Notes: generated from the sequence alone by a model not told the origin. A DNA stretch of 64,000 nt from a virus (IMGVR_UViG_3300017917_002762:1-64000); one strand, 5' to 3'; counted from the first letter of the stretch, positions 1 through 64,000 are shown. Translations and numbers: made by a program.

Positions 1-828
1 ATCCATCATTTTTGGAGCAATACCAGCTTCTTCATGAAAAAAATAAGTTACTGGTCCACCGACACCATTAGTAGGATCTTTTTCAAAAGATGTACCTGTA
101 ATAATAGATTTATTACCTTTATATGTATCTCTACCACCAATTCTTACTTTAATACGTTGTTGCCATGAAAATACTTTATCTGGTTCTGAAGGTCTATACC
201 ATGCTGTATGTTCATTTAAAAAATTACGATATTCATTAAGCATTCTCCAAGATCCTTTTTCTGATATATAATCTTTAAGACTTGCTCCTATTTTATTAAC
301 AGATCCTTCTTCAAACCAATAAGTGTTAATCAATTTTGCCATATGAAAATAAGAACTGGCAATCTGACGTTTTTTAAGAATTGGAATATGTTTATAATTT
401 AATTCTGCTAAACATTCATAAAGAGCCATATGATATTGAGCATCTCTTACTTTAGCAAAATCAAATCTTTTTTCTTCTTTATCATAAATAGGTAGAAAGT
501 TTAACCACATGTAATAATCTCTAGTGAGATACCATGTTTTTCCATTATTTTTATATATAACTCCATTTCTACATTTATGTTTTTGTTCATCCCAATAAGC
601 AATATAATCTTTAGATCTTACAGGAAAATTACAATAATATCCATTTTTTTGAAAAGATTTAGCTTCTTTATTAAATACAAAACTTGTTTCATCAAATTTA
701 TAACCTACATCTGGTCCAGCATCAATAAAAATACTTCTAACAAAATCTTTAAAATCTTCTTTAGAAGAAAAATTAGTTATTGTCCAATTATTGTTTTCAT
801 AAGTATATATTTCAATATAATTACTCAT
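1..828 (-). CDS. terL: Terminase large subunit, N-terminal ATPase part (runs off the left edge; absent from the ORF track)
   Basis: Hand translation from ATG at 828 is open to base 1: MSNYIEIY...LKKRQIASS (Walker A-like)...YFFHEEAGIAPKMMD (Walker B-like), 276 codons. Confidence 0.85.
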   Translation of the reverse strand, partial: MSNYIEIYTYENNNWTITNFSSKEDFKDFVRSIFIDAGPDVGYKFDETSFVFNKEAKSFQKNGYYCNFPVRSKDYIAYWDEQKHKCRNGVIYKNNGKTWYLTRDYYMWLNFLPIYDKEEKRFDFAKVRDAQYHMALYECLAELNYKHIPILKKRQIASSYFHMAKLINTYWFEEGSVNKIGASLKDYISEKGSWRMLNEYRNFLNEHTAWYRPSEPDKVFSWQQRIKVRIGGRDTYKGNKSIITGTSFEKDPTNGVGGPVTYFFHEEAGIAPKMMD

Positions 829-849
829 TTTTTTCTTTAATTAATTTTA

Positions 850-990
850 TTAATTTATCCATTGAGGAGGCATACAAGTAATTGTCTTTTCCCATTCCAT
901 TAAAGTAGTTATTGTAATGTTCTCGTAAAAAACCGTACCACAATCCTGTGTGATGGTTGAAGTGAAATACCCAATCGTATAAGTAATCAT
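850..990 (-). CDS. Small hypothetical protein (46 aa)
   Basis: Hand-read ORF MITYTIGYF...PQWIN that fills the gap between the TerS candidate and TerL. Confidence 0.4.
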   Translation of the reverse strand: MITYTIGYFTSTITQDCGTVFYENITITTLMEWEKTITCMPPQWIN

Positions 991-1010
991 TTTTCATATA
1001 TTTTTTTAAT

Positions 1011-1520
1011 TTATTGATCGTATGCTAAATTTTGTCCACCTCTTACAATAGATTGTTCTTCTTGTAAATCACGAAGTGTTCCTTTAAAACTTTGTCTTAT
1101 AGCTTCAAATTTAGAAGCTGCATTAATAAGAGCAGTGATGTTTCCATCTCTTCCATGTTCTATTTCTGTAGTTTCCATATATTTAGCTAATCTATCAAGC
1201 ATACTTTTAATACCCATATATGCTCTAACAGTAGGTGTTTCATATAATTTCATAGTTATTTCTAATGCATCTTGAATTAATTGATCTTCTGCATCAAAAT
1301 CACCACCCACTTCTCTTCTAATTAATTCTTCTTTATCTATTTCAGGAACATCAAAAAAGGGATTATATTCTGGACTAGGACAAGATAAATAAAATAGATA
1401 AGCAAATATTTTAGTATTATCTTCTGGATAATTATCTATAATTTGTTTATATGTATTTATTGTATAACAATGTTCAGAAGGAATTACTTTATTGTTGCTT
1501 ATATCAAATAATTTTATCAT
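1011..1520 (-). CDS. Conserved phage protein, candidate terminase small subunit
   Basis: 169 aa helical protein just upstream of TerL; call rests on position only. Confidence 0.5.
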   Translation of the reverse strand: MIKLFDISNNKVIPSEHCYTINTYKQIIDNYPEDNTKIFAYLFYLSCPSPEYNPFFDVPEIDKEELIRREVGGDFDAEDQLIQDALEITMKLYETPTVRAYMGIKSMLDRLAKYMETTEIEHGRDGNITALINAASKFEAIRQSFKGTLRDLQEEQSIVRGGQNLAYDQ

Positions 1521-1708
1521 AAATTGTTGTATGTTTTATTTTTAGTTATTTCAAATTCATAACATCTAATTGTTTCTGTATTTCTAGTGACAAAATATAT
1601 AATTTCATTTTTACTAATTAATATGTTAGTGATTATACAAAGATATTGATCTATATCTGTTTTAATATAAACCATTTCTCCAATTTCATATTCATTATCT
1701 ATAATCAT
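1517..1708 (-). CDS. Hypothetical protein
   Basis: 63 aa ORF with start/stop overlaps in the minus-strand operon. Confidence 0.65.
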   Translation of the reverse strand: MIIDNEYEIGEMVYIKTDIDQYLCIITNILISKNEIIYFVTRNTETIRCYEFEITKNKTYNNL

Positions 1709-1938
1709 AAATTTAAAAAATTATTTATTTCTTTTTCAGATTGTTTTAATTCAATAATATATTTATTACTATATTCAACAGGAATAAATGTAATAGAATC
1801 AACAATTAAAGATTCATCATCATGAGTTACTATTTTATTCAAATATAAGTTTTTTAAATCATTAATCGACATATTTGATTCAATAGTCCATTTGTTATTT
1901 TCTTTAAATAACACATTATCAATTTTTATTTTGCTCAT
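1705..1938 (-). CDS. Hypothetical protein
   Basis: 77 aa ORF, coupled to neighbours. Confidence 0.6.
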   Translation of the reverse strand: MSKIKIDNVLFKENNKWTIESNMSINDLKNLYLNKIVTHDDESLIVDSITFIPVEYSNKYIIELKQSEKEINNFLNL

Positions 1939-2740
1939 TTTTTAAATGATTTATAAGTGAAACAATTTCTGATTTTAAATAAGGTATATTATACTTTACA
2001 ATATCTTTTACTATAGGATTACCATCTGAATCTATTGCAGTGATTGGATTACCCCAACGATCTTTATCAACTTCTTCAAAAATAATATGATGTAATGTCA
2101 TTTCTCCAGGTTTGTATATATAATTATGTTTTAATATAATATACATATACATACTTAATTGTAAAGCATAATGATTAAAATTACAATCATCTAAATGAGA
2201 AATTGGTGGTAACATTTTTTGTTTAACACCATCCCAATTTTTAAAAGATTCTTGTTTTATTTCTTTGTTTGTTTTATAATCAATAATATTAACCTTACCA
2301 TTAATTATTTCTACTAAATCAGATTGACCACATAATCCAGCTGATTTTAAATAAATCATATGTTCTGGATAAATACCCTCTGTTAACCTTTGATCAGGTG
2401 CTATTTTTACATCACCTTCCATAATAGGTTTAATAATAGGAATATCAACACCATTTTTACCTATAGTAGAAAGACCACATAAATCAGTTTCTCTTTGATT
2501 ATGGTACCAAGTACCAAGATCTGTTGCTCTTTTTGCTTCTAAAGTCCAAGCTTTTTTTATATCTTCTGGTTTCATACCAAACCATTTAGAATTTTTAGAT
2601 TTGCTTACTTTTAATGCTGTACCTTCTGCATCAAAAGGTTTTTTAAATTTAGAAATAAAACTAGTTACAGATGTCCATTTAATATCATCACTATCTATTG
2701 ATGAATATTCATGGTATTTTGCTTTAAATTGTATAGCCAT
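1919..2740 (-). CDS. PD-(D/E)XK exonuclease (Cas4/RecB-like fold)
   Basis: GTWYH, CGQSDLV, IIDYKT and HYALQLSMY motifs. Confidence 0.8.
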   Translation of the reverse strand: MAIQFKAKYHEYSSIDSDDIKWTSVTSFISKFKKPFDAEGTALKVSKSKNSKWFGMKPEDIKKAWTLEAKRATDLGTWYHNQRETDLCGLSTIGKNGVDIPIIKPIMEGDVKIAPDQRLTEGIYPEHMIYLKSAGLCGQSDLVEIINGKVNIIDYKTNKEIKQESFKNWDGVKQKMLPPISHLDDCNFNHYALQLSMYMYIILKHNYIYKPGEMTLHHIIFEEVDKDRWGNPITAIDSDGNPIVKDIVKYNIPYLKSEIVSLINHLKNEQNKN

Positions 2741-2741
2741 A

Positions 2742-3053
2742 TTAATAAAATTTTAATTTATTTTCTTCTTCTTCTGTAAGAACAGCTTCCCATTTAGGTT
2801 GTTCTAAAGGGCAACTTGAAGAAAGACTCCTTGTTTTAAGAGAAAGACTACAACCACACCCACCTGTATTTTTATTACAACAAGGACTTGTACCAGGAAC
2901 TAAACATCCTTCACCATTTGTATCATAATGTTGACAATTATTACAAATTTTTAATCTTTCTTTTGCTATAATTTCAACATGTTCTTTTTTAAAAAGATTA
3001 TTAGAAATACCTTCTAATATTTGTTTTCTATTTTTGTATATTTCTTTTAACAT
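2742..3053 (-). CDS. Cys-rich putative Zn-binding protein
   Basis: RLKICNNC...CC...CGC...SSSCP. Confidence 0.65.
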   Translation of the reverse strand: MLKEIYKNRKQILEGISNNLFKKEHVEIIAKERLKICNNCQHYDTNGEGCLVPGTSPCCNKNTGGCGCSLSLKTRSLSSSCPLEQPKWEAVLTEEEENKLKFY

Positions 3054-3417
3054 TTTTTAATATTTTTTTATGGTTTTTAATAAAAGATTTTCTTTCATTT
3101 TCTTTTTCCAACTCTCCTTTTATTTTATATAAAAGTTCTAATTTATCAGAATAACTTTTTTTTAAAATTTGTTCATTAAAAGAATTATCTAAAGAATCAA
3201 TAAATTTTTTAGTTTTATCTATCTCTTTATCTAATAACCAATGTTTAAATGTAAAATCTCCAAAATTGCTAATATGAATAATAGGATTTTTTAATTCAGA
3301 TAGAGCAATTCTTACATCTTTCCAGTATGTAAAAACAATTGTTTCTACAACATCAACTGGTAAATTAAGTTCTAATGCTGTAGAAACAATCAATTCTTTT
3401 GCTTTAATTGGTTTCAA
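3028..3417 (-). CDS. HU/IHF-like DNA-binding protein
   Basis: N-terminal helical pattern followed by IHISNFGDF, resembling the HU V.l.gFG.F signature. Confidence 0.55.
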   Translation of the reverse strand: MKPIKAKELIVSTALELNLPVDVVETIVFTYWKDVRIALSELKNPIIHISNFGDFTFKHWLLDKEIDKTKKFIDSLDNSFNEQILKKSYSDKLELLYKIKGELEKENERKSFIKNHKKILKNVKRNIQK

Positions 3418-3766
3418 GAAATAAAAAATTATAATTTAACAATATATTACCTTCATAAACAAGGTTTATATTTTCATAAAAATAAATCTTTTTTTTCTTT
3501 TTTCCTGTTTTATATATTAACCCTAACACTTCGCATTTTCTTAAACAATTTCTAATACTTTGTTCTGATTTAAAATACTTTAATTTTTGTTTACAAAATA
3601 AATTTAAATCTCTGTCTTTAGATAGTACTAAAGTAGTAAGACAATCAAGATCTGCTTCTGTAAGACTAATATCTTTAATAAAACAATAAGTAATAAGCTG
3701 ATATTGTACTATATCATACTTAGTATTTAAAACAGTCTTTTTTTCTATTTTATTTACTTCAGCCAT
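3404..3766 (-). CDS. Putative winged-helix DNA-binding protein
   Basis: SEQSIRNCLRKCEVLGLI helix-wing pattern. Confidence 0.5.
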   Translation of the reverse strand: MAEVNKIEKKTVLNTKYDIVQYQLITYCFIKDISLTEADLDCLTTLVLSKDRDLNLFCKQKLKYFKSEQSIRNCLRKCEVLGLIYKTGKKKKKIYFYENINLVYEGNILLNYNFLFLETN

Positions 3767-3770
3767 TTTA

Positions 3771-4091
3771 TTATTTTTTTAAAGATCTTTTTTTATTTTC
3801 TTCTTTAGGAATACGCACTACATCTCCTTCTTTAAAATTATCTTTTAATTCAGGATTGTTTTCTAAATCTTCTTTAGAAATAGTATGCATTTCATCATCA
3901 CCTGATTCAGGTGTTGTGTATTGAGATAGTCTATACAATGCTTCTGCATACCTTAAATTTTGTTCTGCAATAGAAGCATCTATAGTTCTTAATTCTAATT
4001 GAACTTTTTTAAATTCAATTTGATCGTTCATCCATTTAATAACATCTTCTTTAGAAGGTGTTTCTGGTGTGTTTGTTTCTTGGTTTTCCAT
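3771..4091 (-). CDS. Hypothetical coiled-coil protein
   Basis: 106 aa ORF with an upstream promoter-like box. Confidence 0.7.
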   Translation of the reverse strand: MENQETNTPETPSKEDVIKWMNDQIEFKKVQLELRTIDASIAEQNLRYAEALYRLSQYTTPESGDDEMHTISKEDLENNPELKDNFKEGDVVRIPKEENKKRSLKK

Positions 4092-4107
4092 AATAAATTA
4101 TTTTATG

Positions 4108-4115
4108 CAAATATA
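4108..4115 (-). promoter_or_regulatory. Bacteroidota-type -7 promoter box (TAnnTTTG)
   Basis: TATATTTG on the minus strand, 17 nt upstream of the ATG at 4091. Confidence 0.55.
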
Positions 4116-4157
4116 AAATAATTTATTAAAAACAAAAAAAAATTAAATTTTTAAAAT

Positions 4158-4223
4158 TTAATTTTCACATAAACATTCGCTTGCTTCACATTCAGGACAG
4201 CATAATTTTACTTCTTTTTCCAT
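4158..4223 (-). CDS. 21-aa Cys-rich micropeptide MEKEVKLCCPECEASECLCEN
   Basis: Hand-read ORF with an A-rich leader and 5 Cys. Confidence 0.4.
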   Translation of the reverse strand: MEKEVKLCCPECEASECLCEN

Positions 4224-4292
4224 AATTTTATATATGATTTATATTAATAATTTACTAAAAATATTACAATTTTCAAACTAAAAAATAACCTT

Positions 4293-4332
4293 TTGTCCCG
4301 TTTTGGGACAATTTTGTCCCATTTTGGGACAA
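4293..4332. repeat. Tandem pair of palindromes TTGTCCC-N5-GGGACAA (period 21 bp)
   Basis: 4293-4311 ttgtcccgttttgggacaa and 4314-4332 ttgtcccattttgggacaa. Confidence 0.9.
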
Positions 4333-4390
4333 GCTTTCCTTTACTGGCAAGGGTTTCAGCATATTCCCTATTTAATATTTCAAAACAACT

Positions 4391-4888
4391 TTAAGTAGAT
4401 AATAATTTAGCAATTTTAGTTTTAGAAAAATAACTAAAAATAGAATCAGATTTTAATTTTCCTTTCCATGATATATAAGGATTTAATATCCAATATTCTG
4501 AAATAGATTCTTCATGCACCTTAATATGAGCATAAACACCCCAGTCAAAAAACTTTTTAAAAATCACCCCCACCTTATTTTTACCAATATTAAATTCTTC
4601 AGCCAACGTTCTTATAGATGTTTCATCAGAAAATGGTTTAAGACTATTTGTATTAAAATCAGATTTTTGTATCATTTTATAAACAATTCCCATTTCTTCA
4701 TTAGAAAAGACAGATGACAATAATTTAATAGCATCATCATTAACTATAGAAAAAGTAGTGTAATTTAATAAAGATTTATTTTCAGGTAGATTATTACTTT
4801 TTTTCTTAATAATAGAAACCTCCCCTGTCTGCGCGTTCATTTTTGCAGCAACCTCATCATCATTTAATTTTAAATTAATATTATACAT
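4391..4888 (-). CDS. RepL-like (plasmid replication/maintenance) winged-helix protein
   Basis: HTH segment IRTLAEEFNIGKNKVGVIFKKF and C-terminal YWILNPYISWKG, typical of RepL-like proteins. Confidence 0.55.
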   Translation of the reverse strand: MYNINLKLNDDEVAAKMNAQTGEVSIIKKKSNNLPENKSLLNYTTFSIVNDDAIKLLSSVFSNEEMGIVYKMIQKSDFNTNSLKPFSDETSIRTLAEEFNIGKNKVGVIFKKFFDWGVYAHIKVHEESISEYWILNPYISWKGKLKSDSIFSYFSKTKIAKLLST

Positions 4889-4903
4889 ATAAAATTATTT
4901 TTA

Positions 4904-4911
4904 CAAATATA
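4904..4911 (-). promoter_or_regulatory. Bacteroidota-type -7 promoter box
   Basis: TATATTTG on the minus strand just upstream of the RepL-like ATG at 4888. Confidence 0.55.
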
Positions 4912-5035
4912 AAAAATTTTGGGGAAAAAATAATTTTTTTTTAAAAAAATTTACTGTGTAATCGAGGGTGTTTTTGAATCCCCATAAAACCATCCCTTCA
5001 CTTGCTTTAGCGGTATAAAACCCCCGCTTTCGCAT

Positions 5036-5311
5036 ATGTTGAAACTAATGTTCCAATCTGCTAGCAAAGCTAGCAAAGTAGCTAGTTCTATTGAACAAGC
5101 TACAACTATACAGGGTACACCTGTTCAAGCTGCCATTGTCAGTTTCACTGATGGCAGCAAATGCCTTGTAAGTGCAAAACACTTCCAAGCAGATGGCACT
5201 CCCAAATTCCTTACTCAGGAATTAGGAATTGCCAATGGATATGATATATCCTCAATCCAAGGACAACCTTGGATAGTTGAGAAATCTCAACGCAGTAGCA
5301 TTAAGTTCTAA
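5036..5311 (+). CDS. Hypothetical protein, first gene of the rightward arm
   Basis: 91 aa ORF with plausible composition. Confidence 0.6.
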   Translation: MLKLMFQSASKASKVASSIEQATTIQGTPVQAAIVSFTDGSKCLVSAKHFQADGTPKFLTQELGIANGYDISSIQGQPWIVEKSQRSSIKF

Positions 5312-5430
5312 CCTCACGGTTAGAGCTTATGCTCTTTTTTTCGTAATGTACGTAATTACAGCATTCTGTAATTTAAATTTACATTATTTACATTTGTTTC
5401 ACGTGGAACATAAATTCTCATTTTATATCA

Positions 5431-5563
5431 AAGTGGGAATTTATGTTTATCTACACGGTGATAAATGTATACGAAGTGGGAATTTTATATCAAAAAACAA
5501 CCATTTTTGATGCTCAAGTGGGAATTTGTGTTTATTTGATGGTGTGGGAATAACCACTCACAC
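5431..5563 (+). repeat. Phased direct repeats AAGTGGGAATTT separated by hairpins
   Basis: Copies at 5431-5442, 5474-5485 and 5516-5527, with a partial GTGGGAAT at 5544-5551. Confidence 0.85.
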
Positions 5564-5657
5564 CATTTTTTTATTCCAAATAATTTCCAATAATCACACA
5601 AAAATTTTGCATTAAATAGCTAAAACTCTTTTATGTTCCTTTCATAGAGTATAAACA

Positions 5658-5954
5658 ATGATAAATACAAGGAGTGCATGGTTGCTCAAACTCAAAAAAC
5701 TTAACAAAATGGACATTACAGAAGCTTTTAGAATTTGGGATAATATGGGTAATACCATACAATCTCGTGATGATGAAAATAACAACTATGTTATTGAATT
5801 CATCAACAAATCAGGTAAAGTTGTAGGTAACATTATAACTTATCCTGGACAGGGTATTAGTTGGAATTATCCTCAAGAACTAATGGACAAAAAAAAGCAA
5901 TTAGATGAAATTGCTAATATGTCTTTAAAAGAACTTGAAGAATATTCTTATTAA
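5658..5954 (+). CDS. Hypothetical protein (true start may be the ATG at 5709)
   Basis: ORF track. Confidence 0.6.
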   Translation: MINTRSAWLLKLKKLNKMDITEAFRIWDNMGNTIQSRDDENNNYVIEFINKSGKVVGNIITYPGQGISWNYPQELMDKKKQLDEIANMSLKELEEYSY

Positions 5955-5957
5955 ACC

Positions 5958-6245
5958 ATTTGAGTTCACCTGAGATAATATCAAGGGTGAACTTTCTTTA
6001 AGGTTGATAAACCTTGATAAGTCCGAAATACATGATGACTTTAAACTAGGTGTGGTAAACGGTCTGCTAATATACCAGTCGCAAAACAATAGTATATTAA
6101 TTTCTCTTTGCACTAACCCACAAGGGTGAGCAGTTGTAACAAGCGGGTCTCTCATGTAATATTGAGGCAAGTCTAACCGTAAACAGAAATGCTTGTATGT
6201 TACAACTGAGTGCAGAGGGGATAAATAGAGTAAACTATTCAAATC
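5958..6245 (+). ncRNA. Candidate structured ncRNA (~290 nt)
   Basis: Stems 5963-5970/5986-5993, 6000-6005/6010-6015, 6069-6075/6092-6098, 6104-6114/6209-6219 and 6131-6141/6198-6208; no sense-strand ORF. Confidence 0.55.
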
Positions 6246-6299
6246 AGGAGTTCAACACAGCCTATATTAAAATGTGTTGTAAAATTAAATATTAAAACA

Positions 6300-6545
6300 A
6301 TGATAGTTGAAAATAGAGTTGAGTATAATACTGTTTATTCTAATTTGGTTTATCCAGATTGGACAAATAGAGATAAATTTGTTGTAATAGGTAAACTAGA
6401 CAATGAATTTGTAGAAGAAGAACTTGAAAGATTATTTCAAGCTACTTCAATAGCTAATAAATATGCTATACAAATGCCTGATAATATTTTATGGTATAAG
6501 CATGATTTTTCAGTATTTGCTCTTAAAGTTGTAGGTAATCTATAA
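6300..6545 (+). CDS. Hypothetical protein
   Basis: 81 aa ORF. Confidence 0.65.
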   Translation: MIVENRVEYNTVYSNLVYPDWTNRDKFVVIGKLDNEFVEEELERLFQATSIANKYAIQMPDNILWYKHDFSVFALKVVGNL

Positions 6546-6596
6546 ACCTTCATTTTTTATTTACTCACTTAACAACCAACAAGCATGTTGTAAAAT

Positions 6597-6887
6597 ATGC
6601 AAACAATTATGATAGTACAACATCCAAATGGTAATTCTTATCTATTTATAGATAATAGAGTGTTTGTTTCATCTTATTATGAAAAAACAAATTCAGTAAT
6701 AACTGTTGAATTAGATTTATCTTTACCTTTAAATGATTGGGAAAAAGAACAAATTGCTAAACAGCCCAATCATGACTGCAACAATCCAAGTTGTCATACT
6801 TATGATGTTCCTTTTGGCGAATTGTATTGTAGTTCTTGTAATGCTCATTTTGAAATGTTAGAAAAATACATATTAGAAAATGATTAA
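6597..6887 (+). CDS. Hypothetical protein with a Zn-ribbon-like C-terminus
   Basis: CNNPSCH...CSSCNAH. Confidence 0.65.
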   Translation: MQTIMIVQHPNGNSYLFIDNRVFVSSYYEKTNSVITVELDLSLPLNDWEKEQIAKQPNHDCNNPSCHTYDVPFGELYCSSCNAHFEMLEKYILEND

Positions 6888-6899
6888 AAAAATACACCA

Positions 6900-7440
6900 A
6901 TTTCTTTGATATAGGATAAATGTAAGCCCTATAAAATGCTAAATATCTTAATTAGGATTAAACAGCAGCTATCAAAGTTTTAGGTGTAAAAAACATTGCA
7001 CAAAGTTGTAACTGAATCAATACTTATAATGACGTCTAAATAGTAATGATAGCAGTGCTAGAGACAAAGGTTAATGGTTTTAAACCAGGTTAGCTACTCC
7101 AATGTATGGTGGAGAATAATCCATGCTAAAATCCGTGTATACTATAACAAGCTGCGGATTACAATTAAGTGCAAAAACAGGTAGTTTGTTTGAAAGTTGT
7201 TCTGCCTTGGAGTAATCCTAAATTCAGTGAACTTTCAATGATGGTGAATTCTATCTAGGCTGATATATCTGAATATATATCCATTAAATATATTGTGACC
7301 AAAAGCGTCTTGACGAAGGGTAGCTCCCTTAGTTGCAATGTATTTAATGTCTAAGCATACAAGACTACCTACAGAGTTGTAAAAAATACTCACGGTGTAT
7401 GCGTTAAACCTTTATGGTGAACTAACAGTCAGCAAATCTT
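6900..7440 (+). ncRNA. Candidate large ornate ncRNA (~540 nt, ROOL/GOLLD size class)
   Basis: ORF-free and GC-enriched, with long-range complementary pairs 6904-6911/6970-6977, 6993-7000/7334-7341, 7066-7072/7407-7413, 7179-7185/7364-7370, 7190-7198/7230-7238 and 7282-7290/7341-7349. Confidence 0.6.
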
Positions 7441-7486
7441 ATTTTTAACCTTAAATTTTTCTGTTTCTGAAACAGTACCAAAAACC

Positions 7487-8407
7487 ATGAGAATACATTC
7501 TCTTTCAACAAAAGGCTTATCTTTGAGCCAAGCACAATCAATTAGTAACTTGTGTTTTCAAAGAGCTCAAGACATTTCAAACCTAATTTCAGGTTTAAAT
7601 AATGCTACTAAGTCTCTTAAAATAGGTCAAGAAACCTATATTGAGACTGTTGGTAAACCTCTTCCTGTAAATATTGTAGCATTATTGCAGGAAAAAGCAT
7701 TGCTACATTCTACTCAAGCTTTTTTAATGGAAAACATTAAAGCTAAAGCAGAAATGTTAGAAGAAAAACAAAAAATGAGCTTTAAAAGCACCATTGTTTG
7801 TCCTGAAATACCTAAGTTAGTTAAATTTGATGATTTTCTTCAAAATGTTAATGAATTTTGGGGATGGCAACAGTTATCTGTATCTGAATACAACGAGTAT
7901 TTAGAAGCAGAAGCTTATGCAGCACATATTGGTCAATTTATTCATAAAAATAGTCCTTTGGATGATCTTAGAAAAGAATTGTCTACTATGAAAACTCTTG
8001 AATGGATTACTATTAAAGATGGAGAAAAAACTCCTCTTAAAGTAGAAATTCATCATACTCCTGAGCAATTGTTAAAAGTTCACGAAGAACTTGCAGCATT
8101 GCATAGAAAGTATGAGCAACGTGTAAATTACTTCAAAGCTAAGGTTAAAAACCTGGTTACTGAACAAAACGCACGTATTGCAAAAATTAATGCAGAAGCT
8201 CAAGCTGAAATGAATGCACAAAACGCTGTTATTTCTAACAACTATGATACTGCTTATGGTATGTATCAACAAGAAGTTCTTAGAGAGCAACAAGAGTTTG
8301 AAGCACAAAGACAGAATGATATAAAAACCATTGCTGCTTTGAGAATTGATGTAGATCCACGCTTCCAATCTGTTATAGATACGTTTCTAAAACAGTTGGA
8401 AGATTAA
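7487..8407 (+). CDS. 306-aa helical/coiled-coil protein of unknown function
   Basis: Long Ala/Gln/Glu-rich amphipathic helices; no catalytic motif recognised. Confidence 0.85.
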   Translation: MRIHSLSTKGLSLSQAQSISNLCFQRAQDISNLISGLNNATKSLKIGQETYIETVGKPLPVNIVALLQEKALLHSTQAFLMENIKAKAEMLEEKQKMSFKSTIVCPEIPKLVKFDDFLQNVNEFWGWQQLSVSEYNEYLEAEAYAAHIGQFIHKNSPLDDLRKELSTMKTLEWITIKDGEKTPLKVEIHHTPEQLLKVHEELAALHRKYEQRVNYFKAKVKNLVTEQNARIAKINAEAQAEMNAQNAVISNNYDTAYGMYQQEVLREQQEFEAQRQNDIKTIAALRIDVDPRFQSVIDTFLKQLED

Positions 8408-8419
8408 TATATTAAAGGT

Positions 8420-8727
8420 GAAAAGAGGATAAGCACAAGCTGATTCCTCTTTTCTTTATGTCTGAATAACAGATTTAAATATATATAATGTAAAAAACTA
8501 CTAAGATAAGTTTTTCAGATTTGATCTGAAAAACAAAACCGCTTTTCTTACAAATTAAACAAAACTGAGATAGAACTCATCGTTAAACCAAGTTACTGAA
8601 ATCTTATTAAGTAAGCAGATAATTGGTTAACACAATGAGTCTTGGTTTTTGTCTTTGCCTTTGTAGTAAGAAAAGGTCTTTGATCTTGTTGTTGATTTTG
8701 ACATTTTCTATATATCTGTTATTCAGA
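8420..8727 (+). ncRNA. Candidate structured ncRNA directly downstream of the coiled-coil gene
   Basis: Hairpin 8420-8429/8445-8454; 14-bp closing stem 8461-8474/8714-8727; inner stems 8510-8520/8524-8534, 8542-8551/8666-8675 and 8575-8580/8635-8640; two G(N)3TT hexamer tracts. Confidence 0.7.
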
Positions 8728-8786
8728 TAACTTTTATGTTTTTTGCAAATTTTTAAAACTTCATAAAATAACAAGATTTGTAACAT

Positions 8787-9017
8787 ATGATTTTTTCAAA
8801 TGATTATCATGCAGGAATTGGTGAAATGGTTAATAATAATTTAATCAATTGTTTTGATAAATTTATTCATCGGTTTGGTCAAGAATCTTTCAATAGAATT
8901 ATTTTTGAAGGAGAAGCTGCTAATGTTGCATATGCATATATTCATCCTTGTGATGAAATGCGTAAAACAAAAAGATTTGATGAAATACAAAAAGCATTTT
9001 TTAATGCTTATGTATAA
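8787..9017 (+). CDS. Hypothetical protein
   Basis: 76 aa ORF. Confidence 0.55.
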   Translation: MIFSNDYHAGIGEMVNNNLINCFDKFIHRFGQESFNRIIFEGEAANVAYAYIHPCDEMRKTKRFDEIQKAFFNAYV

Positions 9018-9062
9018 AACAATTGTAATTTATTCTAAACAATAACCTAAGTAATCCAAGAT

Positions 9063-9516
9063 AACTTGAAACACGGTGTTTTAAGTTTTAAAACCAAGAG
9101 GTAACGTACCTCATTATGCAATCCGTTTTTTTAATCTTTAACACTTACACTCATAAGATTTGACCGTTTTATGAGTAAAAAATGTAAGAAATTACCACAC
9201 ATTTAACACCGAAAGGTGTTTAGGCTAAATAAATTTTGGTCAATAATGAGATAATTCATTATTAGATTTATGATGCCTAGTGTGGTCAGTTGAGTAAAAC
9301 TGTAAAATTTACTGCTGTTTAAATCTGTTCAGCAACCACAGATTAGTTGATTGATGGTGATTATCCACTTGATATTAACGTAAAGTTTTAAGCGTAACAT
9401 ATATTCATTTTATATTAGTTGTAATAGACTTAGAAACTTTATTGTTTGGTTCGTAGAAGATATATACGAGAAACAATATTGCAAGTATTCTCTATTACAA
9501 CTATATAAATGAATAT
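9063..9516 (+). ncRNA. Candidate structured RNA region (multi-hairpin, three-way junction, 116-nt terminal hairpin)
   Basis: Stems 9149-9156/9169-9176, 9194-9200/9280-9286, AACACC-GAAA-GGTGTT 9205-9220, 9221-9225/9275-9279, 9401-9410/9507-9516 and 9416-9428/9491-9503. Confidence 0.5.
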
Positions 9517-9578
9517 TTTATTTTTTTTTTCATTCATCATATTTAAAAACTTTTTTTCACACTTTTAAACATTTTTTT

Positions 9579-10007
9579 ATGATTAGAAACATTTCAAATT
9601 TGCCTTTTCCTCTAACAGTTATTAGTGTTATAACTGCTTTAAATTCTTTTGAAGAAGAATTTTATTTAACTGGTAGTAGATTCTTTGGAACTGAAACTGC
9701 TAATTCTGATTGGGATTTTTTTGTAAGTAAATATTATTTTAATGTTATAAAGAAATTATTAAATTTAGGATTCAAAGAAATTCCTTGTGAAAAAATGGTT
9801 GACTTAAGTTATGATATCAATCAATTTTCTACAATTTTAGAATTACGAGCTGTAGATGGAGTTATTCAAATTCAAATAATAGATAATATTCATTCTAAGA
9901 ATAGAGTGCAAGAAATTATTAAGAAAGAATATCTTTTTGAATTTAATAATATGACTAAGTCAGAAAGAAAGAAATTTTGGAGTTTGCTATTAAATATAGC
10001 AAGATAA
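9579..10007 (+). CDS. Minimal Pol-beta-family nucleotidyltransferase
   Basis: YLTGSRFFG...SDWDFFV (GS and DxD signature). Confidence 0.75.
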   Translation: MIRNISNLPFPLTVISVITALNSFEEEFYLTGSRFFGTETANSDWDFFVSKYYFNVIKKLLNLGFKEIPCEKMVDLSYDINQFSTILELRAVDGVIQIQIIDNIHSKNRVQEIIKKEYLFEFNNMTKSERKKFWSLLLNIAR

Positions 10008-10038
10008 TAATATTTTTAATCTTTAAAACAACAACGCG

Positions 10039-10200
10039 ATGAAAAAACAAAAATTTTCAATTAAAACACTATTGTTTAAATCAGTAGCAGATTTTAAATC
10101 TTGGTTTTGTTACATAACTAAGAAATTTACTGACATGAAAATCATATTTACAAAAAATGTAAATAGAAAATTTCTTTATAAAGTTAAATATAGTATTTAA
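10039..10200 (+). CDS. Small hypothetical protein (53 aa)
   Basis: Hand-read ORF MKKQKFSIK... Confidence 0.4.
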   Translation: MKKQKFSIKTLLFKSVADFKSWFCYITKKFTDMKIIFTKNVNRKFLYKVKYSI

Positions 10201-10207
10201 CTTTGTT

Positions 10208-10246
10208 ACGTAGTTTGTAATAATACATTACAAACTACGTTTTTTT
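10208..10246 (+). terminator. Intrinsic terminator
   Basis: 14-bp stem acgtagtttgtaat/attacaaactacgt followed by a T-run. Confidence 0.75.
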
Positions 10247-10266
10247 CTTATTTAATAATTGTAAAC

Positions 10267-10860
10267 ATGAAACAATACACAAAATTACCAGTACCAAAGG
10301 ATTCTATTTTTGACAGAAAATGGTTTAACTTATACAAAAAAACTATTAACTACAAAATAAGATTGTTTTTTAATGGTGTGAGTAATGTAATTAGATGGAT
10401 ACCCACTATTTATCAAGATGCAGATTGGGATGATTATTATATCTTAAATATATTACAAAAAAAGATAGAAAATCAAAGAAAGTATTTGGTAAATGCTAAT
10501 AGACATACTAAGATAAATGAGGATAATTACTGGATGACAGTTGCTTTAAACTTAATTGAAAGAACCAAATACGAACATTACTCAGTAGAATATTTAGATT
10601 ATGCTGAATTTGATAGTAAGTTTGTTCCTTCTAAAACACGTGAAGGTTGTTTTGAATGGAAACAAGTAGAAATTTCAGAAAATTGGGATGATTACTTATC
10701 AAAATATAAATCAACCGTTAGAAAAATATTAAAAAAACAACCCGAATTAATAAATAATAAACATGATTTATCACATAGAGTTGCTTCTGAAGTGCAATTT
10801 AAATGTAATAATTTAATGTGGGAAGTTTTAAAAAGAAAATTATCACATTGGTGGGATTAA
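10267..10860 (+). CDS. Conserved hypothetical phage protein
   Basis: 197 aa, Trp/Tyr-rich, ends in HWWD. Confidence 0.8.
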   Translation: MKQYTKLPVPKDSIFDRKWFNLYKKTINYKIRLFFNGVSNVIRWIPTIYQDADWDDYYILNILQKKIENQRKYLVNANRHTKINEDNYWMTVALNLIERTKYEHYSVEYLDYAEFDSKFVPSKTREGCFEWKQVEISENWDDYLSKYKSTVRKILKKQPELINNKHDLSHRVASEVQFKCNNLMWEVLKRKLSHWWD

Positions 10861-10880
10861 TAAATCAAAAGGTTTTAGTA

Positions 10881-10956
10881 GTGTTGTTCCCTTGAGAAAG
10901 GAATATTAGTTAAGAGGATGATAAGATTCCTACAACACAGGGGATTTCTCATCCTC
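10881..10956 (+). ncRNA. Small pseudoknotted RNA element upstream of the tRNA-like genes
   Basis: Crossing stems 10881-10887/10932-10938 and 10914-10921/10949-10956, plus CCTT-GAGA-AAGG GNRA hairpin at 10890-10901. Confidence 0.5.
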
Positions 10957-10961
10957 AAATT

Positions 10962-11048
10962 GGAGCACAGAATAGAAAACGTGGCAGGGTTACCTATAAT
11001 TAGGATTTAGTTGCCTAAGCCTTCTTGGTTCGACTCCAAGGTGCTCCA
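10962..11048 (+). tRNA. Atypical tRNA-like RNA (acceptor and T arm intact; D and anticodon arms non-canonical)
   Basis: GGAGCAC/GTGCTCC-A acceptor and CTTGG-TTCGACT-CCAAG T arm; no anticodon can be assigned. Confidence 0.5.
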
Positions 11049-11053
11049 CATAT

Positions 11054-11168
11054 AGTCAGGTAGCGGAATGGTAGACGCAGATATAATTCTTCGTGAAAAT
11101 CAATGGTATGGTGAGAGTCCATGTAAAATCCTAGATACCCATTACAGGTTCGATTCCTGTTCTTGACT
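11054..11168 (+). tRNA. tRNA-Leu-like shell with an enlarged (~65 nt) anticodon/variable region
   Basis: AGTCAGG...CTTGACT acceptor, TAGCGGAATGGTAGACGC D arm and ACAGG-TTCGATT-CCTGT T arm. Confidence 0.55.
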
Positions 11169-11180
11169 GGACAAGATATG

Positions 11181-11212
11181 TGTAGGAGGTAGAAATATCT
11201 CCTACATTTCTT
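11181..11212 (+). terminator. Probable terminator after the tRNA-like genes
   Basis: tgtaggag/ctcctaca stem followed by a T-rich tail. Confidence 0.55.
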
Positions 11213-11233
11213 GTTTTAATTAACAAAAGTTCG

Positions 11234-11241
11234 TATATTTG
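11234..11241 (+). promoter_or_regulatory. Bacteroidota-type -7 promoter box for the HNH gene
   Basis: TATATTTG 22 nt upstream of the ATG at 11263. Confidence 0.55.
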
Positions 11242-11262
11242 TGACTACGAAAATATAAATAT

Positions 11263-11676
11263 ATGCAAAGATTTTTTGATAAAGTAAACAAAACTAATAC
11301 TTGTTGGTTATGGACAGCAGGATTAAGAGGTAAAACAGGATATGGTGCATTTAAATTTAATGGTAAAGTTATAGATGCTCATAGAGTATCTTATGAATTA
11401 CACAATGGAGTTATTCCTGATGGAATGTATGTATGTCACACCTGTGATAATAGAAAATGCGTAAATCCCAATCATCTATTTTTAGGTTCTCCTAAAGATA
11501 ATTGGCAAGACGGATTTGATAAAGAAAGAATTAAACCATTAGGAGGAATAGATATAGAGAAATTAAAAAAACATCCAAGTAGAGGTGCATACCTTAGAGG
11601 ATGTAGATGTGAAGAATGTAAAGCTATTAATAATATGATGGTTAAAAGATATAGAGAAGGATTAAAAAATAAATAG
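11263..11676 (+). CDS. Free-standing HNH (homing-type) endonuclease
   Basis: CWLWTA...GYG...AHRVSY...VCHTCDNRKCVNPNHL, with a C-terminal GCRCEEC. Confidence 0.9.
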   Translation: MQRFFDKVNKTNTCWLWTAGLRGKTGYGAFKFNGKVIDAHRVSYELHNGVIPDGMYVCHTCDNRKCVNPNHLFLGSPKDNWQDGFDKERIKPLGGIDIEKLKKHPSRGAYLRGCRCEECKAINNMMVKRYREGLKNK

Positions 11677-11705
11677 TCCTGTCCTGACTGCAAAAAAATA
11701 TAATT

Positions 11706-11906
11706 ATGGTAATAGTAAAATTAAAAAATTGTATTCATCAAAATAGGAAGAATCAAAATACTACATTTTGGTTTTCTAAGAAAAAATATGGTTTTAATAA
11801 AGAATATGTTGTGACATCTGATTGGGTTCTAAATAATTTGGAATTGTTAACCGCTGATATTAAACGTCAAAAGGATACAAAAATTGAAATAGAGTTCCTG
11901 TCCTAA
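11706..11906 (+). CDS. Hypothetical protein
   Basis: 66 aa ORF bracketed by copies of the tRNA-like 3-prime end. Confidence 0.55.
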   Translation: MVIVKLKNCIHQNRKNQNTTFWFSKKKYGFNKEYVVTSDWVLNNLELLTADIKRQKDTKIEIEFLS

Positions 11907-11927
11907 CTACTATAAAATTTAAAAAGT

Positions 11928-12206
11928 ATGGAAAAAAAAGAAAAACTTGAATATTGGTTTTGTGAAATTGGACCAATAGATAGAAGTAAAGTTCTTAGTG
12001 GTGGAGATTATCCATTAAGAATGGCAATTCAAAATAAATTTATCGAAATTTTTGGTAAGCAAGCTGAAAGTTGTTCCAGTGGTTGGGGACTAACTAAAGA
12101 AATGAAAACAAGATTAGATATTATTTCTTTTCTACCTACAATAGACCCAAGTGGCGAGATATTAAAACAAATTGATGAAATATTATCAAAAAGACCAATG
12201 TATTAA
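11928..12206 (+). CDS. Hypothetical protein
   Basis: 92 aa ORF. Confidence 0.7.
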   Translation: MEKKEKLEYWFCEIGPIDRSKVLSGGDYPLRMAIQNKFIEIFGKQAESCSSGWGLTKEMKTRLDIISFLPTIDPSGEILKQIDEILSKRPMY

Positions 12207-12213
12207 ATAAAAT

Positions 12214-12235
12214 GGGCAAGTAGCGGAATTGGTAG
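12214..12235 (+). pseudogene. 5-prime fragment of a tRNA-like gene
   Basis: gggcaagTAGCGGAATTGGTAG matches the D-arm start of 11054; no T arm or acceptor partner follows. Confidence 0.45.
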
Positions 12236-12312
12236 TGATGGTCATATAATGACAACTGTTAATCTTAAAAAAATATAAATTACTTATTATTTATTAAAAA
12301 ATTAATAAAAAA

Positions 12313-13440
12313 ATGGAAAATTTAAATAGCTGCTGCTATGTAGCAAAGATCAAAGAAATTGAATCAATTCCTGGTGCAGATAATATTGAACAAGTACTTA
12401 TTGGAGGATGGAATTGTATTACCAAAAAAGGTGAATATAATATAAATGACCTAGTAGTAATAGCAACCACAGATGCTATCATTCCTCAAAAATTATCAGA
12501 TGGATTAGGTATTACTAATTACTTACGTAAAGGTCAACGTGTAAGAACAGTAAAACTTCGTGGAGTTTATAGCGAGTGTTTAATTATTCCAATCACCTTT
12601 ATACCTGTAAAATACAGAACAGAAGGTACAGATTGTATGGAATTATTAGAAATCTTTAAGTATGAACCACCAGTTAAACAAGTACAATTATCATCAGGTA
12701 AAAAAATTAGATATCAATCTAATCCAGCTTTCCATGTTTATTATAAGTTTCCTAACTTAAAAAATGTACCTGGAATGTTTACTGAAACTGATTTAGTACA
12801 AATAACAAGAAAAATACATGGTACTAATGCTAGATATGGTATAATTAAAAAAATTAAATTATCATTTTGGGATAGAATTAAAAAGTTTTTAAGACTAGCA
12901 GATGAATGGATTGATTATGAATTTGTTGTGGGTAGTCATAATGTAGAGAAAGGTTCTGATTCTCAAGGCTTTTATGATACAAATGTTTGGTATGAAATTG
13001 CTGATAAATACAACATCAAAAAGAAATTATGGGATTATATTAAAGTAAGAAGTTCTATTGATCCTCTAGAAACTGGTGTTATTATTTATGGTGAAATATA
13101 TGGTGCTGGTATTCAAAAGAATTATAATTATGGTTTAAATGATCTTGAATTTGTTATGTTTGATATGACATGGAATAATCATTATGATTCTACAATGGTA
13201 ACAGAATATGCAGCTAATAATATTATAAAACTACCTCATGTACCTGTACTATATGAAGGACATTGGTCACAAAGTATTCAAGATACATTCGTATTTAATA
13301 ATTATATAGAAAACAGTAAAGTGCCTCATGAAGGTATTGTAATTAAACATATATCAGGTGAAAGAAACAAAGTGGCAAAAATTATTAATCCAGAATATTT
13401 AACATATGGTGAAAAACATGATATTGGTGATAATCACTAG
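12313..13440 (+). CDS. RNA ligase (Rnl2-like/DRB0094-type, with an N-terminal OB-like domain)
   Basis: Motif I TRKIHGTN, GEIYG, FVMFD, EGIVIK and AKIIN. Confidence 0.85.
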   Translation: MENLNSCCYVAKIKEIESIPGADNIEQVLIGGWNCITKKGEYNINDLVVIATTDAIIPQKLSDGLGITNYLRKGQRVRTVKLRGVYSECLIIPITFIPVKYRTEGTDCMELLEIFKYEPPVKQVQLSSGKKIRYQSNPAFHVYYKFPNLKNVPGMFTETDLVQITRKIHGTNARYGIIKKIKLSFWDRIKKFLRLADEWIDYEFVVGSHNVEKGSDSQGFYDTNVWYEIADKYNIKKKLWDYIKVRSSIDPLETGVIIYGEIYGAGIQKNYNYGLNDLEFVMFDMTWNNHYDSTMVTEYAANNIIKLPHVPVLYEGHWSQSIQDTFVFNNYIENSKVPHEGIVIKHISGERNKVAKIINPEYLTYGEKHDIGDNH

Positions 13441-13467
13441 TTAAAAAAATAAATCTAGTTAAAAATT

Positions 13468-14205
13468 ATGAATAAAATAATAATAATAGGAGATATTCAC
13501 GGAAGAGATATTTGGAAACAAATTATCAATATAGAAAATGATTGGGACAAAGTAATATTTATTGGTGATTATTTAGATTCATACGATATTCCAGGAATGA
13601 AACAATTAGAAAATTTAATGGATATTATTGAGTTTAAAAAGCAAAACTTAGATAAAGTTGTATTATTATTAGGTAATCATGATCATCAATACCAAAAGTT
13701 TTCACAAAATGAAATTTATAGTGGTTATCAAGCAGGAATAGCTTCTCAATTTCAATTTAAATTAGATGAATATAAACATTTATTTAAAATAGCACATCAA
13801 GAAGGTCAATATTTATTTTCTCATGCTGGTATAAGTGAAGAATGGTGTAATGATTCATTTGAAAATTGGAATATAGAAAATATTGTTAAAAGAGTAAATG
13901 AACTTTATCATTATCAACCATTTCATTTTAATATACAACCAGGTGAATCTCATTGTGGTCAAGAAACATATCAAGGACCACTATGGATTAGACCTAAGAG
14001 TTTAATGGCTGCTAATAAAAAAAGTGAATTAAAAAAAAGATTTATTCAAATAGTAGGACATACAAGTTATAAAACCATTGATATGGGTAAAGCAACAGGC
14101 GGTAGATATTATTTTATTGATACTTTAGAAAACGATAGAGGTGAATATTTAATTATTGAAAATAATACACCAAAAAAAGCATTTATAAAAAACAATTTAA
14201 ATTAA
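13468..14205 (+). CDS. Calcineurin-like metallophosphoesterase
   Basis: GDIHG, GDYLD, GNHD, HAG and GHT motifs. Confidence 0.9.
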   Translation: MNKIIIIGDIHGRDIWKQIINIENDWDKVIFIGDYLDSYDIPGMKQLENLMDIIEFKKQNLDKVVLLLGNHDHQYQKFSQNEIYSGYQAGIASQFQFKLDEYKHLFKIAHQEGQYLFSHAGISEEWCNDSFENWNIENIVKRVNELYHYQPFHFNIQPGESHCGQETYQGPLWIRPKSLMAANKKSELKKRFIQIVGHTSYKTIDMGKATGGRYYFIDTLENDRGEYLIIENNTPKKAFIKNNLN

Positions 14206-14212
14206 AAAAAAT

Positions 14213-14428
14213 ATGAAAAACATAGTAGAAAATAATGTTAAAAAATCATTACAAGAATCAAGACCTTATATTACTTCTTTAGAAATAGAAGCTGTAAAAA
14301 AAATAGGTGTCGATGAAAATACATTGTTAAATGAATATCTAAAAGGTAATATTTTAGATATAAAAACTGCTTTAGATATATTAAACATAATTAGAGAACA
14401 AATTAAATTAAGAGAATCTAAATTATAA
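14213..14428 (+). CDS. Hypothetical protein
   Basis: 71 aa ORF. Confidence 0.6.
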   Translation: MKNIVENNVKKSLQESRPYITSLEIEAVKKIGVDENTLLNEYLKGNILDIKTALDILNIIREQIKLRESKL

Positions 14429-14440
14429 AAATTTAAAATC

Positions 14441-14626
14441 ATGAAAGAAACATTAAAAGAAAGACTTAAAAATAAGATAGATGATTTTAAAAAAGCTAAA
14501 CAAGAATCTATTTTAGCTGCTGAACGATTTTCAAAACACAAAGAATATTCAGAAGCGGCTTTGTGCCAAGCAGTAGAAGAAACATTAACAGCAATAATCA
14601 ATAAATTAGAAGAATTATTAAAATAG
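14441..14626 (+). CDS. Hypothetical helical protein
   Basis: 61 aa ORF. Confidence 0.6.
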   Translation: MKETLKERLKNKIDDFKKAKQESILAAERFSKHKEYSEAALCQAVEETLTAIINKLEELLK

Positions 14627-14641
14627 CTAAAATTTAAAATT

Positions 14642-14860
14642 ATGAATAAATATGTAATTCTTTATTTTAAAGAAATAACTGATCAATTTGTTTCTCAGAT
14701 GATAATTGAATCAGATTGTATGTTAAATGCAGTAGAAACATTTAAAAATACAATAAGTATAAATCCTGTAGTTTGTTACGATCAAAATTTACCATTAATT
14801 TATATTTCCAATCCTATTCCTTATAATCTTCAAAAAGATATAATTTTAGATAAAATATAA
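14642..14860 (+). CDS. Hypothetical protein
   Basis: 72 aa ORF. Confidence 0.55.
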   Translation: MNKYVILYFKEITDQFVSQMIIESDCMLNAVETFKNTISINPVVCYDQNLPLIYISNPIPYNLQKDIILDKI

Positions 14861-14966
14861 TTAAAATTAACTAACATGGACAAAGTAACACGCTTTTTTC
14901 TTCGCATCCTTATAATTGGATTGCCGCCTTTTATTATTTATCACTTATTTTTTATATAAAATTATT

Positions 14967-15114
14967 GGTCAGGTGGCGAAATTGGTAAACGCTGTGAGAG
15001 TATGTGTATGGCTCTGTTAGGTTCGTGTATCGATATTAACGGGAATTAGTAGATGATTTCAAAGGTAAAAGCACATACAAAATCTACATACAAGTTCGAA
15101 TCTTGTCTTGACCA
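14967..15114 (+). tRNA. tRNA-Leu-like shell with a ~97-nt insert in place of the anticodon arm
   Basis: GGTCAGG/CTTGACC-A acceptor, TGGCGAAATTGGTAAACGC D arm, ACAAG-TTCGAAT-CTTGT T arm; insert closed by 15000-15006/15072-15078. Confidence 0.55.
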
Positions 15115-15145
15115 TTTATTTTTTAACTAAAAAAACAAACAACCA

Positions 15146-15538
15146 ATGGAAAAAATTCAATTCTATTACGAGTATTTTAAACAACATCCTGAAACTAAAC
15201 TAGAAACTAGGGATGGGGATGAAGTTAGGTTTATTGGCGAGGCTTCTATATGTGAAGAAGAAGATAGTAAACTTATTTTTGAGACAAAACATGAAATATT
15301 AAGAACATTTGTTAATGGCACATACGTTAGAATTGGAGAATCAGATGAAGATATATTCATGTTATTAAAATTTAAAGAAACGGTAGTATATGCTAATGTG
15401 ACAGATAATGGTGTATTTTTTGTTTATAGTAGCTTAAAAGCTGCTATTTATAATTGCTCTATTAATGCTAAATCAGTAGCTAAACTTACCATTGTTGATG
15501 GTGAGATTGTTAAAACAGAAACCGTACATAAATACTAA
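15146..15538 (+). CDS. Hypothetical protein
   Basis: 130 aa ORF. Confidence 0.7.
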   Translation: MEKIQFYYEYFKQHPETKLETRDGDEVRFIGEASICEEEDSKLIFETKHEILRTFVNGTYVRIGESDEDIFMLLKFKETVVYANVTDNGVFFVYSSLKAAIYNCSINAKSVAKLTIVDGEIVKTETVHKY

Positions 15539-15696
15539 GCCATGATAACTCAAAACATTTTTATCGTTTGCTCCATTGTAGGCAGCATTATCTTCTTCTT
15601 TATGGGTTTCTTTTTTGGAAGACATGACAAAAAACTAGAGGAAGATTTTTATAGGGATTTTTACGAAGACTATATAAATAAAAACAATAATATAGA

Positions 15697-16068
15697 ATGA
15701 TTAGTCCTTATGTTTTTCAAATATTAATTAAAGAATATCGAGAAAGTTTGTATCCTAATAAAACTAAAAAAGATGTTAATTATGATTATGATATTGTTGT
15801 AAATACAGTTTGTTTACATTTTAACATTGATAAAAAATTATTAGGATCTAATACAAAAAAACCTAAAATAGTTGATGCTAAATTAATTTGCGCTTATATT
15901 TTAAAAACAAAATCTAGATATACTAGTTTAAAAACTATATCAGAAATAATGGGTGGAGGACATCATACAACAATTATTAATAGAATTAAAAAGACAGAAC
16001 GTTATCTTAAAGTAGATAAACAGTTTAAAATAAATTATGATCAGATTTTATATAAATTAAATAAATGA
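15697..16068 (+). CDS. DnaA domain IV (C-terminal HTH)-like DNA-binding protein
   Basis: VCLHFNID...KIVDAK.ICAYIL...SLKTISEIMGG.HHTTII resembles the DnaA_C pattern. Confidence 0.7.
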   Translation: MISPYVFQILIKEYRESLYPNKTKKDVNYDYDIVVNTVCLHFNIDKKLLGSNTKKPKIVDAKLICAYILKTKSRYTSLKTISEIMGGGHHTTIINRIKKTERYLKVDKQFKINYDQILYKLNK

Positions 16069-16265
16069 TTAACCAACAAAAACTACGTTTATTTTTATTA
16101 AATAATATAGATTTTATTAAAATTACTTATATAAGTAAAGATACTAAAATTAATAGGACTACACTTTCACTATTTATTAATCATAATGTTCAGTTATCTT
16201 TAAAAAATGCTGAAATTTTAAAAAATTCTTTAAAAAATATTAAAAAAAAATTTTCAAAATTATGA
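16065..16265 (+). CDS. Putative HTH protein
   Basis: ISKDTKINRTTLSLFIN HTH-like segment. Confidence 0.5.
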   Translation: MINQQKLRLFLLNNIDFIKITYISKDTKINRTTLSLFINHNVQLSLKNAEILKNSLKNIKKKFSKL

Positions 16266-16765
16266 TGTCAGTAAACTTTTCTCACGAAAAATCAGTTCTT
16301 TCAGATGCATTAAACCTTTCTAAAAATGATGTTAATTTTGCAAATAATTTATTAATTTATTCTATTATGAATAGACATTATCTTGCAAATATACTTTATG
16401 ATAATGAAAATGAAATTCCTGATAATTTAATTAGTAATACAGGTTCTCTTGAATTTATTTTATCAAATTCTAAAAATGATGAAATGAATTTATATTGTAT
16501 GATTAATTTTCTTAATGTGAAAAAAAGAATAGACAATATGCTTGATTCAGTACAAGATATTGAAAATGTAATTAAAAATTTAGATGATATATTTTCAGAT
16601 AAATATAAAAGTTTAATTTCTGAAGAAAAAAAATTATATGTTGTTATGTTTATGTATATAATAAACAATATTAAAAAATCAAATAATTCTTTTGTTAAAT
16701 TTAATTCTTTAATGACAGATAATAATGATTTTTCAAAAGTAGATGAAATTTTAAATAATTTATAG
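16262..16765 (+). CDS. Hypothetical protein
   Basis: 167 aa ORF. Confidence 0.7.
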   Translation: MMSVNFSHEKSVLSDALNLSKNDVNFANNLLIYSIMNRHYLANILYDNENEIPDNLISNTGSLEFILSNSKNDEMNLYCMINFLNVKKRIDNMLDSVQDIENVIKNLDDIFSDKYKSLISEEKKLYVVMFMYIINNIKKSNNSFVKFNSLMTDNNDFSKVDEILNNL

Positions 16766-16818
16766 CTTTATTATCCATAATAAAAAAAATCAAAATAATT
16801 AATTATTTATATTAAATA

Positions 16819-16826
16819 TATATTTG
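16819..16826 (+). promoter_or_regulatory. Bacteroidota-type -7 promoter box
   Basis: TATATTTG 17 nt upstream of the ATG at 16843. Confidence 0.5.
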
Positions 16827-16842
16827 ATAAAAATAATTAATT

Positions 16843-17094
16843 ATGATTTATCAACTACCAAATAATAAAATAATAGAATTAACAATTGAACAATATTTAG
16901 AAATGACTGATGATGATATTGAGTATTTTATTGCTTATGATATCGGAGATCATGTTGAAAATCCTTTTTATAATTCATTATTAGAAAATAAAATTCCTGA
17001 AAAAGAAATTGAAAATATAATTTATGATGAAATTATAAATGATGATTTATTAAATATTATTGATGATGTTGATTTTATTATTCCTGATGAATAA
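16843..17094 (+). CDS. Conserved acidic hypothetical protein
   Basis: MIYQLPNNKIIELTIEQYLEMTDDDI. Confidence 0.7.
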   Translation: MIYQLPNNKIIELTIEQYLEMTDDDIEYFIAYDIGDHVENPFYNSLLENKIPEKEIENIIYDEIINDDLLNIIDDVDFIIPDE

Positions 17095-17115
17095 TTAAAA
17101 ATCAAATTAAAAAAA

Positions 17116-17595
17116 ATGAATAAAAAAACCAACAAAGTAATCGTTTTAGGTGACGATTTTGGTAATGTAATTACCGCATCACAGAATAATCCAGAGTATG
17201 GATACATTAAATTACAACAAAATGTTTTATTAGTTGACCATAACAATTGGGTGCAACATAAAAAAAGACATTGTATTATCACTGGTAAATTAGAAGATTT
17301 AAAAGCTCTTGATTTTAAAGCAAATCAAGAATTAGAAGGTAAAATTATTGTTAAAGAACAATGTATGCCTTTTTCTGAGTATAATTCAGAAAAAGAACTT
17401 AAAATGGCAGGTAATACAAATGTAGTTTGTAGAATAGATGATCAACCAATCTATAGAAAAGCATTTTTTACAACAAATCTTAATGAGCAAGATATTCTTT
17501 TAGAACATACTAATAGAGAAGAAATTAAAGAAGCTTTAGAAGATTTAAAAAATGTAGAAAAAATTATTAACGAAACAGTTAACCTTAATAATTAA
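17116..17595 (+). CDS. Conserved hypothetical protein (possibly OB-fold)
   Basis: 159 aa ORF with a beta-rich pattern. Confidence 0.75.
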   Translation: MNKKTNKVIVLGDDFGNVITASQNNPEYGYIKLQQNVLLVDHNNWVQHKKRHCIITGKLEDLKALDFKANQELEGKIIVKEQCMPFSEYNSEKELKMAGNTNVVCRIDDQPIYRKAFFTTNLNEQDILLEHTNREEIKEALEDLKNVEKIINETVNLNN

Positions 17596-17624
17596 ACTTA
17601 TTTTTAACAATTAAATTTATTATA

Positions 17625-18140
17625 ATGATTAATTACAATAAAGTAATAACAGCATCTCATAAAGGTATTTATGTTAAACAAAACAACGTAACCGATTTGA
17701 AATTTATTAATTATGAAAAAAATGATGTAATAGAAAAAAAAGTCATTAATAATAAATTTATTGATAACAAAGGTTTTAATTTAAATCTTAAGCAAGTAAA
17801 ATTATATAGACTTGCTGTATATGGTCTTAAAGCTTTAACAGAAGAAGAATTAAATAATATTTCTTATCAAGATTTAAAAAAAATTGAATTACTTCAAAAA
17901 AAAAGTCAAGTTTATTTAAACAGATTAAAACAACAAAAGACTAATATTTTTGTAGATAATTTTTTAAAATCATTATTTCCAAATTCAAAAATAATTAATG
18001 AATTTAGTAATGATTCTTTAGCTACTGATGATAGTATTATTAATAATTTTGATTTTAAAGATTTAAAAATATCTAGAGCAGATATTATTAATAAACTTAT
18101 AGAGCATAACTGCCTTCCTAAGAATTTTTACAACCTATGA
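17625..18140 (+). CDS. Hypothetical protein
   Basis: 171 aa ORF. Confidence 0.7.
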   Translation: MINYNKVITASHKGIYVKQNNVTDLKFINYEKNDVIEKKVINNKFIDNKGFNLNLKQVKLYRLAVYGLKALTEEELNNISYQDLKKIELLQKKSQVYLNRLKQQKTNIFVDNFLKSLFPNSKIINEFSNDSLATDDSIINNFDFKDLKISRADIINKLIEHNCLPKNFYNL

Positions 18141-18520
18141 AACAATGTAGTGGTTGTAATTTAACTAAAGTTATATGGAAAAGTGTTGGTAAAAACACTA
18201 AATATTGCAAAGCATGTTGGTTTAAATTAAATAAACCTAAAGCTATATCACCTATTTCTAAAAAAAGAAAGAATGATACAGATGAATATTTAAAAAAAAG
18301 AGATGTTTTTTTAAATTTAAACCAACATTGCCAAGCAAAATTGTTAAACTGTACATTAATTAGTACTGATGTTCATCATCTTTATTCAGGTAAAGATAGA
18401 AATAAGTATTATTTAGATGAAACAACTTGGAAAGCAGTTTGTAGAAATTGTCATAATTATATTCATGATAAATTATCAAAAGAAGATGCAATTAATTTAA
18501 ATTTAAAATTAATAGAATGA
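18137..18520 (+). CDS. HNH-like / NinG-like nuclease with Zn fingers
   Basis: CSGC...CKAC N-terminus; CQAK...DVHH...AVCRNCHNYIH. Confidence 0.65.
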   Translation: MKQCSGCNLTKVIWKSVGKNTKYCKACWFKLNKPKAISPISKKRKNDTDEYLKKRDVFLNLNQHCQAKLLNCTLISTDVHHLYSGKDRNKYYLDETTWKAVCRNCHNYIHDKLSKEDAINLNLKLIE

Positions 18521-18774
18521 TAAAATTAACTAAAAAAACTTTAATACAAGGTAATGGTATGCATCAACATACACTTTATGGAAATTTTGAATTTAATGAA
18601 TCAGAATTTTCTAAATTAAATGTTACTAAAAATAGTATATTAAGACATGAAACACCCGATGGTTCATTTTCAAATGAACATGAACCTTTACAAGTAGAAA
18701 AAGGTAAATGGGTTATGGGAAAACAAGTTGAATACAACCCATTTGATAAAACAATAAGTATGATTTGGGATTAA
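18517..18774 (+). CDS. Small beta-rich His-containing protein
   Basis: LIQGNGMHQH...LRHE...EHEPL...QVEYNP. Confidence 0.7.
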   Translation: MIKLTKKTLIQGNGMHQHTLYGNFEFNESEFSKLNVTKNSILRHETPDGSFSNEHEPLQVEKGKWVMGKQVEYNPFDKTISMIWD

Positions 18775-18796
18775 AAAATATTTAAAATAATTTAAA

Positions 18797-19192
18797 ATGA
18801 ATCCTTTAATACATGCAAAAAGCTCTGTAAAAAGATGGGGCGGTAAAATTTCTGATTATATTGAATTACATGAATTATTAGATAGTCCTAAAGTTGCTAT
18901 GAATAATAACACTTCAAGATTACTTACTCATAATACATGGTTTGCATATCATATTATGCCTAAAATATTTGGATATAATATAATAAATTCAAATGGTAAA
19001 TCTGTAGATGTAGTAGATATTGCTATGTTACATATTGCAGAAGATTTTAGAATGAAATTTGTTCCAACACCTCAAGATTATTTAAAACATTTGCAACTCC
19101 AACCATGGATGAATAATGGAGTAAAACAACTTGATAACTCTGAAGGATACGAAATTGTTAAAAATTTAAATGAAAAAATACATGCAGATTAA
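18797..19192 (+). CDS. His-rich conserved protein (DUF6915-like)
   Basis: NPLIHAKSSVKRWGG...LHELLD...LTHN...HIAEDF; family name recalled from memory. Confidence 0.6.
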   Translation: MNPLIHAKSSVKRWGGKISDYIELHELLDSPKVAMNNNTSRLLTHNTWFAYHIMPKIFGYNIINSNGKSVDVVDIAMLHIAEDFRMKFVPTPQDYLKHLQLQPWMNNGVKQLDNSEGYEIVKNLNEKIHAD

Positions 19193-19811
19193 TGAATTAA
19201 TTAAAATTTGGAAAGATCACAATATTTCAATTTGTATAATGGAATTTAGTTGTGGTGGAGATAGTATGAATGATTATAATTTTAAATTTTATGATAAAAA
19301 TAATGAAGAAATTATTTGTTCAGAATTAGAAGATTATTTTCAAAATAGTGTTTTTGATAATATTACTTTTTATGAAGCTTCTGACGGACATTATCAAGGA
19401 GAATTTGGAACTGTAGAAATTACATTAAATGAAGATGAATCAGATTTTTATTATGATAAATATTCTAAATCTGAATTTAATGAATCTACAACCAATGATA
19501 TATATATAGATTTAACAAAAGAAGAACTTGATTTTGTTAATGATTATGTACTTAATATTAATGGTGGTAGTGATACTGATAATATGATTGTAAATTATAA
19601 AAAAGATTTTATATTAAGTAATAAACTTGCAGAAATTAAAGAAAATATAAAATCAAAAATTAATAATGTTACATCTAAATATATACCAGATAATATTGAA
19701 GAAGAAATAAATGATTATTATAATTTTACAACTAATAATATTGAAATTATAAATCATCAATTAAAAATAGAAATAACAAATTCATACACATCTATTGTAG
19801 AAAGCGACTAA
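19182..19811 (+). CDS. Acidic conserved protein (DUF6878-like)
   Basis: EFSCGGDSM motif; ATG at 19182 preferred over the track start at 19170. Confidence 0.55.
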   Translation: MQINELIKIWKDHNISICIMEFSCGGDSMNDYNFKFYDKNNEEIICSELEDYFQNSVFDNITFYEASDGHYQGEFGTVEITLNEDESDFYYDKYSKSEFNESTTNDIYIDLTKEELDFVNDYVLNINGGSDTDNMIVNYKKDFILSNKLAEIKENIKSKINNVTSKYIPDNIEEEINDYYNFTTNNIEIINHQLKIEITNSYTSIVESD

Positions 19812-19823
19812 AAAATATATAAA

Positions 19824-20510
19824 ATGAATATTGTAATATCAAATATAGAATTTGAGTTTAATTTAGGTTGTAAAATACTTAAAATAAAACATAAAGAATG
19901 TCCATATAAAGAACTTGAAGATATTTGGGATAGTATAGAACCAATTACTTTTAAAGAAATTGCAGAATTAAAAAATATAGAACATCGTAGAGTTGCTTTT
20001 TTATCATATGGATTAGATAATTTAATAAAAGAAGTTGATCCAGTTTTAGTAAATAAAAAAATTATTAATAAAACTACTACATGGCTTGATAATAATAATA
20101 ATCCAATAACAAAAACTTTTGAAGATGTTTATGAATTATATCAAGTTAATGGTTCATATTTTGGTAAAACTCAATGGGGTAGATTTGCTGATGATGTATA
20201 TTATATAAAATGTAAAGATACAAGTACAAATAGAGAATACATGATCTGGGTTGATGTTAATAATGTATATAGAACTAAATATCCAGAAGATAAAATATGG
20301 AGTTTTGATTCTATTAATATTAATAAAATTGATGCAATAGATTGTATTGCTTGGACAATTCAAACTGATGTACCTAAAGAAAATATTAATAAAATTATTC
20401 GTCAAGGTGATTGTATATTAATAAATACAAAAAATAAATATACACCATTAGTAACACCAAGACACTTAACTTCGCAAGAATATTTAAATTTATTAGTTGC
20501 AGAAAGTTAA
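19824..20510 (+). CDS. Conserved protein (DUF6745-like)
   Basis: NIEHRRVA...CKDTSTNREY.IWV...AIDCIAWT...IIRQGD. Confidence 0.6.
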   Translation: MNIVISNIEFEFNLGCKILKIKHKECPYKELEDIWDSIEPITFKEIAELKNIEHRRVAFLSYGLDNLIKEVDPVLVNKKIINKTTTWLDNNNNPITKTFEDVYELYQVNGSYFGKTQWGRFADDVYYIKCKDTSTNREYMIWVDVNNVYRTKYPEDKIWSFDSININKIDAIDCIAWTIQTDVPKENINKIIRQGDCILINTKNKYTPLVTPRHLTSQEYLNLLVAES

Positions 20511-20531
20511 AATAATTATAAGTTTATTTAT

Positions 20532-20573
20532 AAACCGACATTTTAAATTTATTTTTTAGAATGTCGGTTTTTT
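20532..20573 (+). terminator. Intrinsic terminator
   Basis: aaaccgacatt/aatgtcggttt stem followed by a T-run. Confidence 0.7.
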
Positions 20574-20682
20574 ATTTAACTAATTTTAAAATTAAAACTT
20601 GATATATGACACTACTAGAAGAAAAGTAAAGAAGAAGCAGAAAAATATATTTGTGAACAAAAATTACCTAAAATAACAATTT

Positions 20683-21027
20683 ATGAAATTAACTAAAGAA
20701 ATTATTTATTTAAGTTTAAAAGATGATCATAATCATCTTTTAAATATTATAGATGTAGAAAAAATGGTATATGTTGAATATGATTTTTTTGTAAGTAAAA
20801 TAGATGTTTATTTTAAATCTGAACAATTTGTATTTACATCAGAACAACTTAACGAATACACTCAAAATGTAATTAAACAAGCACTTGAAACTGCTGCTGA
20901 AAATGCTACTGTTACACCAATAGATCATGAAGAAATATCAGAAGGTTCTTTTAGACCAATTTGGGGAGTAGACAATGATTCAATAACAAACACATTTGAA
21001 GAAACATTTAAAAAATTTAAAATATGA
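20683..21027 (+). CDS. Hypothetical protein
   Basis: 114 aa ORF. Confidence 0.65.
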   Translation: MKLTKEIIYLSLKDDHNHLLNIIDVEKMVYVEYDFFVSKIDVYFKSEQFVFTSEQLNEYTQNVIKQALETAAENATVTPIDHEEISEGSFRPIWGVDNDSITNTFEETFKKFKI

Positions 21028-21212
21028 AAATAATTTTATTTTTATTATGTTTGTTAACATTAAGTTGTGAAAATAAAAATATTCAATTAAATAATAATAA
21101 AATTAATGATACAACAACATTATGTGATGGACATCTTTATTATTATATATCTACACATTCTGGTAAGCAACCTATACATTCACAATATTGTAAATGTTTT
21201 AAAAAAATTTAA
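21024..21212 (+). CDS. Small lipoprotein
   Basis: Signal peptide with lipobox LTLSC. Confidence 0.6.
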   Translation: MKIILFLLCLLTLSCENKNIQLNNNKINDTTTLCDGHLYYYISTHSGKQPIHSQYCKCFKKI

Positions 21213-21215
21213 AAT

Positions 21216-21425
21216 ATGACACAAGAAAAAATAAATCAAATGATTTTAAATGGAGAATCTATAAATAATATTATAGAAGCTCAATTAAAATTAAAATCTG
21301 ATAGACAAATTATTTATGATGAAATTCTTAAAGAGAATAAAATTCACAATAAAAAATTTTCAGAACATGAAATATCAATTCCTATGATTATTTTTAATAA
21401 AATATTTGAAAATTTAGATAAATGA
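21216..21425 (+). CDS. Hypothetical protein
   Basis: 69 aa ORF. Confidence 0.55.
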   Translation: MTQEKINQMILNGESINNIIEAQLKLKSDRQIIYDEILKENKIHNKKFSEHEISIPMIIFNKIFENLDK

Positions 21426-21817
21426 TGGAAAAAGAATTTGTACCGTATGATGAGTCATTAGAACTCAAAACATTTGGATTTGATGAACCTTGTGTCTATT
21501 ATATAGACAAGGATAATAATAGTTATATCTATAACTTTCAAACCCATCCTGATGAATTTATTGAAGGGTGTGGTGTAAATGTAATTCCTACACCAACATT
21601 CTCACAAGCGTTTAGATGGTTTAGAGAGAAGTATAATTTAGAAGGTTATCCTATATGTGTTCGAATTGATTCTAAAAGATTAAAAGCTTATCAATATGTT
21701 ATTATATCAAATAATTATCAATCATTTCAACAATTAGGAGACTATAGTACTTACGAAGAAGCAGAATTAGCTTGTTTAAAAAAATTAATTAGTATTGTTA
21801 AAAAAAATAAGTTATGA
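21422..21817 (+). CDS. Hypothetical protein, paralog A (KEFVPY...PTFSQAFRWFREKY...YEEAELACLKKLI family)
   Basis: Three blocks shared with 21814..22263. Confidence 0.85.
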   Translation: MMEKEFVPYDESLELKTFGFDEPCVYYIDKDNNSYIYNFQTHPDEFIEGCGVNVIPTPTFSQAFRWFREKYNLEGYPICVRIDSKRLKAYQYVIISNNYQSFQQLGDYSTYEEAELACLKKLISIVKKNKL

Positions 21818-22263
21818 TAGAAAAAGAATTTGTACCATATCAAGAATCACTTGAACTAAAAGAATTAGGATTTGATGAACCATGTTTAAAGGTGGGTAAT
21901 CCTAATGGTTGTATTATGTGGAAATGGATTGAAGTTGATGGTGATCCACCAACTGTAAATATTAATGATGTTATTGAAGTTTCTTATGATGATAAATGGA
22001 TACAAATACCAACATTCTCACAAGCATTTAGATGGTTTAGAGAAAAGTATGATATCCATTATAGCATCGATAGAGAATGTTCACAACACGACTTTAAGTG
22101 GGGGTATAATTGGTCTCTTTATAACTATACAGGAATATTTGACGAGTTTTTAACATCACACCCTGATGCACCTGCTGGAGAATGGGTATATAATACCTAC
22201 GAAGAAGCAGAACTTGCTTGTCTCAAGAAGCTAATTGAAATCATTAAAAACAATAAAAAATGA
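21814..22263 (+). CDS. Hypothetical protein, paralog B of the same family
   Basis: 22009-22050 matches 21593-21634 at 40 of 42 nt. Confidence 0.85.
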   Translation: MIEKEFVPYQESLELKELGFDEPCLKVGNPNGCIMWKWIEVDGDPPTVNINDVIEVSYDDKWIQIPTFSQAFRWFREKYDIHYSIDRECSQHDFKWGYNWSLYNYTGIFDEFLTSHPDAPAGEWVYNTYEEAELACLKKLIEIIKNNKK

Positions 22264-22745
22264 CATCAATAGAATGGTTAGTAAGTAGAATATATGTATT
22301 AATTCCAGATGATATAGGTAGTCAATTAATGTTTAAAAGTAACATTAAAAAAGCCAAAGAAATGGATAAAAAGCAAATGATTAAATTTACAAATGATTAT
22401 TTAGATGATGATCGTGATATGACTGCTGAACAATATTACAATACTATTTTTGAAAATAAAGAAAATCAAAAACAACTCGTTGTAGAAATAATGGAAGAAG
22501 ATTCTAAAGATGGTTTATATGATACTTCTTTACAAGAATGTGTTAATTGTAATGAACAAAAAAAAGTTCATTCAATGTGTTTAGATTGTTGTATTAAACT
22601 TGGTAATCAAAATCAAACAGAAATATCAGATGAGGAGATAGAAAAAATAATAAATCCAAATAAATTAGATAAAATACCTGAATCTTGGAAATCATTTATT
22701 GATGGTGCTAAATGGTATCGTGAACAATTAAAACAAAAACAATGA
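22260..22745 (+). CDS. Mosaic hypothetical protein
   Basis: 161 aa ORF with a CxxC...CxxC segment. Confidence 0.65.
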   Translation: MTSIEWLVSRIYVLIPDDIGSQLMFKSNIKKAKEMDKKQMIKFTNDYLDDDRDMTAEQYYNTIFENKENQKQLVVEIMEEDSKDGLYDTSLQECVNCNEQKKVHSMCLDCCIKLGNQNQTEISDEEIEKIINPNKLDKIPESWKSFIDGAKWYREQLKQKQ

Positions 22746-22957
22746 AAAAATTACTAATAGTAACATTATTCATTACTTCATGTCGTGAACCTAATGTACC
22801 TAAATCAAGTACAAAGTATAGAATAAGTATGGATACTGAGTTATCGATACTTGAACTTGAGGGATGTGAGTATTATTATATTGAAAATGACTATAGTACC
22901 ATAATTGATATGGAACATAAAGGTAATTGTAAAAATATTATACATAAAAATAAATAA
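22742..22957 (+). CDS. Small lipoprotein
   Basis: Lipobox FITSC; C-terminal EGCEY...HKGNCKN. Confidence 0.65.
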   Translation: MKKLLIVTLFITSCREPNVPKSSTKYRISMDTELSILELEGCEYYYIENDYSTIIDMEHKGNCKNIIHKNK

Positions 22958-22962
22958 AATTT

Positions 22963-23005
22963 AAAAAAGAATCAAGATTTGTTTAAAGTCCTGGTTCTTT
23001 TTTTT
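22963..23005 (+). terminator. Probable terminator
   Basis: aaagaatcaaga/tcctggttcttt stem followed by a T-run. Confidence 0.55.
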
Positions 23006-23036
23006 ATTTTTAGATATAATAAAAAAAATAAAAACA

Positions 23037-23270
23037 ATGGGTATAATTAAAATTAAAAAATGTATTGAAACAATAGATAATTGGGGTAATGTTGAAGTTT
23101 ATAAAGATGATAATCTATATAAATTATTAATTACTCCAGAAGATTGGACAGATGACCAAGTCTTTATCGGTGAAGGTTATGATGAAGGTAGTTATTATAT
23201 TGATGATTTAATAGGAAAACAAGTGCAAGTTGGCCCATTTATATTTAAAATACAAGAATATAATCTTTAA
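23037..23270 (+). CDS. Hypothetical protein
   Basis: 77 aa ORF. Confidence 0.65.
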   Translation: MGIIKIKKCIETIDNWGNVEVYKDDNLYKLLITPEDWTDDQVFIGEGYDEGSYYIDDLIGKQVQVGPFIFKIQEYNL

Positions 23271-23292
23271 TATTTCAAAAACTAAAAAAATT

Positions 23293-23508
23293 ATGATACT
23301 AACAGCAGAAAAATTATTTATTAGTGTTGTAGGAAAAAATCCTGATGAATTTAATGGTTATATTAAAGAATGTATGATTGAATTTGCTAAACTTCATGTG
23401 GAAGCAACTTTAGAAAGTGCTGCTAAAAACACAAAAGAATGGCATGGAAATCATGGTATGCTTAAACAATCAATTTTAAATGCTTATCCATTAACTAATA
23501 TTAAGTAA
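23293..23508 (+). CDS. Hypothetical protein
   Basis: ATG at 23293 preferred over the track start at 23230. Confidence 0.6.
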   Translation: MILTAEKLFISVVGKNPDEFNGYIKECMIEFAKLHVEATLESAAKNTKEWHGNHGMLKQSILNAYPLTNIK

Positions 23509-23624
23509 TATAAATAAAATATCAGATAAAATAAACTATTAACTGTAAAAGAGTAATTAACAAAGAATGCCCTGCTTTTAGCAATACCTTGTTAGGTGCA
23601 GTGCTTCTCACAAAAATTGAAAAG

Positions 23625-23801
23625 ATGAATAAAATATTAATATGCTTGTTATTGCAAATCGTTCTTTTTATACCGTTCTATCTGATTTGGAGGAACGATT
23701 GTAAGAAAATAGGGAAAGACAATTTGGCTGTCAGTTTACAAGAACGATTTTTGTACTGGTTAATATTTTGTCCAATTTGGCTTGCAGGTGTATTGGATTA
23801 G
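23625..23801 (+). CDS. Cassette 1: small two-TM membrane protein (58 aa)
   Basis: Two hydrophobic segments; the stop codon overlaps the AAC box. Confidence 0.7.
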   Translation: MNKILICLLLQIVLFIPFYLIWRNDCKKIGKDNLAVSLQERFLYWLIFCPIWLAGVLD

Positions 23802-23805
23802 CATT

Positions 23806-23864
23806 GCACCTAACGTTTTGCAGCTATGCGCTCGTTTTAATGGCGCATAGGTGCTGTTATACGC
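23806..23864. repeat. attC-like site 1
   Basis: TAAC-GTTTTGCAG-CTATGCGC...GCGCATAG-GTGCT-GTTA. Confidence 0.75.
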
Positions 23865-23892
23865 TGATTTTTTAACCATTTAAATAAACAAA

Positions 23893-24300
23893 ATGAAAGT
23901 ATTTGTAGCAGAAAAAAGAGAAAAAGGGAACATTTCACCTACTGATTACCACTGGTGCGATGATAATGACTTGCTTATGTTTGGACAATTTCAATTAGGG
24001 AATGGAAACCCATCAGAAGTGTCAATGTGTGGAATCCAAAGCCGAAAATTCACAACCCATATTCTTGTGAAGGATATGAATATTGATACGGACTTTTACA
24101 AAGAATTGCTGACAGAAAGCGTAGAAAAAGCAATGGGTTGTGAAATTGACAGAAATGGCAACTATGAAATTGAAATGGGTTTCTCGCACCATTTTAACAT
24201 CAATGATATTATGAACGAACTTTTAGAAAAAGCAAGTCATTTTAAAGATGGGCAAAAGGTTAAATGTTTTGGTAGAACATTGACGGCTGTTGATGGTTAA
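23893..24300 (+). CDS. Cassette 2: hypothetical protein (135 aa)
   Basis: ORF track; codon usage visibly more GC-rich than the backbone. Confidence 0.8.
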   Translation: MKVFVAEKREKGNISPTDYHWCDDNDLLMFGQFQLGNGNPSEVSMCGIQSRKFTTHILVKDMNIDTDFYKELLTESVEKAMGCEIDRNGNYEIEMGFSHHFNINDIMNELLEKASHFKDGQKVKCFGRTLTAVDG

Positions 24301-24307
24301 AAAATTT

Positions 24308-24443
24308 GCGTATAACGTATCGGTGCTATACGATGTGGCGGATTTTCAGCAGAAAGCCCAATACGAAGCACCAAAGTTGAATTAAAAATAAATGTTTAAC
24401 CAAAGCACGTCAGCCGTCATATTGTATAGCACTTGTTAGCGGT
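24308..24443. repeat. attC-like site 2
   Basis: TAAC-GTATCGGTG-CTATAC...GTATAG-CACTT-GTTA; stem 24323-24341/24414-24432. Confidence 0.75.
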
Positions 24444-24467
24444 TCGTGCTTCTCAAATCTCAATAAA

Positions 24468-24647
24468 ATGACAGGTAAAGAAGCAATAAAAAAAGCCATT
24501 GAATTGGTTGAAAAAGAAAAAATGATGCGTTACGATAGTCGTAAAGGCAAAACAGATAGACAAAGGTATGCCATTGATGCAGTGGTTTCAACCTTAGTCA
24601 ATGTCCAAATAATGTTGCAAAATCTTGATAAGCAGGTTGTCGAATAG
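24468..24647 (+). CDS. Cassette 3: helical hypothetical protein (59 aa, absent from the ORF track)
   Basis: Hand translation MTGKEAIKKAIELVEK...LDKQVVE. Confidence 0.7.
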   Translation: MTGKEAIKKAIELVEKEKMMRYDSRKGKTDRQRYAIDAVVSTLVNVQIMLQNLDKQVVE

Positions 24648-24693
24648 CATGACCGCTAACATCTAAATAAACGAAACTTTTACCAATATAAAA

Positions 24694-24984
24694 ATGAATC
24701 AAGAATATGTAATAATCAACAAGACAGCTATTCAAAAAAGAATAGAGGAATGGGAGTCTGAATTATTAGAATGTTACAAAGCACCTGTTGGAGAATTTAA
24801 TTCTGATTATGTTTCTACTTTACAGCAAGCTATTGCAACAGCCAGAGATGTATTATCCCTATCAACCCCTTTAATTCCTGAAATTGAAAAGGCTTATAAT
24901 GCAGGTAAATTACATAATGAATTATCTATTACATTTGATAATCCACAAGGAAGATACATCTCAAATTTAAAACTTGATATATGA
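24694..24984 (+). CDS. Hypothetical protein
   Basis: 96 aa ORF ending LKLDI. Confidence 0.7.
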   Translation: MNQEYVIINKTAIQKRIEEWESELLECYKAPVGEFNSDYVSTLQQAIATARDVLSLSTPLIPEIEKAYNAGKLHNELSITFDNPQGRYISNLKLDI

Positions 24985-25032
24985 CACTAGCTTGTTTAAG
25001 AAAACTAATTGAAATAGTTAAAAAAATCAAAA

Positions 25033-25386
25033 ATGAATATAATAGTTAATTTTGAAACAGCTAAGTTTTTAAAAGATGTTAAAGGATTTGAACCTGAAAG
25101 TAAAGCGTTTTATGATGGTTCAGGAGAATTGTTTTATTATAATTATTCTAATAATGTAATGCAAAGATTTAGATACGCAGCTCCAACCATTACAGAAGTA
25201 GTAATGTGGTTGTACGAGAAACATGGTATTTGGGTTAGTGTTACATTTAAAAGACACTCTCAAAATAAACATTTTTCTTATAATATTAGACAAGCAAATG
25301 GAATTGAAACTTATTTATGGGAACATAACTCACCAACAGAAGCATACGAAGCAGCTATTTTATATTGTCTAACTAATTTAATTTGA
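25033..25386 (+). CDS. Hypothetical protein, distant relative of paralogs A and B
   Basis: AKFLK..GF...APTITEVVMWLYEKH...EAYEAAI aligns loosely with PTFSQAFRWFREKY...YEEAELA. Confidence 0.7.
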   Translation: MNIIVNFETAKFLKDVKGFEPESKAFYDGSGELFYYNYSNNVMQRFRYAAPTITEVVMWLYEKHGIWVSVTFKRHSQNKHFSYNIRQANGIETYLWEHNSPTEAYEAAILYCLTNLI

Positions 25387-25390
25387 CAAA

Positions 25391-25696
25391 ATGGATGATT
25401 TAAAAGATTGGGATAATACTATAGCAGATGGATTAGATAATCCTGATAATGTATATTCACCATATTGCCCTGTATGTTCAGGATGTGGTGAAGAAGGATG
25501 TTGTTCTCCTTTAATTTGTAATCAATCACCTGATGGTCATTATTGTAAAACGTATTTAGCAGATTTACAATTTGGTTATAGAATGTATAAAGATTTAATG
25601 AAATTGGTTTTTAATGATGAAAAATACAAAAAACAAATAGACGATATTTTTGATAAGAATTATGATATAACATACAAAACAAATGAAAATGAATAA
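25391..25696 (+). CDS. Cys-rich hypothetical protein
   Basis: CPVCSGCGEEGCC...C...C. Confidence 0.7.
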   Translation: MDDLKDWDNTIADGLDNPDNVYSPYCPVCSGCGEEGCCSPLICNQSPDGHYCKTYLADLQFGYRMYKDLMKLVFNDEKYKKQIDDIFDKNYDITYKTNENE

Positions 25697-26783
25697 ATTA
25701 GATTTAGATTATCAAGATTTATTAAAAGATATTTTAGATAATGGAGTACAGAAAATAGATAGAACAGGTACAGGTACATTAAGTGTATTTGGTAGGCAAA
25801 TTCGTCATAAAATGAAAAATGGATTTCCACTACTTACTACTAAAAAAATGCATTGGAAATCTATTGTAACTGAACTATTGTGGTTTTTAAGGGGTGACAC
25901 AAACATCAAATACCTTGTTGATAATGATTGTCATATTTGGGATGGCGATGCCTATAAGGCGTATCAAAATAGAGATGGGAAGTGCTATTGTGGACACACT
26001 AATACATGCGACTGTGGGGATATATCAAAAGAAGAATTCATCAACAAAATTAAAACAGATGATGAGTTTGCTAAGAAATGGGGTGAATTAGGTCCAATTT
26101 ACGGTGCTCAATGGAGAGGTTGGGGAGAATATGGAGAACCAGACTTTGTAAAAGGTATAGATCAAATCCACAACCTAATCAATGAACTCAAAACAAATCC
26201 AGATAGTAGAAGATTGATGGTGAGTGCCTGGAATGTGGCAGATTTGTCGAGTGTAATTTTGCCCCCATGCCATTTCTCTTTCCAAGTTTATACGAGAGAA
26301 TTAAGTTTAGGGGAGAGGGGTGAGTTATTCACAAAAACATATCCTGGTAAATCATTTGACGATTTTGCATTAGGTGGGATGGAAATACAATCATTAAAAC
26401 ATCAATTAGATACAATTTATAATAATGCTAATATTCCAAAACGAGCAATCTCTTTAATGTGGAACCAACGTTCAGTAGATACATTTTTAGGTTTACCTTT
26501 TAATATTGCTTCTTATGGATTGTTACTTGAAATAATTGCTAAAGAAGTTAATATGGTTCCTGATGAATTGATTGGTAACTTAGGTGATGTTCATTTATAC
26601 AAAAATCATATTGAACAAGCTGCAGAACAATGTGGTAGAATTCCGTATGAACTACCTAAATTAGAAATTAGAAATGAAGTGAAATGGAATGAAGGTGATT
26701 GTTTACCTTATTACTCTGTTACTGATTTTGAAATAAAAAACTATCAATCACACCCAAGTATAAAAGCACCACTATCAAATTAA
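25683..26783 (+). CDS. thyA: Thymidylate synthase (ThyA) with two insertions
   Basis: DRTGTGT, FPLLTTKK, ELLWFL, catalytic PPCH and QRSVD.FLGLPFNIASY. Confidence 0.97.
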   Translation: MKMNKLDLDYQDLLKDILDNGVQKIDRTGTGTLSVFGRQIRHKMKNGFPLLTTKKMHWKSIVTELLWFLRGDTNIKYLVDNDCHIWDGDAYKAYQNRDGKCYCGHTNTCDCGDISKEEFINKIKTDDEFAKKWGELGPIYGAQWRGWGEYGEPDFVKGIDQIHNLINELKTNPDSRRLMVSAWNVADLSSVILPPCHFSFQVYTRELSLGERGELFTKTYPGKSFDDFALGGMEIQSLKHQLDTIYNNANIPKRAISLMWNQRSVDTFLGLPFNIASYGLLLEIIAKEVNMVPDELIGNLGDVHLYKNHIEQAAEQCGRIPYELPKLEIRNEVKWNEGDCLPYYSVTDFEIKNYQSHPSIKAPLSN

Positions 26784-26791
26784 TATTAAAA

Positions 26792-27883
26792 ATGGATAGA
26801 CAAAAAATTCAAAATGAAGCTATTAAATTATCACTTTTACATAAAAGATTAACATTAGCAATAAGTGTAGGTGTTGGTAAAACTTACATAGGATTACAAT
26901 ATTTAAAAGCTTTAAAATATATAGAGAAAAATCCTTTAAAAATATTAATTGTTTGTCCTAAAAATTCAATTATTGATTCTTGGAAATTAGAAGCTGATAA
27001 ATTTAATTTAACTAATATTTTAAATGAAGTTACATTTTCTACATATTTATCATTAAATAAACAAGATAATGATTATGATGTTATTATATTAGATGAAGTA
27101 CATTCTTTATTATTTTCACATGAAGAATATTTAAAAAATTGTAAATCAAGAATATTAGGATTAACAGGAACACCACCTAAAAATAGTTCTTCAGAAAAAG
27201 GAATTATGATAAATAGGTATTGTCCTATTCAATATGAATATCTTGTTACAGAAGCAGTAAATGATAAATTATTAAATGATTATAAAATATTTGTTCATTT
27301 TTTAAAATTAAATACTGCTAAAGAGTTACAAATAAATTATAAATCTGGTAGTTTTTTAACTTCTGAAGTTTCTAATTATTTATACTGGTGTACAAGAGTT
27401 GACACAGCTGTTTCAAAAAAATCAAAACAAATAGCTTCTGTAATGCGAATGAAAGCTATGATGGAATATCCTAGCAAAGAAAAATATGCTAAAGAATTAT
27501 TAGAAATTCAAAATAATAAAACAATAGTATTTTGTAATACGCAAGCTCAAGCTGATAGAATTTGTTTACATTCATATCACAGCGGAAATAAAGATAGTGA
27601 AGACAATTTATTATTATTTAAAGAAGGAACTATACAAAAATTAAGTTGTGTTTTACAATTAAATGAAGGAGTTAATATTTCTAATTTAAAATCAGGAATT
27701 ATTATGCATAGTTATGGAAATGAACGTAAAGCTCAACAACGTATAGGTCGATTATTGCGTTTAAATCCTAAAGAAACATCTGTTATACACATATTATGTT
27801 ATAAAAATACAGTAGATGAAAATTGGGTAAAAACTGCTTTAGAAGATTACGATCAAAATAAAATTATTTACTTAAACAATTAA
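26792..27883 (+). CDS. Superfamily 2 (UvsW/DEAD-like) helicase
   Basis: GVGKT, DEVH, LTGT, LNEG and QRIGRLLR. Confidence 0.9.
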   Translation: MDRQKIQNEAIKLSLLHKRLTLAISVGVGKTYIGLQYLKALKYIEKNPLKILIVCPKNSIIDSWKLEADKFNLTNILNEVTFSTYLSLNKQDNDYDVIILDEVHSLLFSHEEYLKNCKSRILGLTGTPPKNSSSEKGIMINRYCPIQYEYLVTEAVNDKLLNDYKIFVHFLKLNTAKELQINYKSGSFLTSEVSNYLYWCTRVDTAVSKKSKQIASVMRMKAMMEYPSKEKYAKELLEIQNNKTIVFCNTQAQADRICLHSYHSGNKDSEDNLLLFKEGTIQKLSCVLQLNEGVNISNLKSGIIMHSYGNERKAQQRIGRLLRLNPKETSVIHILCYKNTVDENWVKTALEDYDQNKIIYLNN

Positions 27884-27895
27884 AAAATTAAAATT

Positions 27896-28357
27896 ATGGG
27901 TTTAGACATGTATTTATATAAAAAAAATTATGTTAAAAATTGGAGTTTTACAAATCCTGAAGATAGACATGAAATTACTATAAAGAAAAATGGTGAAGAA
28001 GTTAAAAGTATAAATAAAGAAAAAATAGTTTATGTTATAGAAAAACTTGCTTATTGGAGAAAATTTAATGCATTACATAAATGGTTTGTAGATAATTGTC
28101 AAGATGGTATAGATGATTGTAAAGATGCTTATGTAAGTTTAGATAATTTAAAATATCTTTTAAATATTCTTAAAGAAATAAGTTTAGATAATTCTAAAGC
28201 TCATGAATTATTACCATCAAAAGAAGGATTTTTCTTTGGATTTACAGAATATGATGAATATTATTTTAATAAAATAAATGATACTATTAAAATTTTAGAA
28301 GAAATAATAAAAAATCATACATGTATTTCAGATTATATTTATAGTTCAAGTTGGTAA
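27896..28357 (+). CDS. Conserved hypothetical phage protein
   Basis: MGLDMYL...YWRKFNALHKWF...YSSSW. Confidence 0.8.
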   Translation: MGLDMYLYKKNYVKNWSFTNPEDRHEITIKKNGEEVKSINKEKIVYVIEKLAYWRKFNALHKWFVDNCQDGIDDCKDAYVSLDNLKYLLNILKEISLDNSKAHELLPSKEGFFFGFTEYDEYYFNKINDTIKILEEIIKNHTCISDYIYSSSW

Positions 28358-28360
28358 ATT

Positions 28361-28630
28361 ATGATAAAATTAAATATTGAACAATGGGATGAAGAATTTA
28401 TTCCTATTATGAATGGAGAATCGTATAAAGATTTTCATCCAAAAATTGTAAATGATGAAGAAAAAAAGATTTTAGAAAAAGCTTTGTTAGAAGATAGAGT
28501 ATGGACATTATTAGAAAGTGATAATGGTGATTTGTTTTTAGCAAATGGTTTACATTTTGTTAATAGAGTAGATGTTTTTATAACTGAAAAACCTTATAAT
28601 AAAAATGAAATTTATGAAATCTATTGGTAA
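28361..28630 (+). CDS. Hypothetical protein
   Basis: 89 aa ORF. Confidence 0.7.
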   Translation: MIKLNIEQWDEEFIPIMNGESYKDFHPKIVNDEEKKILEKALLEDRVWTLLESDNGDLFLANGLHFVNRVDVFITEKPYNKNEIYEIYW

Positions 28631-28916
28631 ACTTAAATGGAAGTATAAACCTTCAGGATTATGTCCTGTACAAGCAGAAGGTTGGTTTTTTGATTGGTAT
28701 TTTTATTTTAGATCTAGAAATTCTACAGCAACAATAGAATTTTCTAAAACAGAAGAAGATTGGCTTATTGATAACTGTATTAAATATGAGCTTTATAAAA
28801 CTAAAAATAAATATAAAGCAGGTCATATTTCAGAAAAATTTGCTTTATTTTTAATATACATAGGATTTGTAAAATTTTTATTTTATTTATTAAAGAAAAA
28901 ATATGAAAGCTTTTAA
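28605..28916 (+). CDS. Hypothetical protein with a C-terminal TM segment
   Basis: CPVQAEG...FYFRSR. Confidence 0.65.
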   Translation: MKFMKSIGKLKWKYKPSGLCPVQAEGWFFDWYFYFRSRNSTATIEFSKTEEDWLIDNCIKYELYKTKNKYKAGHISEKFALFLIYIGFVKFLFYLLKKKYESF

Positions 28917-29286
28917 AATTGATGTTGTATCACATTCTGTTTATGAAGTAGAAATTACTAAAGATATTAAAGACATTAATCAACAATTAGAATGTGAAAT
29001 ATTTACGGCTCCTTATTCTTTAGAAAATAATGATTGTCTTTTTGTAGATGATGAAGGATTACTTGTAGATGAATTTGATCTTAAAGGTGGTTTTTATATT
29101 GATAATTTACTATTTTTTGGACACGGTTTATTTATAGGAATTGATGATGAAGGAGATTCCGTAAATGTAAAATCAACTTTAGATGAAATTAAAAATAAAA
29201 TTAATTTTATTAAAAATGATTTGTATTTAAAATATAAATTTAATCAATTAAGAAATAATTCTTCATTTACTATAATATCTTTTTAA
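28903..29286 (+). CDS. DUF3846-like protein
   Basis: LFVDDEGLL...FFGHGLFIG.DDEG. Confidence 0.6.
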   Translation: MKAFKIDVVSHSVYEVEITKDIKDINQQLECEIFTAPYSLENNDCLFVDDEGLLVDEFDLKGGFYIDNLLFFGHGLFIGIDDEGDSVNVKSTLDEIKNKINFIKNDLYLKYKFNQLRNNSSFTIISF

Positions 29287-29287
29287 G

Positions 29288-29668
29288 ATGAATTATTATG
29301 GAAAACTAGTTAAAAAAAATGATAAGTTAGTACACACTAATAATACTAGTAAAAAATTATATGAAGATTTTATTAAAAACTTACCTGAAGATAGTATTGT
29401 TGAATTTTACGCTGACGTTTCTGAAAACAATGGTACATTAGCTCAAATTGCTAAAATTCATGCAATGATTAGATCATTATCTAATCATACAGGTAATGGA
29501 TTTGAAGAAATGAAATTATACGTTAAAGAAAAAGCTGGGATGTGTTATATACATCCCAGCTCATCAAAAATGATTTGTAAATCGTTTGGTGATTGTTCAA
29601 AAGAAGAATTAAGTTATGTTATTCAAACAATAACAGAAATTAGTCATTTTTTGAATTATCCTCTGTAA
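29288..29668 (+). CDS. Conserved hypothetical protein
   Basis: QIAKIHAMIR...KSFGDCSKEELS. Confidence 0.7.
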   Translation: MNYYGKLVKKNDKLVHTNNTSKKLYEDFIKNLPEDSIVEFYADVSENNGTLAQIAKIHAMIRSLSNHTGNGFEEMKLYVKEKAGMCYIHPSSSKMICKSFGDCSKEELSYVIQTITEISHFLNYPL

Positions 29669-29981
29669 CTTCTGAAATAAATTCATCAGCACTTTCTTCT
29701 ATTGATTTATATTCTACCATTTCATTTTTATCAGCTTCTTCAAATACAGCACGAATTAATGTTTGAACAGCAATAACTGCGCTCATCCATAATTCTAATT
29801 CTTTACTTGATTCTACTTTTTCTTGAAACATTTTTAAATCTTCTTCAGATTTATCTTGTAAAATAACAGTTATACAAGAAGATAATTGTTGTAAAAAACC
29901 TGTTCCTATTTTAATGTTTACAATAGCATCTTTTTTAAGAAAAGGCATTAATGTTTGATCGTCTAATTTTGATGTTGACAT
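29640..29981 (-). CDS. Conserved hypothetical protein (single minus-strand gene)
   Basis: 113 aa ORF; no competing plus-strand ORF. Confidence 0.7.
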   Translation of the reverse strand: MSTSKLDDQTLMPFLKKDAIVNIKIGTGFLQQLSSCITVILQDKSEEDLKMFQEKVESSKELELWMSAVIAVQTLIRAVFEEADKNEMVEYKSIEESADEFISEVTEDNSKND

Positions 29982-30003
29982 TTTAAATAATTTTTACAAA
30001 AAT

Positions 30004-30705
30004 ATGGATAATAAAGTAAACAAAGAAGAATTTAAAAAAATATTTATTGAAAAATTAAATAAATCAAATTGGAATTTTTTAAGTTCTTATATTAAAACTA
30101 ATGATTTTGATAATATATTAAATAAACTATATGAATTAAGAAAAGAAAATAAAAGATTTACACCTCCTGTAAAAGAAATGTTACAATGTTTTTATGATTG
30201 TGACTATAAAAGTTTAAAGATAATAATATTAGGAGATAGTCCATTTTCTAAAATTAATTATTCTAATGGTATTGCTTTTGATTGTTCTAAATCAAATGAT
30301 ATCGAACTTGATTTAAAAATTATGTTAGATGAAGTATTTAAAAAAAATAATATTAAAATTCCTAAAAAACATAACACTTCTTTAAAAAAATGGAGTGATC
30401 AAGGTATATTGTTATTAAATTCAAGTTTATCTATAGAAATAGATAAACAAAAAGGTCATTATAATATATGGAATGATTTTATAGTTTATATATTAGACTA
30501 TTTAAATTACAATAATGAAAATTTAATATTTTTATTATTAGGTGATAAAGCTAAAGAATACGAAGATTTATTAGATTCAGAAAAACATTACATATTTACA
30601 TTAAAACATCCTAATGAAACTACTTTAAAAGAAGGATGGGATACTAAAGATACTTTTCAAAAAATAAATACATTATTAAACAATAAAATAAACTGGCTAA
30701 ATTAA
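30004..30705 (+). CDS. ung: Uracil-DNA glycosylase family 1-like protein with altered catalytic motifs
   Basis: KIIILGDSPF, NGIAF, WSDQGILLLN, GH..IW and HP motifs. Confidence 0.75.
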   Translation: MDNKVNKEEFKKIFIEKLNKSNWNFLSSYIKTNDFDNILNKLYELRKENKRFTPPVKEMLQCFYDCDYKSLKIIILGDSPFSKINYSNGIAFDCSKSNDIELDLKIMLDEVFKKNNIKIPKKHNTSLKKWSDQGILLLNSSLSIEIDKQKGHYNIWNDFIVYILDYLNYNNENLIFLLLGDKAKEYEDLLDSEKHYIFTLKHPNETTLKEGWDTKDTFQKINTLLNNKINWLN

Positions 30706-30710
30706 AACTT

Positions 30711-31025
30711 ATGGCAACGACAATAGATTTAAAAATATCTAATTTACTAGAAGATCTTAATATGGGTCTCACTTGGTTAAAAAAAGAAGATTTTGGATAT
30801 GGTTCTATTCAAGAAAAATACAACATGAATGATCTACATGTAAAAATGATACAAAAACATCCAAAATTAATTAATGTTAGCCCTAACATTATTGTTTTTA
30901 ATATTATAGATGATGTTGATGTAGAAGAATATGAAAATAACAGTGATGTAGAACTATCTTTAAATGAAATTACAACTGAAAATATTAATAGTAATAACGA
31001 TTTAGAATTATTTAATACACTTTAA
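30711..31025 (+). CDS. Hypothetical protein
   Basis: 104 aa ORF. Confidence 0.7.
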   Translation: MATTIDLKISNLLEDLNMGLTWLKKEDFGYGSIQEKYNMNDLHVKMIQKHPKLINVSPNIIVFNIIDDVDVEEYENNSDVELSLNEITTENINSNNDLELFNTL

Positions 31026-31056
31026 TAAAAAAAAAATAAATAAAAAATAAAAAAAT

Positions 31057-32160
31057 ATGAAAAAAAATAACATTTTAGATACAAGAAAAATTGAAACATC
31101 GTTAATTAATAAAGAAGAAGTATTTAAGATGCTTGCATTGGCAGAAGCAACTAGTTTACCATTATTATTAGTTGGTCCTCCAGGTACAGGTAAAACTAAA
31201 ACTGTAATAGAATATTCAAAAGCATGGTTACAAAAAAGTAATAATACTGTTACCAATCAAGATTTTATTGATAAATTGTATATTTTAGAAACTGATGAAG
31301 GTACTAAAAATAGTGAAGTAAAAGGAATGCCCGATTTACAGAAGTTATTTACAGAAAATAAATACGAAATATTAGCTCCAATTAGTACAGCTGAAATTAT
31401 TGTAATTAATGAAGTAGATAAAGCTAGTAGTAATATTAGAAATTCTTTTTTAGGTGTAATGAATGAAAAATTCTTATTTAATGGTAAACATAAAATGCCA
31501 TGTAAATGGAAATTATTTGTAGCAACTTGTAATGAAATTCCTAAAGATGAGATCGATAATCCATTTTGGGATAGATTTATGTTAAAAATGAATGTTTCTA
31601 GAATTACTGCTAATGAAATTTCTAAGTATTACAGTAAAGGAGATAAAAATTATAAAGAATATGTAAATATTGCAGTTCCTTCTAAAGCTGAAATAAATAG
31701 TGTTCAATTAAGTGAAAGCAAGTTAGAAAAGTTTTTATCTATTGCTTATACTAATTTATCAGATAGAACTTTAACGTTTGTTCCATTTTTAACTAAAGCT
31801 ATTAGTTTAATTTGGAACATTAGTGTTGATAAAGCATTAATTAAATTAGTTTCTATTATGATAAATACACAAGCTTCTTCAAAGTTAAAAGATTTATTAT
31901 ATAATCAAGAAGTTAAAAATGTTTTAAATAGAATTGAAGTATTAAATACTTATTCAGATGAAAGTAGTTTATCTCAAGGATTAACAGAAATTGAAAACTT
32001 GGTAAGTTTATATGCATCTCAAAATAGAATTACGCAAGAAGATGTTGAAGAAATTGAACAAGTTTTAGCTTATACATTAGAAGAGCATAAAGTTAAAATT
32101 CAAGAAAATCTACAAAAAGAAGATAAAGCATTAGAAGTAATAGATGCAGATGCATTTTAA
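31057..32160 (+). CDS. MoxR/RavA-like AAA+ ATPase
   Basis: GPPGTGKT, INEVDKA, ATCNEIP and FWDRF. Confidence 0.9.
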   Translation: MKKNNILDTRKIETSLINKEEVFKMLALAEATSLPLLLVGPPGTGKTKTVIEYSKAWLQKSNNTVTNQDFIDKLYILETDEGTKNSEVKGMPDLQKLFTENKYEILAPISTAEIIVINEVDKASSNIRNSFLGVMNEKFLFNGKHKMPCKWKLFVATCNEIPKDEIDNPFWDRFMLKMNVSRITANEISKYYSKGDKNYKEYVNIAVPSKAEINSVQLSESKLEKFLSIAYTNLSDRTLTFVPFLTKAISLIWNISVDKALIKLVSIMINTQASSKLKDLLYNQEVKNVLNRIEVLNTYSDESSLSQGLTEIENLVSLYASQNRITQEDVEEIEQVLAYTLEEHKVKIQENLQKEDKALEVIDADAF

Positions 32161-32168
32161 TTTTATTT

Positions 32169-32199
32169 AAAGTGTGTGTAATAATTTTACACACACTTT
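32169..32199 (+). terminator. Hairpin between the AAA and VWA genes
   Basis: 13-bp stem aaagtgtgtgtaa/ttacacacacttt. Confidence 0.65.
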
Positions 32200-32229
32200 T
32201 ATTTTTTTTTATAATTCAATTTAAATTAC

Positions 32230-33813
32230 ATGGCTAAAATACAAAAAATCAGCACTATTGCTGAAAAAATTAAAAAAAATCAAATAAATGTATCTAACAT
32301 AAAAAAGTTTTCTTCAATTAATTATTATGAAAGAAAAGAATTAATTTCTCCTTATTTACATAATATTGATTCTGATATATTACTTAATATGGTAGATTTT
32401 AATATTAAATATAGATTTGATAAAACTGTATTTGAAAAATTAAAAACAGAAATAAATATTCATAATGAGACATCTTTAAAAAATGAAATTTTTAATGTTT
32501 TTACAAATATTCCAGATGAATTAATAAAAGATATATATAATCAATTATATAATAAAAGTAATAAATTAGATTATAAAAAAAGAGATAATTTAAATAAAAA
32601 TAAATATAATATTTTAGATAAAGCTAATGATTCTATTATTAAAATATTAAGTGAAAACTCTAATATAAAAAGTTCAATTTTTACAAATAAAGTAATGGAA
32701 TATATTATATATACTTTATTAGTATTAAAACATAAAGATAGAGATGCTTATCAAAATATAGTTGATTCTTTAAATAATCAAAAATCTTCAAATAATAATC
32801 AACAACAAGATTCTAACAATAATTCTAATAATGCAAATAACAATCAATCTAATGTTGATGATTCTGATGATGATAGTTTAGATAATAATCAAAACAATAA
32901 TAATCAAAATAATAATACTAATAATACTAATAGTGGTAATAGCGTTAGTAAAGTAGATGTTTTAGAAAAAGAATTAAATAAAAACAATAATATTTTTAAT
33001 GATCTTATAGATAAAGGTAAAGATATAATTGAAAATCTTAACACATTATATAATGAAGATGAATTAAATGATTTATGGAGTGATGAATCAGATATATTAA
33101 CTAATGAAATAGAAAATATTGAAAATTTAAGTAAAAAAATAGAAAAAATACAAGTTAGGTCATCAAATATTAAAAAACATATTCAAAAAATATTAGATAA
33201 ATCTTTATCGTATTTTTCTATTAATGAAATTGTAAAATATGATAATTTTTTAGATGATCCTAGTATTAGCGATATTTTAGATTATACATATTTACATCAA
33301 AATTTAAGAAAAGTATTAATTGATGATGTTCAAATTAAAAACTCTAAAAAAGTAGGTAAAGTAGATATTTATATTGATGTTTCAGGTTCTATGGATTGTT
33401 CAGCTTGTATTGAAGATGACCGCACAATTACTAAATTAGATTTTACAAAAGCTTTTTTATTAGAATTAAAAAAAATAAATATTATAAATGATATTTATAG
33501 ATTTGATACTAAAGTAAAAAAATTTAATTATGATAAAATCAAAGTATTAAGACTTCATACTGGAGGAGGAACTGATTTAGAAAAAGTAATTAAGCAAATA
33601 AAAAATAATGATAAAAATTCTATTGTCATTACAGATTGTGAAGATCATTTAGATATTTATGATAAAAAAGCATTTATTATTGGTGTTGCTGGATCTAGAT
33701 TTCATATGTTTAATCCTGAAACAATAGAAGAATATTCAACTAATAATCAAATACTTTATTTTGATGGAATAAATGTTTTAAAAATTGATAAAAGAGGAAA
33801 TCCTACAAAATAA
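32230..33813 (+). CDS. VWA-domain partner of the MoxR ATPase, with an N/Q/D low-complexity linker
   Basis: MIDAS motif DVSGSM...GGGTD...ITDCED. Confidence 0.88.
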   Translation: MAKIQKISTIAEKIKKNQINVSNIKKFSSINYYERKELISPYLHNIDSDILLNMVDFNIKYRFDKTVFEKLKTEINIHNETSLKNEIFNVFTNIPDELIKDIYNQLYNKSNKLDYKKRDNLNKNKYNILDKANDSIIKILSENSNIKSSIFTNKVMEYIIYTLLVLKHKDRDAYQNIVDSLNNQKSSNNNQQQDSNNNSNNANNNQSNVDDSDDDSLDNNQNNNNQNNNTNNTNSGNSVSKVDVLEKELNKNNNIFNDLIDKGKDIIENLNTLYNEDELNDLWSDESDILTNEIENIENLSKKIEKIQVRSSNIKKHIQKILDKSLSYFSINEIVKYDNFLDDPSISDILDYTYLHQNLRKVLIDDVQIKNSKKVGKVDIYIDVSGSMDCSACIEDDRTITKLDFTKAFLLELKKINIINDIYRFDTKVKKFNYDKIKVLRLHTGGGTDLEKVIKQIKNNDKNSIVITDCEDHLDIYDKKAFIIGVAGSRFHMFNPETIEEYSTNNQILYFDGINVLKIDKRGNPTK

Positions 33814-33825
33814 AAAAATTAAATT

Positions 33826-34182
33826 ATGATACAAAACAAAATCAGTAAAGAAACATTTGAATTGTCAAAGATTTATTCTTTATGTTCTAATGCTAAGTTA
33901 AGAACAGAAGTATTAATGAAATCTAAGAATGTTGAAGGTCAAGCAAAAGATTATTTAAGACGTTCAATTTTTAACAGATTAAATGCTATTGAAAATGATT
34001 TGAAAGCGTTATTCATTAACCATTCAAAAGATTTAGAAGTAATCAAAGAAGAAATGATAAGTGAAGAAGCTAGTCTTCAAAATGAAAATGTGCAAAATTT
34101 ATTTTTAGCATTACCTAAAGGGATTAGAGATGAGATAGAACGATATATTGAACAAAGACATTTTATTTACACTAACAATTAA
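33826..34182 (+). CDS. Hypothetical protein
   Basis: 118 aa ORF. Confidence 0.7.
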   Translation: MIQNKISKETFELSKIYSLCSNAKLRTEVLMKSKNVEGQAKDYLRRSIFNRLNAIENDLKALFINHSKDLEVIKEEMISEEASLQNENVQNLFLALPKGIRDEIERYIEQRHFIYTNN

Positions 34183-34235
34183 AGATTAAATCATGAAGTT
34201 ATTTACAGAATTTGCTATGACGGTCAATTATGTTT

Positions 34236-34615
34236 GTCTATAACGTTTTGCATATAGGCGAAAAATTTGAAACTAAAACTTAATTTAAAACAATAAATTT
34301 GATACTTATGAAAAATATTCTTATGAAACTAAAACGGCTTTTTTGCCTATGTGCTGTTAGCAGTAGTGCTTCACGACATTTCTTGTTTGCAGCAACATTT
34401 AAGTTAGATACTTATGAAACCGCTACACAGAATTTTGGATACGTTAGAAAATCAGATTTCCCAACAATTACAAACTTAAAAGATGTCGTAAGGTCATATC
34501 ATAAAAAGGTAAATGACATTGTAATACTTTCAATTAGTGAAGTTAAAGAAGATGAATTTAAGCGGTTTTTTTCGGAGCAGGATTAACATCTCGCACAACA
34601 CTAAACAAACGAAAC
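34236..34615 (+). mobile_element. Integron-like cassette locus 2 (one attC-like site plus one cassette)
   Basis: TAACGTTTTGCA...GTGCTGTTA, identical to site 1; stem 34254-34265/34339-34350; same terminal motif as array 1. Confidence 0.7.
34308..34586 (+). CDS. Cassette protein whose N-terminus is read through the attC-like site
   Basis: Start lies in the attC loop; LCAVSSSA is encoded by the GTGCTGTTAGCAGTAGTGCT box. Confidence 0.6.
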   Translation: MKNILMKLKRLFCLCAVSSSASRHFLFAATFKLDTYETATQNFGYVRKSDFPTITNLKDVVRSYHKKVNDIVILSISEVKEDEFKRFFSEQD

Positions 34616-34665
34616 TAATTATCCTAAAAAAAATAAATGAAAAATAAAATCGAAAATAAACTAAC

Positions 34666-34689
34666 AAAGCCCTATTAATTTAGGGCTTT
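34666..34689. terminator. Bidirectional terminator at a convergent junction
   Basis: aaagcccta/tagggcttt stem. Confidence 0.7.
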
Positions 34690-34693
34690 ACTT

Positions 34694-35197
34694 TTATATG
34701 TTTATATATCCTTCTTTGTCAAAATCTTTTTTATTGCGTTTCGCTAATAAATCAGATGCTTTATAGCCAAATGATTTTTGAAAGTGTGGCATATCCTTAA
34801 AACGCCAATCACCACCCCATTCCCATCCATAGTTTTTGAAAACAGCTACTACTTCCATCCAATCAGCAATACCATCACCATCAAAATCTATATTTGTTTC
34901 CCAAGATGCAGATTCAAATACTCCATCTTTATTTGTGTCTTTAAGCAATACAATATCAACAGCTAGCCCATAATTATGTAAACTTAATCCAGCAGGTGCA
35001 TTGGTTACTATCTTACCTTTAGTTGTTCTACCTTGAGCATATAGTGCTTTTTGTTCCTCAAAGGTTCTGAGGACATACGCAAATCGGCAGATAGCTTTAC
35101 CTGTCAACGCTCCGTTGATTTTAGCGAAAATACTTTTAAGCTCAGACCTTAGTTTAGGGTGTGCTGTTTCTATCCTTTGGAGTGAAATTTTATCCAT
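34694..35197 (-). CDS. Endolysin, M15-family (L-Ala-D-Glu-type) peptidase
   Basis: RTFEEQKALYAQGRT...SLHNYGLAVD...WGGDW.FKDMPHFQ. Confidence 0.92.
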   Translation of the reverse strand: MDKISLQRIETAHPKLRSELKSIFAKINGALTGKAICRFAYVLRTFEEQKALYAQGRTTKGKIVTNAPAGLSLHNYGLAVDIVLLKDTNKDGVFESASWETNIDFDGDGIADWMEVVAVFKNYGWEWGGDWRFKDMPHFQKSFGYKASDLLAKRNKKDFDKEGYINI

Positions 35198-35417
35198 TTA
35201 GTTTAACTTTTGATTCGTGAATAGGAAATCTAATTTCTTGAAATTCGACAATATAAACGGGTTCAGAATAGCTTATTTTAACCACATTAGAACCTTTAGG
35301 AATTAAAACTCGTTTCTTGTTGTGCCATGCGTTCACATCTTCAAGTAAGGTCATCGTCTTTGGTTGAAGTGAAACACAACAAATATAGCTAATAGCGCAA
35401 ATGCAATTATAGCCCAT
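35190..35417 (-). CDS. Hypothetical protein (start uncertain, probably an internal ATG)
   Basis: ORF track; overlaps the spanin candidate. Confidence 0.45.
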   Translation of the reverse strand: MGYNCICAISYICCVSLQPKTMTLLEDVNAWHNKKRVLIPKGSNVVKISYSEPVYIVEFQEIRFPIHESKVKLNG

Positions 35418-35866
35418 TTAACAGCGTTATTCTTGCTATCCAATACTTTGTACATCTCGGAATCTAATCTGTCAGCCTTGCGCTTGTAAAGTCCTAAACT
35501 GAATGTATCTTTCTTTATTATCGTTGTAACCTTTGTAAAGGTATCAACTCTATAACGATTGATGTACTTAGGAACTCTTATAATTCTTTCTTTAGCTGAA
35601 TCACAATCAATTTGAGTAAATAAAGTATCATGCAAATCAGCACCTTTCAAGTAGATAAATGAATCTTTAGTTTTTACTTCAATCTTACTACTACAATATT
35701 CAGCAACATAAAATGGATATTTGCGTTCCATTCTTGCCATCTTCTTAACGGGATTACCACAAGATGAAAGACTAACTAATAACCCTAAAAGAAAGATAAG
35801 GAAGCAAATCCCTATACCAAAGTAAATACCGTATTTAATTCTCTGATTTTGCATAAGTTTCTCCAT
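35351..35866 (-). CDS. Candidate unimolecular spanin
   Basis: N-terminal hydrophobic signal with lipobox LSSC and a C-terminal TM WAIIAFALLAIFVVFHF; next to the endolysin. Confidence 0.6.
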   Translation of the reverse strand: MEKLMQNQRIKYGIYFGIGICFLIFLLGLLVSLSSCGNPVKKMARMERKYPFYVAEYCSSKIEVKTKDSFIYLKGADLHDTLFTQIDCDSAKERIIRVPKYINRYRVDTFTKVTTIIKKDTFSLGLYKRKADRLDSEMYKVLDSKNNAVKWAIIAFALLAIFVVFHFNQRR

Positions 35867-36071
35867 TTGCTAAGATTATATTTAAAACTTCTAACCCCAT
35901 CATTAACCATCCGACTATCAACATTTGGTCTGCATCACTTAACCCGAATTTAGATAATGTACCCGTAAGGACTGAACCCGAAGTAACTAAATAAATAATT
36001 CTCTTTGTCTTACGATACCATGCAGGTGCAGGTTTAGCGTGATTGCTTGTGTTTATTGTTGTCTTTGCCAT
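35835..36071 (-). CDS. Holin-like two-TM protein
   Basis: Two hydrophobic segments; lies in the lysis cluster. Confidence 0.55.
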   Translation of the reverse strand: MAKTTINTSNHAKPAPAWYRKTKRIIYLVTSGSVLTGTLSKFGLSDADQMLIVGWLMMGLEVLNIILANGETYAKSEN

Positions 36072-36243
36072 TTCGCATATTGTTTTTAATTGTTAAAATA
36101 TAAGAAGTTAAACCAACAACTGACAAAGCTATCTTTAAAACTAAGTCAATGTTAGTCAATGCAATTACTGGAACAGCGCATATAGTCCCTACAACATTTC
36201 CAATTATATTCAAGAAAATATTGTTTGTATCTTGATGAATCAT
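36034..36243 (-). CDS. Holin-like membrane protein
   Basis: Two hydrophobic segments and a basic C-tail. Confidence 0.5.
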   Translation of the reverse strand: MIHQDTNNIFLNIIGNVVGTICAVPVIALTNIDLVLKIALSVVGLTSYILTIKNNMRNGKDNNKHKQSR

Positions 36244-36248
36244 TTTTA

Positions 36249-36503
36249 TTAACTATTATATCTATTATACTCAATTTCATAAAGCCCTTCACATCCTAAA
36301 AATGTATGCACCCCGCAAGGGTTAGGAAAAACCTTATAGTCCGATAATTCTACAATCTCATCATAATCATAATACACATCAACTGCTTGTTTACCTTCTA
36401 TTAATTCACCTATCTCAACAAAATGAGCGTTAGGGTTAGATTCTAATAATGGCTTTAATTCTTGCCACTTATCTATCGGAAATTCGTACTTTAAAAATCT
36501 CAT
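36249..36503 (-). CDS. Hypothetical protein
   Basis: KYEF...W...P.PCGVHTFLG. Confidence 0.7.
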   Translation of the reverse strand: MRFLKYEFPIDKWQELKPLLESNPNAHFVEIGELIEGKQAVDVYYDYDEIVELSDYKVFPNPCGVHTFLGCEGLYEIEYNRYNS

Positions 36504-36507
36504 AAAA

Positions 36508-37899
36508 TTAACTTGTTAGCGATATACATTGAGCTTCTGATAGATGAGTATTCCATAGTGCCATTTGTTGAATGTAAAAAGGAGTGCCTACAGCAATAGT
36601 TCTCAATGTTTCTAAAGCTGTTGGCGTAAATGACGATGTTATTTGTAAACTACCGTTTGCATATACTTTAACATTTAAACCATCCCATGTTATAGCTAAT
36701 TTTATAATACCTGAAGGCAATATATATAACGAGCTTATTGCCCCCGCTACTTGTTTCCACACCCTATTGATAGATGAACCACTATTACCAATCCATATGT
36801 TATCAGCGGCCGCAACAACATTATTACCTAATCCTAATTGTTGTGCTTGAGCAACATCCGTTGGTACAGATTGATTATTCTTCAATTCCACAAACCAAGT
36901 ACCACCACTCGCTGAAATCAAACCATTGGTGTAGATGTTATCACGAGTGTAACTATCTGCATTTCGGGTAGCGGATGTACCATTTGTTGGAATCCATGTA
37001 GTCGTATACGCCCCAAGTTCAATTTGTGGTGCATAAAATCTCATTGTCCAATCATATGCAGTACCACTTACGACATCAATACGAATTTGAACACCCGTAA
37101 ATGCTGTTGATGCATTGTTTAATGTTCTTGTTCCACTAATTCTTGTTAAGGTTGTTATCGTGTTTAAGTTAGCCGTAATACCACCTTGAGCCAAAAACAC
37201 ACCCGATGCATTATATTCAACCGCTTGTATTGCATTTGTTGGAATTGTCCCCGATACCTTTTTGTAATAAAATGAATATGCCCAAGTTTGACCACTTGTG
37301 GCAGCAATCACATTTGTTCCTTCAAACAATATCAAAAAGAATGCACTACTACTTGGAGTACCCGAATACCTAACATCCACATAAGGCAAACCCTTTTCAG
37401 TACCCGTTCCAACAATTTCTTTTGTTAAACCAGGTCGGGTATTAAAAGTCCAGTTTGTTGGGTCTGTTCCTGGTGTACCCGCAACTGCGCCTACCATTGT
37501 GTTATTCCTAATTGAATTAGTCCTTTGCGGTTCATACAATGCAACTGGACAACCGCCTAAAGAATAGTCTAATCTTTGGACTCCTGAAGCTACACTTTCA
37601 ATAACCCCACTTTCATTTGTTCTTGTTGCGGCAGACCCTCTTGTAAATGTTAAATCACCATTACCATTACTTGGAACTTGTGAATAAATAACACCTGATT
37701 TATATCCACTTGGAGCAAGTACAAATGTTGCAGATTGCAAAAGGTTTTTTGAATCTAAATTTGAAAGTGTAGTAACTGCACATGAGTCAGCCTCAACCAC
37801 TCCTGAATTCCATATTACTCTTGATTTGAATATATTAAAAAATGAATGAGAAAAACTCACTACATTACTCAGTAAAACTCTTTTTATTAGTCGTCTCAT
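36508..37899 (-). CDS. Virion spike/fibre-type protein with carbohydrate-binding and LamG-like domains
   Basis: LTFTRGSAATR...RLDY...LYEPQRTN, QIELGAY.TTWIPT...ATRNAD; Gly/Thr-rich; ATG at 37899 coupled to the upstream stop. Confidence 0.7.
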   Translation of the reverse strand: MRRLIKRVLLSNVVSFSHSFFNIFKSRVIWNSGVVEADSCAVTTLSNLDSKNLLQSATFVLAPSGYKSGVIYSQVPSNGNGDLTFTRGSAATRTNESGVIESVASGVQRLDYSLGGCPVALYEPQRTNSIRNNTMVGAVAGTPGTDPTNWTFNTRPGLTKEIVGTGTEKGLPYVDVRYSGTPSSSAFFLILFEGTNVIAATSGQTWAYSFYYKKVSGTIPTNAIQAVEYNASGVFLAQGGITANLNTITTLTRISGTRTLNNASTAFTGVQIRIDVVSGTAYDWTMRFYAPQIELGAYTTTWIPTNGTSATRNADSYTRDNIYTNGLISASGGTWFVELKNNQSVPTDVAQAQQLGLGNNVVAAADNIWIGNSGSSINRVWKQVAGAISSLYILPSGIIKLAITWDGLNVKVYANGSLQITSSFTPTALETLRTIAVGTPFYIQQMALWNTHLSEAQCISLTS

Positions 37900-38462
37900 T
37901 AGATACAATCTGTTGTAATCTCGATGAAAAATGATTGCGCATTTGTTGGAGTTAAAGTACCAGTAAATGAATCGACCTCTAACATCCCGTAAATTGTGTT
38001 ATTACTTGGTCTGCTTTCAAATGCTAAAGCCCCCGTCCATAATGCTATTGCTGTATCTGAACCCGAACCCTCTGTACTTAATGCATTAAATGTAATCGTT
38101 CCAATCCTATTTGCTCGATTAGCATACAAAATAGTAAATGGCGCATTGTCAGCTATTGCAGTAGGTTGATTCTTATAAAGATGCAATTTTATGATAGCCG
38201 CATTAGTTGAAGCCCAATTGACATTATTAGTCATTAGTCTCACTTTAGTAATATACCCAAATTGCGAAACGTCAGGAGTGATGCCCGAAAAAGTCAATAC
38301 ACTAGGTGAACCAGTTGAATTACTAATTACGTCTTTCGCTGTGTATGCAATTGGACTTGGTGAGTCTGTTGGTCTATTAAACTCGACCGCTATTACTTTA
38401 TTGTAAAGTTGTGTTAAAACACTATTTAATCTAAGTAAATTATTAAATTTTTGATTATTCAT
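37899..38462 (-). CDS. Putative virion protein
   Basis: 187 aa, beta-rich and Thr/Ser-rich. Confidence 0.7.
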   Translation of the reverse strand: MNNQKFNNLLRLNSVLTQLYNKVIAVEFNRPTDSPSPIAYTAKDVISNSTGSPSVLTFSGITPDVSQFGYITKVRLMTNNVNWASTNAAIIKLHLYKNQPTAIADNAPFTILYANRANRIGTITFNALSTEGSGSDTAIALWTGALAFESRPSNNTIYGMLEVDSFTGTLTPTNAQSFFIEITTDCI

Positions 38463-38923
38463 TATTTTTGTTTTTTAGTAAAGTTTTTAAATTGTAAAGT
38501 TAGTAAATTATGCAACCAAGTTAAAGGTCCTTTTGAAAAAGAATCATTTTTATCCATTGCTATAAAATTTTCAATAATAGACAATATTTCAATATAAAAC
38601 AAATAAAATATCAAATATTCTGTAAGTTGTTGAACTTCAATGTTAAAATTACCTAAAGGTAAATTTATAACTTTTACACCTAACATGTTTTGAATAGATA
38701 TTGAAACAACAATACTTCCAAAATAACGTAAAAATTTTGTTACAGTTCTTTGAAAACCTGTGGAAGTTCGCTGAATATTTAGTATCTTTGATTTCCAAAC
38801 TCCAGTTAGCAAATCTATTACCATAGCTATACTAAGCCAAAATATTAAATTAACATCAGGTAAATAAGTTAATTTTAAAGTTGTAAATAATAATAACGAG
38901 CTTAATAATTTCATAAATTTCAT
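38462..38923 (-). CDS. Phage holin (holin family 4-like)
   Basis: IDLLTGVWKS...GFQRTVTKF...EILSIIEN; three TM segments. Confidence 0.8.
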   Translation of the reverse strand: MKFMKLLSSLLLFTTLKLTYLPDVNLIFWLSIAMVIDLLTGVWKSKILNIQRTSTGFQRTVTKFLRYFGSIVVSISIQNMLGVKVINLPLGNFNIEVQQLTEYLIFYLFYIEILSIIENFIAMDKNDSFSKGPLTWLHNLLTLQFKNFTKKQK

Positions 38924-39001
38924 TGTAAACTTGTTTTATTGTTAAAAATATAAAGAATACATTTAAAATATAACAAAAATAATTAAAATTAAAAAATTTA
39001 T

Positions 39002-39523
39002 ATGGACACAGAAACTTATAAAGATAAATTAATTGATAAATTAATTAATGAATTTAAAACTAAATTTGAAGAAAAAATAGGAATAGCTCCTATAATTAGT
39101 TTTACAAATTTTAATTTTGAACAAAAAAAACCAATTTCTTTAGAAAAATTAATTGAATATGTTAATACATATATACCAGATAATTTAAAAAAAGAATGTA
39201 TTTCTATTGAACATAAAAAAAGTAGAAATAAATATTTGTACGAAATTCAACAATTAAGATATATATATACAGCAATTGCTTTAAGATTAGGTTATGATTA
39301 TGCAGAATTAGCTAGTAAAATAAATATACATAGAACAACATCTTATGTTTTTTATAAAGAACATCTTAATTTATTAGAAATTGATACAAATTATAATAAT
39401 TTTTATAATAATGTTGTTAAAAATTTAATTATATCAAATTTAAAAAATGGAAATAAATTATTACAGTATTCTCCAGAAGAATTCTATAACTCCGAATCAA
39501 CATTATGTATTGTTTTGTATTAA
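39002..39523 (+). CDS. Second DnaA domain IV-like HTH protein
   Basis: KSR...QLRYIY...LGYDYAELASKINIHRTT. Confidence 0.55.
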   Translation: MDTETYKDKLIDKLINEFKTKFEEKIGIAPIISFTNFNFEQKKPISLEKLIEYVNTYIPDNLKKECISIEHKKSRNKYLYEIQQLRYIYTAIALRLGYDYAELASKINIHRTTSYVFYKEHLNLLEIDTNYNNFYNNVVKNLIISNLKNGNKLLQYSPEEFYNSESTLCIVLY

Positions 39524-40010
39524 ATATAATTTAAAATTAGTATTAGTAAATAATCCTACAGATATTAAAATACTATTAAATTTAAAATATATTGATGAAA
39601 ACAATCAAATTACTGAATTAGGAAATACATTATTAGATAATTTAGGAGTTTTATTTAAAAAAACAAAAGTTGCTAATAGTTTAGATTTATTAGGTAACAA
39701 TTTTTTAGATAAAATTAATGAATATAAAAATTATTTTCCTAAAAATAAAAGATCTACTACAAATGAAATAAAAGAAAAGTTTGTAAAACTATTTATTAAA
39801 AATCCTAATTTAAAATGGGATGATTTATTAAATGCTACAAAACTTTATTTTTCAGAAGATAGAGAAGAAAAGTATATATATAAAGCTTCAAACTTTATTA
39901 TGGTTGAAAGAAGTGGGATTAATACATCTCCTATTTTAGAATATCATGAAAGAATTTTAGAAGGAGAAAATATTACAGAATCAAAAGTAAATATGTATAA
40001 ATTTTATTAA
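39447..40010 (+). CDS. Conserved protein upstream of DnaB (possible replication initiator or helicase loader)
   Basis: wHTH-like N-terminus; position before the helicase. Confidence 0.6.
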   Translation: MEINYYSILQKNSITPNQHYVLFCIKYNLKLVLVNNPTDIKILLNLKYIDENNQITELGNTLLDNLGVLFKKTKVANSLDLLGNNFLDKINEYKNYFPKNKRSTTNEIKEKFVKLFIKNPNLKWDDLLNATKLYFSEDREEKYIYKASNFIMVERSGINTSPILEYHERILEGENITESKVNMYKFY

Positions 40011-40015
40011 TTATA

Positions 40016-40999
40016 ATGAATAAACCAAATAATCAACCTTTGCAAAAGTGGAGACATGTTTCAGAAATTAGAAATGAAACTTATAGTTATATAATTAAGA
40101 GAAAAGATGGATTAATTAAATCCATAAGGACACCGTGGGCAAAATTAAATAATAATTTGATGGATGGTTTAGAATGGTCTGGTATTTATATTTTTGCTGG
40201 TAGACCAGGTTCAGGTAAAACTAGTATTGTATCTCAGATAACAAACAATGCTCATTTAAATAATCCGAGTCAAGATTTTGCTATTTTAAATTTTCAATTT
40301 GAAATGAGTGATAGATCAATAGGTGCTAGAGAATTAACAAAACCATTAAATATGGATATGAAGAAAATATTTAGTGCAGATCCTACTCAAAAATTGACTA
40401 ATGCTGATTTATCAGATATTAAAAATTATCATCAAAATAAAATAAATGATGAAATTTATTATGTTACTGATCCTGTAACAGCTAAAGATATTACAAAAGA
40501 AGTTATTAATTTTTATAATACAATTAAAAAACCAATTATTGTAACTATAGATCACTCTGTTTTAACTAAAAAAAATGTAGATGAAACAAGTCAACTAGAA
40601 ACTTTATATAATTTATCTACAGAATTAGTTTATTTAAAAAAGAAAATACCAAATAGTCTTTATATAATTTTATCTCAAATGAATAGAACAATAGAAGATC
40701 ATGAGAGAAGAAGAAATGGACATATTGGTAATTATCCAACATCTTTAGATTTATTTGGTGCTGATGCTTTAATGCAAAATGCAGATGCTGTAATTGCAAT
40801 TAATAGACCCGATTTAATGGGTATTACTGAATATGGTCCAGAAAAAATAATAGTTGAAGATGGAATGGTAATATTTCATTTATTAAAAAATAGATTTGGT
40901 GAACAATCAATTTTATTTTTTAAACAAGATTTAAAATATTTTGAAGTTTTTGAAACTAAAATTCCTATATCTAATAAATCAAATAAAATTAAAATTTAA
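40016..40999 (+). CDS. dnaB: Replicative DnaB-like helicase
   Basis: AGRPGSGKT, FEMS, IDH, LSQMNR, ADAVI and KNRFG. Confidence 0.92.
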   Translation: MNKPNNQPLQKWRHVSEIRNETYSYIIKRKDGLIKSIRTPWAKLNNNLMDGLEWSGIYIFAGRPGSGKTSIVSQITNNAHLNNPSQDFAILNFQFEMSDRSIGARELTKPLNMDMKKIFSADPTQKLTNADLSDIKNYHQNKINDEIYYVTDPVTAKDITKEVINFYNTIKKPIIVTIDHSVLTKKNVDETSQLETLYNLSTELVYLKKKIPNSLYIILSQMNRTIEDHERRRNGHIGNYPTSLDLFGADALMQNADAVIAINRPDLMGITEYGPEKIIVEDGMVIFHLLKNRFGEQSILFFKQDLKYFEVFETKIPISNKSNKIKI

Positions 41000-41006
41000 A
41001 AAAAAA

Positions 41007-41546
41007 ATGATTGTAAAAGAAACTATTCAAACAATTAAAGATTTTCATTCAACAGCTTTTATTTTTCTTAATGAAGAAAATCCTGTATTTTATCCAAAAA
41101 AAATATTTTTATTAAATGATGAAGAACATGTGTCATTATTTGAAAAAGAATTAATTTGCGGTAAATTTTATACAGAAATTATAAATGATGATAATCAACC
41201 TTTATCTACAGAAAGAACATTATACAGATTTAAAGGAAATGAATATTCTAAATCAGAATACAGATCTAAAGAAAATTTAGTAAATGGTTCTTTAGCATTA
41301 AAATATTATGTACCTTTAAGTGATTTTGAAAAAATTAATTTAGAAGATTATATTCCTAAAAAAGCTCCTAAAAAATTAAGTTTAAAAAAAATTGAAGAAA
41401 CTAATATTATCGTTAATGAAAATGATAATTCAGAAGAAGAAGATGTATTAATGAGTAAGATGACTATTAGAGATTATGCTGCAATTAAATGGCAAAGACC
41501 AGTTTCTAATAAAAAATGGTTAAACGATTTAATAAATAAAATTTAA
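41007..41546 (+). CDS. Conserved hypothetical protein
   Basis: ATG at 41007 preferred; ends MTIRDYAAIKW.RPVS.KKWLN. Confidence 0.75.
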   Translation: MIVKETIQTIKDFHSTAFIFLNEENPVFYPKKIFLLNDEEHVSLFEKELICGKFYTEIINDDNQPLSTERTLYRFKGNEYSKSEYRSKENLVNGSLALKYYVPLSDFEKINLEDYIPKKAPKKLSLKKIEETNIIVNENDNSEEEDVLMSKMTIRDYAAIKWQRPVSNKKWLNDLINKI

Positions 41547-41550
41547 AAAA

Positions 41551-42306
41551 ATGGAAAATATTGTATTACCTTTAAAAAAAGTAAAAGCAGAAAATCAAAA
41601 TCCTAAAAACTTAATAATTTTTAGTAAACCTAAAGTTGGTAAAACATCTTTATTGTCTATGTTAGATGATTGTTTAATAATTGATCTTGAAGAAGGTTCT
41701 GATTATATAGACGCTGTTAAAATTAAAGCAAAATCTGTTTCTGATATTAAAGCAATAGGTAAAGCAATTATTGAAAATAATAAACCTTACAAATATATTG
41801 CTGTTGATACAATCACTGCATTAGAAGAAATGTGTATTCCTTTAGCAGAAAGATTATATGCCAATAGCTCTATGGGTGCTAACTGGTTTAAAGAAGACGT
41901 TGGTGGTAAAGCAAAATATGGAAGTATACTTAACATGCCTAATGGTGCAGGTTATCCATGGTTAAGACAAGCATTTGATTCAGTAATAACATACATAAAA
42001 ACATTAGCTCCTTATGTTATTTTATTAGGACATGTAAAAGATGTAATGTTAGAAAAAAATGGTGCTGAATTTAGTTCTTTAGATTTAGATTTAACAGGTA
42101 AATTAAAAAGAATTACAATGTCAAATTCAGATGCTATTGGATATTTGTATAGAAAAGGAAATAAAAACATAATAAGTTTTAAAACTTCAGATGAAATTTC
42201 ATGTGGTGCTAGACCAGAACATTTAAGAAATCAAGAAATCGAAATTTCTATTATGTCAGATGATGGTAGTTTAACTACTAATTGGAATAAAATTTTTATT
42301 AATTAA
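41551..42306 (+). CDS. AAA_24/Sak4-like ATPase (recombination)
   Basis: SKPKVGKT, IDLEEG, AVDT and LLGH. Confidence 0.8.
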   Translation: MENIVLPLKKVKAENQNPKNLIIFSKPKVGKTSLLSMLDDCLIIDLEEGSDYIDAVKIKAKSVSDIKAIGKAIIENNKPYKYIAVDTITALEEMCIPLAERLYANSSMGANWFKEDVGGKAKYGSILNMPNGAGYPWLRQAFDSVITYIKTLAPYVILLGHVKDVMLEKNGAEFSSLDLDLTGKLKRITMSNSDAIGYLYRKGNKNIISFKTSDEISCGARPEHLRNQEIEISIMSDDGSLTTNWNKIFIN

Positions 42307-42326
42307 TAACTAAAAAAAACAAAAAA

Positions 42327-42989
42327 ATGAGTTTAAGTATTAAAAACATTAAAACAGAAAACAAACTTAGCAAAACAATTAATCCAGGAAACGTTAAAGC
42401 ACGTATTTATGATTTAACATTAACACCAGGATATAACACAGATTCTTATAACTTAGTGTTGTTTATTGAAACAGAACCTATTGATGATTTTGAAGGTTTT
42501 TATTATGATCCTAAAAATCCTGACATGGGTCGTTTTGAAGGTCAAGTTGGTAGAATAAGATATTCTCAATATGCTTTTGAAAGTAAAACATTACCTAATG
42601 GTTCTGTTATTGATAGAGATCAAAGTATTTTAAAAGCAATTAAAGTTATTTCTGATGCTTTAAATATTTTTGATACTGTATCAACTGTTAATGCAGAAAC
42701 TATTGAAGAATATATTGAAGAAGTAAAACCATTTATTGTAAAAGCTGATAAATATTTATTCTTTTGTGTAGCAGGTAAAGAATATTTAAATAAAGAAGGT
42801 TATACAGCTTATGATTTATTTTTACCAAAATATGAAAAAAATAAAAAATCATCAATTGGTAATGATATGGATGCTGTAATTCAATATGATGAAAAGAAAC
42901 ATATTGTAAATAAAGTAGTTAAAGCACAAGCTCAAGAAGTTTCTGAATTTGATGCAAATGATAAATCTAAAGATTTTGATTTGTTTTAA
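42327..42989 (+). CDS. Probable single-stranded DNA-binding protein
   Basis: Follows the Sak4-like gene; acidic/aromatic tail DFDLF. Confidence 0.55.
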   Translation: MSLSIKNIKTENKLSKTINPGNVKARIYDLTLTPGYNTDSYNLVLFIETEPIDDFEGFYYDPKNPDMGRFEGQVGRIRYSQYAFESKTLPNGSVIDRDQSILKAIKVISDALNIFDTVSTVNAETIEEYIEEVKPFIVKADKYLFFCVAGKEYLNKEGYTAYDLFLPKYEKNKKSSIGNDMDAVIQYDEKKHIVNKVVKAQAQEVSEFDANDKSKDFDLF

Positions 42990-43003
42990 TTAATTTTTTA
43001 TTT

Positions 43004-43035
43004 AAAAAAGGGAGAAATTATATTCTCCCTTTTTT
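43004..43035 (+). terminator. Intrinsic terminator
   Basis: aaaaaagggagaa/ttctccctttttt. Confidence 0.8.
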
Positions 43036-43049
43036 TTATTTTATATATC

Positions 43050-44009
43050 ATGCTAAGTATTAAAAATATATTTTTAAATATTTCTGATATACCATCTTCT
43101 TGGATATTTGAACATTATTGTAATTTAAATTACAAACTTTCTGGACAAAATGTAAAAATTAAAAGTCTTTTTAATAAACATGATAAAATACCTAGCATGT
43201 CAATTTATTATCACAAAAATAATAATTGTTATAAATTTAAAGATTTTTCAAGTGGTAATGGAGGTGAAGGTGTAAATTTAATAATGTTTTTATATAATAT
43301 ATCTTATTCTCAAGCTTGTCAAAAAATTATTAATGATTATAATATTTTTATTAATAATAATTTATATACAAATATTATAACAGATGTTCCTAAGTATAAA
43401 TTAGATTATTATAATTTAAGAAATTGGAACACAAATGATGTTGATTTTTGGACAAAATATAATATAGGAAGTAAATTATTAGAACAGTATAATGTTAAAC
43501 CTTTACAACAATACGTTTTAAATAAAGAAGGTATTGATTCAAATATTGTAGTTAGTGAAAATAATATTTATGGATATTTTAAAAATAATGGAGAACTATA
43601 TAAAATATATCAACCTTATAATAGTAAAAAATTTTTAAAAATATCAGATTATATTCAAGGTACAGAACAGTTAACTGATCATTCAAATTTAATAATCACT
43701 AGTAGTTTAAAAGATATAATGTCTATTAAAAGTTTAAATCTTAAAGTAGATGTTATTGCACCTGATAGTGAAAATTCGATGTTAAGTAAAAATATTATAG
43801 AAAAATATAAACAAAAATATAAACATATAGTTGTATTATTTGATAATGATTATGCAGGAATAGAGTCTATGAAAAAATATAAAACAGAATATAATATAAT
43901 TCCTATATTATTAAATATGAGTAAAGACATAAGTGATAGCATAAAAGATTTTGGTCCTAAAAAAGTTTTATATACTTTAGTGCCTTTATTACAAAATGCT
44001 TTTGATTAA
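43050..44009 (+). CDS. DNA primase (TOPRIM)
   Basis: FKDFSSG N-terminal domain; ITSSLKDIM, FDND.AG and KDISD. Confidence 0.82.
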   Translation: MLSIKNIFLNISDIPSSWIFEHYCNLNYKLSGQNVKIKSLFNKHDKIPSMSIYYHKNNNCYKFKDFSSGNGGEGVNLIMFLYNISYSQACQKIINDYNIFINNNLYTNIITDVPKYKLDYYNLRNWNTNDVDFWTKYNIGSKLLEQYNVKPLQQYVLNKEGIDSNIVVSENNIYGYFKNNGELYKIYQPYNSKKFLKISDYIQGTEQLTDHSNLIITSSLKDIMSIKSLNLKVDVIAPDSENSMLSKNIIEKYKQKYKHIVVLFDNDYAGIESMKKYKTEYNIIPILLNMSKDISDSIKDFGPKKVLYTLVPLLQNAFD

Positions 44010-44368
44010 TGCCTAGAAAAATTAAGAAGAAAACAAGAAATTGTGGTACAATGACTGATACACAATTTTTTCAATGGTTAAGACAAATATTAAGAAAATC
44101 ATCTTTATATTGGAAACCAATTTCTCAAACAAAGAAAGATGCTCAAGTTCCTTATAAAGGACCAAATAAAAAAAGAAAATACTCTTATATTTGTGGAAAA
44201 TGTAACAAACCATACGCATCTAATGAAGTCAATGTTCATCATAAAATAGAATGTGGAAGTTTGAAATCATTTGATGATTTACCATCTTTTGTAGAAAAGT
44301 TATTTACAGAAAAAGAAAATTTAATTGTTTTGTGTAAAGAATGTCATAATAAAGAACATAATAAATAA
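44009..44368 (+). CDS. HNH-family nuclease
   Basis: CGKC...VNVHHKIECG...VLCKECHNKEH. Confidence 0.75.
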   Translation: MPRKIKKKTRNCGTMTDTQFFQWLRQILRKSSLYWKPISQTKKDAQVPYKGPNKKRKYSYICGKCNKPYASNEVNVHHKIECGSLKSFDDLPSFVEKLFTEKENLIVLCKECHNKEHNK

Positions 44369-44374
44369 TTAAAA

Positions 44375-44761
44375 ATGAAAAATATTAAACAGTTAATTAA
44401 AGCTATTAAAGAAAACAAAACTTTAATTTGGAATAATCCTGATCCTATTTTTAATAAAAATTATATTATTGAAACTATTCAGGAAATAGATGAAACATTT
44501 GATGAAAATAGTCCAATATTAATTCAATATGATAATGGACAAGCTGAAGCTAAAATATTTTTAAAAGAAATAGAATTTAGTCTCTCTACTAAAGAAGATT
44601 TATTAAAAAGTGTAGTATATCAAATAGAAGAAGATATTGAATTTTCAGATTTAACTTCTTTATATGAATTATTAGAATCAACAGATATAATTAATTTAAT
44701 TAATTATTTACCTGAAAATAAACATAAACAATTTAAAAATCTTTTAAATGAAAAAAATTAA
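44375..44761 (+). CDS. Hypothetical protein
   Basis: 128 aa ORF. Confidence 0.65.
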   Translation: MKNIKQLIKAIKENKTLIWNNPDPIFNKNYIIETIQEIDETFDENSPILIQYDNGQAEAKIFLKEIEFSLSTKEDLLKSVVYQIEEDIEFSDLTSLYELLESTDIINLINYLPENKHKQFKNLLNEKN

Positions 44762-44902
44762 AAAAATACTATCTAAAATATTAGATAATCGCTGGAAAAT
44801 AAAGTATTATACTATTATATTTGAGTTAGAAGTATTAGAAGCTATTACTGAAGATAAAAAAACAGCAGAACGTATTAAAATGATTTTAAAAAAAGAAAAA
44901 AT

Positions 44903-45172
44903 ATGGTAATAAAAGTTTTAAAATTTGGTGCTACCTGGTGTATGCCCTGTAAAGTATTAAATGAATTTTTTGATGAAATCAAAAAAGAAGTAAGTGAAAA
45001 TGTTATTTATAATTCTTATGATCAAGAATTAGATTCTAAATACTTTGAATTATATAACATTAAATCAATGCCTACTATTGTTATTACAGATAATAATGAT
45101 AATGAATTAGATAGAATTATAGGATTAGCTTCTAAAAATGTTATTGTAAAAACTATAAAAAAATATCAATAA
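44903..45172 (+). CDS. Thioredoxin
   Basis: FGATWCMPCK...IKSMPT. Confidence 0.92.
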   Translation: MVIKVLKFGATWCMPCKVLNEFFDEIKKEVSENVIYNSYDQELDSKYFELYNIKSMPTIVITDNNDNELDRIIGLASKNVIVKTIKKYQ

Positions 45173-46185
45173 TGGAAGATTTGATAAAAGAATCAATGTT
45201 TGCAGCTGAGGAAGAATTTTACAATACTCCTTTTTATTTTTCTTATAGCAGTTTAAATAAATTATTATGGAATCCTAGTGTATTTTATTCTATTTACATA
45301 ATGAAAATTAAACCTGAAACAATAGATATGCAGAGTTTAATTAAAGGTAAATTGATTCATTTATTTTTATTAGAGCCTGATAAATTTGAAGATAATTATA
45401 TAATTATTGAAAAAAATTTACCAGCAGATAACATTAAAAATATTATTGATACACTTTATAGTAAACATAAAGTTTATAATGAACAAGGTATTTTAAAATT
45501 TGAACTAGAAGAATATCAAGATGAAATTTTAGAAATTTTAAAAGAAATTAATTTATATCAATCATATAAAACAGATAAACAAAGGATTGATAAAATTATT
45601 ACTGAAGATACTCTTTCTTATTGGTCTTTTTTATTTAAAAAAGAAAATAAACAATTAATTGATCAAGAAACGTATAATTACTGCAATACTGTTGCAAATA
45701 ATTTATTAAAAGATGAAAATTTTGTTGAATTAATTGGATTAAATAAATCTAATGTTTATAATGAACATAATTTAGAATATTTTTTAAAGAATTATGAATT
45801 TGGATTAAAAGGTGTAATTGATAATATTGTAGTTGATCATGATAATAAAACAGTTATTATTAATGATATCAAAACAACTAGTAAAGAATTAAAAGATTTT
45901 TCTGATAGTATAGAATATTATAATTATTGGATGCAAGCTGCTATATACATAATACTAGTTTCTTTTAATTTTAAAGAAATTAATGAATTAAATTACAAAA
46001 TTAATTTTAATTTTGTAGTTATTGATTCATATGGTATGTATTATACATTTAAAGTTAGTGATGCTACTTTAGAAAATTGGTTTAAAAGATTTAATGAAGA
46101 AAGTTTAAAAGCAGCATCTTATCATTTTAATAATAGAAAATATCTTTTACCATATAAATTTTGTACTAATCAAGTAGTATTGTAA
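45172..46185 (+). CDS. PD-(D/E)XK exonuclease (RecE/ExoVIII-like)
   Basis: SYSSLN, GKLIH, LKGVIDNI, INDIKTT and MQAAIY. Confidence 0.85.
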   Translation: MEDLIKESMFAAEEEFYNTPFYFSYSSLNKLLWNPSVFYSIYIMKIKPETIDMQSLIKGKLIHLFLLEPDKFEDNYIIIEKNLPADNIKNIIDTLYSKHKVYNEQGILKFELEEYQDEILEILKEINLYQSYKTDKQRIDKIITEDTLSYWSFLFKKENKQLIDQETYNYCNTVANNLLKDENFVELIGLNKSNVYNEHNLEYFLKNYEFGLKGVIDNIVVDHDNKTVIINDIKTTSKELKDFSDSIEYYNYWMQAAIYIILVSFNFKEINELNYKINFNFVVIDSYGMYYTFKVSDATLENWFKRFNEESLKAASYHFNNRKYLLPYKFCTNQVVL

Positions 46186-46194
46186 ATTAAGGGA

Positions 46195-46734
46195 ATGATA
46201 AAATTATATGACAAATATTTTCAAAAAAGTAAAGTTTTTTTATATCCTTTAACAGGTATGTTAAAAAATAATAGCAGTATTATTTTTCAAACATACATTG
46301 AATGGAATGATGAAATTAATTATAATGATTGTAAATTAATTTGTGTATTTGAAAAATCAAATACAGAATTATATAAAAATTATATAAATTTAATACATAA
46401 AAATAATTTTTTAATTAATCATTATGATTTACCAGATAAAGAAATTTTTATTTTTAATTTAAAAAGTTATAATTCCGATTGGAAACATTTTCTAAATGGT
46501 AAATATTCAAAATTTTCAACTAATACAAAAAGCATTATTAAAAAATATAATAATACTAAATCAGTTAATTTTGAATATATTGATTCTTATATTAATCCTC
46601 ATAAATATTACAATGTTTATTCTGAATTACTTGATGTTTCAGAAGATTTATTAGAATCTACTATTGAACTTTGTGATAAATATGACGCGGATAAAGAAAA
46701 ATTAATTTATAATTTAGAAAATTTGACTGTTTAA
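46195..46734 (+). CDS. Conserved hypothetical protein
   Basis: KYFQKSKVFLYPL...GKYSKFS. Confidence 0.75.
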   Translation: MIKLYDKYFQKSKVFLYPLTGMLKNNSSIIFQTYIEWNDEINYNDCKLICVFEKSNTELYKNYINLIHKNNFLINHYDLPDKEIFIFNLKSYNSDWKHFLNGKYSKFSTNTKSIIKKYNNTKSVNFEYIDSYINPHKYYNVYSELLDVSEDLLESTIELCDKYDADKEKLIYNLENLTV

Positions 46735-46768
46735 AATTTAATTTATATTTTTACAAAAACATAATAAT

Positions 46769-47146
46769 ATGAAAAACATGTTGCTTTATAAAAGTAAGTG
46801 GTCTACAGATACAACAGATCATGATACTTTTAAACTAATTCCTATTAATAAAGAATGTCCTTTTAACGAATGCATTTTTGATCCAGAAACACAAATACTT
46901 GCAGTTGTAGGAATTGAAAAAAAACAATCTTATAGATTTATTCCAAAAATAGATGACAAAGGAAGACCTGTAATTGATAAAAGTACAAATCAGTATATTC
47001 AAGAAAGAAAACTGATGGAAAATTTTTATGAATATTATATTCAAGATATTGAAGATATTACTAATTTTATTGATTTATTTGCAACAAATTCAAAAGAATT
47101 TGATTGGAAATTTTTTATAAAATCAGAAAAAACTTCTGAGTCTTAA
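46769..47146 (+). CDS. Conserved hypothetical protein
   Basis: 125 aa ORF. Confidence 0.75.
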   Translation: MKNMLLYKSKWSTDTTDHDTFKLIPINKECPFNECIFDPETQILAVVGIEKKQSYRFIPKIDDKGRPVIDKSTNQYIQERKLMENFYEYYIQDIEDITNFIDLFATNSKEFDWKFFIKSEKTSES

Positions 47147-47167
47147 AAAAACCAAAGAAAATAATTT

Positions 47168-47198
47168 AAGAGAGTGTAATATATACACTCTCTTTTTT
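47168..47198 (+). terminator. Intrinsic terminator
   Basis: aagagagtgta/tacactctctt followed by a T-run. Confidence 0.75.
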
Positions 47199-47241
47199 AT
47201 TTAACATAAAGGGGAAACAGCTGAACTGAATATAAAAAAAT

Positions 47242-50108
47242 ATGGCAAATCATTATGTACATGATTATGAAACACTTAGCAATTGTTTTATTGGAGTTTT
47301 TTCACATTACACAACAGATGAAATTAAAATTTTTGTTGTTCATAAATTAAAAGATGACTTTAAAGAATTTGTAAAATTCTTAGAAAGTAATGTTGCTAAT
47401 AATGAATGGCATATATCTTATAATGGACTTGCTTTTGATTCACAAATCACTCATTATATATTAGATAATAAAAAAGCTTTATTAAACAATGATGGTGAAA
47501 CTAATGCAAAAATCATTTATAATTATGCTCAAAAAATAATTATAAAACATGACAATAAAGAGTTTTTAGATTATCCTTCATGGAAAATGTCTATTAAGCA
47601 AATAGATTTATTTAAAATGAATCATTGGGATAATCCAGCTAAAAGTAGTAGTCTTAAATGGATTCAGTATAATATGGATTGGGAAAATGTATTAGAAATG
47701 CCTATTCATCATACTAAATCAATAAATACATTAGAAGAAATTGATGAAATAATAACTTATTGTATTAATGATGTTTTATCTACTAAGAAAATTATGAGAT
47801 TGTGTAGAGATCAAATAGCATTAAGACAATCTCTTACTAAAGAATATAATATAGATCTTTATAGTGCATCTGAACCTAGAATATCTAAAGAATTGTTTAG
47901 TTATTTTTTAACTAAAAAATTAGATTGGGAAAAACAGGATTTAAAAAGAATGCGTACTAATAGACATCAAATAATATTAAGTGAATGTATTCTTCCTCAA
48001 ATTAAATTTAAAACACTTACATTTCAAAGTGTGCTAGATTATTTTAAATCTAAAACAATTACTGAAACTAAAGGTGCACTTAATTACAGTATTGAACATA
48101 AAGGTGTTATTACTGATTATGGATTAGGTGGTATTCATGGTGCAGCTAAATCTGGTATATATGAAGCTAAACCAGGTTATACAATTATGACATCAGACGT
48201 AAAACCAGTTGCGTCTTAACTCCATGAATTGCTGGAAACCCTTAAATAAGGGCAATCAGCAGCCAAGTTACAAGTACACTTGTAAAAGGTTCAGAGACTA
48301 CCTGAGCAGTATAGTCTGCTTAATAACAGGAATTAGTTAGGGTTAGTAACCTAATGAAAAAGCGTGGAGCAGTTCTTTGACATTTATAATAACATATTAT
48401 CCTAAAAATTAGGATAAAACGATAATTATTTGTATATTTATTATATGAAAGCAAAATCATGTGATAAAAATAAATCTGGAATATACTTAATTAGAAATTT
48501 AATTAATGGTAAAGTATATATTGGAAAATCTATTAACATTTATGAACGTATAATAGCACATATTTGTGGTTTAACTTCTAAAAGAATTAAAGAAGAAAAT
48601 CTTCATTTTATTGCGGCATGGCATAAATATGGTAGTGAATCATTTGAATATATTGTTTTAGAAGAATGTTTATTTGATAAACTTTCAGAAAGAGAATTAT
48701 ATTGGATGATAAAATATGATTCTATTAATTCAGATAAAGGTTATAATAAAAGATTAGACTCTAAAAGTGGTATGATTCCACATGAAGAAACTAAGCTAAA
48801 ACTAAAAAAAGCCACAACTAATAGATTTAAAAATCCAAATGAAAGAAAAAAAATTGGCGATAAATCTAGAGCTTTTTGGAAAAATAATCCTGACAAAAAA
48901 GAATTAATGGCTTTAAATGTTAAAAAATCCAAACAGAAAAAATATAGATTTTTACAGTTTAATGAAGATGAAAGTTTAGTTAAAATTTATGAAACTGTAG
49001 AAGAAATAATTAAAGAAAACCCAAATTATAAATGGCAAAATATTTATTCCGTATGTAATGGTTATAAAAAACGAATATATGGATATAAATGGAAAAAAGA
49101 ATTGAAGATATAGTCCGACACTTTCAGTAATGAAAGATTACAGTTAAATGAACCAGTTTTTATCCAAATTTAGCTATTAAAAATGGATTTGCACCAGCTC
49201 ATCTTCCTGCTAAAGAATTTTTAGAGCAATATGAATGGTTCTTTGAAGAAAGAAAGCTTATTCCTAAATCTGATCCAAGAAACTATGTATATAAGATTAT
49301 TCTTAATAGTACATATGGATTAAGTAATGATGCTAATAGTTTTCTTTATGATCCTAAATTTACTATGCAAATTACTATTAATGGTCAATTATGGTTATCT
49401 AAATTATATGAAATGATATCTTTAGGAATTCCAGATAGTATTCCATTAATGCAAAACACGGATGGTTTAGAAATGATGATTCCTTCTGATTATAAAGATA
49501 AATATTTTGAAATATGTAGAGAATGGGAAGAAATGACTAATCTTAATTTAGAACATGATGAATATTCTAAACTAATACTTAGAGATGTCAATAATTACAT
49601 CGCGGTTTATAAAAATGGTAAAACTAAATGTAAAGGTTTTTTTGAGTATAAAGATTTAGCTCTACATAAAAATAAAAGTTTTCTTGTTATACCTAAAGCT
49701 GTATATGAGTATTTAGTAAATGGAGTTAAACCTGAAGATTATTTAGAAATTAATAAAAATCTTTATGATTATTGTGGTGCTGTTAAAGCTAAAGGATCGT
49801 GGTTTTTTACAGAAAGATTTGTAAAAGATAATCAATATGTAGATAAATCACTTCAAAAAATTAATAGATATTATATTAGTAATAAAGGAACTAAAATTAT
49901 GAAATGTCATAATGATGGTAGAGAAATTCAAGTAGAAGCAGGAAAATGGATGCAAACAATATGTAATGATATCCAACCATTTTTAAATGTTCCTTTTGAA
50001 AGTCTTGATATTAACAAACAATATTATCTTGATAAAATATATAAAGAAATAGAAAACGTAACAAGTAAAATTTCTAAATCTGGATATGTACAAGGTAATT
50101 TATTTTAA
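47242..50108 (+). CDS. polB: Family B DNA polymerase, join(47242..48200,49151..50108), 638 aa after splicing
   Basis: Exo motifs HDYET, YNGLAFD and YCINDV; the spliced junction restores motif A SDV|TSFYPNL; motif B YKIILNSTYG; motif C NTDG. Confidence 0.93.
48201..49150 (+). mobile_element. Group I intron (950 nt)
   Basis: 5-prime exon ends in T48200 with P1 AGACGT/GCGTCT (U-G wobble); P AATTGCTGGAAA, Q AATCAGCAG, R GTTCAGAGACTA, S AAGATATAGTCC; ends in G49150. Confidence 0.95.
48445..49113 (+). CDS. Intron-encoded GIY-YIG homing endonuclease
   Basis: SGIYLIRNLINGKVYIGKS...EREL.WM...GYN; NUMOD-like tail; located between R and S (P8 loop). Confidence 0.92.
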   Translation: MKAKSCDKNKSGIYLIRNLINGKVYIGKSINIYERIIAHICGLTSKRIKEENLHFIAAWHKYGSESFEYIVLEECLFDKLSERELYWMIKYDSINSDKGYNKRLDSKSGMIPHEETKLKLKKATTNRFKNPNERKKIGDKSRAFWKNNPDKKELMALNVKKSKQKKYRFLQFNEDESLVKIYETVEEIIKENPNYKWQNIYSVCNGYKKRIYGYKWKKELKI

Positions 50109-50119
50109 ATAATTATTAA

Positions 50120-50434
50120 ATGAAAAGAAATAAATGTCCTGCTACAGGAAAAACTATATTTGAAACTCAACAAGTTGCAAATGAAACAATTATAAAAATT
50201 AAAAATCATAATAAAATAAATTTTATTAACAAAAGAAGAAATGGTAAATCAAATCAAAAAAGAAGTTATTTTTGTTCTTATTGTAAAGGATTTCATTTAA
50301 CATCTTTAGAAAAATTTGAAATTAAAAAAAGAAAACCTAATGATAAAGAAATTAATAAAATTAAGTTTTTAAATTCTTTTGATGTAATGAAATGGAAAGA
50401 AAATAGTTTACCTTTTAAAAAAATAAACGAATGA
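50120..50434 (+). CDS. Zn-finger hypothetical protein
   Basis: CPATGK...RSYFCSYCKGFHLTS. Confidence 0.65.
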   Translation: MKRNKCPATGKTIFETQQVANETIIKIKNHNKINFINKRRNGKSNQKRSYFCSYCKGFHLTSLEKFEIKKRKPNDKEINKIKFLNSFDVMKWKENSLPFKKINE

Positions 50435-51204
50435 GTATAATAGCAATTTCAGGTCGTATAGGTTCAGGAAAAGATACTGTAGGTAAAATAATACAGTATC
50501 TTACCTCACCTTGTTCTAAACAAAATTCTAAATATAGAACTTACCAAGAATTTTTAAATAATAATGGAGGTTTTGATGCTAGAAATTTTGATCATCATTA
50601 TCAATCAGAATGGCAAATTAAAAAGTTTGCAGGAAAATTAAAAGAAATAGCATCTATTCTTACAGGAATACCAGAATATAAATTTGAAGATCAAGAATTT
50701 AAAACAACTTATCTTGATGAAAATTGGAATTACTGGTATAAAAATAATCACACTATTATTAAAGAAGGCGAAGCAATAAATGAAGAAATTTTACATCAAA
50801 TGACAGTAAGAGAATTTCTTCAAAAACTTGGTACAGAAGCAATGCGTAATAGATTACATTATAATGTGTGGGTGAATGCTTTGTTTAATGATTATAAAGC
50901 AAAATGGGTTCTTACAGGAGATAGTGTTGCAGAAGAAGATGTTTCTCTTGAAAAAGAATATCCTAACTGGATCATTACAGACATGAGGTTCCCTAATGAA
51001 TTAGAAGCTGTTAAACAAAGAAATGGAATTATAATTAAAGTAATAAGACCAACAGAAAAAAATAAAACTACAGCTCGATTGCATCCTAGTGAAACTAGTT
51101 TAGACAATGTAAACTTTGATTATGAAATTATTAATGATGGAGAAATTGTTGATCTTATTGAAAAAGTTAAAACAATATTAATTACTGAAAAAATAATATC
51201 ATGA
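50431..51204 (+). CDS. Deoxynucleoside monophosphate kinase
   Basis: ISGRIGSGKDT, FAGKLK, REFLQKLGTE and ITDMRFPNE. Confidence 0.9.
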   Translation: MSIIAISGRIGSGKDTVGKIIQYLTSPCSKQNSKYRTYQEFLNNNGGFDARNFDHHYQSEWQIKKFAGKLKEIASILTGIPEYKFEDQEFKTTYLDENWNYWYKNNHTIIKEGEAINEEILHQMTVREFLQKLGTEAMRNRLHYNVWVNALFNDYKAKWVLTGDSVAEEDVSLEKEYPNWIITDMRFPNELEAVKQRNGIIIKVIRPTEKNKTTARLHPSETSLDNVNFDYEIINDGEIVDLIEKVKTILITEKIIS

Positions 51205-51518
51205 TTGAATGTGTTTGTATAAACGATAAAGATAAACCTAAAGAAATTCCTTTAAATGATTGGATTGTTTTAGATGAAAAATATCATATAACTCATATTT
51301 TTTATCATCCTAATCAAGGAATTCAAGGATGTAGTTTATATGAAAAACCATTGGGAGAACATTGTTCTCCTTATGAATCATTTAAATTAAGTAGATTTGC
51401 TATTGATATAAAAGATTTAGAATCTCTTATAGAACTCATTAAAAATTGTACAGAATTAAATGATTTAGATATTAAAGAATTATTAAAATCATCAGAATTA
51501 GAAATAATAGAACAATAA
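51201..51518 (+). CDS. Hypothetical protein
   Basis: 105 aa ORF. Confidence 0.7.
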   Translation: MIECVCINDKDKPKEIPLNDWIVLDEKYHITHIFYHPNQGIQGCSLYEKPLGEHCSPYESFKLSRFAIDIKDLESLIELIKNCTELNDLDIKELLKSSELEIIEQ

Positions 51519-51530
51519 AAATAAATTTAA

Positions 51531-51722
51531 ATGTTAGAATTTAATAAACCAATTCCTGTAATAGTTGAAGAAAATAAAGAAGGATATGCTATATATGTTA
51601 CTAATTCTGGCATGTTTGAAAACGATGTCTGGTGCGTAGTACATTGTGATAGTGGTATTGTAAGACATTACACTAGTAATCAAATAAAAATATTTTATAA
51701 TAGCACTTTTAAAATAAAATAA
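51531..51722 (+). CDS. Hypothetical protein
   Basis: 63 aa ORF. Confidence 0.65.
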   Translation: MLEFNKPIPVIVEENKEGYAIYVTNSGMFENDVWCVVHCDSGIVRHYTSNQIKIFYNSTFKIK

Positions 51723-51727
51723 AAAAA

Positions 51728-52096
51728 ATGAAAAAAATATATTTAGCAATACCTTACAGTGGTATAGAAGACGTTAGTTATAAAACTGCTAATGAAGTAG
51801 CAGCAATACTTATTAGTAAAGGATATTGTGTATTTTCTCCAATATCTCATTCACATTCTATTGCAAATACTGGGAAAGATTTTATTAGTAATGATTATGA
51901 AACATGGATGAAACAAGATAAACAATTTATTCAATGGTGTGATGAATTATTTGTTATAGATATGATTGATGCTAATGGATTAGGTTTAATTTATAAATCA
52001 AAAGGTGTAAAGCAAGAAATTGAATGGGCTGTAGAATTTTCTAAAGAAATAAAAATGATTAAATATAATACACAAACAAAACAATTGGATTTATGA
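51728..52096 (+). CDS. DUF1937 / nucleoside 2-deoxyribosyltransferase-like protein
   Basis: IYLAIPYS...VFSPISHSH...W...CDEL...SKGVKQEIEWA. Confidence 0.7.
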   Translation: MKKIYLAIPYSGIEDVSYKTANEVAAILISKGYCVFSPISHSHSIANTGKDFISNDYETWMKQDKQFIQWCDELFVIDMIDANGLGLIYKSKGVKQEIEWAVEFSKEIKMIKYNTQTKQLDL

Positions 52097-52863
52097 TTTT
52101 ATCAGATAAACAAATACTAGACGAAATTAGCAACAATAATATTATTATTGATAATTTTAATTATGCTCATCTTAATCCTAATAGTGTAGATTTAACTTTA
52201 GCTCCTACAGTTAAAATTTATCCTAGAAAATATGAAACAGTAGATGAAGAAAATCAAGTTCCAGATTGGGCAAAAAAACATGCTGTTAAAAATATAATGG
52301 GATGGACTTATGAATTATTTTTAGATCCTAAAGAAAAACAAGAAACAATTGAATTAACTATTCCTGAAGAAGGTTATGTTCTTTATCCTGGAGAAGTTTA
52401 TTTATATGCTTGTAATGAACGTATAGGATGTAAAAATAACATATGTGCTCAAGTACAAGCTAAATCTAGTTTAGGTAGACTTGGTTTAGATATTGTTATA
52501 GGTCCAGCAGGATTTATTGATACAGGATTTGTAGGTAGTTTAGTATTAGAATTAAGAGCTACAAGACCAATTAAAGTATATCCTAACATGAAAATATGTC
52601 AAGTAAAGTTTGAACGCGTAGAAGGTGATATATTAGAAAGTTATGATAAAAAATCTGGATCTAAATACATGAATCAAGTTGGTGTACAAGAATCATTAAT
52701 GAATCTTAATTTTTTTCAAACACACCCAGCTACATGTGATAGACATAGTACAAATTGTGAAATACATCAAGGTAAAGAAGGTGTGTTAGATGAAAATGGT
52801 GTATGTCCTTGTGGTGATTATAAACAAAAATTTATAAATGAAAATAATAAAACAAAAAACTAA
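52093..52863 (+). CDS. dcd: dCTP deaminase with a Cys/His-rich C-terminal extension
   Basis: NPNSVDLTL, AKSSLGRLG, AGFIDTGF.G.LVLEL, ICQV and KY. Confidence 0.92.
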   Translation: MILSDKQILDEISNNNIIIDNFNYAHLNPNSVDLTLAPTVKIYPRKYETVDEENQVPDWAKKHAVKNIMGWTYELFLDPKEKQETIELTIPEEGYVLYPGEVYLYACNERIGCKNNICAQVQAKSSLGRLGLDIVIGPAGFIDTGFVGSLVLELRATRPIKVYPNMKICQVKFERVEGDILESYDKKSGSKYMNQVGVQESLMNLNFFQTHPATCDRHSTNCEIHQGKEGVLDENGVCPCGDYKQKFINENNKTKN

Positions 52864-53689
52864 AACATTAGTCACAAGAGATAATGGGAGGAGTGCTGAT
52901 TGCATTTCTCCCAATTTTATTTATGGCTGCGCTGGAGGCTGCCTTCAAAGTTATTGTTATATTGCTAGATATAACAATGATAAAATTTATATAAATTCTA
53001 ATACAAATGATATTTTAAATTCTGTAAATAAATGGATTGAAAAACAACCTATTCCTAAAGTTCCTAATCAATGCGATCCTATATATTATACAGTAGATAT
53101 TGGATGTAGTACAGATGTATCTTTAATGTCTAAACATTATAATTGGCAAGAAGTGTTTGATTATTTTAATAATCATATTCATGCTAAATCTACATTTGCT
53201 ACTAAATATCCTACAAGATTTAAAGCTGAAAATTATAATTTAGCTCCAGGTAAACATAGAATTAGAGTAAGCTTAATGCCTCAAAAATATTCAGATGTAT
53301 TAGAACCTAAAACAGATAAAATAATAGATAGAATTAATTGTATTAAACCATTACAAAAACATATGGAAGTGCATATAAATTTTAGTCCTATTATTTATGA
53401 AGAAACATGGCTTCAAGAATATGAAGAATTGTTTAAGCTTCTTAAAACAGAAAATATAGATGTCCCGTGTGAATGTATATTTTTAACATATAATAATATA
53501 CAACATCAAAGAAATTCTGAAGAAGTAAATCAATTATGTTGGAAACCTGATATTCAAGAAGCTAAAGACTCTCAATATGCTCCTGATAACATTAGATATC
53601 AATGGCAACTTAAAAAACAAATGATTGATGAGTTTAAAAATTTGTATAGTAAATATTTTAACATTAAAAACATAAGATATATATTTTAA
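52838..53689 (+). CDS. Spore photoproduct lyase-like radical SAM protein
   Basis: GC...C..SYCY cluster motif, D.G..TD, FATKY, IRVSL.P and VHINFSPII. Confidence 0.75.
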   Translation: MKIIKQKTKTLVTRDNGRSADCISPNFIYGCAGGCLQSYCYIARYNNDKIYINSNTNDILNSVNKWIEKQPIPKVPNQCDPIYYTVDIGCSTDVSLMSKHYNWQEVFDYFNNHIHAKSTFATKYPTRFKAENYNLAPGKHRIRVSLMPQKYSDVLEPKTDKIIDRINCIKPLQKHMEVHINFSPIIYEETWLQEYEELFKLLKTENIDVPCECIFLTYNNIQHQRNSEEVNQLCWKPDIQEAKDSQYAPDNIRYQWQLKKQMIDEFKNLYSKYFNIKNIRYIF

Positions 53690-53690
53690 T

Positions 53691-54077
53691 ATGAAACAAT
53701 ATTATACACCAGAAATTTCAGATATTAGAGTTGGATATGAATGTGAATATAGAGTTGGAGAAAAATATAAATGGAATAAACATATTGTAGAAAATTTACA
53801 TACTGATAGAGAAGGGTATGGAATATCGGAATTAGAAAGTTATTTAAAGGAAGGTAATTTAAGAACTCCCTATCTAACTAAGGAACAAATAGAAGCTGAA
53901 GGATGGGAAAGGTATAAAAAGAATATTGGAAGACTTGAATATTCAATAGTATTTTATAAAAATACTATTGAAATTTATGAAATGGATGAAACAGGGTATA
54001 GAGTATGTAAATATAATGGTAATTGTCCTTCAATAAATGAATTTAGAACTATTTGTAAATTATTAAATATAAAATAA
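53691..54077 (+). CDS. Hypothetical protein
   Basis: YYTPEISDIRVGYECE...RTPYLTKEQIEAEGW. Confidence 0.75.
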   Translation: MKQYYTPEISDIRVGYECEYRVGEKYKWNKHIVENLHTDREGYGISELESYLKEGNLRTPYLTKEQIEAEGWERYKKNIGRLEYSIVFYKNTIEIYEMDETGYRVCKYNGNCPSINEFRTICKLLNIK

Positions 54078-54080
54078 TAT

Positions 54081-54269
54081 ATGACAACTAATCAAAATGA
54101 TTCTTTTCTTAAAATGAATGAAAAAGAATTTAAAAAATTAAAAAAAGAATATCAAACAGCAGTTAGTAACAAAAATGATATATTTTTGTTTCAAAATGTA
54201 GAATTATTAACTAGTTATGCTAAATATTTAATAGAATATTTAGAAATGAATAAACATAAATTTATATGA
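54081..54269 (+). CDS. Hypothetical protein
   Basis: 62 aa ORF. Confidence 0.6.
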   Translation: MTTNQNDSFLKMNEKEFKKLKKEYQTAVSNKNDIFLFQNVELLTSYAKYLIEYLEMNKHKFI

Positions 54270-54709
54270 TTAAAAAATTAAAGGCTTTGTACCTTGATGA
54301 TGAAAGAACACCAAAAAATGATCCTCCTGAAAAATACGAACCTTGGTGTATAGTAAGAAATTATGATCAATTTAAAGAATGGATTGATACAAATGGTATG
54401 CCTGATTATGTATCTTTGGACCATGATTTAGGAGAAGAACATATGCAAGATTATTATAAATATCAATTCAATGGTATTGCTGCTATAAATTATGAAGATT
54501 TTAAAGAAAAAACAGGACTTGATTGTGCTAAGTATATGATACAATATGCTATAGATAATAATGTAAGTTTACCTAAATTAGTAGGCGTGCATAGTCATAA
54601 TCCTTTAGGAGCTTTAAATATTCAATCAATAATTAACAGTTACAAAAAACATTGTAACGAAGAACAAAACTGCTATATTGCAAAAATACCTTTTGAAATT
54701 ATAAAATAA
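54266..54709 (+). CDS. Cyclic-phosphate-processing receiver-domain protein
   Basis: LYLDDERTP...VSLDHDLG...TGLDCAK...VHSHNP.G. Confidence 0.8.
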   Translation: MIKKLKALYLDDERTPKNDPPEKYEPWCIVRNYDQFKEWIDTNGMPDYVSLDHDLGEEHMQDYYKYQFNGIAAINYEDFKEKTGLDCAKYMIQYAIDNNVSLPKLVGVHSHNPLGALNIQSIINSYKKHCNEEQNCYIAKIPFEIIK

Positions 54710-54852
54710 TAAATATGGATTATCAAATTACATTTGCGTTATTAGATGCTTATAAATTATTAATAGGATTAAATTATAAATATAGTAAAGAAGAAAATGT
54801 ATATATTTTTGAATTTGGTTTTATTTTTGGTTATATACAAATTGCATTAAAG

Positions 54853-54886
54853 AAAAAAGAAGAGGAATAAACCTCTTCTTTTTTTT
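54853..54886. terminator. Bidirectional terminator between the early and late arms
   Basis: aagaagagg/cctcttctt stem flanked by A and T runs. Confidence 0.8.
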
Positions 54887-57800
54887 ATCTATTAGATATG
54901 TTAAATCTAATACCCCAATCTTTTCTAAACTCATCATCAAAGATTGCTCTCATTTGTATTCCTTCTTTAAATATAGGTAACATTTTTGAAAGATATTTAG
55001 CAGGTTTTGCAGCATCTAACATATCTTCATCATTAGTTACAAATCCATATCCTTGTTTTAAAGATGCTCCAGTAAATTTATAAAAATCTTCTGCTAATCC
55101 TACCATAGGTAATGGTTTATTTACTAAATTAGACCATGATGGTGCACTATAAAAGAAAGAAAATTCATCAAAATATTTTCTAAATGCTCTTCCTGTATAA
55201 GCTCTCCATCCTGTATTTTCATCATCATCATCATCTTCACCTAAAATTGTAAACATTAATGCTCCAATTCCTAATATCATTAAGAATTCTTTATAAAGAG
55301 ATTTAATATTACCTATATACATGTCTACAAATTCACCTTCTGTAATGGTAAATTCTTCTCCTTTATCGATAGCTTCAGCTTTCATTAATAAATATTTTTG
55401 TTTAGCTGCTTCTACCATATTAGTACCACTTGCTGATATAATAGCACTTAAAAGATTAGGTGCTCTTTTTGTAAAAATTTCTTGAAAGAATAAATTAAAT
55501 TTACCCATAGTATGAACTTCTAAATCTTGATCATATTTTAATTTTCCAAATCTTTCTTGAACCATTTGAGGCATCCAAGATCTAAATTGCATAGCCATAG
55601 ATCCTAACATACCAGTTCTAATATTATTTATATCATCTCTAGTAGAGTTGCCAAGAACACTTTTAGTTACTTTTTTAATTTTTAATCTAAATCTACCCCA
55701 TTGTTCTCCTTGTAAATCAATACCAGGAATTTCTATTTTATCATTTTTAATTTCTGCTATTTTATATATTGATTTAGTTTCTTTTAATTTGGTAACTTCT
55801 TCTTCTATTTTTTTTCTTAAACTATTTTGTTCAGATTTAGAAAGAGAATAAAATGATTCATTATAATTGTATTTAGCTTTAACATAAGTTTTAATATCTA
55901 CAATTTTTCCATTTTCATCTACCATATTATTTTTCATTAAAGCAATAGCAATTGGATATTGTACAGCTTTATCTGATGCGTGCATCATAAAATATGCTTT
56001 ATCTATTGTGTTTGCTCCAATTATACTTGATATTGAAAGTTTATTTATTTTAGAATCTTTCATGTCAGTTAATAAAACATCAGCAACTCCTAATAAACCA
56101 TATGCAATTTCATCACGTTTAGTTAAATCATATATTGAAGATGTCCAATCTGATGTATTAAATAATATACCTTTACTAGCTTGAAAAAATGCATTACCTG
56201 TACCACCTACAAAGTTTGCAGTTCCAGATAAAGGATTTAATGCAAGTGTTTTAAGAGAAAAAAATCTTGACAACCATCCTAAAATTTTATGCCCAGAATA
56301 TTCTTTATCTCCTATTTTTATTTTTTTATCTTCCATTTTACCACTCTGCTTATTATATAAATAATAATTTATAAACTCAGAAAGTAATTTTGAATTAACC
56401 TCATTTCCTGGAATTTCTTTTTTAACTCCACTTTCAAAAACTGGATTACCAAATCTATCAGTTTCAATATGTGGTTTATTTTTTTCAACAAATAATAATA
56501 ATCTAGATTTATCTTCTATTTCTGACATTGATTCGTAGTTAGCAAGTTGTGCAGCCCATACTCCAAACACTTTAAATAAATCCATACTTTTTTGTGAATA
56601 ATCCATAGAACCATCTTCTTTTTCAACACCTATATCTCTTATAAAATGTGCAGGTATTGTGTGTTCTATTTCACCTGTAATAGGATTAATTTGTGGAGAA
56701 AATGGAGACTCACCGTTTTCAACTTCAAGTTTTTCAAATATTCCTTTACTAGAAAACATATCACCACCAAAAACAAATTGTTCAATTTTATTTTTATGAA
56801 GATTTGGAATAAAATTTGGAGAATACTCATCAAGTATACCTACTTTATTAGATCTTTTAATTAAGTTTTGAAAATATTCATATGTTTTAAATGCAATTGG
56901 AGATTTTTCAAGTTCAATCCATTGAGCAGTTTTCCATGTTGATTTTGGTTTTAAAAATGTATTTAAAACTTTTTTACCATTATAGTTATCCATGTTTAAA
57001 TAGGCTTTTTTATTTTTATTTAATCCGCCTAAATTAACATCATGTTCTTCTATCCAATTTTTATATGCTTGTTCTTGAAGTTTTTTATTGTTAGCTTCAT
57101 TTTTGGAATCATAAACAATTGTTTCATAAAATTCTTTTTGTCTTTTAGAAGCTTTTTCAAATTTTTCACTATCAAATTCTGTATTGTTAATTAACCATAC
57201 TACATCTTCTGACTGAATTGCTTCATTCATTAGTTTATAAAATTCAGAATTATATTTCTTTAAAAACTTACCTGTCCATTTTCCATTTTTATCATAGTCT
57301 AATAATGGTTTAAATAAATCTTTATCTGCTAATCCTTTTGATCTGGCCCAATCAATATATTCTTTTCTTAAAGAAGAAAGTTCTTCATAATCTTTATTGA
57401 ATTGATTATCTCTTTTTATTTGAGCATCACTAAGTATTCTACTAAAAACTCTAAATGATTTTTGAGGAATTGTACTTAATGAACTAAATAATCCTGTTAT
57501 TTGTCCTACTACTGTTTCACCTTCTAAAAGATTGGTTATACCAGTTTTTTCTTTTGCAAAATCAACAACCATATTTTTAATAGCTTCTTGCATATCAGAT
57601 AATACAACATCTGCTGTACTATTCATTTGGTTGTAATCATTTATAATTTCATCAATAACATCAATTTCAGCTTGATTTTTAGTTTCTTTTTTATATTTTT
57701 TAAGTTGATTCATATAAATATTAAATACCCTTGTTGTATTTGTAAATACACTAAGTATTTCTAAAGACTCTAATGCATCTTTTTCTGTAAGTTTTTTATC

Positions 57801-60131
57801 ATTAATTAATTTCTTATATTTATTAATTTCATAATTACCAAGTTCAATATACTTTCTAATATCACCTCTAAGTTGTAAATCTCTTACAGCATTTTTATAT
57901 TTAGTTAATTCAATTTTTTTACGTTTTCTTTCTTCATCAGTTTTATATTTTTTATTTTCAAGAATGTCCATAACACTATTAAGTTTTTTAATGTATTCAG
58001 ATAGTTCTCTATCTTCTGATTTTTCATCTCTTAATGTTACTGGAAGTAAATAATTTTTATTATCTGGTATTTCTGATGTATCAAAATTACCTATTTCAAC
58101 TTTATTAATACCATCTATTGTTCTATTATCTCCTTTTCCTTGATATGCATATATCACTTTAATTGGTATTGCTCTAACAAAACCAAAACTTTTAATATTG
58201 TAATGTGTTTGAAGAATTTTCTTATATTCTTGTAACTGAATTCTATACATTGTTTCTTTGTATGGTTTTAATTCATTTTGATCTTTTGCAATTTCTTGAC
58301 TTTTCCAATCATAAATATGTGCCGTTCCATCAGCAGATATTATTAATAAGTCAATACTACCAGCAACATCTTTAACTGGATCATATATTTTAACCTCACG
58401 CATAAATTTAGCACCAGGTTCATTATAGTTATCAATTAAATCTCTAATAAATTTATCAAATAATCTATATGGTTCTGTTCCTTCATATTTACTTCTTGAT
58501 GCTGCTGGTGAACTACGTACAATATGTGTTGTAGGATCAACATATACATCTATAATATCTTGCATTATTTCATGTATAACATCTCCATATTCTGCTTTAA
58601 GTAAATCTATTTTTTTCTGTGTTTCATTTCTATTATCATTTGGAAACTTTCTTTTTAACCAAGCATCTACATATTTAGATGTTACAGAATACTTAATATC
58701 TTTACCATTAATAGTATATACGTGACGTTTTTGACCTGTTTTAGGATCTACACTATTATCTAATTTAATATCTTTTTGATGTTGTTCTAATTTTTCTGCT
58801 CCTTCTAATTGATAATATTCACCTTGTTCTTGAATGTTTTCAGTTGATAAATCAGAAACATCTGCTTTTAATATTTTTTCAGCTGAAATTTGAAATGCGT
58901 CTGTCTGTGATTTTTTAAATATACTTTTTATAAAGTTCCAAAGTTTATTCCACCAACTATTAAAATCTTTCATTTTAGAAGTTGATTCATTCGTAGTTGA
59001 TTGAGCAACAATATGTTGAGCTATGAGTTTACCTATAGCTTCTTTTTTAAGTTTATTAATATTAAGACTACCATCTTTATTACGGTATTGAGGATCATTT
59101 CTATATAAGTCTATTGTTTCTTTATAGATTTGATATCCTGTTATTTTAGACATCATCTCTTTTAATAGAGGATTATTTTCATCTAACATTTCTACAAAAA
59201 AGTGGGTTGCTTCTTCAGGAAGTGTTGTTATATCTGCTCTACCTTCTATAATATCAATTATTTTATTAAGCATATCTGCTTTAGCTATAGCTGATATTAC
59301 ATTACCTTGTGCATCTTTTATTTCATTTACGGTATTAACAGATACACCAATCTTTTCTAAAAAGTTTTTAACTAAACTATTTATTTCTGCATTTGCTTTT
59401 TCAGTAGATTGAGATTCTTTTTGAAGATATATTTCTTGTTTATTTTCTTTTACTTTATTTTTTGTATTAACAAATTCTTTAAATCCTTCTATATCTTGTT
59501 TAGAACCTAATATGTAAGTATCTTTTGCGTTAAATACAACTACTAATTCTCTTTTACTTTCTTCTAAAAATCCATCATAATTATTATTAATCATCCATCT
59601 TTTATATTCCTCATATTCTTTTCTTGAAGATTCATCTAATAGATTTCCTTTTACAAATACTCTTAAATTAGATAGCCAATTTGGGTAAGGATTTTTAAGA
59701 TTTACTAAAGTTGGATATACAATATTTCCTAATTCATTATTAGAATCTTGAGTTTTTATATAATCTTTATCTTTTGAAAAAAAGATACCCATAGAATTAT
59801 CTGGGCTAGCTTTTTCTTTTTTACTACCTATATATTTATTGTCAAAAGCATCAAATTTATTTGGACTTATATGATAAACAATATCTTTAACTTTACTGGT
59901 TTTAAAAATAGTAGAAAGATACTGCATATATTGAACTTTACTGCCAATATTTGCAAGTTCTGGTGAATCTTTAAATACACTATCAATAGCTTCTATTTTT
60001 CTTTTAAATGAATCTATAACATCTTTGTTTTTACTTATAGATGTAGCAAATTCATTTTTATTATTAATAAAGTATTCTTTGAATTGTTGCTCAGAATACT
60101 GTTTTCCTTTATATGTTATTATACAACTCAT
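54885..60131 (-). CDS. 1748-aa polyvalent / probably ejected virion protein (ART-like, peptidase-like and PD-(D/E)XK modules)
   Basis: DIVYH..P..FD.FD...GIFFS (ART-PolyVal-like), TLPEEATHFFVEML, and GSIDLL...IYDWKS...YRIQL. Confidence 0.7.
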   Translation of the reverse strand: MSCIITYKGKQYSEQQFKEYFINNKNEFATSISKNKDVIDSFKRKIEAIDSVFKDSPELANIGSKVQYMQYLSTIFKTSKVKDIVYHISPNKFDAFDNKYIGSKKEKASPDNSMGIFFSKDKDYIKTQDSNNELGNIVYPTLVNLKNPYPNWLSNLRVFVKGNLLDESSRKEYEEYKRWMINNNYDGFLEESKRELVVVFNAKDTYILGSKQDIEGFKEFVNTKNKVKENKQEIYLQKESQSTEKANAEINSLVKNFLEKIGVSVNTVNEIKDAQGNVISAIAKADMLNKIIDIIEGRADITTLPEEATHFFVEMLDENNPLLKEMMSKITGYQIYKETIDLYRNDPQYRNKDGSLNINKLKKEAIGKLIAQHIVAQSTTNESTSKMKDFNSWWNKLWNFIKSIFKKSQTDAFQISAEKILKADVSDLSTENIQEQGEYYQLEGAEKLEQHQKDIKLDNSVDPKTGQKRHVYTINGKDIKYSVTSKYVDAWLKRKFPNDNRNETQKKIDLLKAEYGDVIHEIMQDIIDVYVDPTTHIVRSSPAASRSKYEGTEPYRLFDKFIRDLIDNYNEPGAKFMREVKIYDPVKDVAGSIDLLIISADGTAHIYDWKSQEIAKDQNELKPYKETMYRIQLQEYKKILQTHYNIKSFGFVRAIPIKVIYAYQGKGDNRTIDGINKVEIGNFDTSEIPDNKNYLLPVTLRDEKSEDRELSEYIKKLNSVMDILENKKYKTDEERKRKKIELTKYKNAVRDLQLRGDIRKYIELGNYEINKYKKLINDKKLTEKDALESLEILSVFTNTTRVFNIYMNQLKKYKKETKNQAEIDVIDEIINDYNQMNSTADVVLSDMQEAIKNMVVDFAKEKTGITNLLEGETVVGQITGLFSSLSTIPQKSFRVFSRILSDAQIKRDNQFNKDYEELSSLRKEYIDWARSKGLADKDLFKPLLDYDKNGKWTGKFLKKYNSEFYKLMNEAIQSEDVVWLINNTEFDSEKFEKASKRQKEFYETIVYDSKNEANNKKLQEQAYKNWIEEHDVNLGGLNKNKKAYLNMDNYNGKKVLNTFLKPKSTWKTAQWIELEKSPIAFKTYEYFQNLIKRSNKVGILDEYSPNFIPNLHKNKIEQFVFGGDMFSSKGIFEKLEVENGESPFSPQINPITGEIEHTIPAHFIRDIGVEKEDGSMDYSQKSMDLFKVFGVWAAQLANYESMSEIEDKSRLLLFVEKNKPHIETDRFGNPVFESGVKKEIPGNEVNSKLLSEFINYYLYNKQSGKMEDKKIKIGDKEYSGHKILGWLSRFFSLKTLALNPLSGTANFVGGTGNAFFQASKGILFNTSDWTSSIYDLTKRDEIAYGLLGVADVLLTDMKDSKINKLSISSIIGANTIDKAYFMMHASDKAVQYPIAIALMKNNMVDENGKIVDIKTYVKAKYNYNESFYSLSKSEQNSLRKKIEEEVTKLKETKSIYKIAEIKNDKIEIPGIDLQGEQWGRFRLKIKKVTKSVLGNSTRDDINNIRTGMLGSMAMQFRSWMPQMVQERFGKLKYDQDLEVHTMGKFNLFFQEIFTKRAPNLLSAIISASGTNMVEAAKQKYLLMKAEAIDKGEEFTITEGEFVDMYIGNIKSLYKEFLMILGIGALMFTILGEDDDDDENTGWRAYTGRAFRKYFDEFSFFYSAPSWSNLVNKPLPMVGLAEDFYKFTGASLKQGYGFVTNDEDMLDAAKPAKYLSKMLPIFKEGIQMRAIFDDEFRKDWGIRFNISNR

Positions 60132-60793
60132 ACTTCTTTCCAGATTTTATTATTTTTGATTTGATTTACAGTAGCTCTTGAACAACTAAATAATTCTGCT
60201 ATTTCTTTATCTGTTTTACTACCTACTAAGGATTTAATTTCTCTAACTTGCTCTATTGTAAGTTTAGAATATTTACCTCCATTAGCTTTAGCTTCTTTCA
60301 TTTTTTGTTTCCACTCATCAGTTATAACCCTACCTTTTAAAGAATTACTTATTTTCTGTAAAGTTTCTTCAGAATGAGTGTAATTACTTCTATTTATTTT
60401 TTGACCAGTTCTAGCTTTACTAATATTTAGTTTAGCCTCTTCTGACATTTTATAACCTCTTCTCCTATTTTTAGGAGGTCTTCCTACTGTTTCAGCTAAG
60501 TTTAATTCAGGTTTTAGTTTATCTACAAACCATTGTTCAGCTTTTAATAAATACTCTTGTGGGCATTTAATTAATATTTCAAATCTAAGATTTTCTACCC
60601 CTATTTTTAAACAAAGTCTTTGAAAGTACTTATTAAAATGTTTTTGTTTTAGTATAGCTCTATTATGGGCTTGTAACCTTTCTTGTAAATCATTAGTAGA
60701 ACCAATATAGAATCTACTATCATTATCAAAATAAAGTTTATAAATAGCACAAACTCCTGTATATTGCCCTTTTTGTAAATTTTTTATAAACAT
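60128..60793 (-). CDS. Free-standing GIY-YIG endonuclease with NUMOD3-like repeats and a C-terminal HTH
   Basis: CAIYKL...FYIGST.DL.ER...H; SEEAKLNISKA and SEETLQKISNS repeats. Confidence 0.88.
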   Translation of the reverse strand: MFIKNLQKGQYTGVCAIYKLYFDNDSRFYIGSTNDLQERLQAHNRAILKQKHFNKYFQRLCLKIGVENLRFEILIKCPQEYLLKAEQWFVDKLKPELNLAETVGRPPKNRRRGYKMSEEAKLNISKARTGQKINRSNYTHSEETLQKISNSLKGRVITDEWKQKMKEAKANGGKYSKLTIEQVREIKSLVGSKTDKEIAELFSCSRATVNQIKNNKIWKEV

Positions 60794-61941
60794 TATTTAC
60801 TTTTAGTTTTAGTTTGATAATTTAATAAAGCAGCTTTAGTTTCATCTCCTAATATACCATCAAATGAACCATCTTTTTTAATAGACTTTTCAAATTTTAC
60901 ACCTCTATTAGCTAATTCTTTCTGTAAAGCTAATGTATCAAAATTTTTTTTATTTACATCTAATTCAGATAGTTCTTTATCAGAATAGTACATTCTTTTT
61001 TGTTTACCATCACCATAATCTTTTACATAAATTCTATCATATATTTCAAAAGGTTTTCCAAAATCCATTGGAGATAAATCCCATTTATCATAAAAAGAAA
61101 CATATTTTCCTTTCTCATCTTCTCCTGTTGACATTTTGTAATCGCCCATTACATTTTTTTCTTGGTCTGGAACTAATCCTTTTACTCCAACATCAAACCC
61201 TTTAGATGAACCATCTGCACTACCTTTAGATTTTACATAAGCATAATTAATTAAATTTTGAACAAAAGCATCGTTTTGGTTATTAAAAGTGTAGTAATTG
61301 ATATTTTCACTTGAGTTACTTGGTTTATAGTTACTTATTTTAAAAGTGTTGTTTTTTTGAGGAATACCTGAATATAAATTTAAAGCATCTAATTTTTCTT
61401 TATCATAAGGTTTTGGGTCTTTATCTATAGCTTTTCTATTTTCTTCTTTTTTTCCCATAACTCCTGCACTCCAAACTCTTTTTTCTAAGCCTTCATAAGA
61501 ATACGGATATATATTTTCTGCTAAATTTTTATTTAATTTACTTCTATTTTGTATTTGTGAATTAGTCAAACCTGTTTCTTTTAATTGTTGTTGAGGAGTA
61601 CCTTTATAATTAGTATTATATCTTTTATCTTTATATAAAAACTCTTTTTCTCCTTTATTTCTTGCATCTGAATAAGCAGTATTAAAATCTTTTCTATCAC
61701 TATAATCAGTTACTCCCCAATTTTTTGGATTCATCCAACTTGGAAACCAACTTCCGTCTTGTGCATATTGACTTGCAACAGGTAAAGTTTCTACTAAACT
61801 ATCAATACAATCATGACAACCTTCTGATAGTTTTTGTTTAACCCAACTTCTTTTATTTGCAGGAATTATTACTGTATCTCCATGAGAATTTTCAAGTATT
61901 AATTCATTATGTTCTGCTTCTACTTTTATATTTTTATACAT
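60793..61941 (-). CDS. Putative virion protein with a C-terminal peptidoglycan-binding-like domain
   Basis: LALQKELANRG...DGILGDETKAALLNYQ. Confidence 0.65.
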   Translation of the reverse strand: MYKNIKVEAEHNELILENSHGDTVIIPANKRSWVKQKLSEGCHDCIDSLVETLPVASQYAQDGSWFPSWMNPKNWGVTDYSDRKDFNTAYSDARNKGEKEFLYKDKRYNTNYKGTPQQQLKETGLTNSQIQNRSKLNKNLAENIYPYSYEGLEKRVWSAGVMGKKEENRKAIDKDPKPYDKEKLDALNLYSGIPQKNNTFKISNYKPSNSSENINYYTFNNQNDAFVQNLINYAYVKSKGSADGSSKGFDVGVKGLVPDQEKNVMGDYKMSTGEDEKGKYVSFYDKWDLSPMDFGKPFEIYDRIYVKDYGDGKQKRMYYSDKELSELDVNKKNFDTLALQKELANRGVKFEKSIKKDGSFDGILGDETKAALLNYQTKTKSK

Positions 61942-61945
61942 AATA

Positions 61946-64000
61946 TTAATTTTTAGGAATTACTAATCCATGTTTGGCTGTAAATTCAGTATTACCATTT
62001 CTAATACTTACACCATTTTTACCAATGGTTAAATCTACCCCACCTTCTTTATGTGTGGGATAACCTTTTAAATCTTTTACAAGTTTCCATTTACCACCTT
62101 TAGTAAAGTTAGTTTGTAAACCTTTTTCAGCTTTTAATTTACCTCCACCACAATCTTTTTCTATTTTATTTTCTTGTTCAAGTTGATTTAAAACACTAAT
62201 ATACAAATTATTATCCATTTCTCCAACTTTACTATCAGGAAATATAGTATCAAGATAAGAGCTATAAAGTTGTTGAGCTTGTTGTTTATTTTTTAACTGT
62301 ATTTCAAAATAAGTACCTTTATCAACAGCATAACTTTTATCTAATAAAGATTTCCAAACTCTATTTGCAGCCTCATTAATATCTGCTTTACCAAAAGCTT
62401 CTGATTTTAGTGTCTTACCTTCTTTAGCTAATTGTTCTGCTAAAGCTATATAAACTTTTGTACCAAATCCTTTACCTTGAAATTCTTTTTCTAATTCTAC
62501 TCCAGCCATCCCTATAGAAGATGATATATAGCCTTCGTTATCTACAGAAATAATTCCTGCATATTTACCATCTATTTTAATAGGATAAGATATTGCTTCT
62601 GGATTATCTGGATTAAATCTTGGTTTATCTAGTTGTATTTCAGAAGTATTAATTAACCCTAAAGCTTCATATACAGAATTAGCAAGGTCTTGATTAGATT
62701 CAAATAACTCTTCTACTCCTGGTTTTATTTCTTCTGTAGCTTTATTTTTTTTAGACTGTTGAATTTGAAAGTAAACAAGCCTGTCATTAAAATCAGGAGG
62801 AAGAATAGATTTATCATCGTAATAGTCCCACATTTGATAATCAAATGCATCTTTTGCCCTACCCATCATGTTAAGCTTTTCGTAAAAAGCATAATTAAAA
62901 TGAGCTAAAGAAAGACCAAATTCAGAATCTTCTATTCTTTTATATTGTTCTGAAGACTCTGGACGTAAAAAGAAATCAAACAGATAAATTTGTTTTAGTT
63001 CTTCTTTAGTGAAATTCTCTAAACGCTGATTGAAAGAACCTGTATATGACTTAAATCTATTTTTTAATTCTTGATTTTCACTCCAAATAGCATTGATTGT
63101 AATGTAGAAAGCATTTGCTTTTTCATTATAGAAGGAATATAGAAAGTCAGTTTGAGGAAACTCTTTTTTAAACTCTTGTAAAACTTCTACATTATCAATT
63201 ATTTCATCAATGTTTAATCTAATATTTCCTTTTAATTTATATTTTTTAGCCTCTTGATAATTTCCTTCTGAAACGTACTTGTAATATAATCTACTACTCT
63301 CTAGTTCTTCAGGAGATAAATAATTTGCTTTATTAAGATTAATTTTGTGCACATCAGATGGTACAATATTATCAATATCATGAAGAGCATCTATCTCTGG
63401 TCTATAAGTTGTTCCTTGAAGTCTATAAGCTAATGATCCAGTAATGAGCATTCCTTTTTTAGAGAACCATTGCATAAACTTTAGTGCTTTTCCACCATCT
63501 ATTTTGTTTTGATTTTTTATAGTTTCAGAATAAGATAGTAAGTTGTAATTGGATGTATCTTTCTTTATCCTATCTAACTTATCATAATTCTTATTTAATA
63601 TATCTTTTGCAATAGAATCAACTGTAGTGTTCAAAGAAACATTATCAATTCCTTTAATAAGATTTAGAATATAGTCTATTACTTTTTGAACCTTTGCCCA
63701 AAATTCTGTATCACCTTTTTGAACTTTATAATTTCTAACAAGAGCAATACCAATAGCTTGTCCAATAGCTTCTTTTTTAATTTTATAAATGTCCATATTA
63801 CCTTCTTTGGTAACATATACATTTTTGTAATCTCTTAGCACACGCTGATATCCATCCCATTTATCAATGTTATCAAACATGTATTTGAATAATGGGTTGT
63901 CTGCTTTTTTATTGCTTATACTTCCCAAGAGCTCTACAAACACATGTCCATATTCTTCAGGAAGAGTTAGAAGACTTCTATTTTTAGAATAGTAGATTGT
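61946..64000 (-). CDS. Polyvalent protein (peptidase-like, nucleotidyltransferase-like and GNAT-like modules); 5-prime end lies beyond the window
   Basis: Frame is open from 64000: TIYYSKNRSLLTLPEEYGHVFVELL; LITGSLAY...HDID; ELEKEFQGKGFGTKVY. Confidence 0.75.
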   Translation of the reverse strand, partial: TIYYSKNRSLLTLPEEYGHVFVELLGSISNKKADNPLFKYMFDNIDKWDGYQRVLRDYKNVYVTKEGNMDIYKIKKEAIGQAIGIALVRNYKVQKGDTEFWAKVQKVIDYILNLIKGIDNVSLNTTVDSIAKDILNKNYDKLDRIKKDTSNYNLLSYSETIKNQNKIDGGKALKFMQWFSKKGMLITGSLAYRLQGTTYRPEIDALHDIDNIVPSDVHKINLNKANYLSPEELESSRLYYKYVSEGNYQEAKKYKLKGNIRLNIDEIIDNVEVLQEFKKEFPQTDFLYSFYNEKANAFYITINAIWSENQELKNRFKSYTGSFNQRLENFTKEELKQIYLFDFFLRPESSEQYKRIEDSEFGLSLAHFNYAFYEKLNMMGRAKDAFDYQMWDYYDDKSILPPDFNDRLVYFQIQQSKKNKATEEIKPGVEELFESNQDLANSVYEALGLINTSEIQLDKPRFNPDNPEAISYPIKIDGKYAGIISVDNEGYISSSIGMAGVELEKEFQGKGFGTKVYIALAEQLAKEGKTLKSEAFGKADINEAANRVWKSLLDKSYAVDKGTYFEIQLKNKQQAQQLYSSYLDTIFPDSKVGEMDNNLYISVLNQLEQENKIEKDCGGGKLKAEKGLQTNFTKGGKWKLVKDLKGYPTHKEGGVDLTIGKNGVSIRNGNTEFTAKHGLVIPKN

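Follow-up and report, generated by a model that had tools for sequence, protein, structure and literature searches.

What kind of element is formed by a phage gene of no named family and the folded, repeat-bearing stretch that directly follows it? The original prediction for this locus described a coiled-coil, all-helical protein followed by a non-coding RNA (ncRNA) with two hexamer-phased tracts. It offered two uses for these tracts, i.e., repeated binding sites for a polymerizing protein or a template for iterative synthesis. Its statements about the sequence itself hold: the extent of the gene, the hairpin after 13 nt, the two 14-bp arms, and all ten G positions of the tracts. From comparative analysis of sequence, we suggest that the gene and the ncRNA make up a new two-part phage ribonucleoprotein, in which the two hexamer arrays would be periodic docking sites for protein. 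We assign this reading a probability of about 0.5.

The window, meaning the whole 64,000-nt stretch of DNA that was analyzed, is the first 64 kb of a complete phage genome of 125,946 bp. The genome has direct terminal repeats and a G+C content of ~25%. Neighboring genes are typical of phages and include an HNH endonuclease, an RNA ligase, a metallophosphoesterase, a thymidylate synthase, helicases, and a DNA polymerase. A tRNA/tmRNA search found no tRNA or tmRNA genes in the phage genome. Deposited phage genomes gave no match to the module in DNA or protein searches. Among the genomes of 185,579 prokaryotic species in GTDB, the 306-aa protein family is represented by five short MAG contigs only. 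The family is confined to large, uncultivated phages (contigs of 100-430 kb) that are apparently non-temperate/virulent.

The partner-protein family is made up of 2495 homologs (clusters at 90% identity) at E<=0.001, which correspond to 401 clusters at 50% identity. Residues N21, Q25, K87, G149, H153, R162, H206, N214, and I287 are invariant in the family alignment. The AlphaFold2 model of the 306-aa protein has a mean pLDDT of 90.4 and a pTM of 0.83. It is composed of long helices, one of which spans 54 residues, and two beta-hairpins that are possibly arranged as an internal duplication. The protein is mainly helical, and the description as an all-helical coiled coil was imprecise because of the two beta-hairpins.

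Searches with the sequence and the model did not place this protein in a described family. Pfam, PHROG, and NCBIfam gave no consistent family match for the single sequence or for 42 family members, and a sequence profile search of the PDB returned nothing below E = 0.04. Foldseek against the PDB returned noise-level helical matches, with no solved fold above noise, and against BFVD it returned the protein's own family alone. The best match in the wide VIA-align search had a Z of 7.7, which is within noise for helical models, and the ESM Atlas gave no usable match. No RNA-binding domain or fold was recognizable by Pfam, Foldseek, or VIA-align.

The stretch downstream of the gene folds better than its shuffles on both strands, with z values of -6.5 and -7.3, and of about -8 in a separate run. 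Its arms at 8461-8474 and 8714-8727 have perfect 14-bp complementarity, which becomes 94% over 17 nt when extended. The closing 14-bp inverted repeat alone is not significant (BLAST E = 0.15 within the genome). Folding alone could be accidental or come from a palindrome in the DNA, and it is the comparison with relatives that settles whether the RNA is real. In two IMG/VR contigs the stretch is ~90% identical, and the protein encoded there is only 73-74% identical. In a relative with 65% protein identity, there are six double compensatory changes within the 14-bp stem, and pairing in the first hairpin likewise survives the changes in its sequence. Conservation starts at the stop codon and drops sharply a few bases past the 3' arm; the ends of the ncRNA (8412 and 8735) were set from these limits and from the outer helix.

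To cover the family, 166 protein-homolog loci were gathered from IMG/VR and metagenomes, and 29-40 distinct copies of the ncRNA were aligned. The consensus structure written on this alignment is composed of ten helices. In the full-length structure, 88.4% of cells are paired, compared with 75.0% in shuffles, and none of 500 shuffles reaches 88.4%. Changes on both sides are observed in 47 of its 70 pairs, and pairing falls to 38-52% when the partners are slid by 1-3 columns. A covariance model built on a 144-position core of the ncRNA matches 95 of 99 sources, once per locus and in each case on the strand of the gene. Over 74 distinct sequences, the core model is 94.3% paired (81.8% when shuffled, and 37-55% in slid controls). 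The predicted helices are backed by compensatory changes across more than 90 distinct relatives. Across the family, G·U outnumbers A·C by 146:38, which indicates that selection acts on the RNA of the + strand and not on the DNA. This excess led us to reject a DNA palindrome or origin. The proposal of a downstream ncRNA is thus confirmed by covariation, the shuffle and slid controls, and the G·U excess.

Other identities for the stretch were tried. Neither strand keeps an ORF across the family (the longest ORF has a median length of 34 aa), and a coding region was rejected for this reason. The window holds a 31-codon ORF with an ATG at 8636. This ATG is retained in 10 of 78 members, and 1-nt indels occur between the arrays. 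The conserved small ORF with a start codon that marks a type I toxin-antitoxin system is not found in the ncRNA stretch. A repeated or mobile element was rejected because the ncRNA is single copy in the genome, has no target-site duplication, and keeps a constant position behind one gene throughout its relatives. A group I intron that splits the gene was also rejected, as the homologs end at the same residue and the downstream ORFs are unrelated. With gathering thresholds, no Rfam 15 family matched anywhere in the window, and at permissive thresholds 8350-9600 gave chance-level matches only (E of 1 or more). The families left unmatched include GOLLD, ROOL, OLE, HEARO, raiA, 6S, Y RNA, group I/II introns, tmRNA, and RNase P.

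Table 1. Features of the gene and the predicted ncRNA, in positions of the window.
Feature	Position	Strand	Evidence or detail
Partner-protein gene, 306 aa, unnamed family	7487-8407	+	ORF call; homolog searches
Whole structured ncRNA, ~325 nt	8412-8735	+	Conservation, covariation, G·U excess
P0, outer helix, AAAG with CUUU	8414-8417 / 8731-8734	+	88% paired; 3/4 pairs changed on both sides
P1, "handle" hairpin, 10-bp stem	8420-8454	+	Double changes in all 10 stem pairs
P2, closing stem, holds the perfect 14 bp	8459-8477 / 8711-8729	+	98.7% and 87% paired
Pv, variable branch hairpin, 11 bp here, A/U-rich 5' strand	8510-8534	+	Inverted-repeat pair and consensus helix
Px, helix, CUUUUCUUAC with GUAAGAAAAG	8542-8551 / 8666-8675	+	99.7% paired, 74 distinct sequences
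Near-invariant core, CAAAACUGAG-AUAGAA-CUCA	8560-8579	+	Invariant alignment columns
Helix A	8560-8569 / 8641-8651	+	Compatible, little covariation
Helix B	8576-8579 / 8636-8639	+	Compatible, little covariation
Py, distal arm, variable apical hairpin	8582-8631	+	99.3% paired; 8/9 pairs double-changed
Array 1, GUCUUG GUUUUU GUCUUU GCCUUU GUAGUA	8639-8668	+	G at 8639, 8645, 8651, 8657, 8663
Array 2, GUCUUU GAUCUU GUUGUU GAUUUU GACAUU	8676-8705	+	G at 8676, 8682, 8688, 8694, 8700

The ncRNA is predicted to fold as an irregular rod, with P0 outermost, P2 as the closing stem, and Py at the distal end (Table 1). P0 is closed by the invariant pair G8417-C8731. In P1, the asymmetric internal loop is conserved and the apex is a GC / ACAA / GC mini-hairpin (8433-8440); the loop sequence of P1, GCACAAGC, is nearly invariant. 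This first hairpin was originally placed outside a domain of ~270 nt. The hairpin is present, but it belongs to the RNA and is not merely a terminator, because the covarying P0 encloses it.

Further along the rod, P2 has double changes in 13 of 14 pairs. Relatives carry unrelated GC-rich hairpins at the site of Pv. Px sits between the two arrays and has double changes in all 9 of its pairs; taken together over 74 distinct sequences, Px and Py are >99% paired, with double changes in 17 of 18 pairs. The 5' strands of helix A and helix B are divided by a 6-nt bulge. These core helices are 78-96% paired, and in one clade an A-U pair of helix A is replaced by C-G through changes on both sides. Both arrays are located on the 3' strand of the rod, flanking Px.

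The repeating unit of the arrays is G-N-N-u-U-u, and its phasing is held across 87 distinct family members, so the hexamer-phased tracts first noticed in the window are a property of the family. In these members, G occupies phase 0 in 82% of cases (A in 13%) and U occupies phase 4 in 98%, with U also prevailing at phases 3 and 5. Variation within the unit is highest at phases 1-2; even there it is only moderate, and in array 1 these phases are almost fixed. What recurs once per six bases is thus a U-(U/A)-G triplet, with ~4 copies in array 1 and 5-6 copies in array 2. About half of the members separate the two arrays by 18 nt, and most of the rest by 19 nt. Because this spacing differs, the arrays are independent, with no fixed mutual register.

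Whether the arrays are free to bind a ligand depends on their pairing. The second hexamer of array 1 lies within helix A and the next two lie in an internal loop, where the mean predicted pairing probability is 0.2-0.5. Array 2 has a predicted pairing probability of 0.3-0.7, compared with at least 0.9 in Px and P2. In the best ungapped pairing over 36 positions, array 2 matches its own 5' strand at 21.7, the 5' strands of other members at 21.8, and shuffled strands at 22.0. The duplex energies are -12.1 (cognate), -11.6 (non-cognate), and -12.6 kcal/mol (shuffled). Array 2 as one strand of a member-specific helix was rejected because cognate, non-cognate, and shuffled pairing are the same. Since pairing with the opposite strand equals that of the controls, the arrays would be available for a ligand; they look displayed, or at most loosely zipped to the A-rich strand.

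The ncRNA is closely linked to the gene. It lies directly downstream and on the same strand in 159 of the 166 protein-homolog loci, and in most of them it starts 0-10 nt past the stop codon. Homologs without the RNA or without the phasing would speak against the original prediction; the RNA is carried by these 159 loci, and the phasing is conserved. Six loci are listed without a match at threshold. Three of them are cut off too early, two are one phage with a diverged copy that has an insertion, and one is the distant homolog L093, where the ncRNA is truly absent within 2.5 kb. The ncRNA is present in all but one locus holding enough downstream DNA. For the reverse linkage, IMG/VR was scanned for the invariant 15-mer ACTGAGATAGAACTC, and the gene is upstream in 47/47 bona fide ncRNA copies with enough upstream DNA. 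Another 19 loci with ACTGAGATAGAACTC were considered as gene-less ncRNA and rejected as unrelated, mostly coding, chance matches.

No flanking gene shares this linkage, and none of the window's neighbors travels with the module in the 166 loci. RNA ligase and nucleotidyltransferase were rejected as obligate partners, as the ligase is found near the module in 16/166 loci and the nucleotidyltransferase in 0/166. The ORF at 9579-10007, originally described as a minimal nucleotidyltransferase, matches Pfam Polbeta at E = 0.054 only. It is not part of the system because it is next to the module in none of the related loci. Genes for tRNAs are located within ~2.5 kb in 108/159 loci, and all 568 of these tRNAs are co-oriented, most of them upstream. 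The module does not depend on tRNA genes, since the present phage has none.

The gene and the ncRNA are probably transcribed together. No promoter-like block is conserved before the ncRNA, inside the 3' end of the gene, which is compatible with co-transcription. A family-wide leader upstream of the gene was not found, with no conservation beyond A/T richness. A U-run follows the 3' end of the ncRNA in 45/92 members.

The protein and the RNA probably form an undescribed protein-RNA particle, in which the RNA would be the conserved centerpiece and the protein a cofactor. Triplets phased in this way would require a ligand with a six-nucleotide repeat, and the simplest candidate is the co-encoded protein in the form of several protomers. 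This protein may recognize the handle (P1) and/or the core, and several protomers, or another repeating partner, may dock on successive triplets. The result would be a short nucleoprotein filament on a folded scaffold, as formed by Vipr on vrRNA or TRAP on the trp leader. One continuous filament over both arrays is unlikely because of their 18/19-nt spacing and the lack of a fixed register. Repeated binding sites for a multimerizing protein, the first of the two uses originally offered, are the best reading of the arrays, as judged from the sequence comparisons.

Several observations count against the proposed particle. Helix A engages part of array 1 in base pairs, the L093 homolog has no RNA within 2.5 kb, and the 306-aa protein has no recognizable RNA-binding domain or fold. 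Adjacency of the genes alone is no proof of a complex. The RNA might just as well be of use to a protein of the host, or exert its effect on the mRNA in cis.

The systems closest in concept to the proposed particle are VIPR and TRAP. VIPR is likewise a minimal, phage-encoded module of one protein and an adjacent ncRNA. In both RNAs, a constant trinucleotide alternates ~9-16 times with variable dinucleotides, and a conserved structured part is attached. According to two preprints, Vipr protomers oligomerize along the periodic RNA (bioRxiv 10.64898/2026.04.26.720920; 10.64898/2026.04.26.720927). The VIPR unit has 5 nt (YNNGG, with a constant GGY and a hypervariable NN), whereas the unit of the present module has 6 nt (U-W-G plus three bases) and no GGY. 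A vrRNA has ~100 nt and a 3' tail; the repeats of the module are two arrays inside a 325-nt rod. Unlike VIPR, the module has one RNA per phage, its variable positions are only moderately variable, and no target was found in the phage's own genome. Vipr is a RAMP, and RRM, G-loop, or thumb features are not apparent in the model of the 306-aa protein. Cas5, Cas6, Cas7, and other RAMP chains are not among the Foldseek and VIA-align matches, although such lists cannot exclude a fold.

TRAP (MtrB) on the Bacillus trp leader and HutP on the hut leader bind regular rows of (G/U)AG or UAG triplets on single-stranded RNA, with one subunit of the oligomer per triplet. The HutP RNA has two separate sets of repeats, as does the RNA of the module. 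TRAP and HutP form rings, are small and rich in beta structure, and control attenuation at mRNA leaders, whereas the module has a mostly helical protein of 306 aa and an ornate RNA 3' of its gene. TRAP and HutP folds are not among the structural matches of the 306-aa model, and there is no Pfam match and no homology was found. The module apparently belongs to neither the VIPR nor the TRAP family.

The module also shares features with GOLLD and ROOL (RF01998, RF03087). These are large, highly conserved, structured RNAs of phages and prophages that are typically found beside tRNA genes, as is the module in 108/159 loci. The RNA of the module is half their size or less and has no Rfam match. GOLLD and ROOL assemble as RNA-only complexes (bioRxiv 10.1101/2024.12.08.627333). 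They are not known to have a dedicated partner gene, unlike the module.

Service to a host protein would make the RNA a sponge or decoy, with arrays that titrate or recruit a host single-stranded RNA-binding protein (e.g., a cold-shock protein, Hfq, or RNase E) and an adjacent protein that is a helper or mechanistically unrelated. We regard this as rather unlikely. RNAs that act as sponges through repeated motifs are established, e.g., CsrB and CrcZ. CsrB/RsmZ (for CsrA) and CrcZ (for Hfq/Crc) resemble the module in carrying many copies of a short motif on one folded RNA; their motifs lie in hairpin loops or A-rich stretches, with no strict phasing and no known dedicated protein gene alongside, and in this the module differs. 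The arrays are U-rich and not specifically paired, and their units overlap as heptamers with a shared G. Array 2 opens with a near-invariant unit, GUCUUUG, that has the same sequence as the consensus heptamer of Bacillus subtilis CspB, for which the high-affinity form is 5'-GTCTTTG/T-3' (PMC1904285; PMC7825780). CspB prefers T at heptamer positions 2, 4, and 6 and C at position 3 (PMC1904285), but the array profile departs from this in an invariant position 5 (U 98%) and a position 2 that is mostly A. Cold-shock proteins also have low sequence selectivity (PMC7825780). A cold-shock partner would have to come from the host because the complete phage genome has no cold-shock-domain gene. A sponge leaves the near-obligate link to one phage protein unexplained. 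An action in cis is unlikely as well. The RNA would then be a 3' UTR element of the protein's mRNA, either a stabilizer against 3' exonucleases or an autoregulatory site at which the protein binds its own message, with no function in trans. The following observations agree with such an element: the RNA begins within 0-10 nt of the stop codon, no conserved promoter lies ahead of it, it is on the gene's strand in every locus, and a U-run lies past its 3' end in 45/92 members. However, a 325-nt RNA with at least five covarying helices and a near-invariant core is far beyond known stabilizers or operators. The RNA is better conserved than the protein it would serve, and the periodic arrays would have no role.

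The arrays might instead be read as a repeat-coded guide, in which the protein holds the U-W-G triplets and the variable dinucleotides read a target in a gapped code. This would be a VIPR-like function carried out by an unrelated protein on a 6-nt unit. The layout of a constant triplet and a variable dinucleotide is that of YNNGG in vrRNAs, and phases 1-2 are the most variable in each unit. The ~9-10 repeats fall inside the vrRNA range of 9-16, and a conserved structured part lies beside the arrays, like the vrRNA tail. Nevertheless, the NN positions are moderately variable only and almost fixed in array 1, each phage has one RNA and no array of different guides, and no RAMP-like features are apparent in the model (AlphaFold2, Foldseek, VIA-align). 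Gapped complementary sites (skips of 0-4) are not enriched in the phage's own genome, a comparison of low power. We consider a guide quite improbable, and equally so its RAMP-independent form, in which protomers of a new helical protein would polymerize on U-W-G spaced at 6 nt along a folded scaffold RNA and the intervening bases would recognize a conserved nucleic acid of the host or of a rival element. The backbones of class 1 CRISPR systems have a 6-nt period. If true, this second, RAMP-independent class of repeat-coded ribonucleoprotein would be a convergent counterpart of VIPR and of these backbones. The second use originally offered for the tracts, a template for iterative or templated synthesis by a polymerase, is largely refuted, together with an origin or packaging site at the DNA level, and we give these very little credence. 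A closing stem that joins the 5' and 3' ends, combined with repeats, superficially recalls the ncRNAs of retrons and DRT systems, and both DNA strands fold equally well in silico. Retron and DRT template RNAs need a reverse transcriptase, but a search of the complete 125.9-kb genome with PF00078 gave nothing at E<=1, and the same search did give matches in control genomes. The nucleotidyltransferase-like ORF is not conserved with the module, and the 146:38 ratio of G·U over A·C shows selection for the + strand RNA and argues against a DNA element.

The protein and the RNA both lack a name, a relative by fold, and a model in Rfam. The original view that no named system has this architecture stands, with 0 Rfam 15 matches and no paper found on the protein-RNA family in the literature. 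Time and again, large and highly conserved structured RNAs that have their own protein partner have proved to be new molecular machines, e.g., HEARO (the IscB guide), bridge RNAs, and vrRNAs. The module is abundant, with 2495 protein clusters at 90% identity and 401 at 50%. A language-model survey of periodic arrays in intergenic, non-coding DNA (October 2026) reports that 96% of its periodic clusters have a period of 5, 18, or 60-79 nt.

The module is often found at the end of phage tRNA arrays, and sometimes near an RNA ligase, which is a loose hint at a role in RNA metabolism, in takeover of the host, or in conflict between genetic elements. For the proposed ribonucleoprotein, the strictly phased triplets are a concrete handle on mechanism. 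If the complex recognizes nucleic acids, it would represent a new recognition logic; sequestration of a host factor would instead make it a new device for phage takeover.

The genomic neighborhood of the module, which is composed of the focal gene and the structured RNA directly 3' of it, differs among the related loci. In 68% of the related module loci (108 loci, 568 tRNAs), the module is adjoined by co-oriented tRNA arrays. The complete genome of the phage in the window (125,946 bp), in contrast, has no tRNA gene at all.

Features flanking the module in the window
Feature	Position	Size	Location or role
ORF-free leader	6888-7486	600 nt	Upstream of the focal gene
76-aa ORF	8787-9017	76 aa	Directly 3' of the RNA
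Stretch without an ORF	9018-9578	560 nt	Separates the 76-aa ORF from the nucleotidyltransferase-like ORF
HNH endonuclease	11263-11676		Cassette member
OB-domain-containing RNA ligase	12313-13440		Cassette member
Calcineurin-like phosphoesterase	13468-14205		Cassette member

Further downstream in the window, three genes at 11263-14205 form a cassette that resembles RNA repair. In 16 of the related loci, too, an RNA ligase lies downstream of the module, at a distance of 1.2-1.9 kb.

The RNA is also followed by an ORF of 76 aa in three related loci (L007, L008, and L009). The shared length is probably a coincidence because a tblastn search with the window's ORF found no sequence similarity in any of the related loci. 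In the ORF-free stretch that follows, both strands fold better than shuffled sequences (z -4.9), and a perfect 13-bp inverted repeat pairs 9416-9428 with 9491-9503. The stretch had no match in Rfam, and similar sequence was found in none of the related loci. The leader upstream of the focal gene has only a weak folding advantage over shuffled sequences (z -2.2 on the plus strand and -1.2 on the minus strand). Close relatives share 95% identity over its final 42 nt (7441-7482), one contig has 86% identity to 7179-7481, and no conservation of the leader was found across the wider family.

The one clear exception to the pairing of gene and RNA is L093, a locus with a distant protein homolog and without the RNA within 2.5 kb. 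What comes after the homolog gene there is a simple terminator-like hairpin (L093:3394-3470) and then the next ORF. L023 and L024, which represent one phage, possess a diverged copy of the RNA (L023:3415-3945), with a large GC-rich insertion in the distal arm. In this phage, a GC-rich terminator-like hairpin sits between the gene and the RNA, so a terminator can separate the two in some phages.
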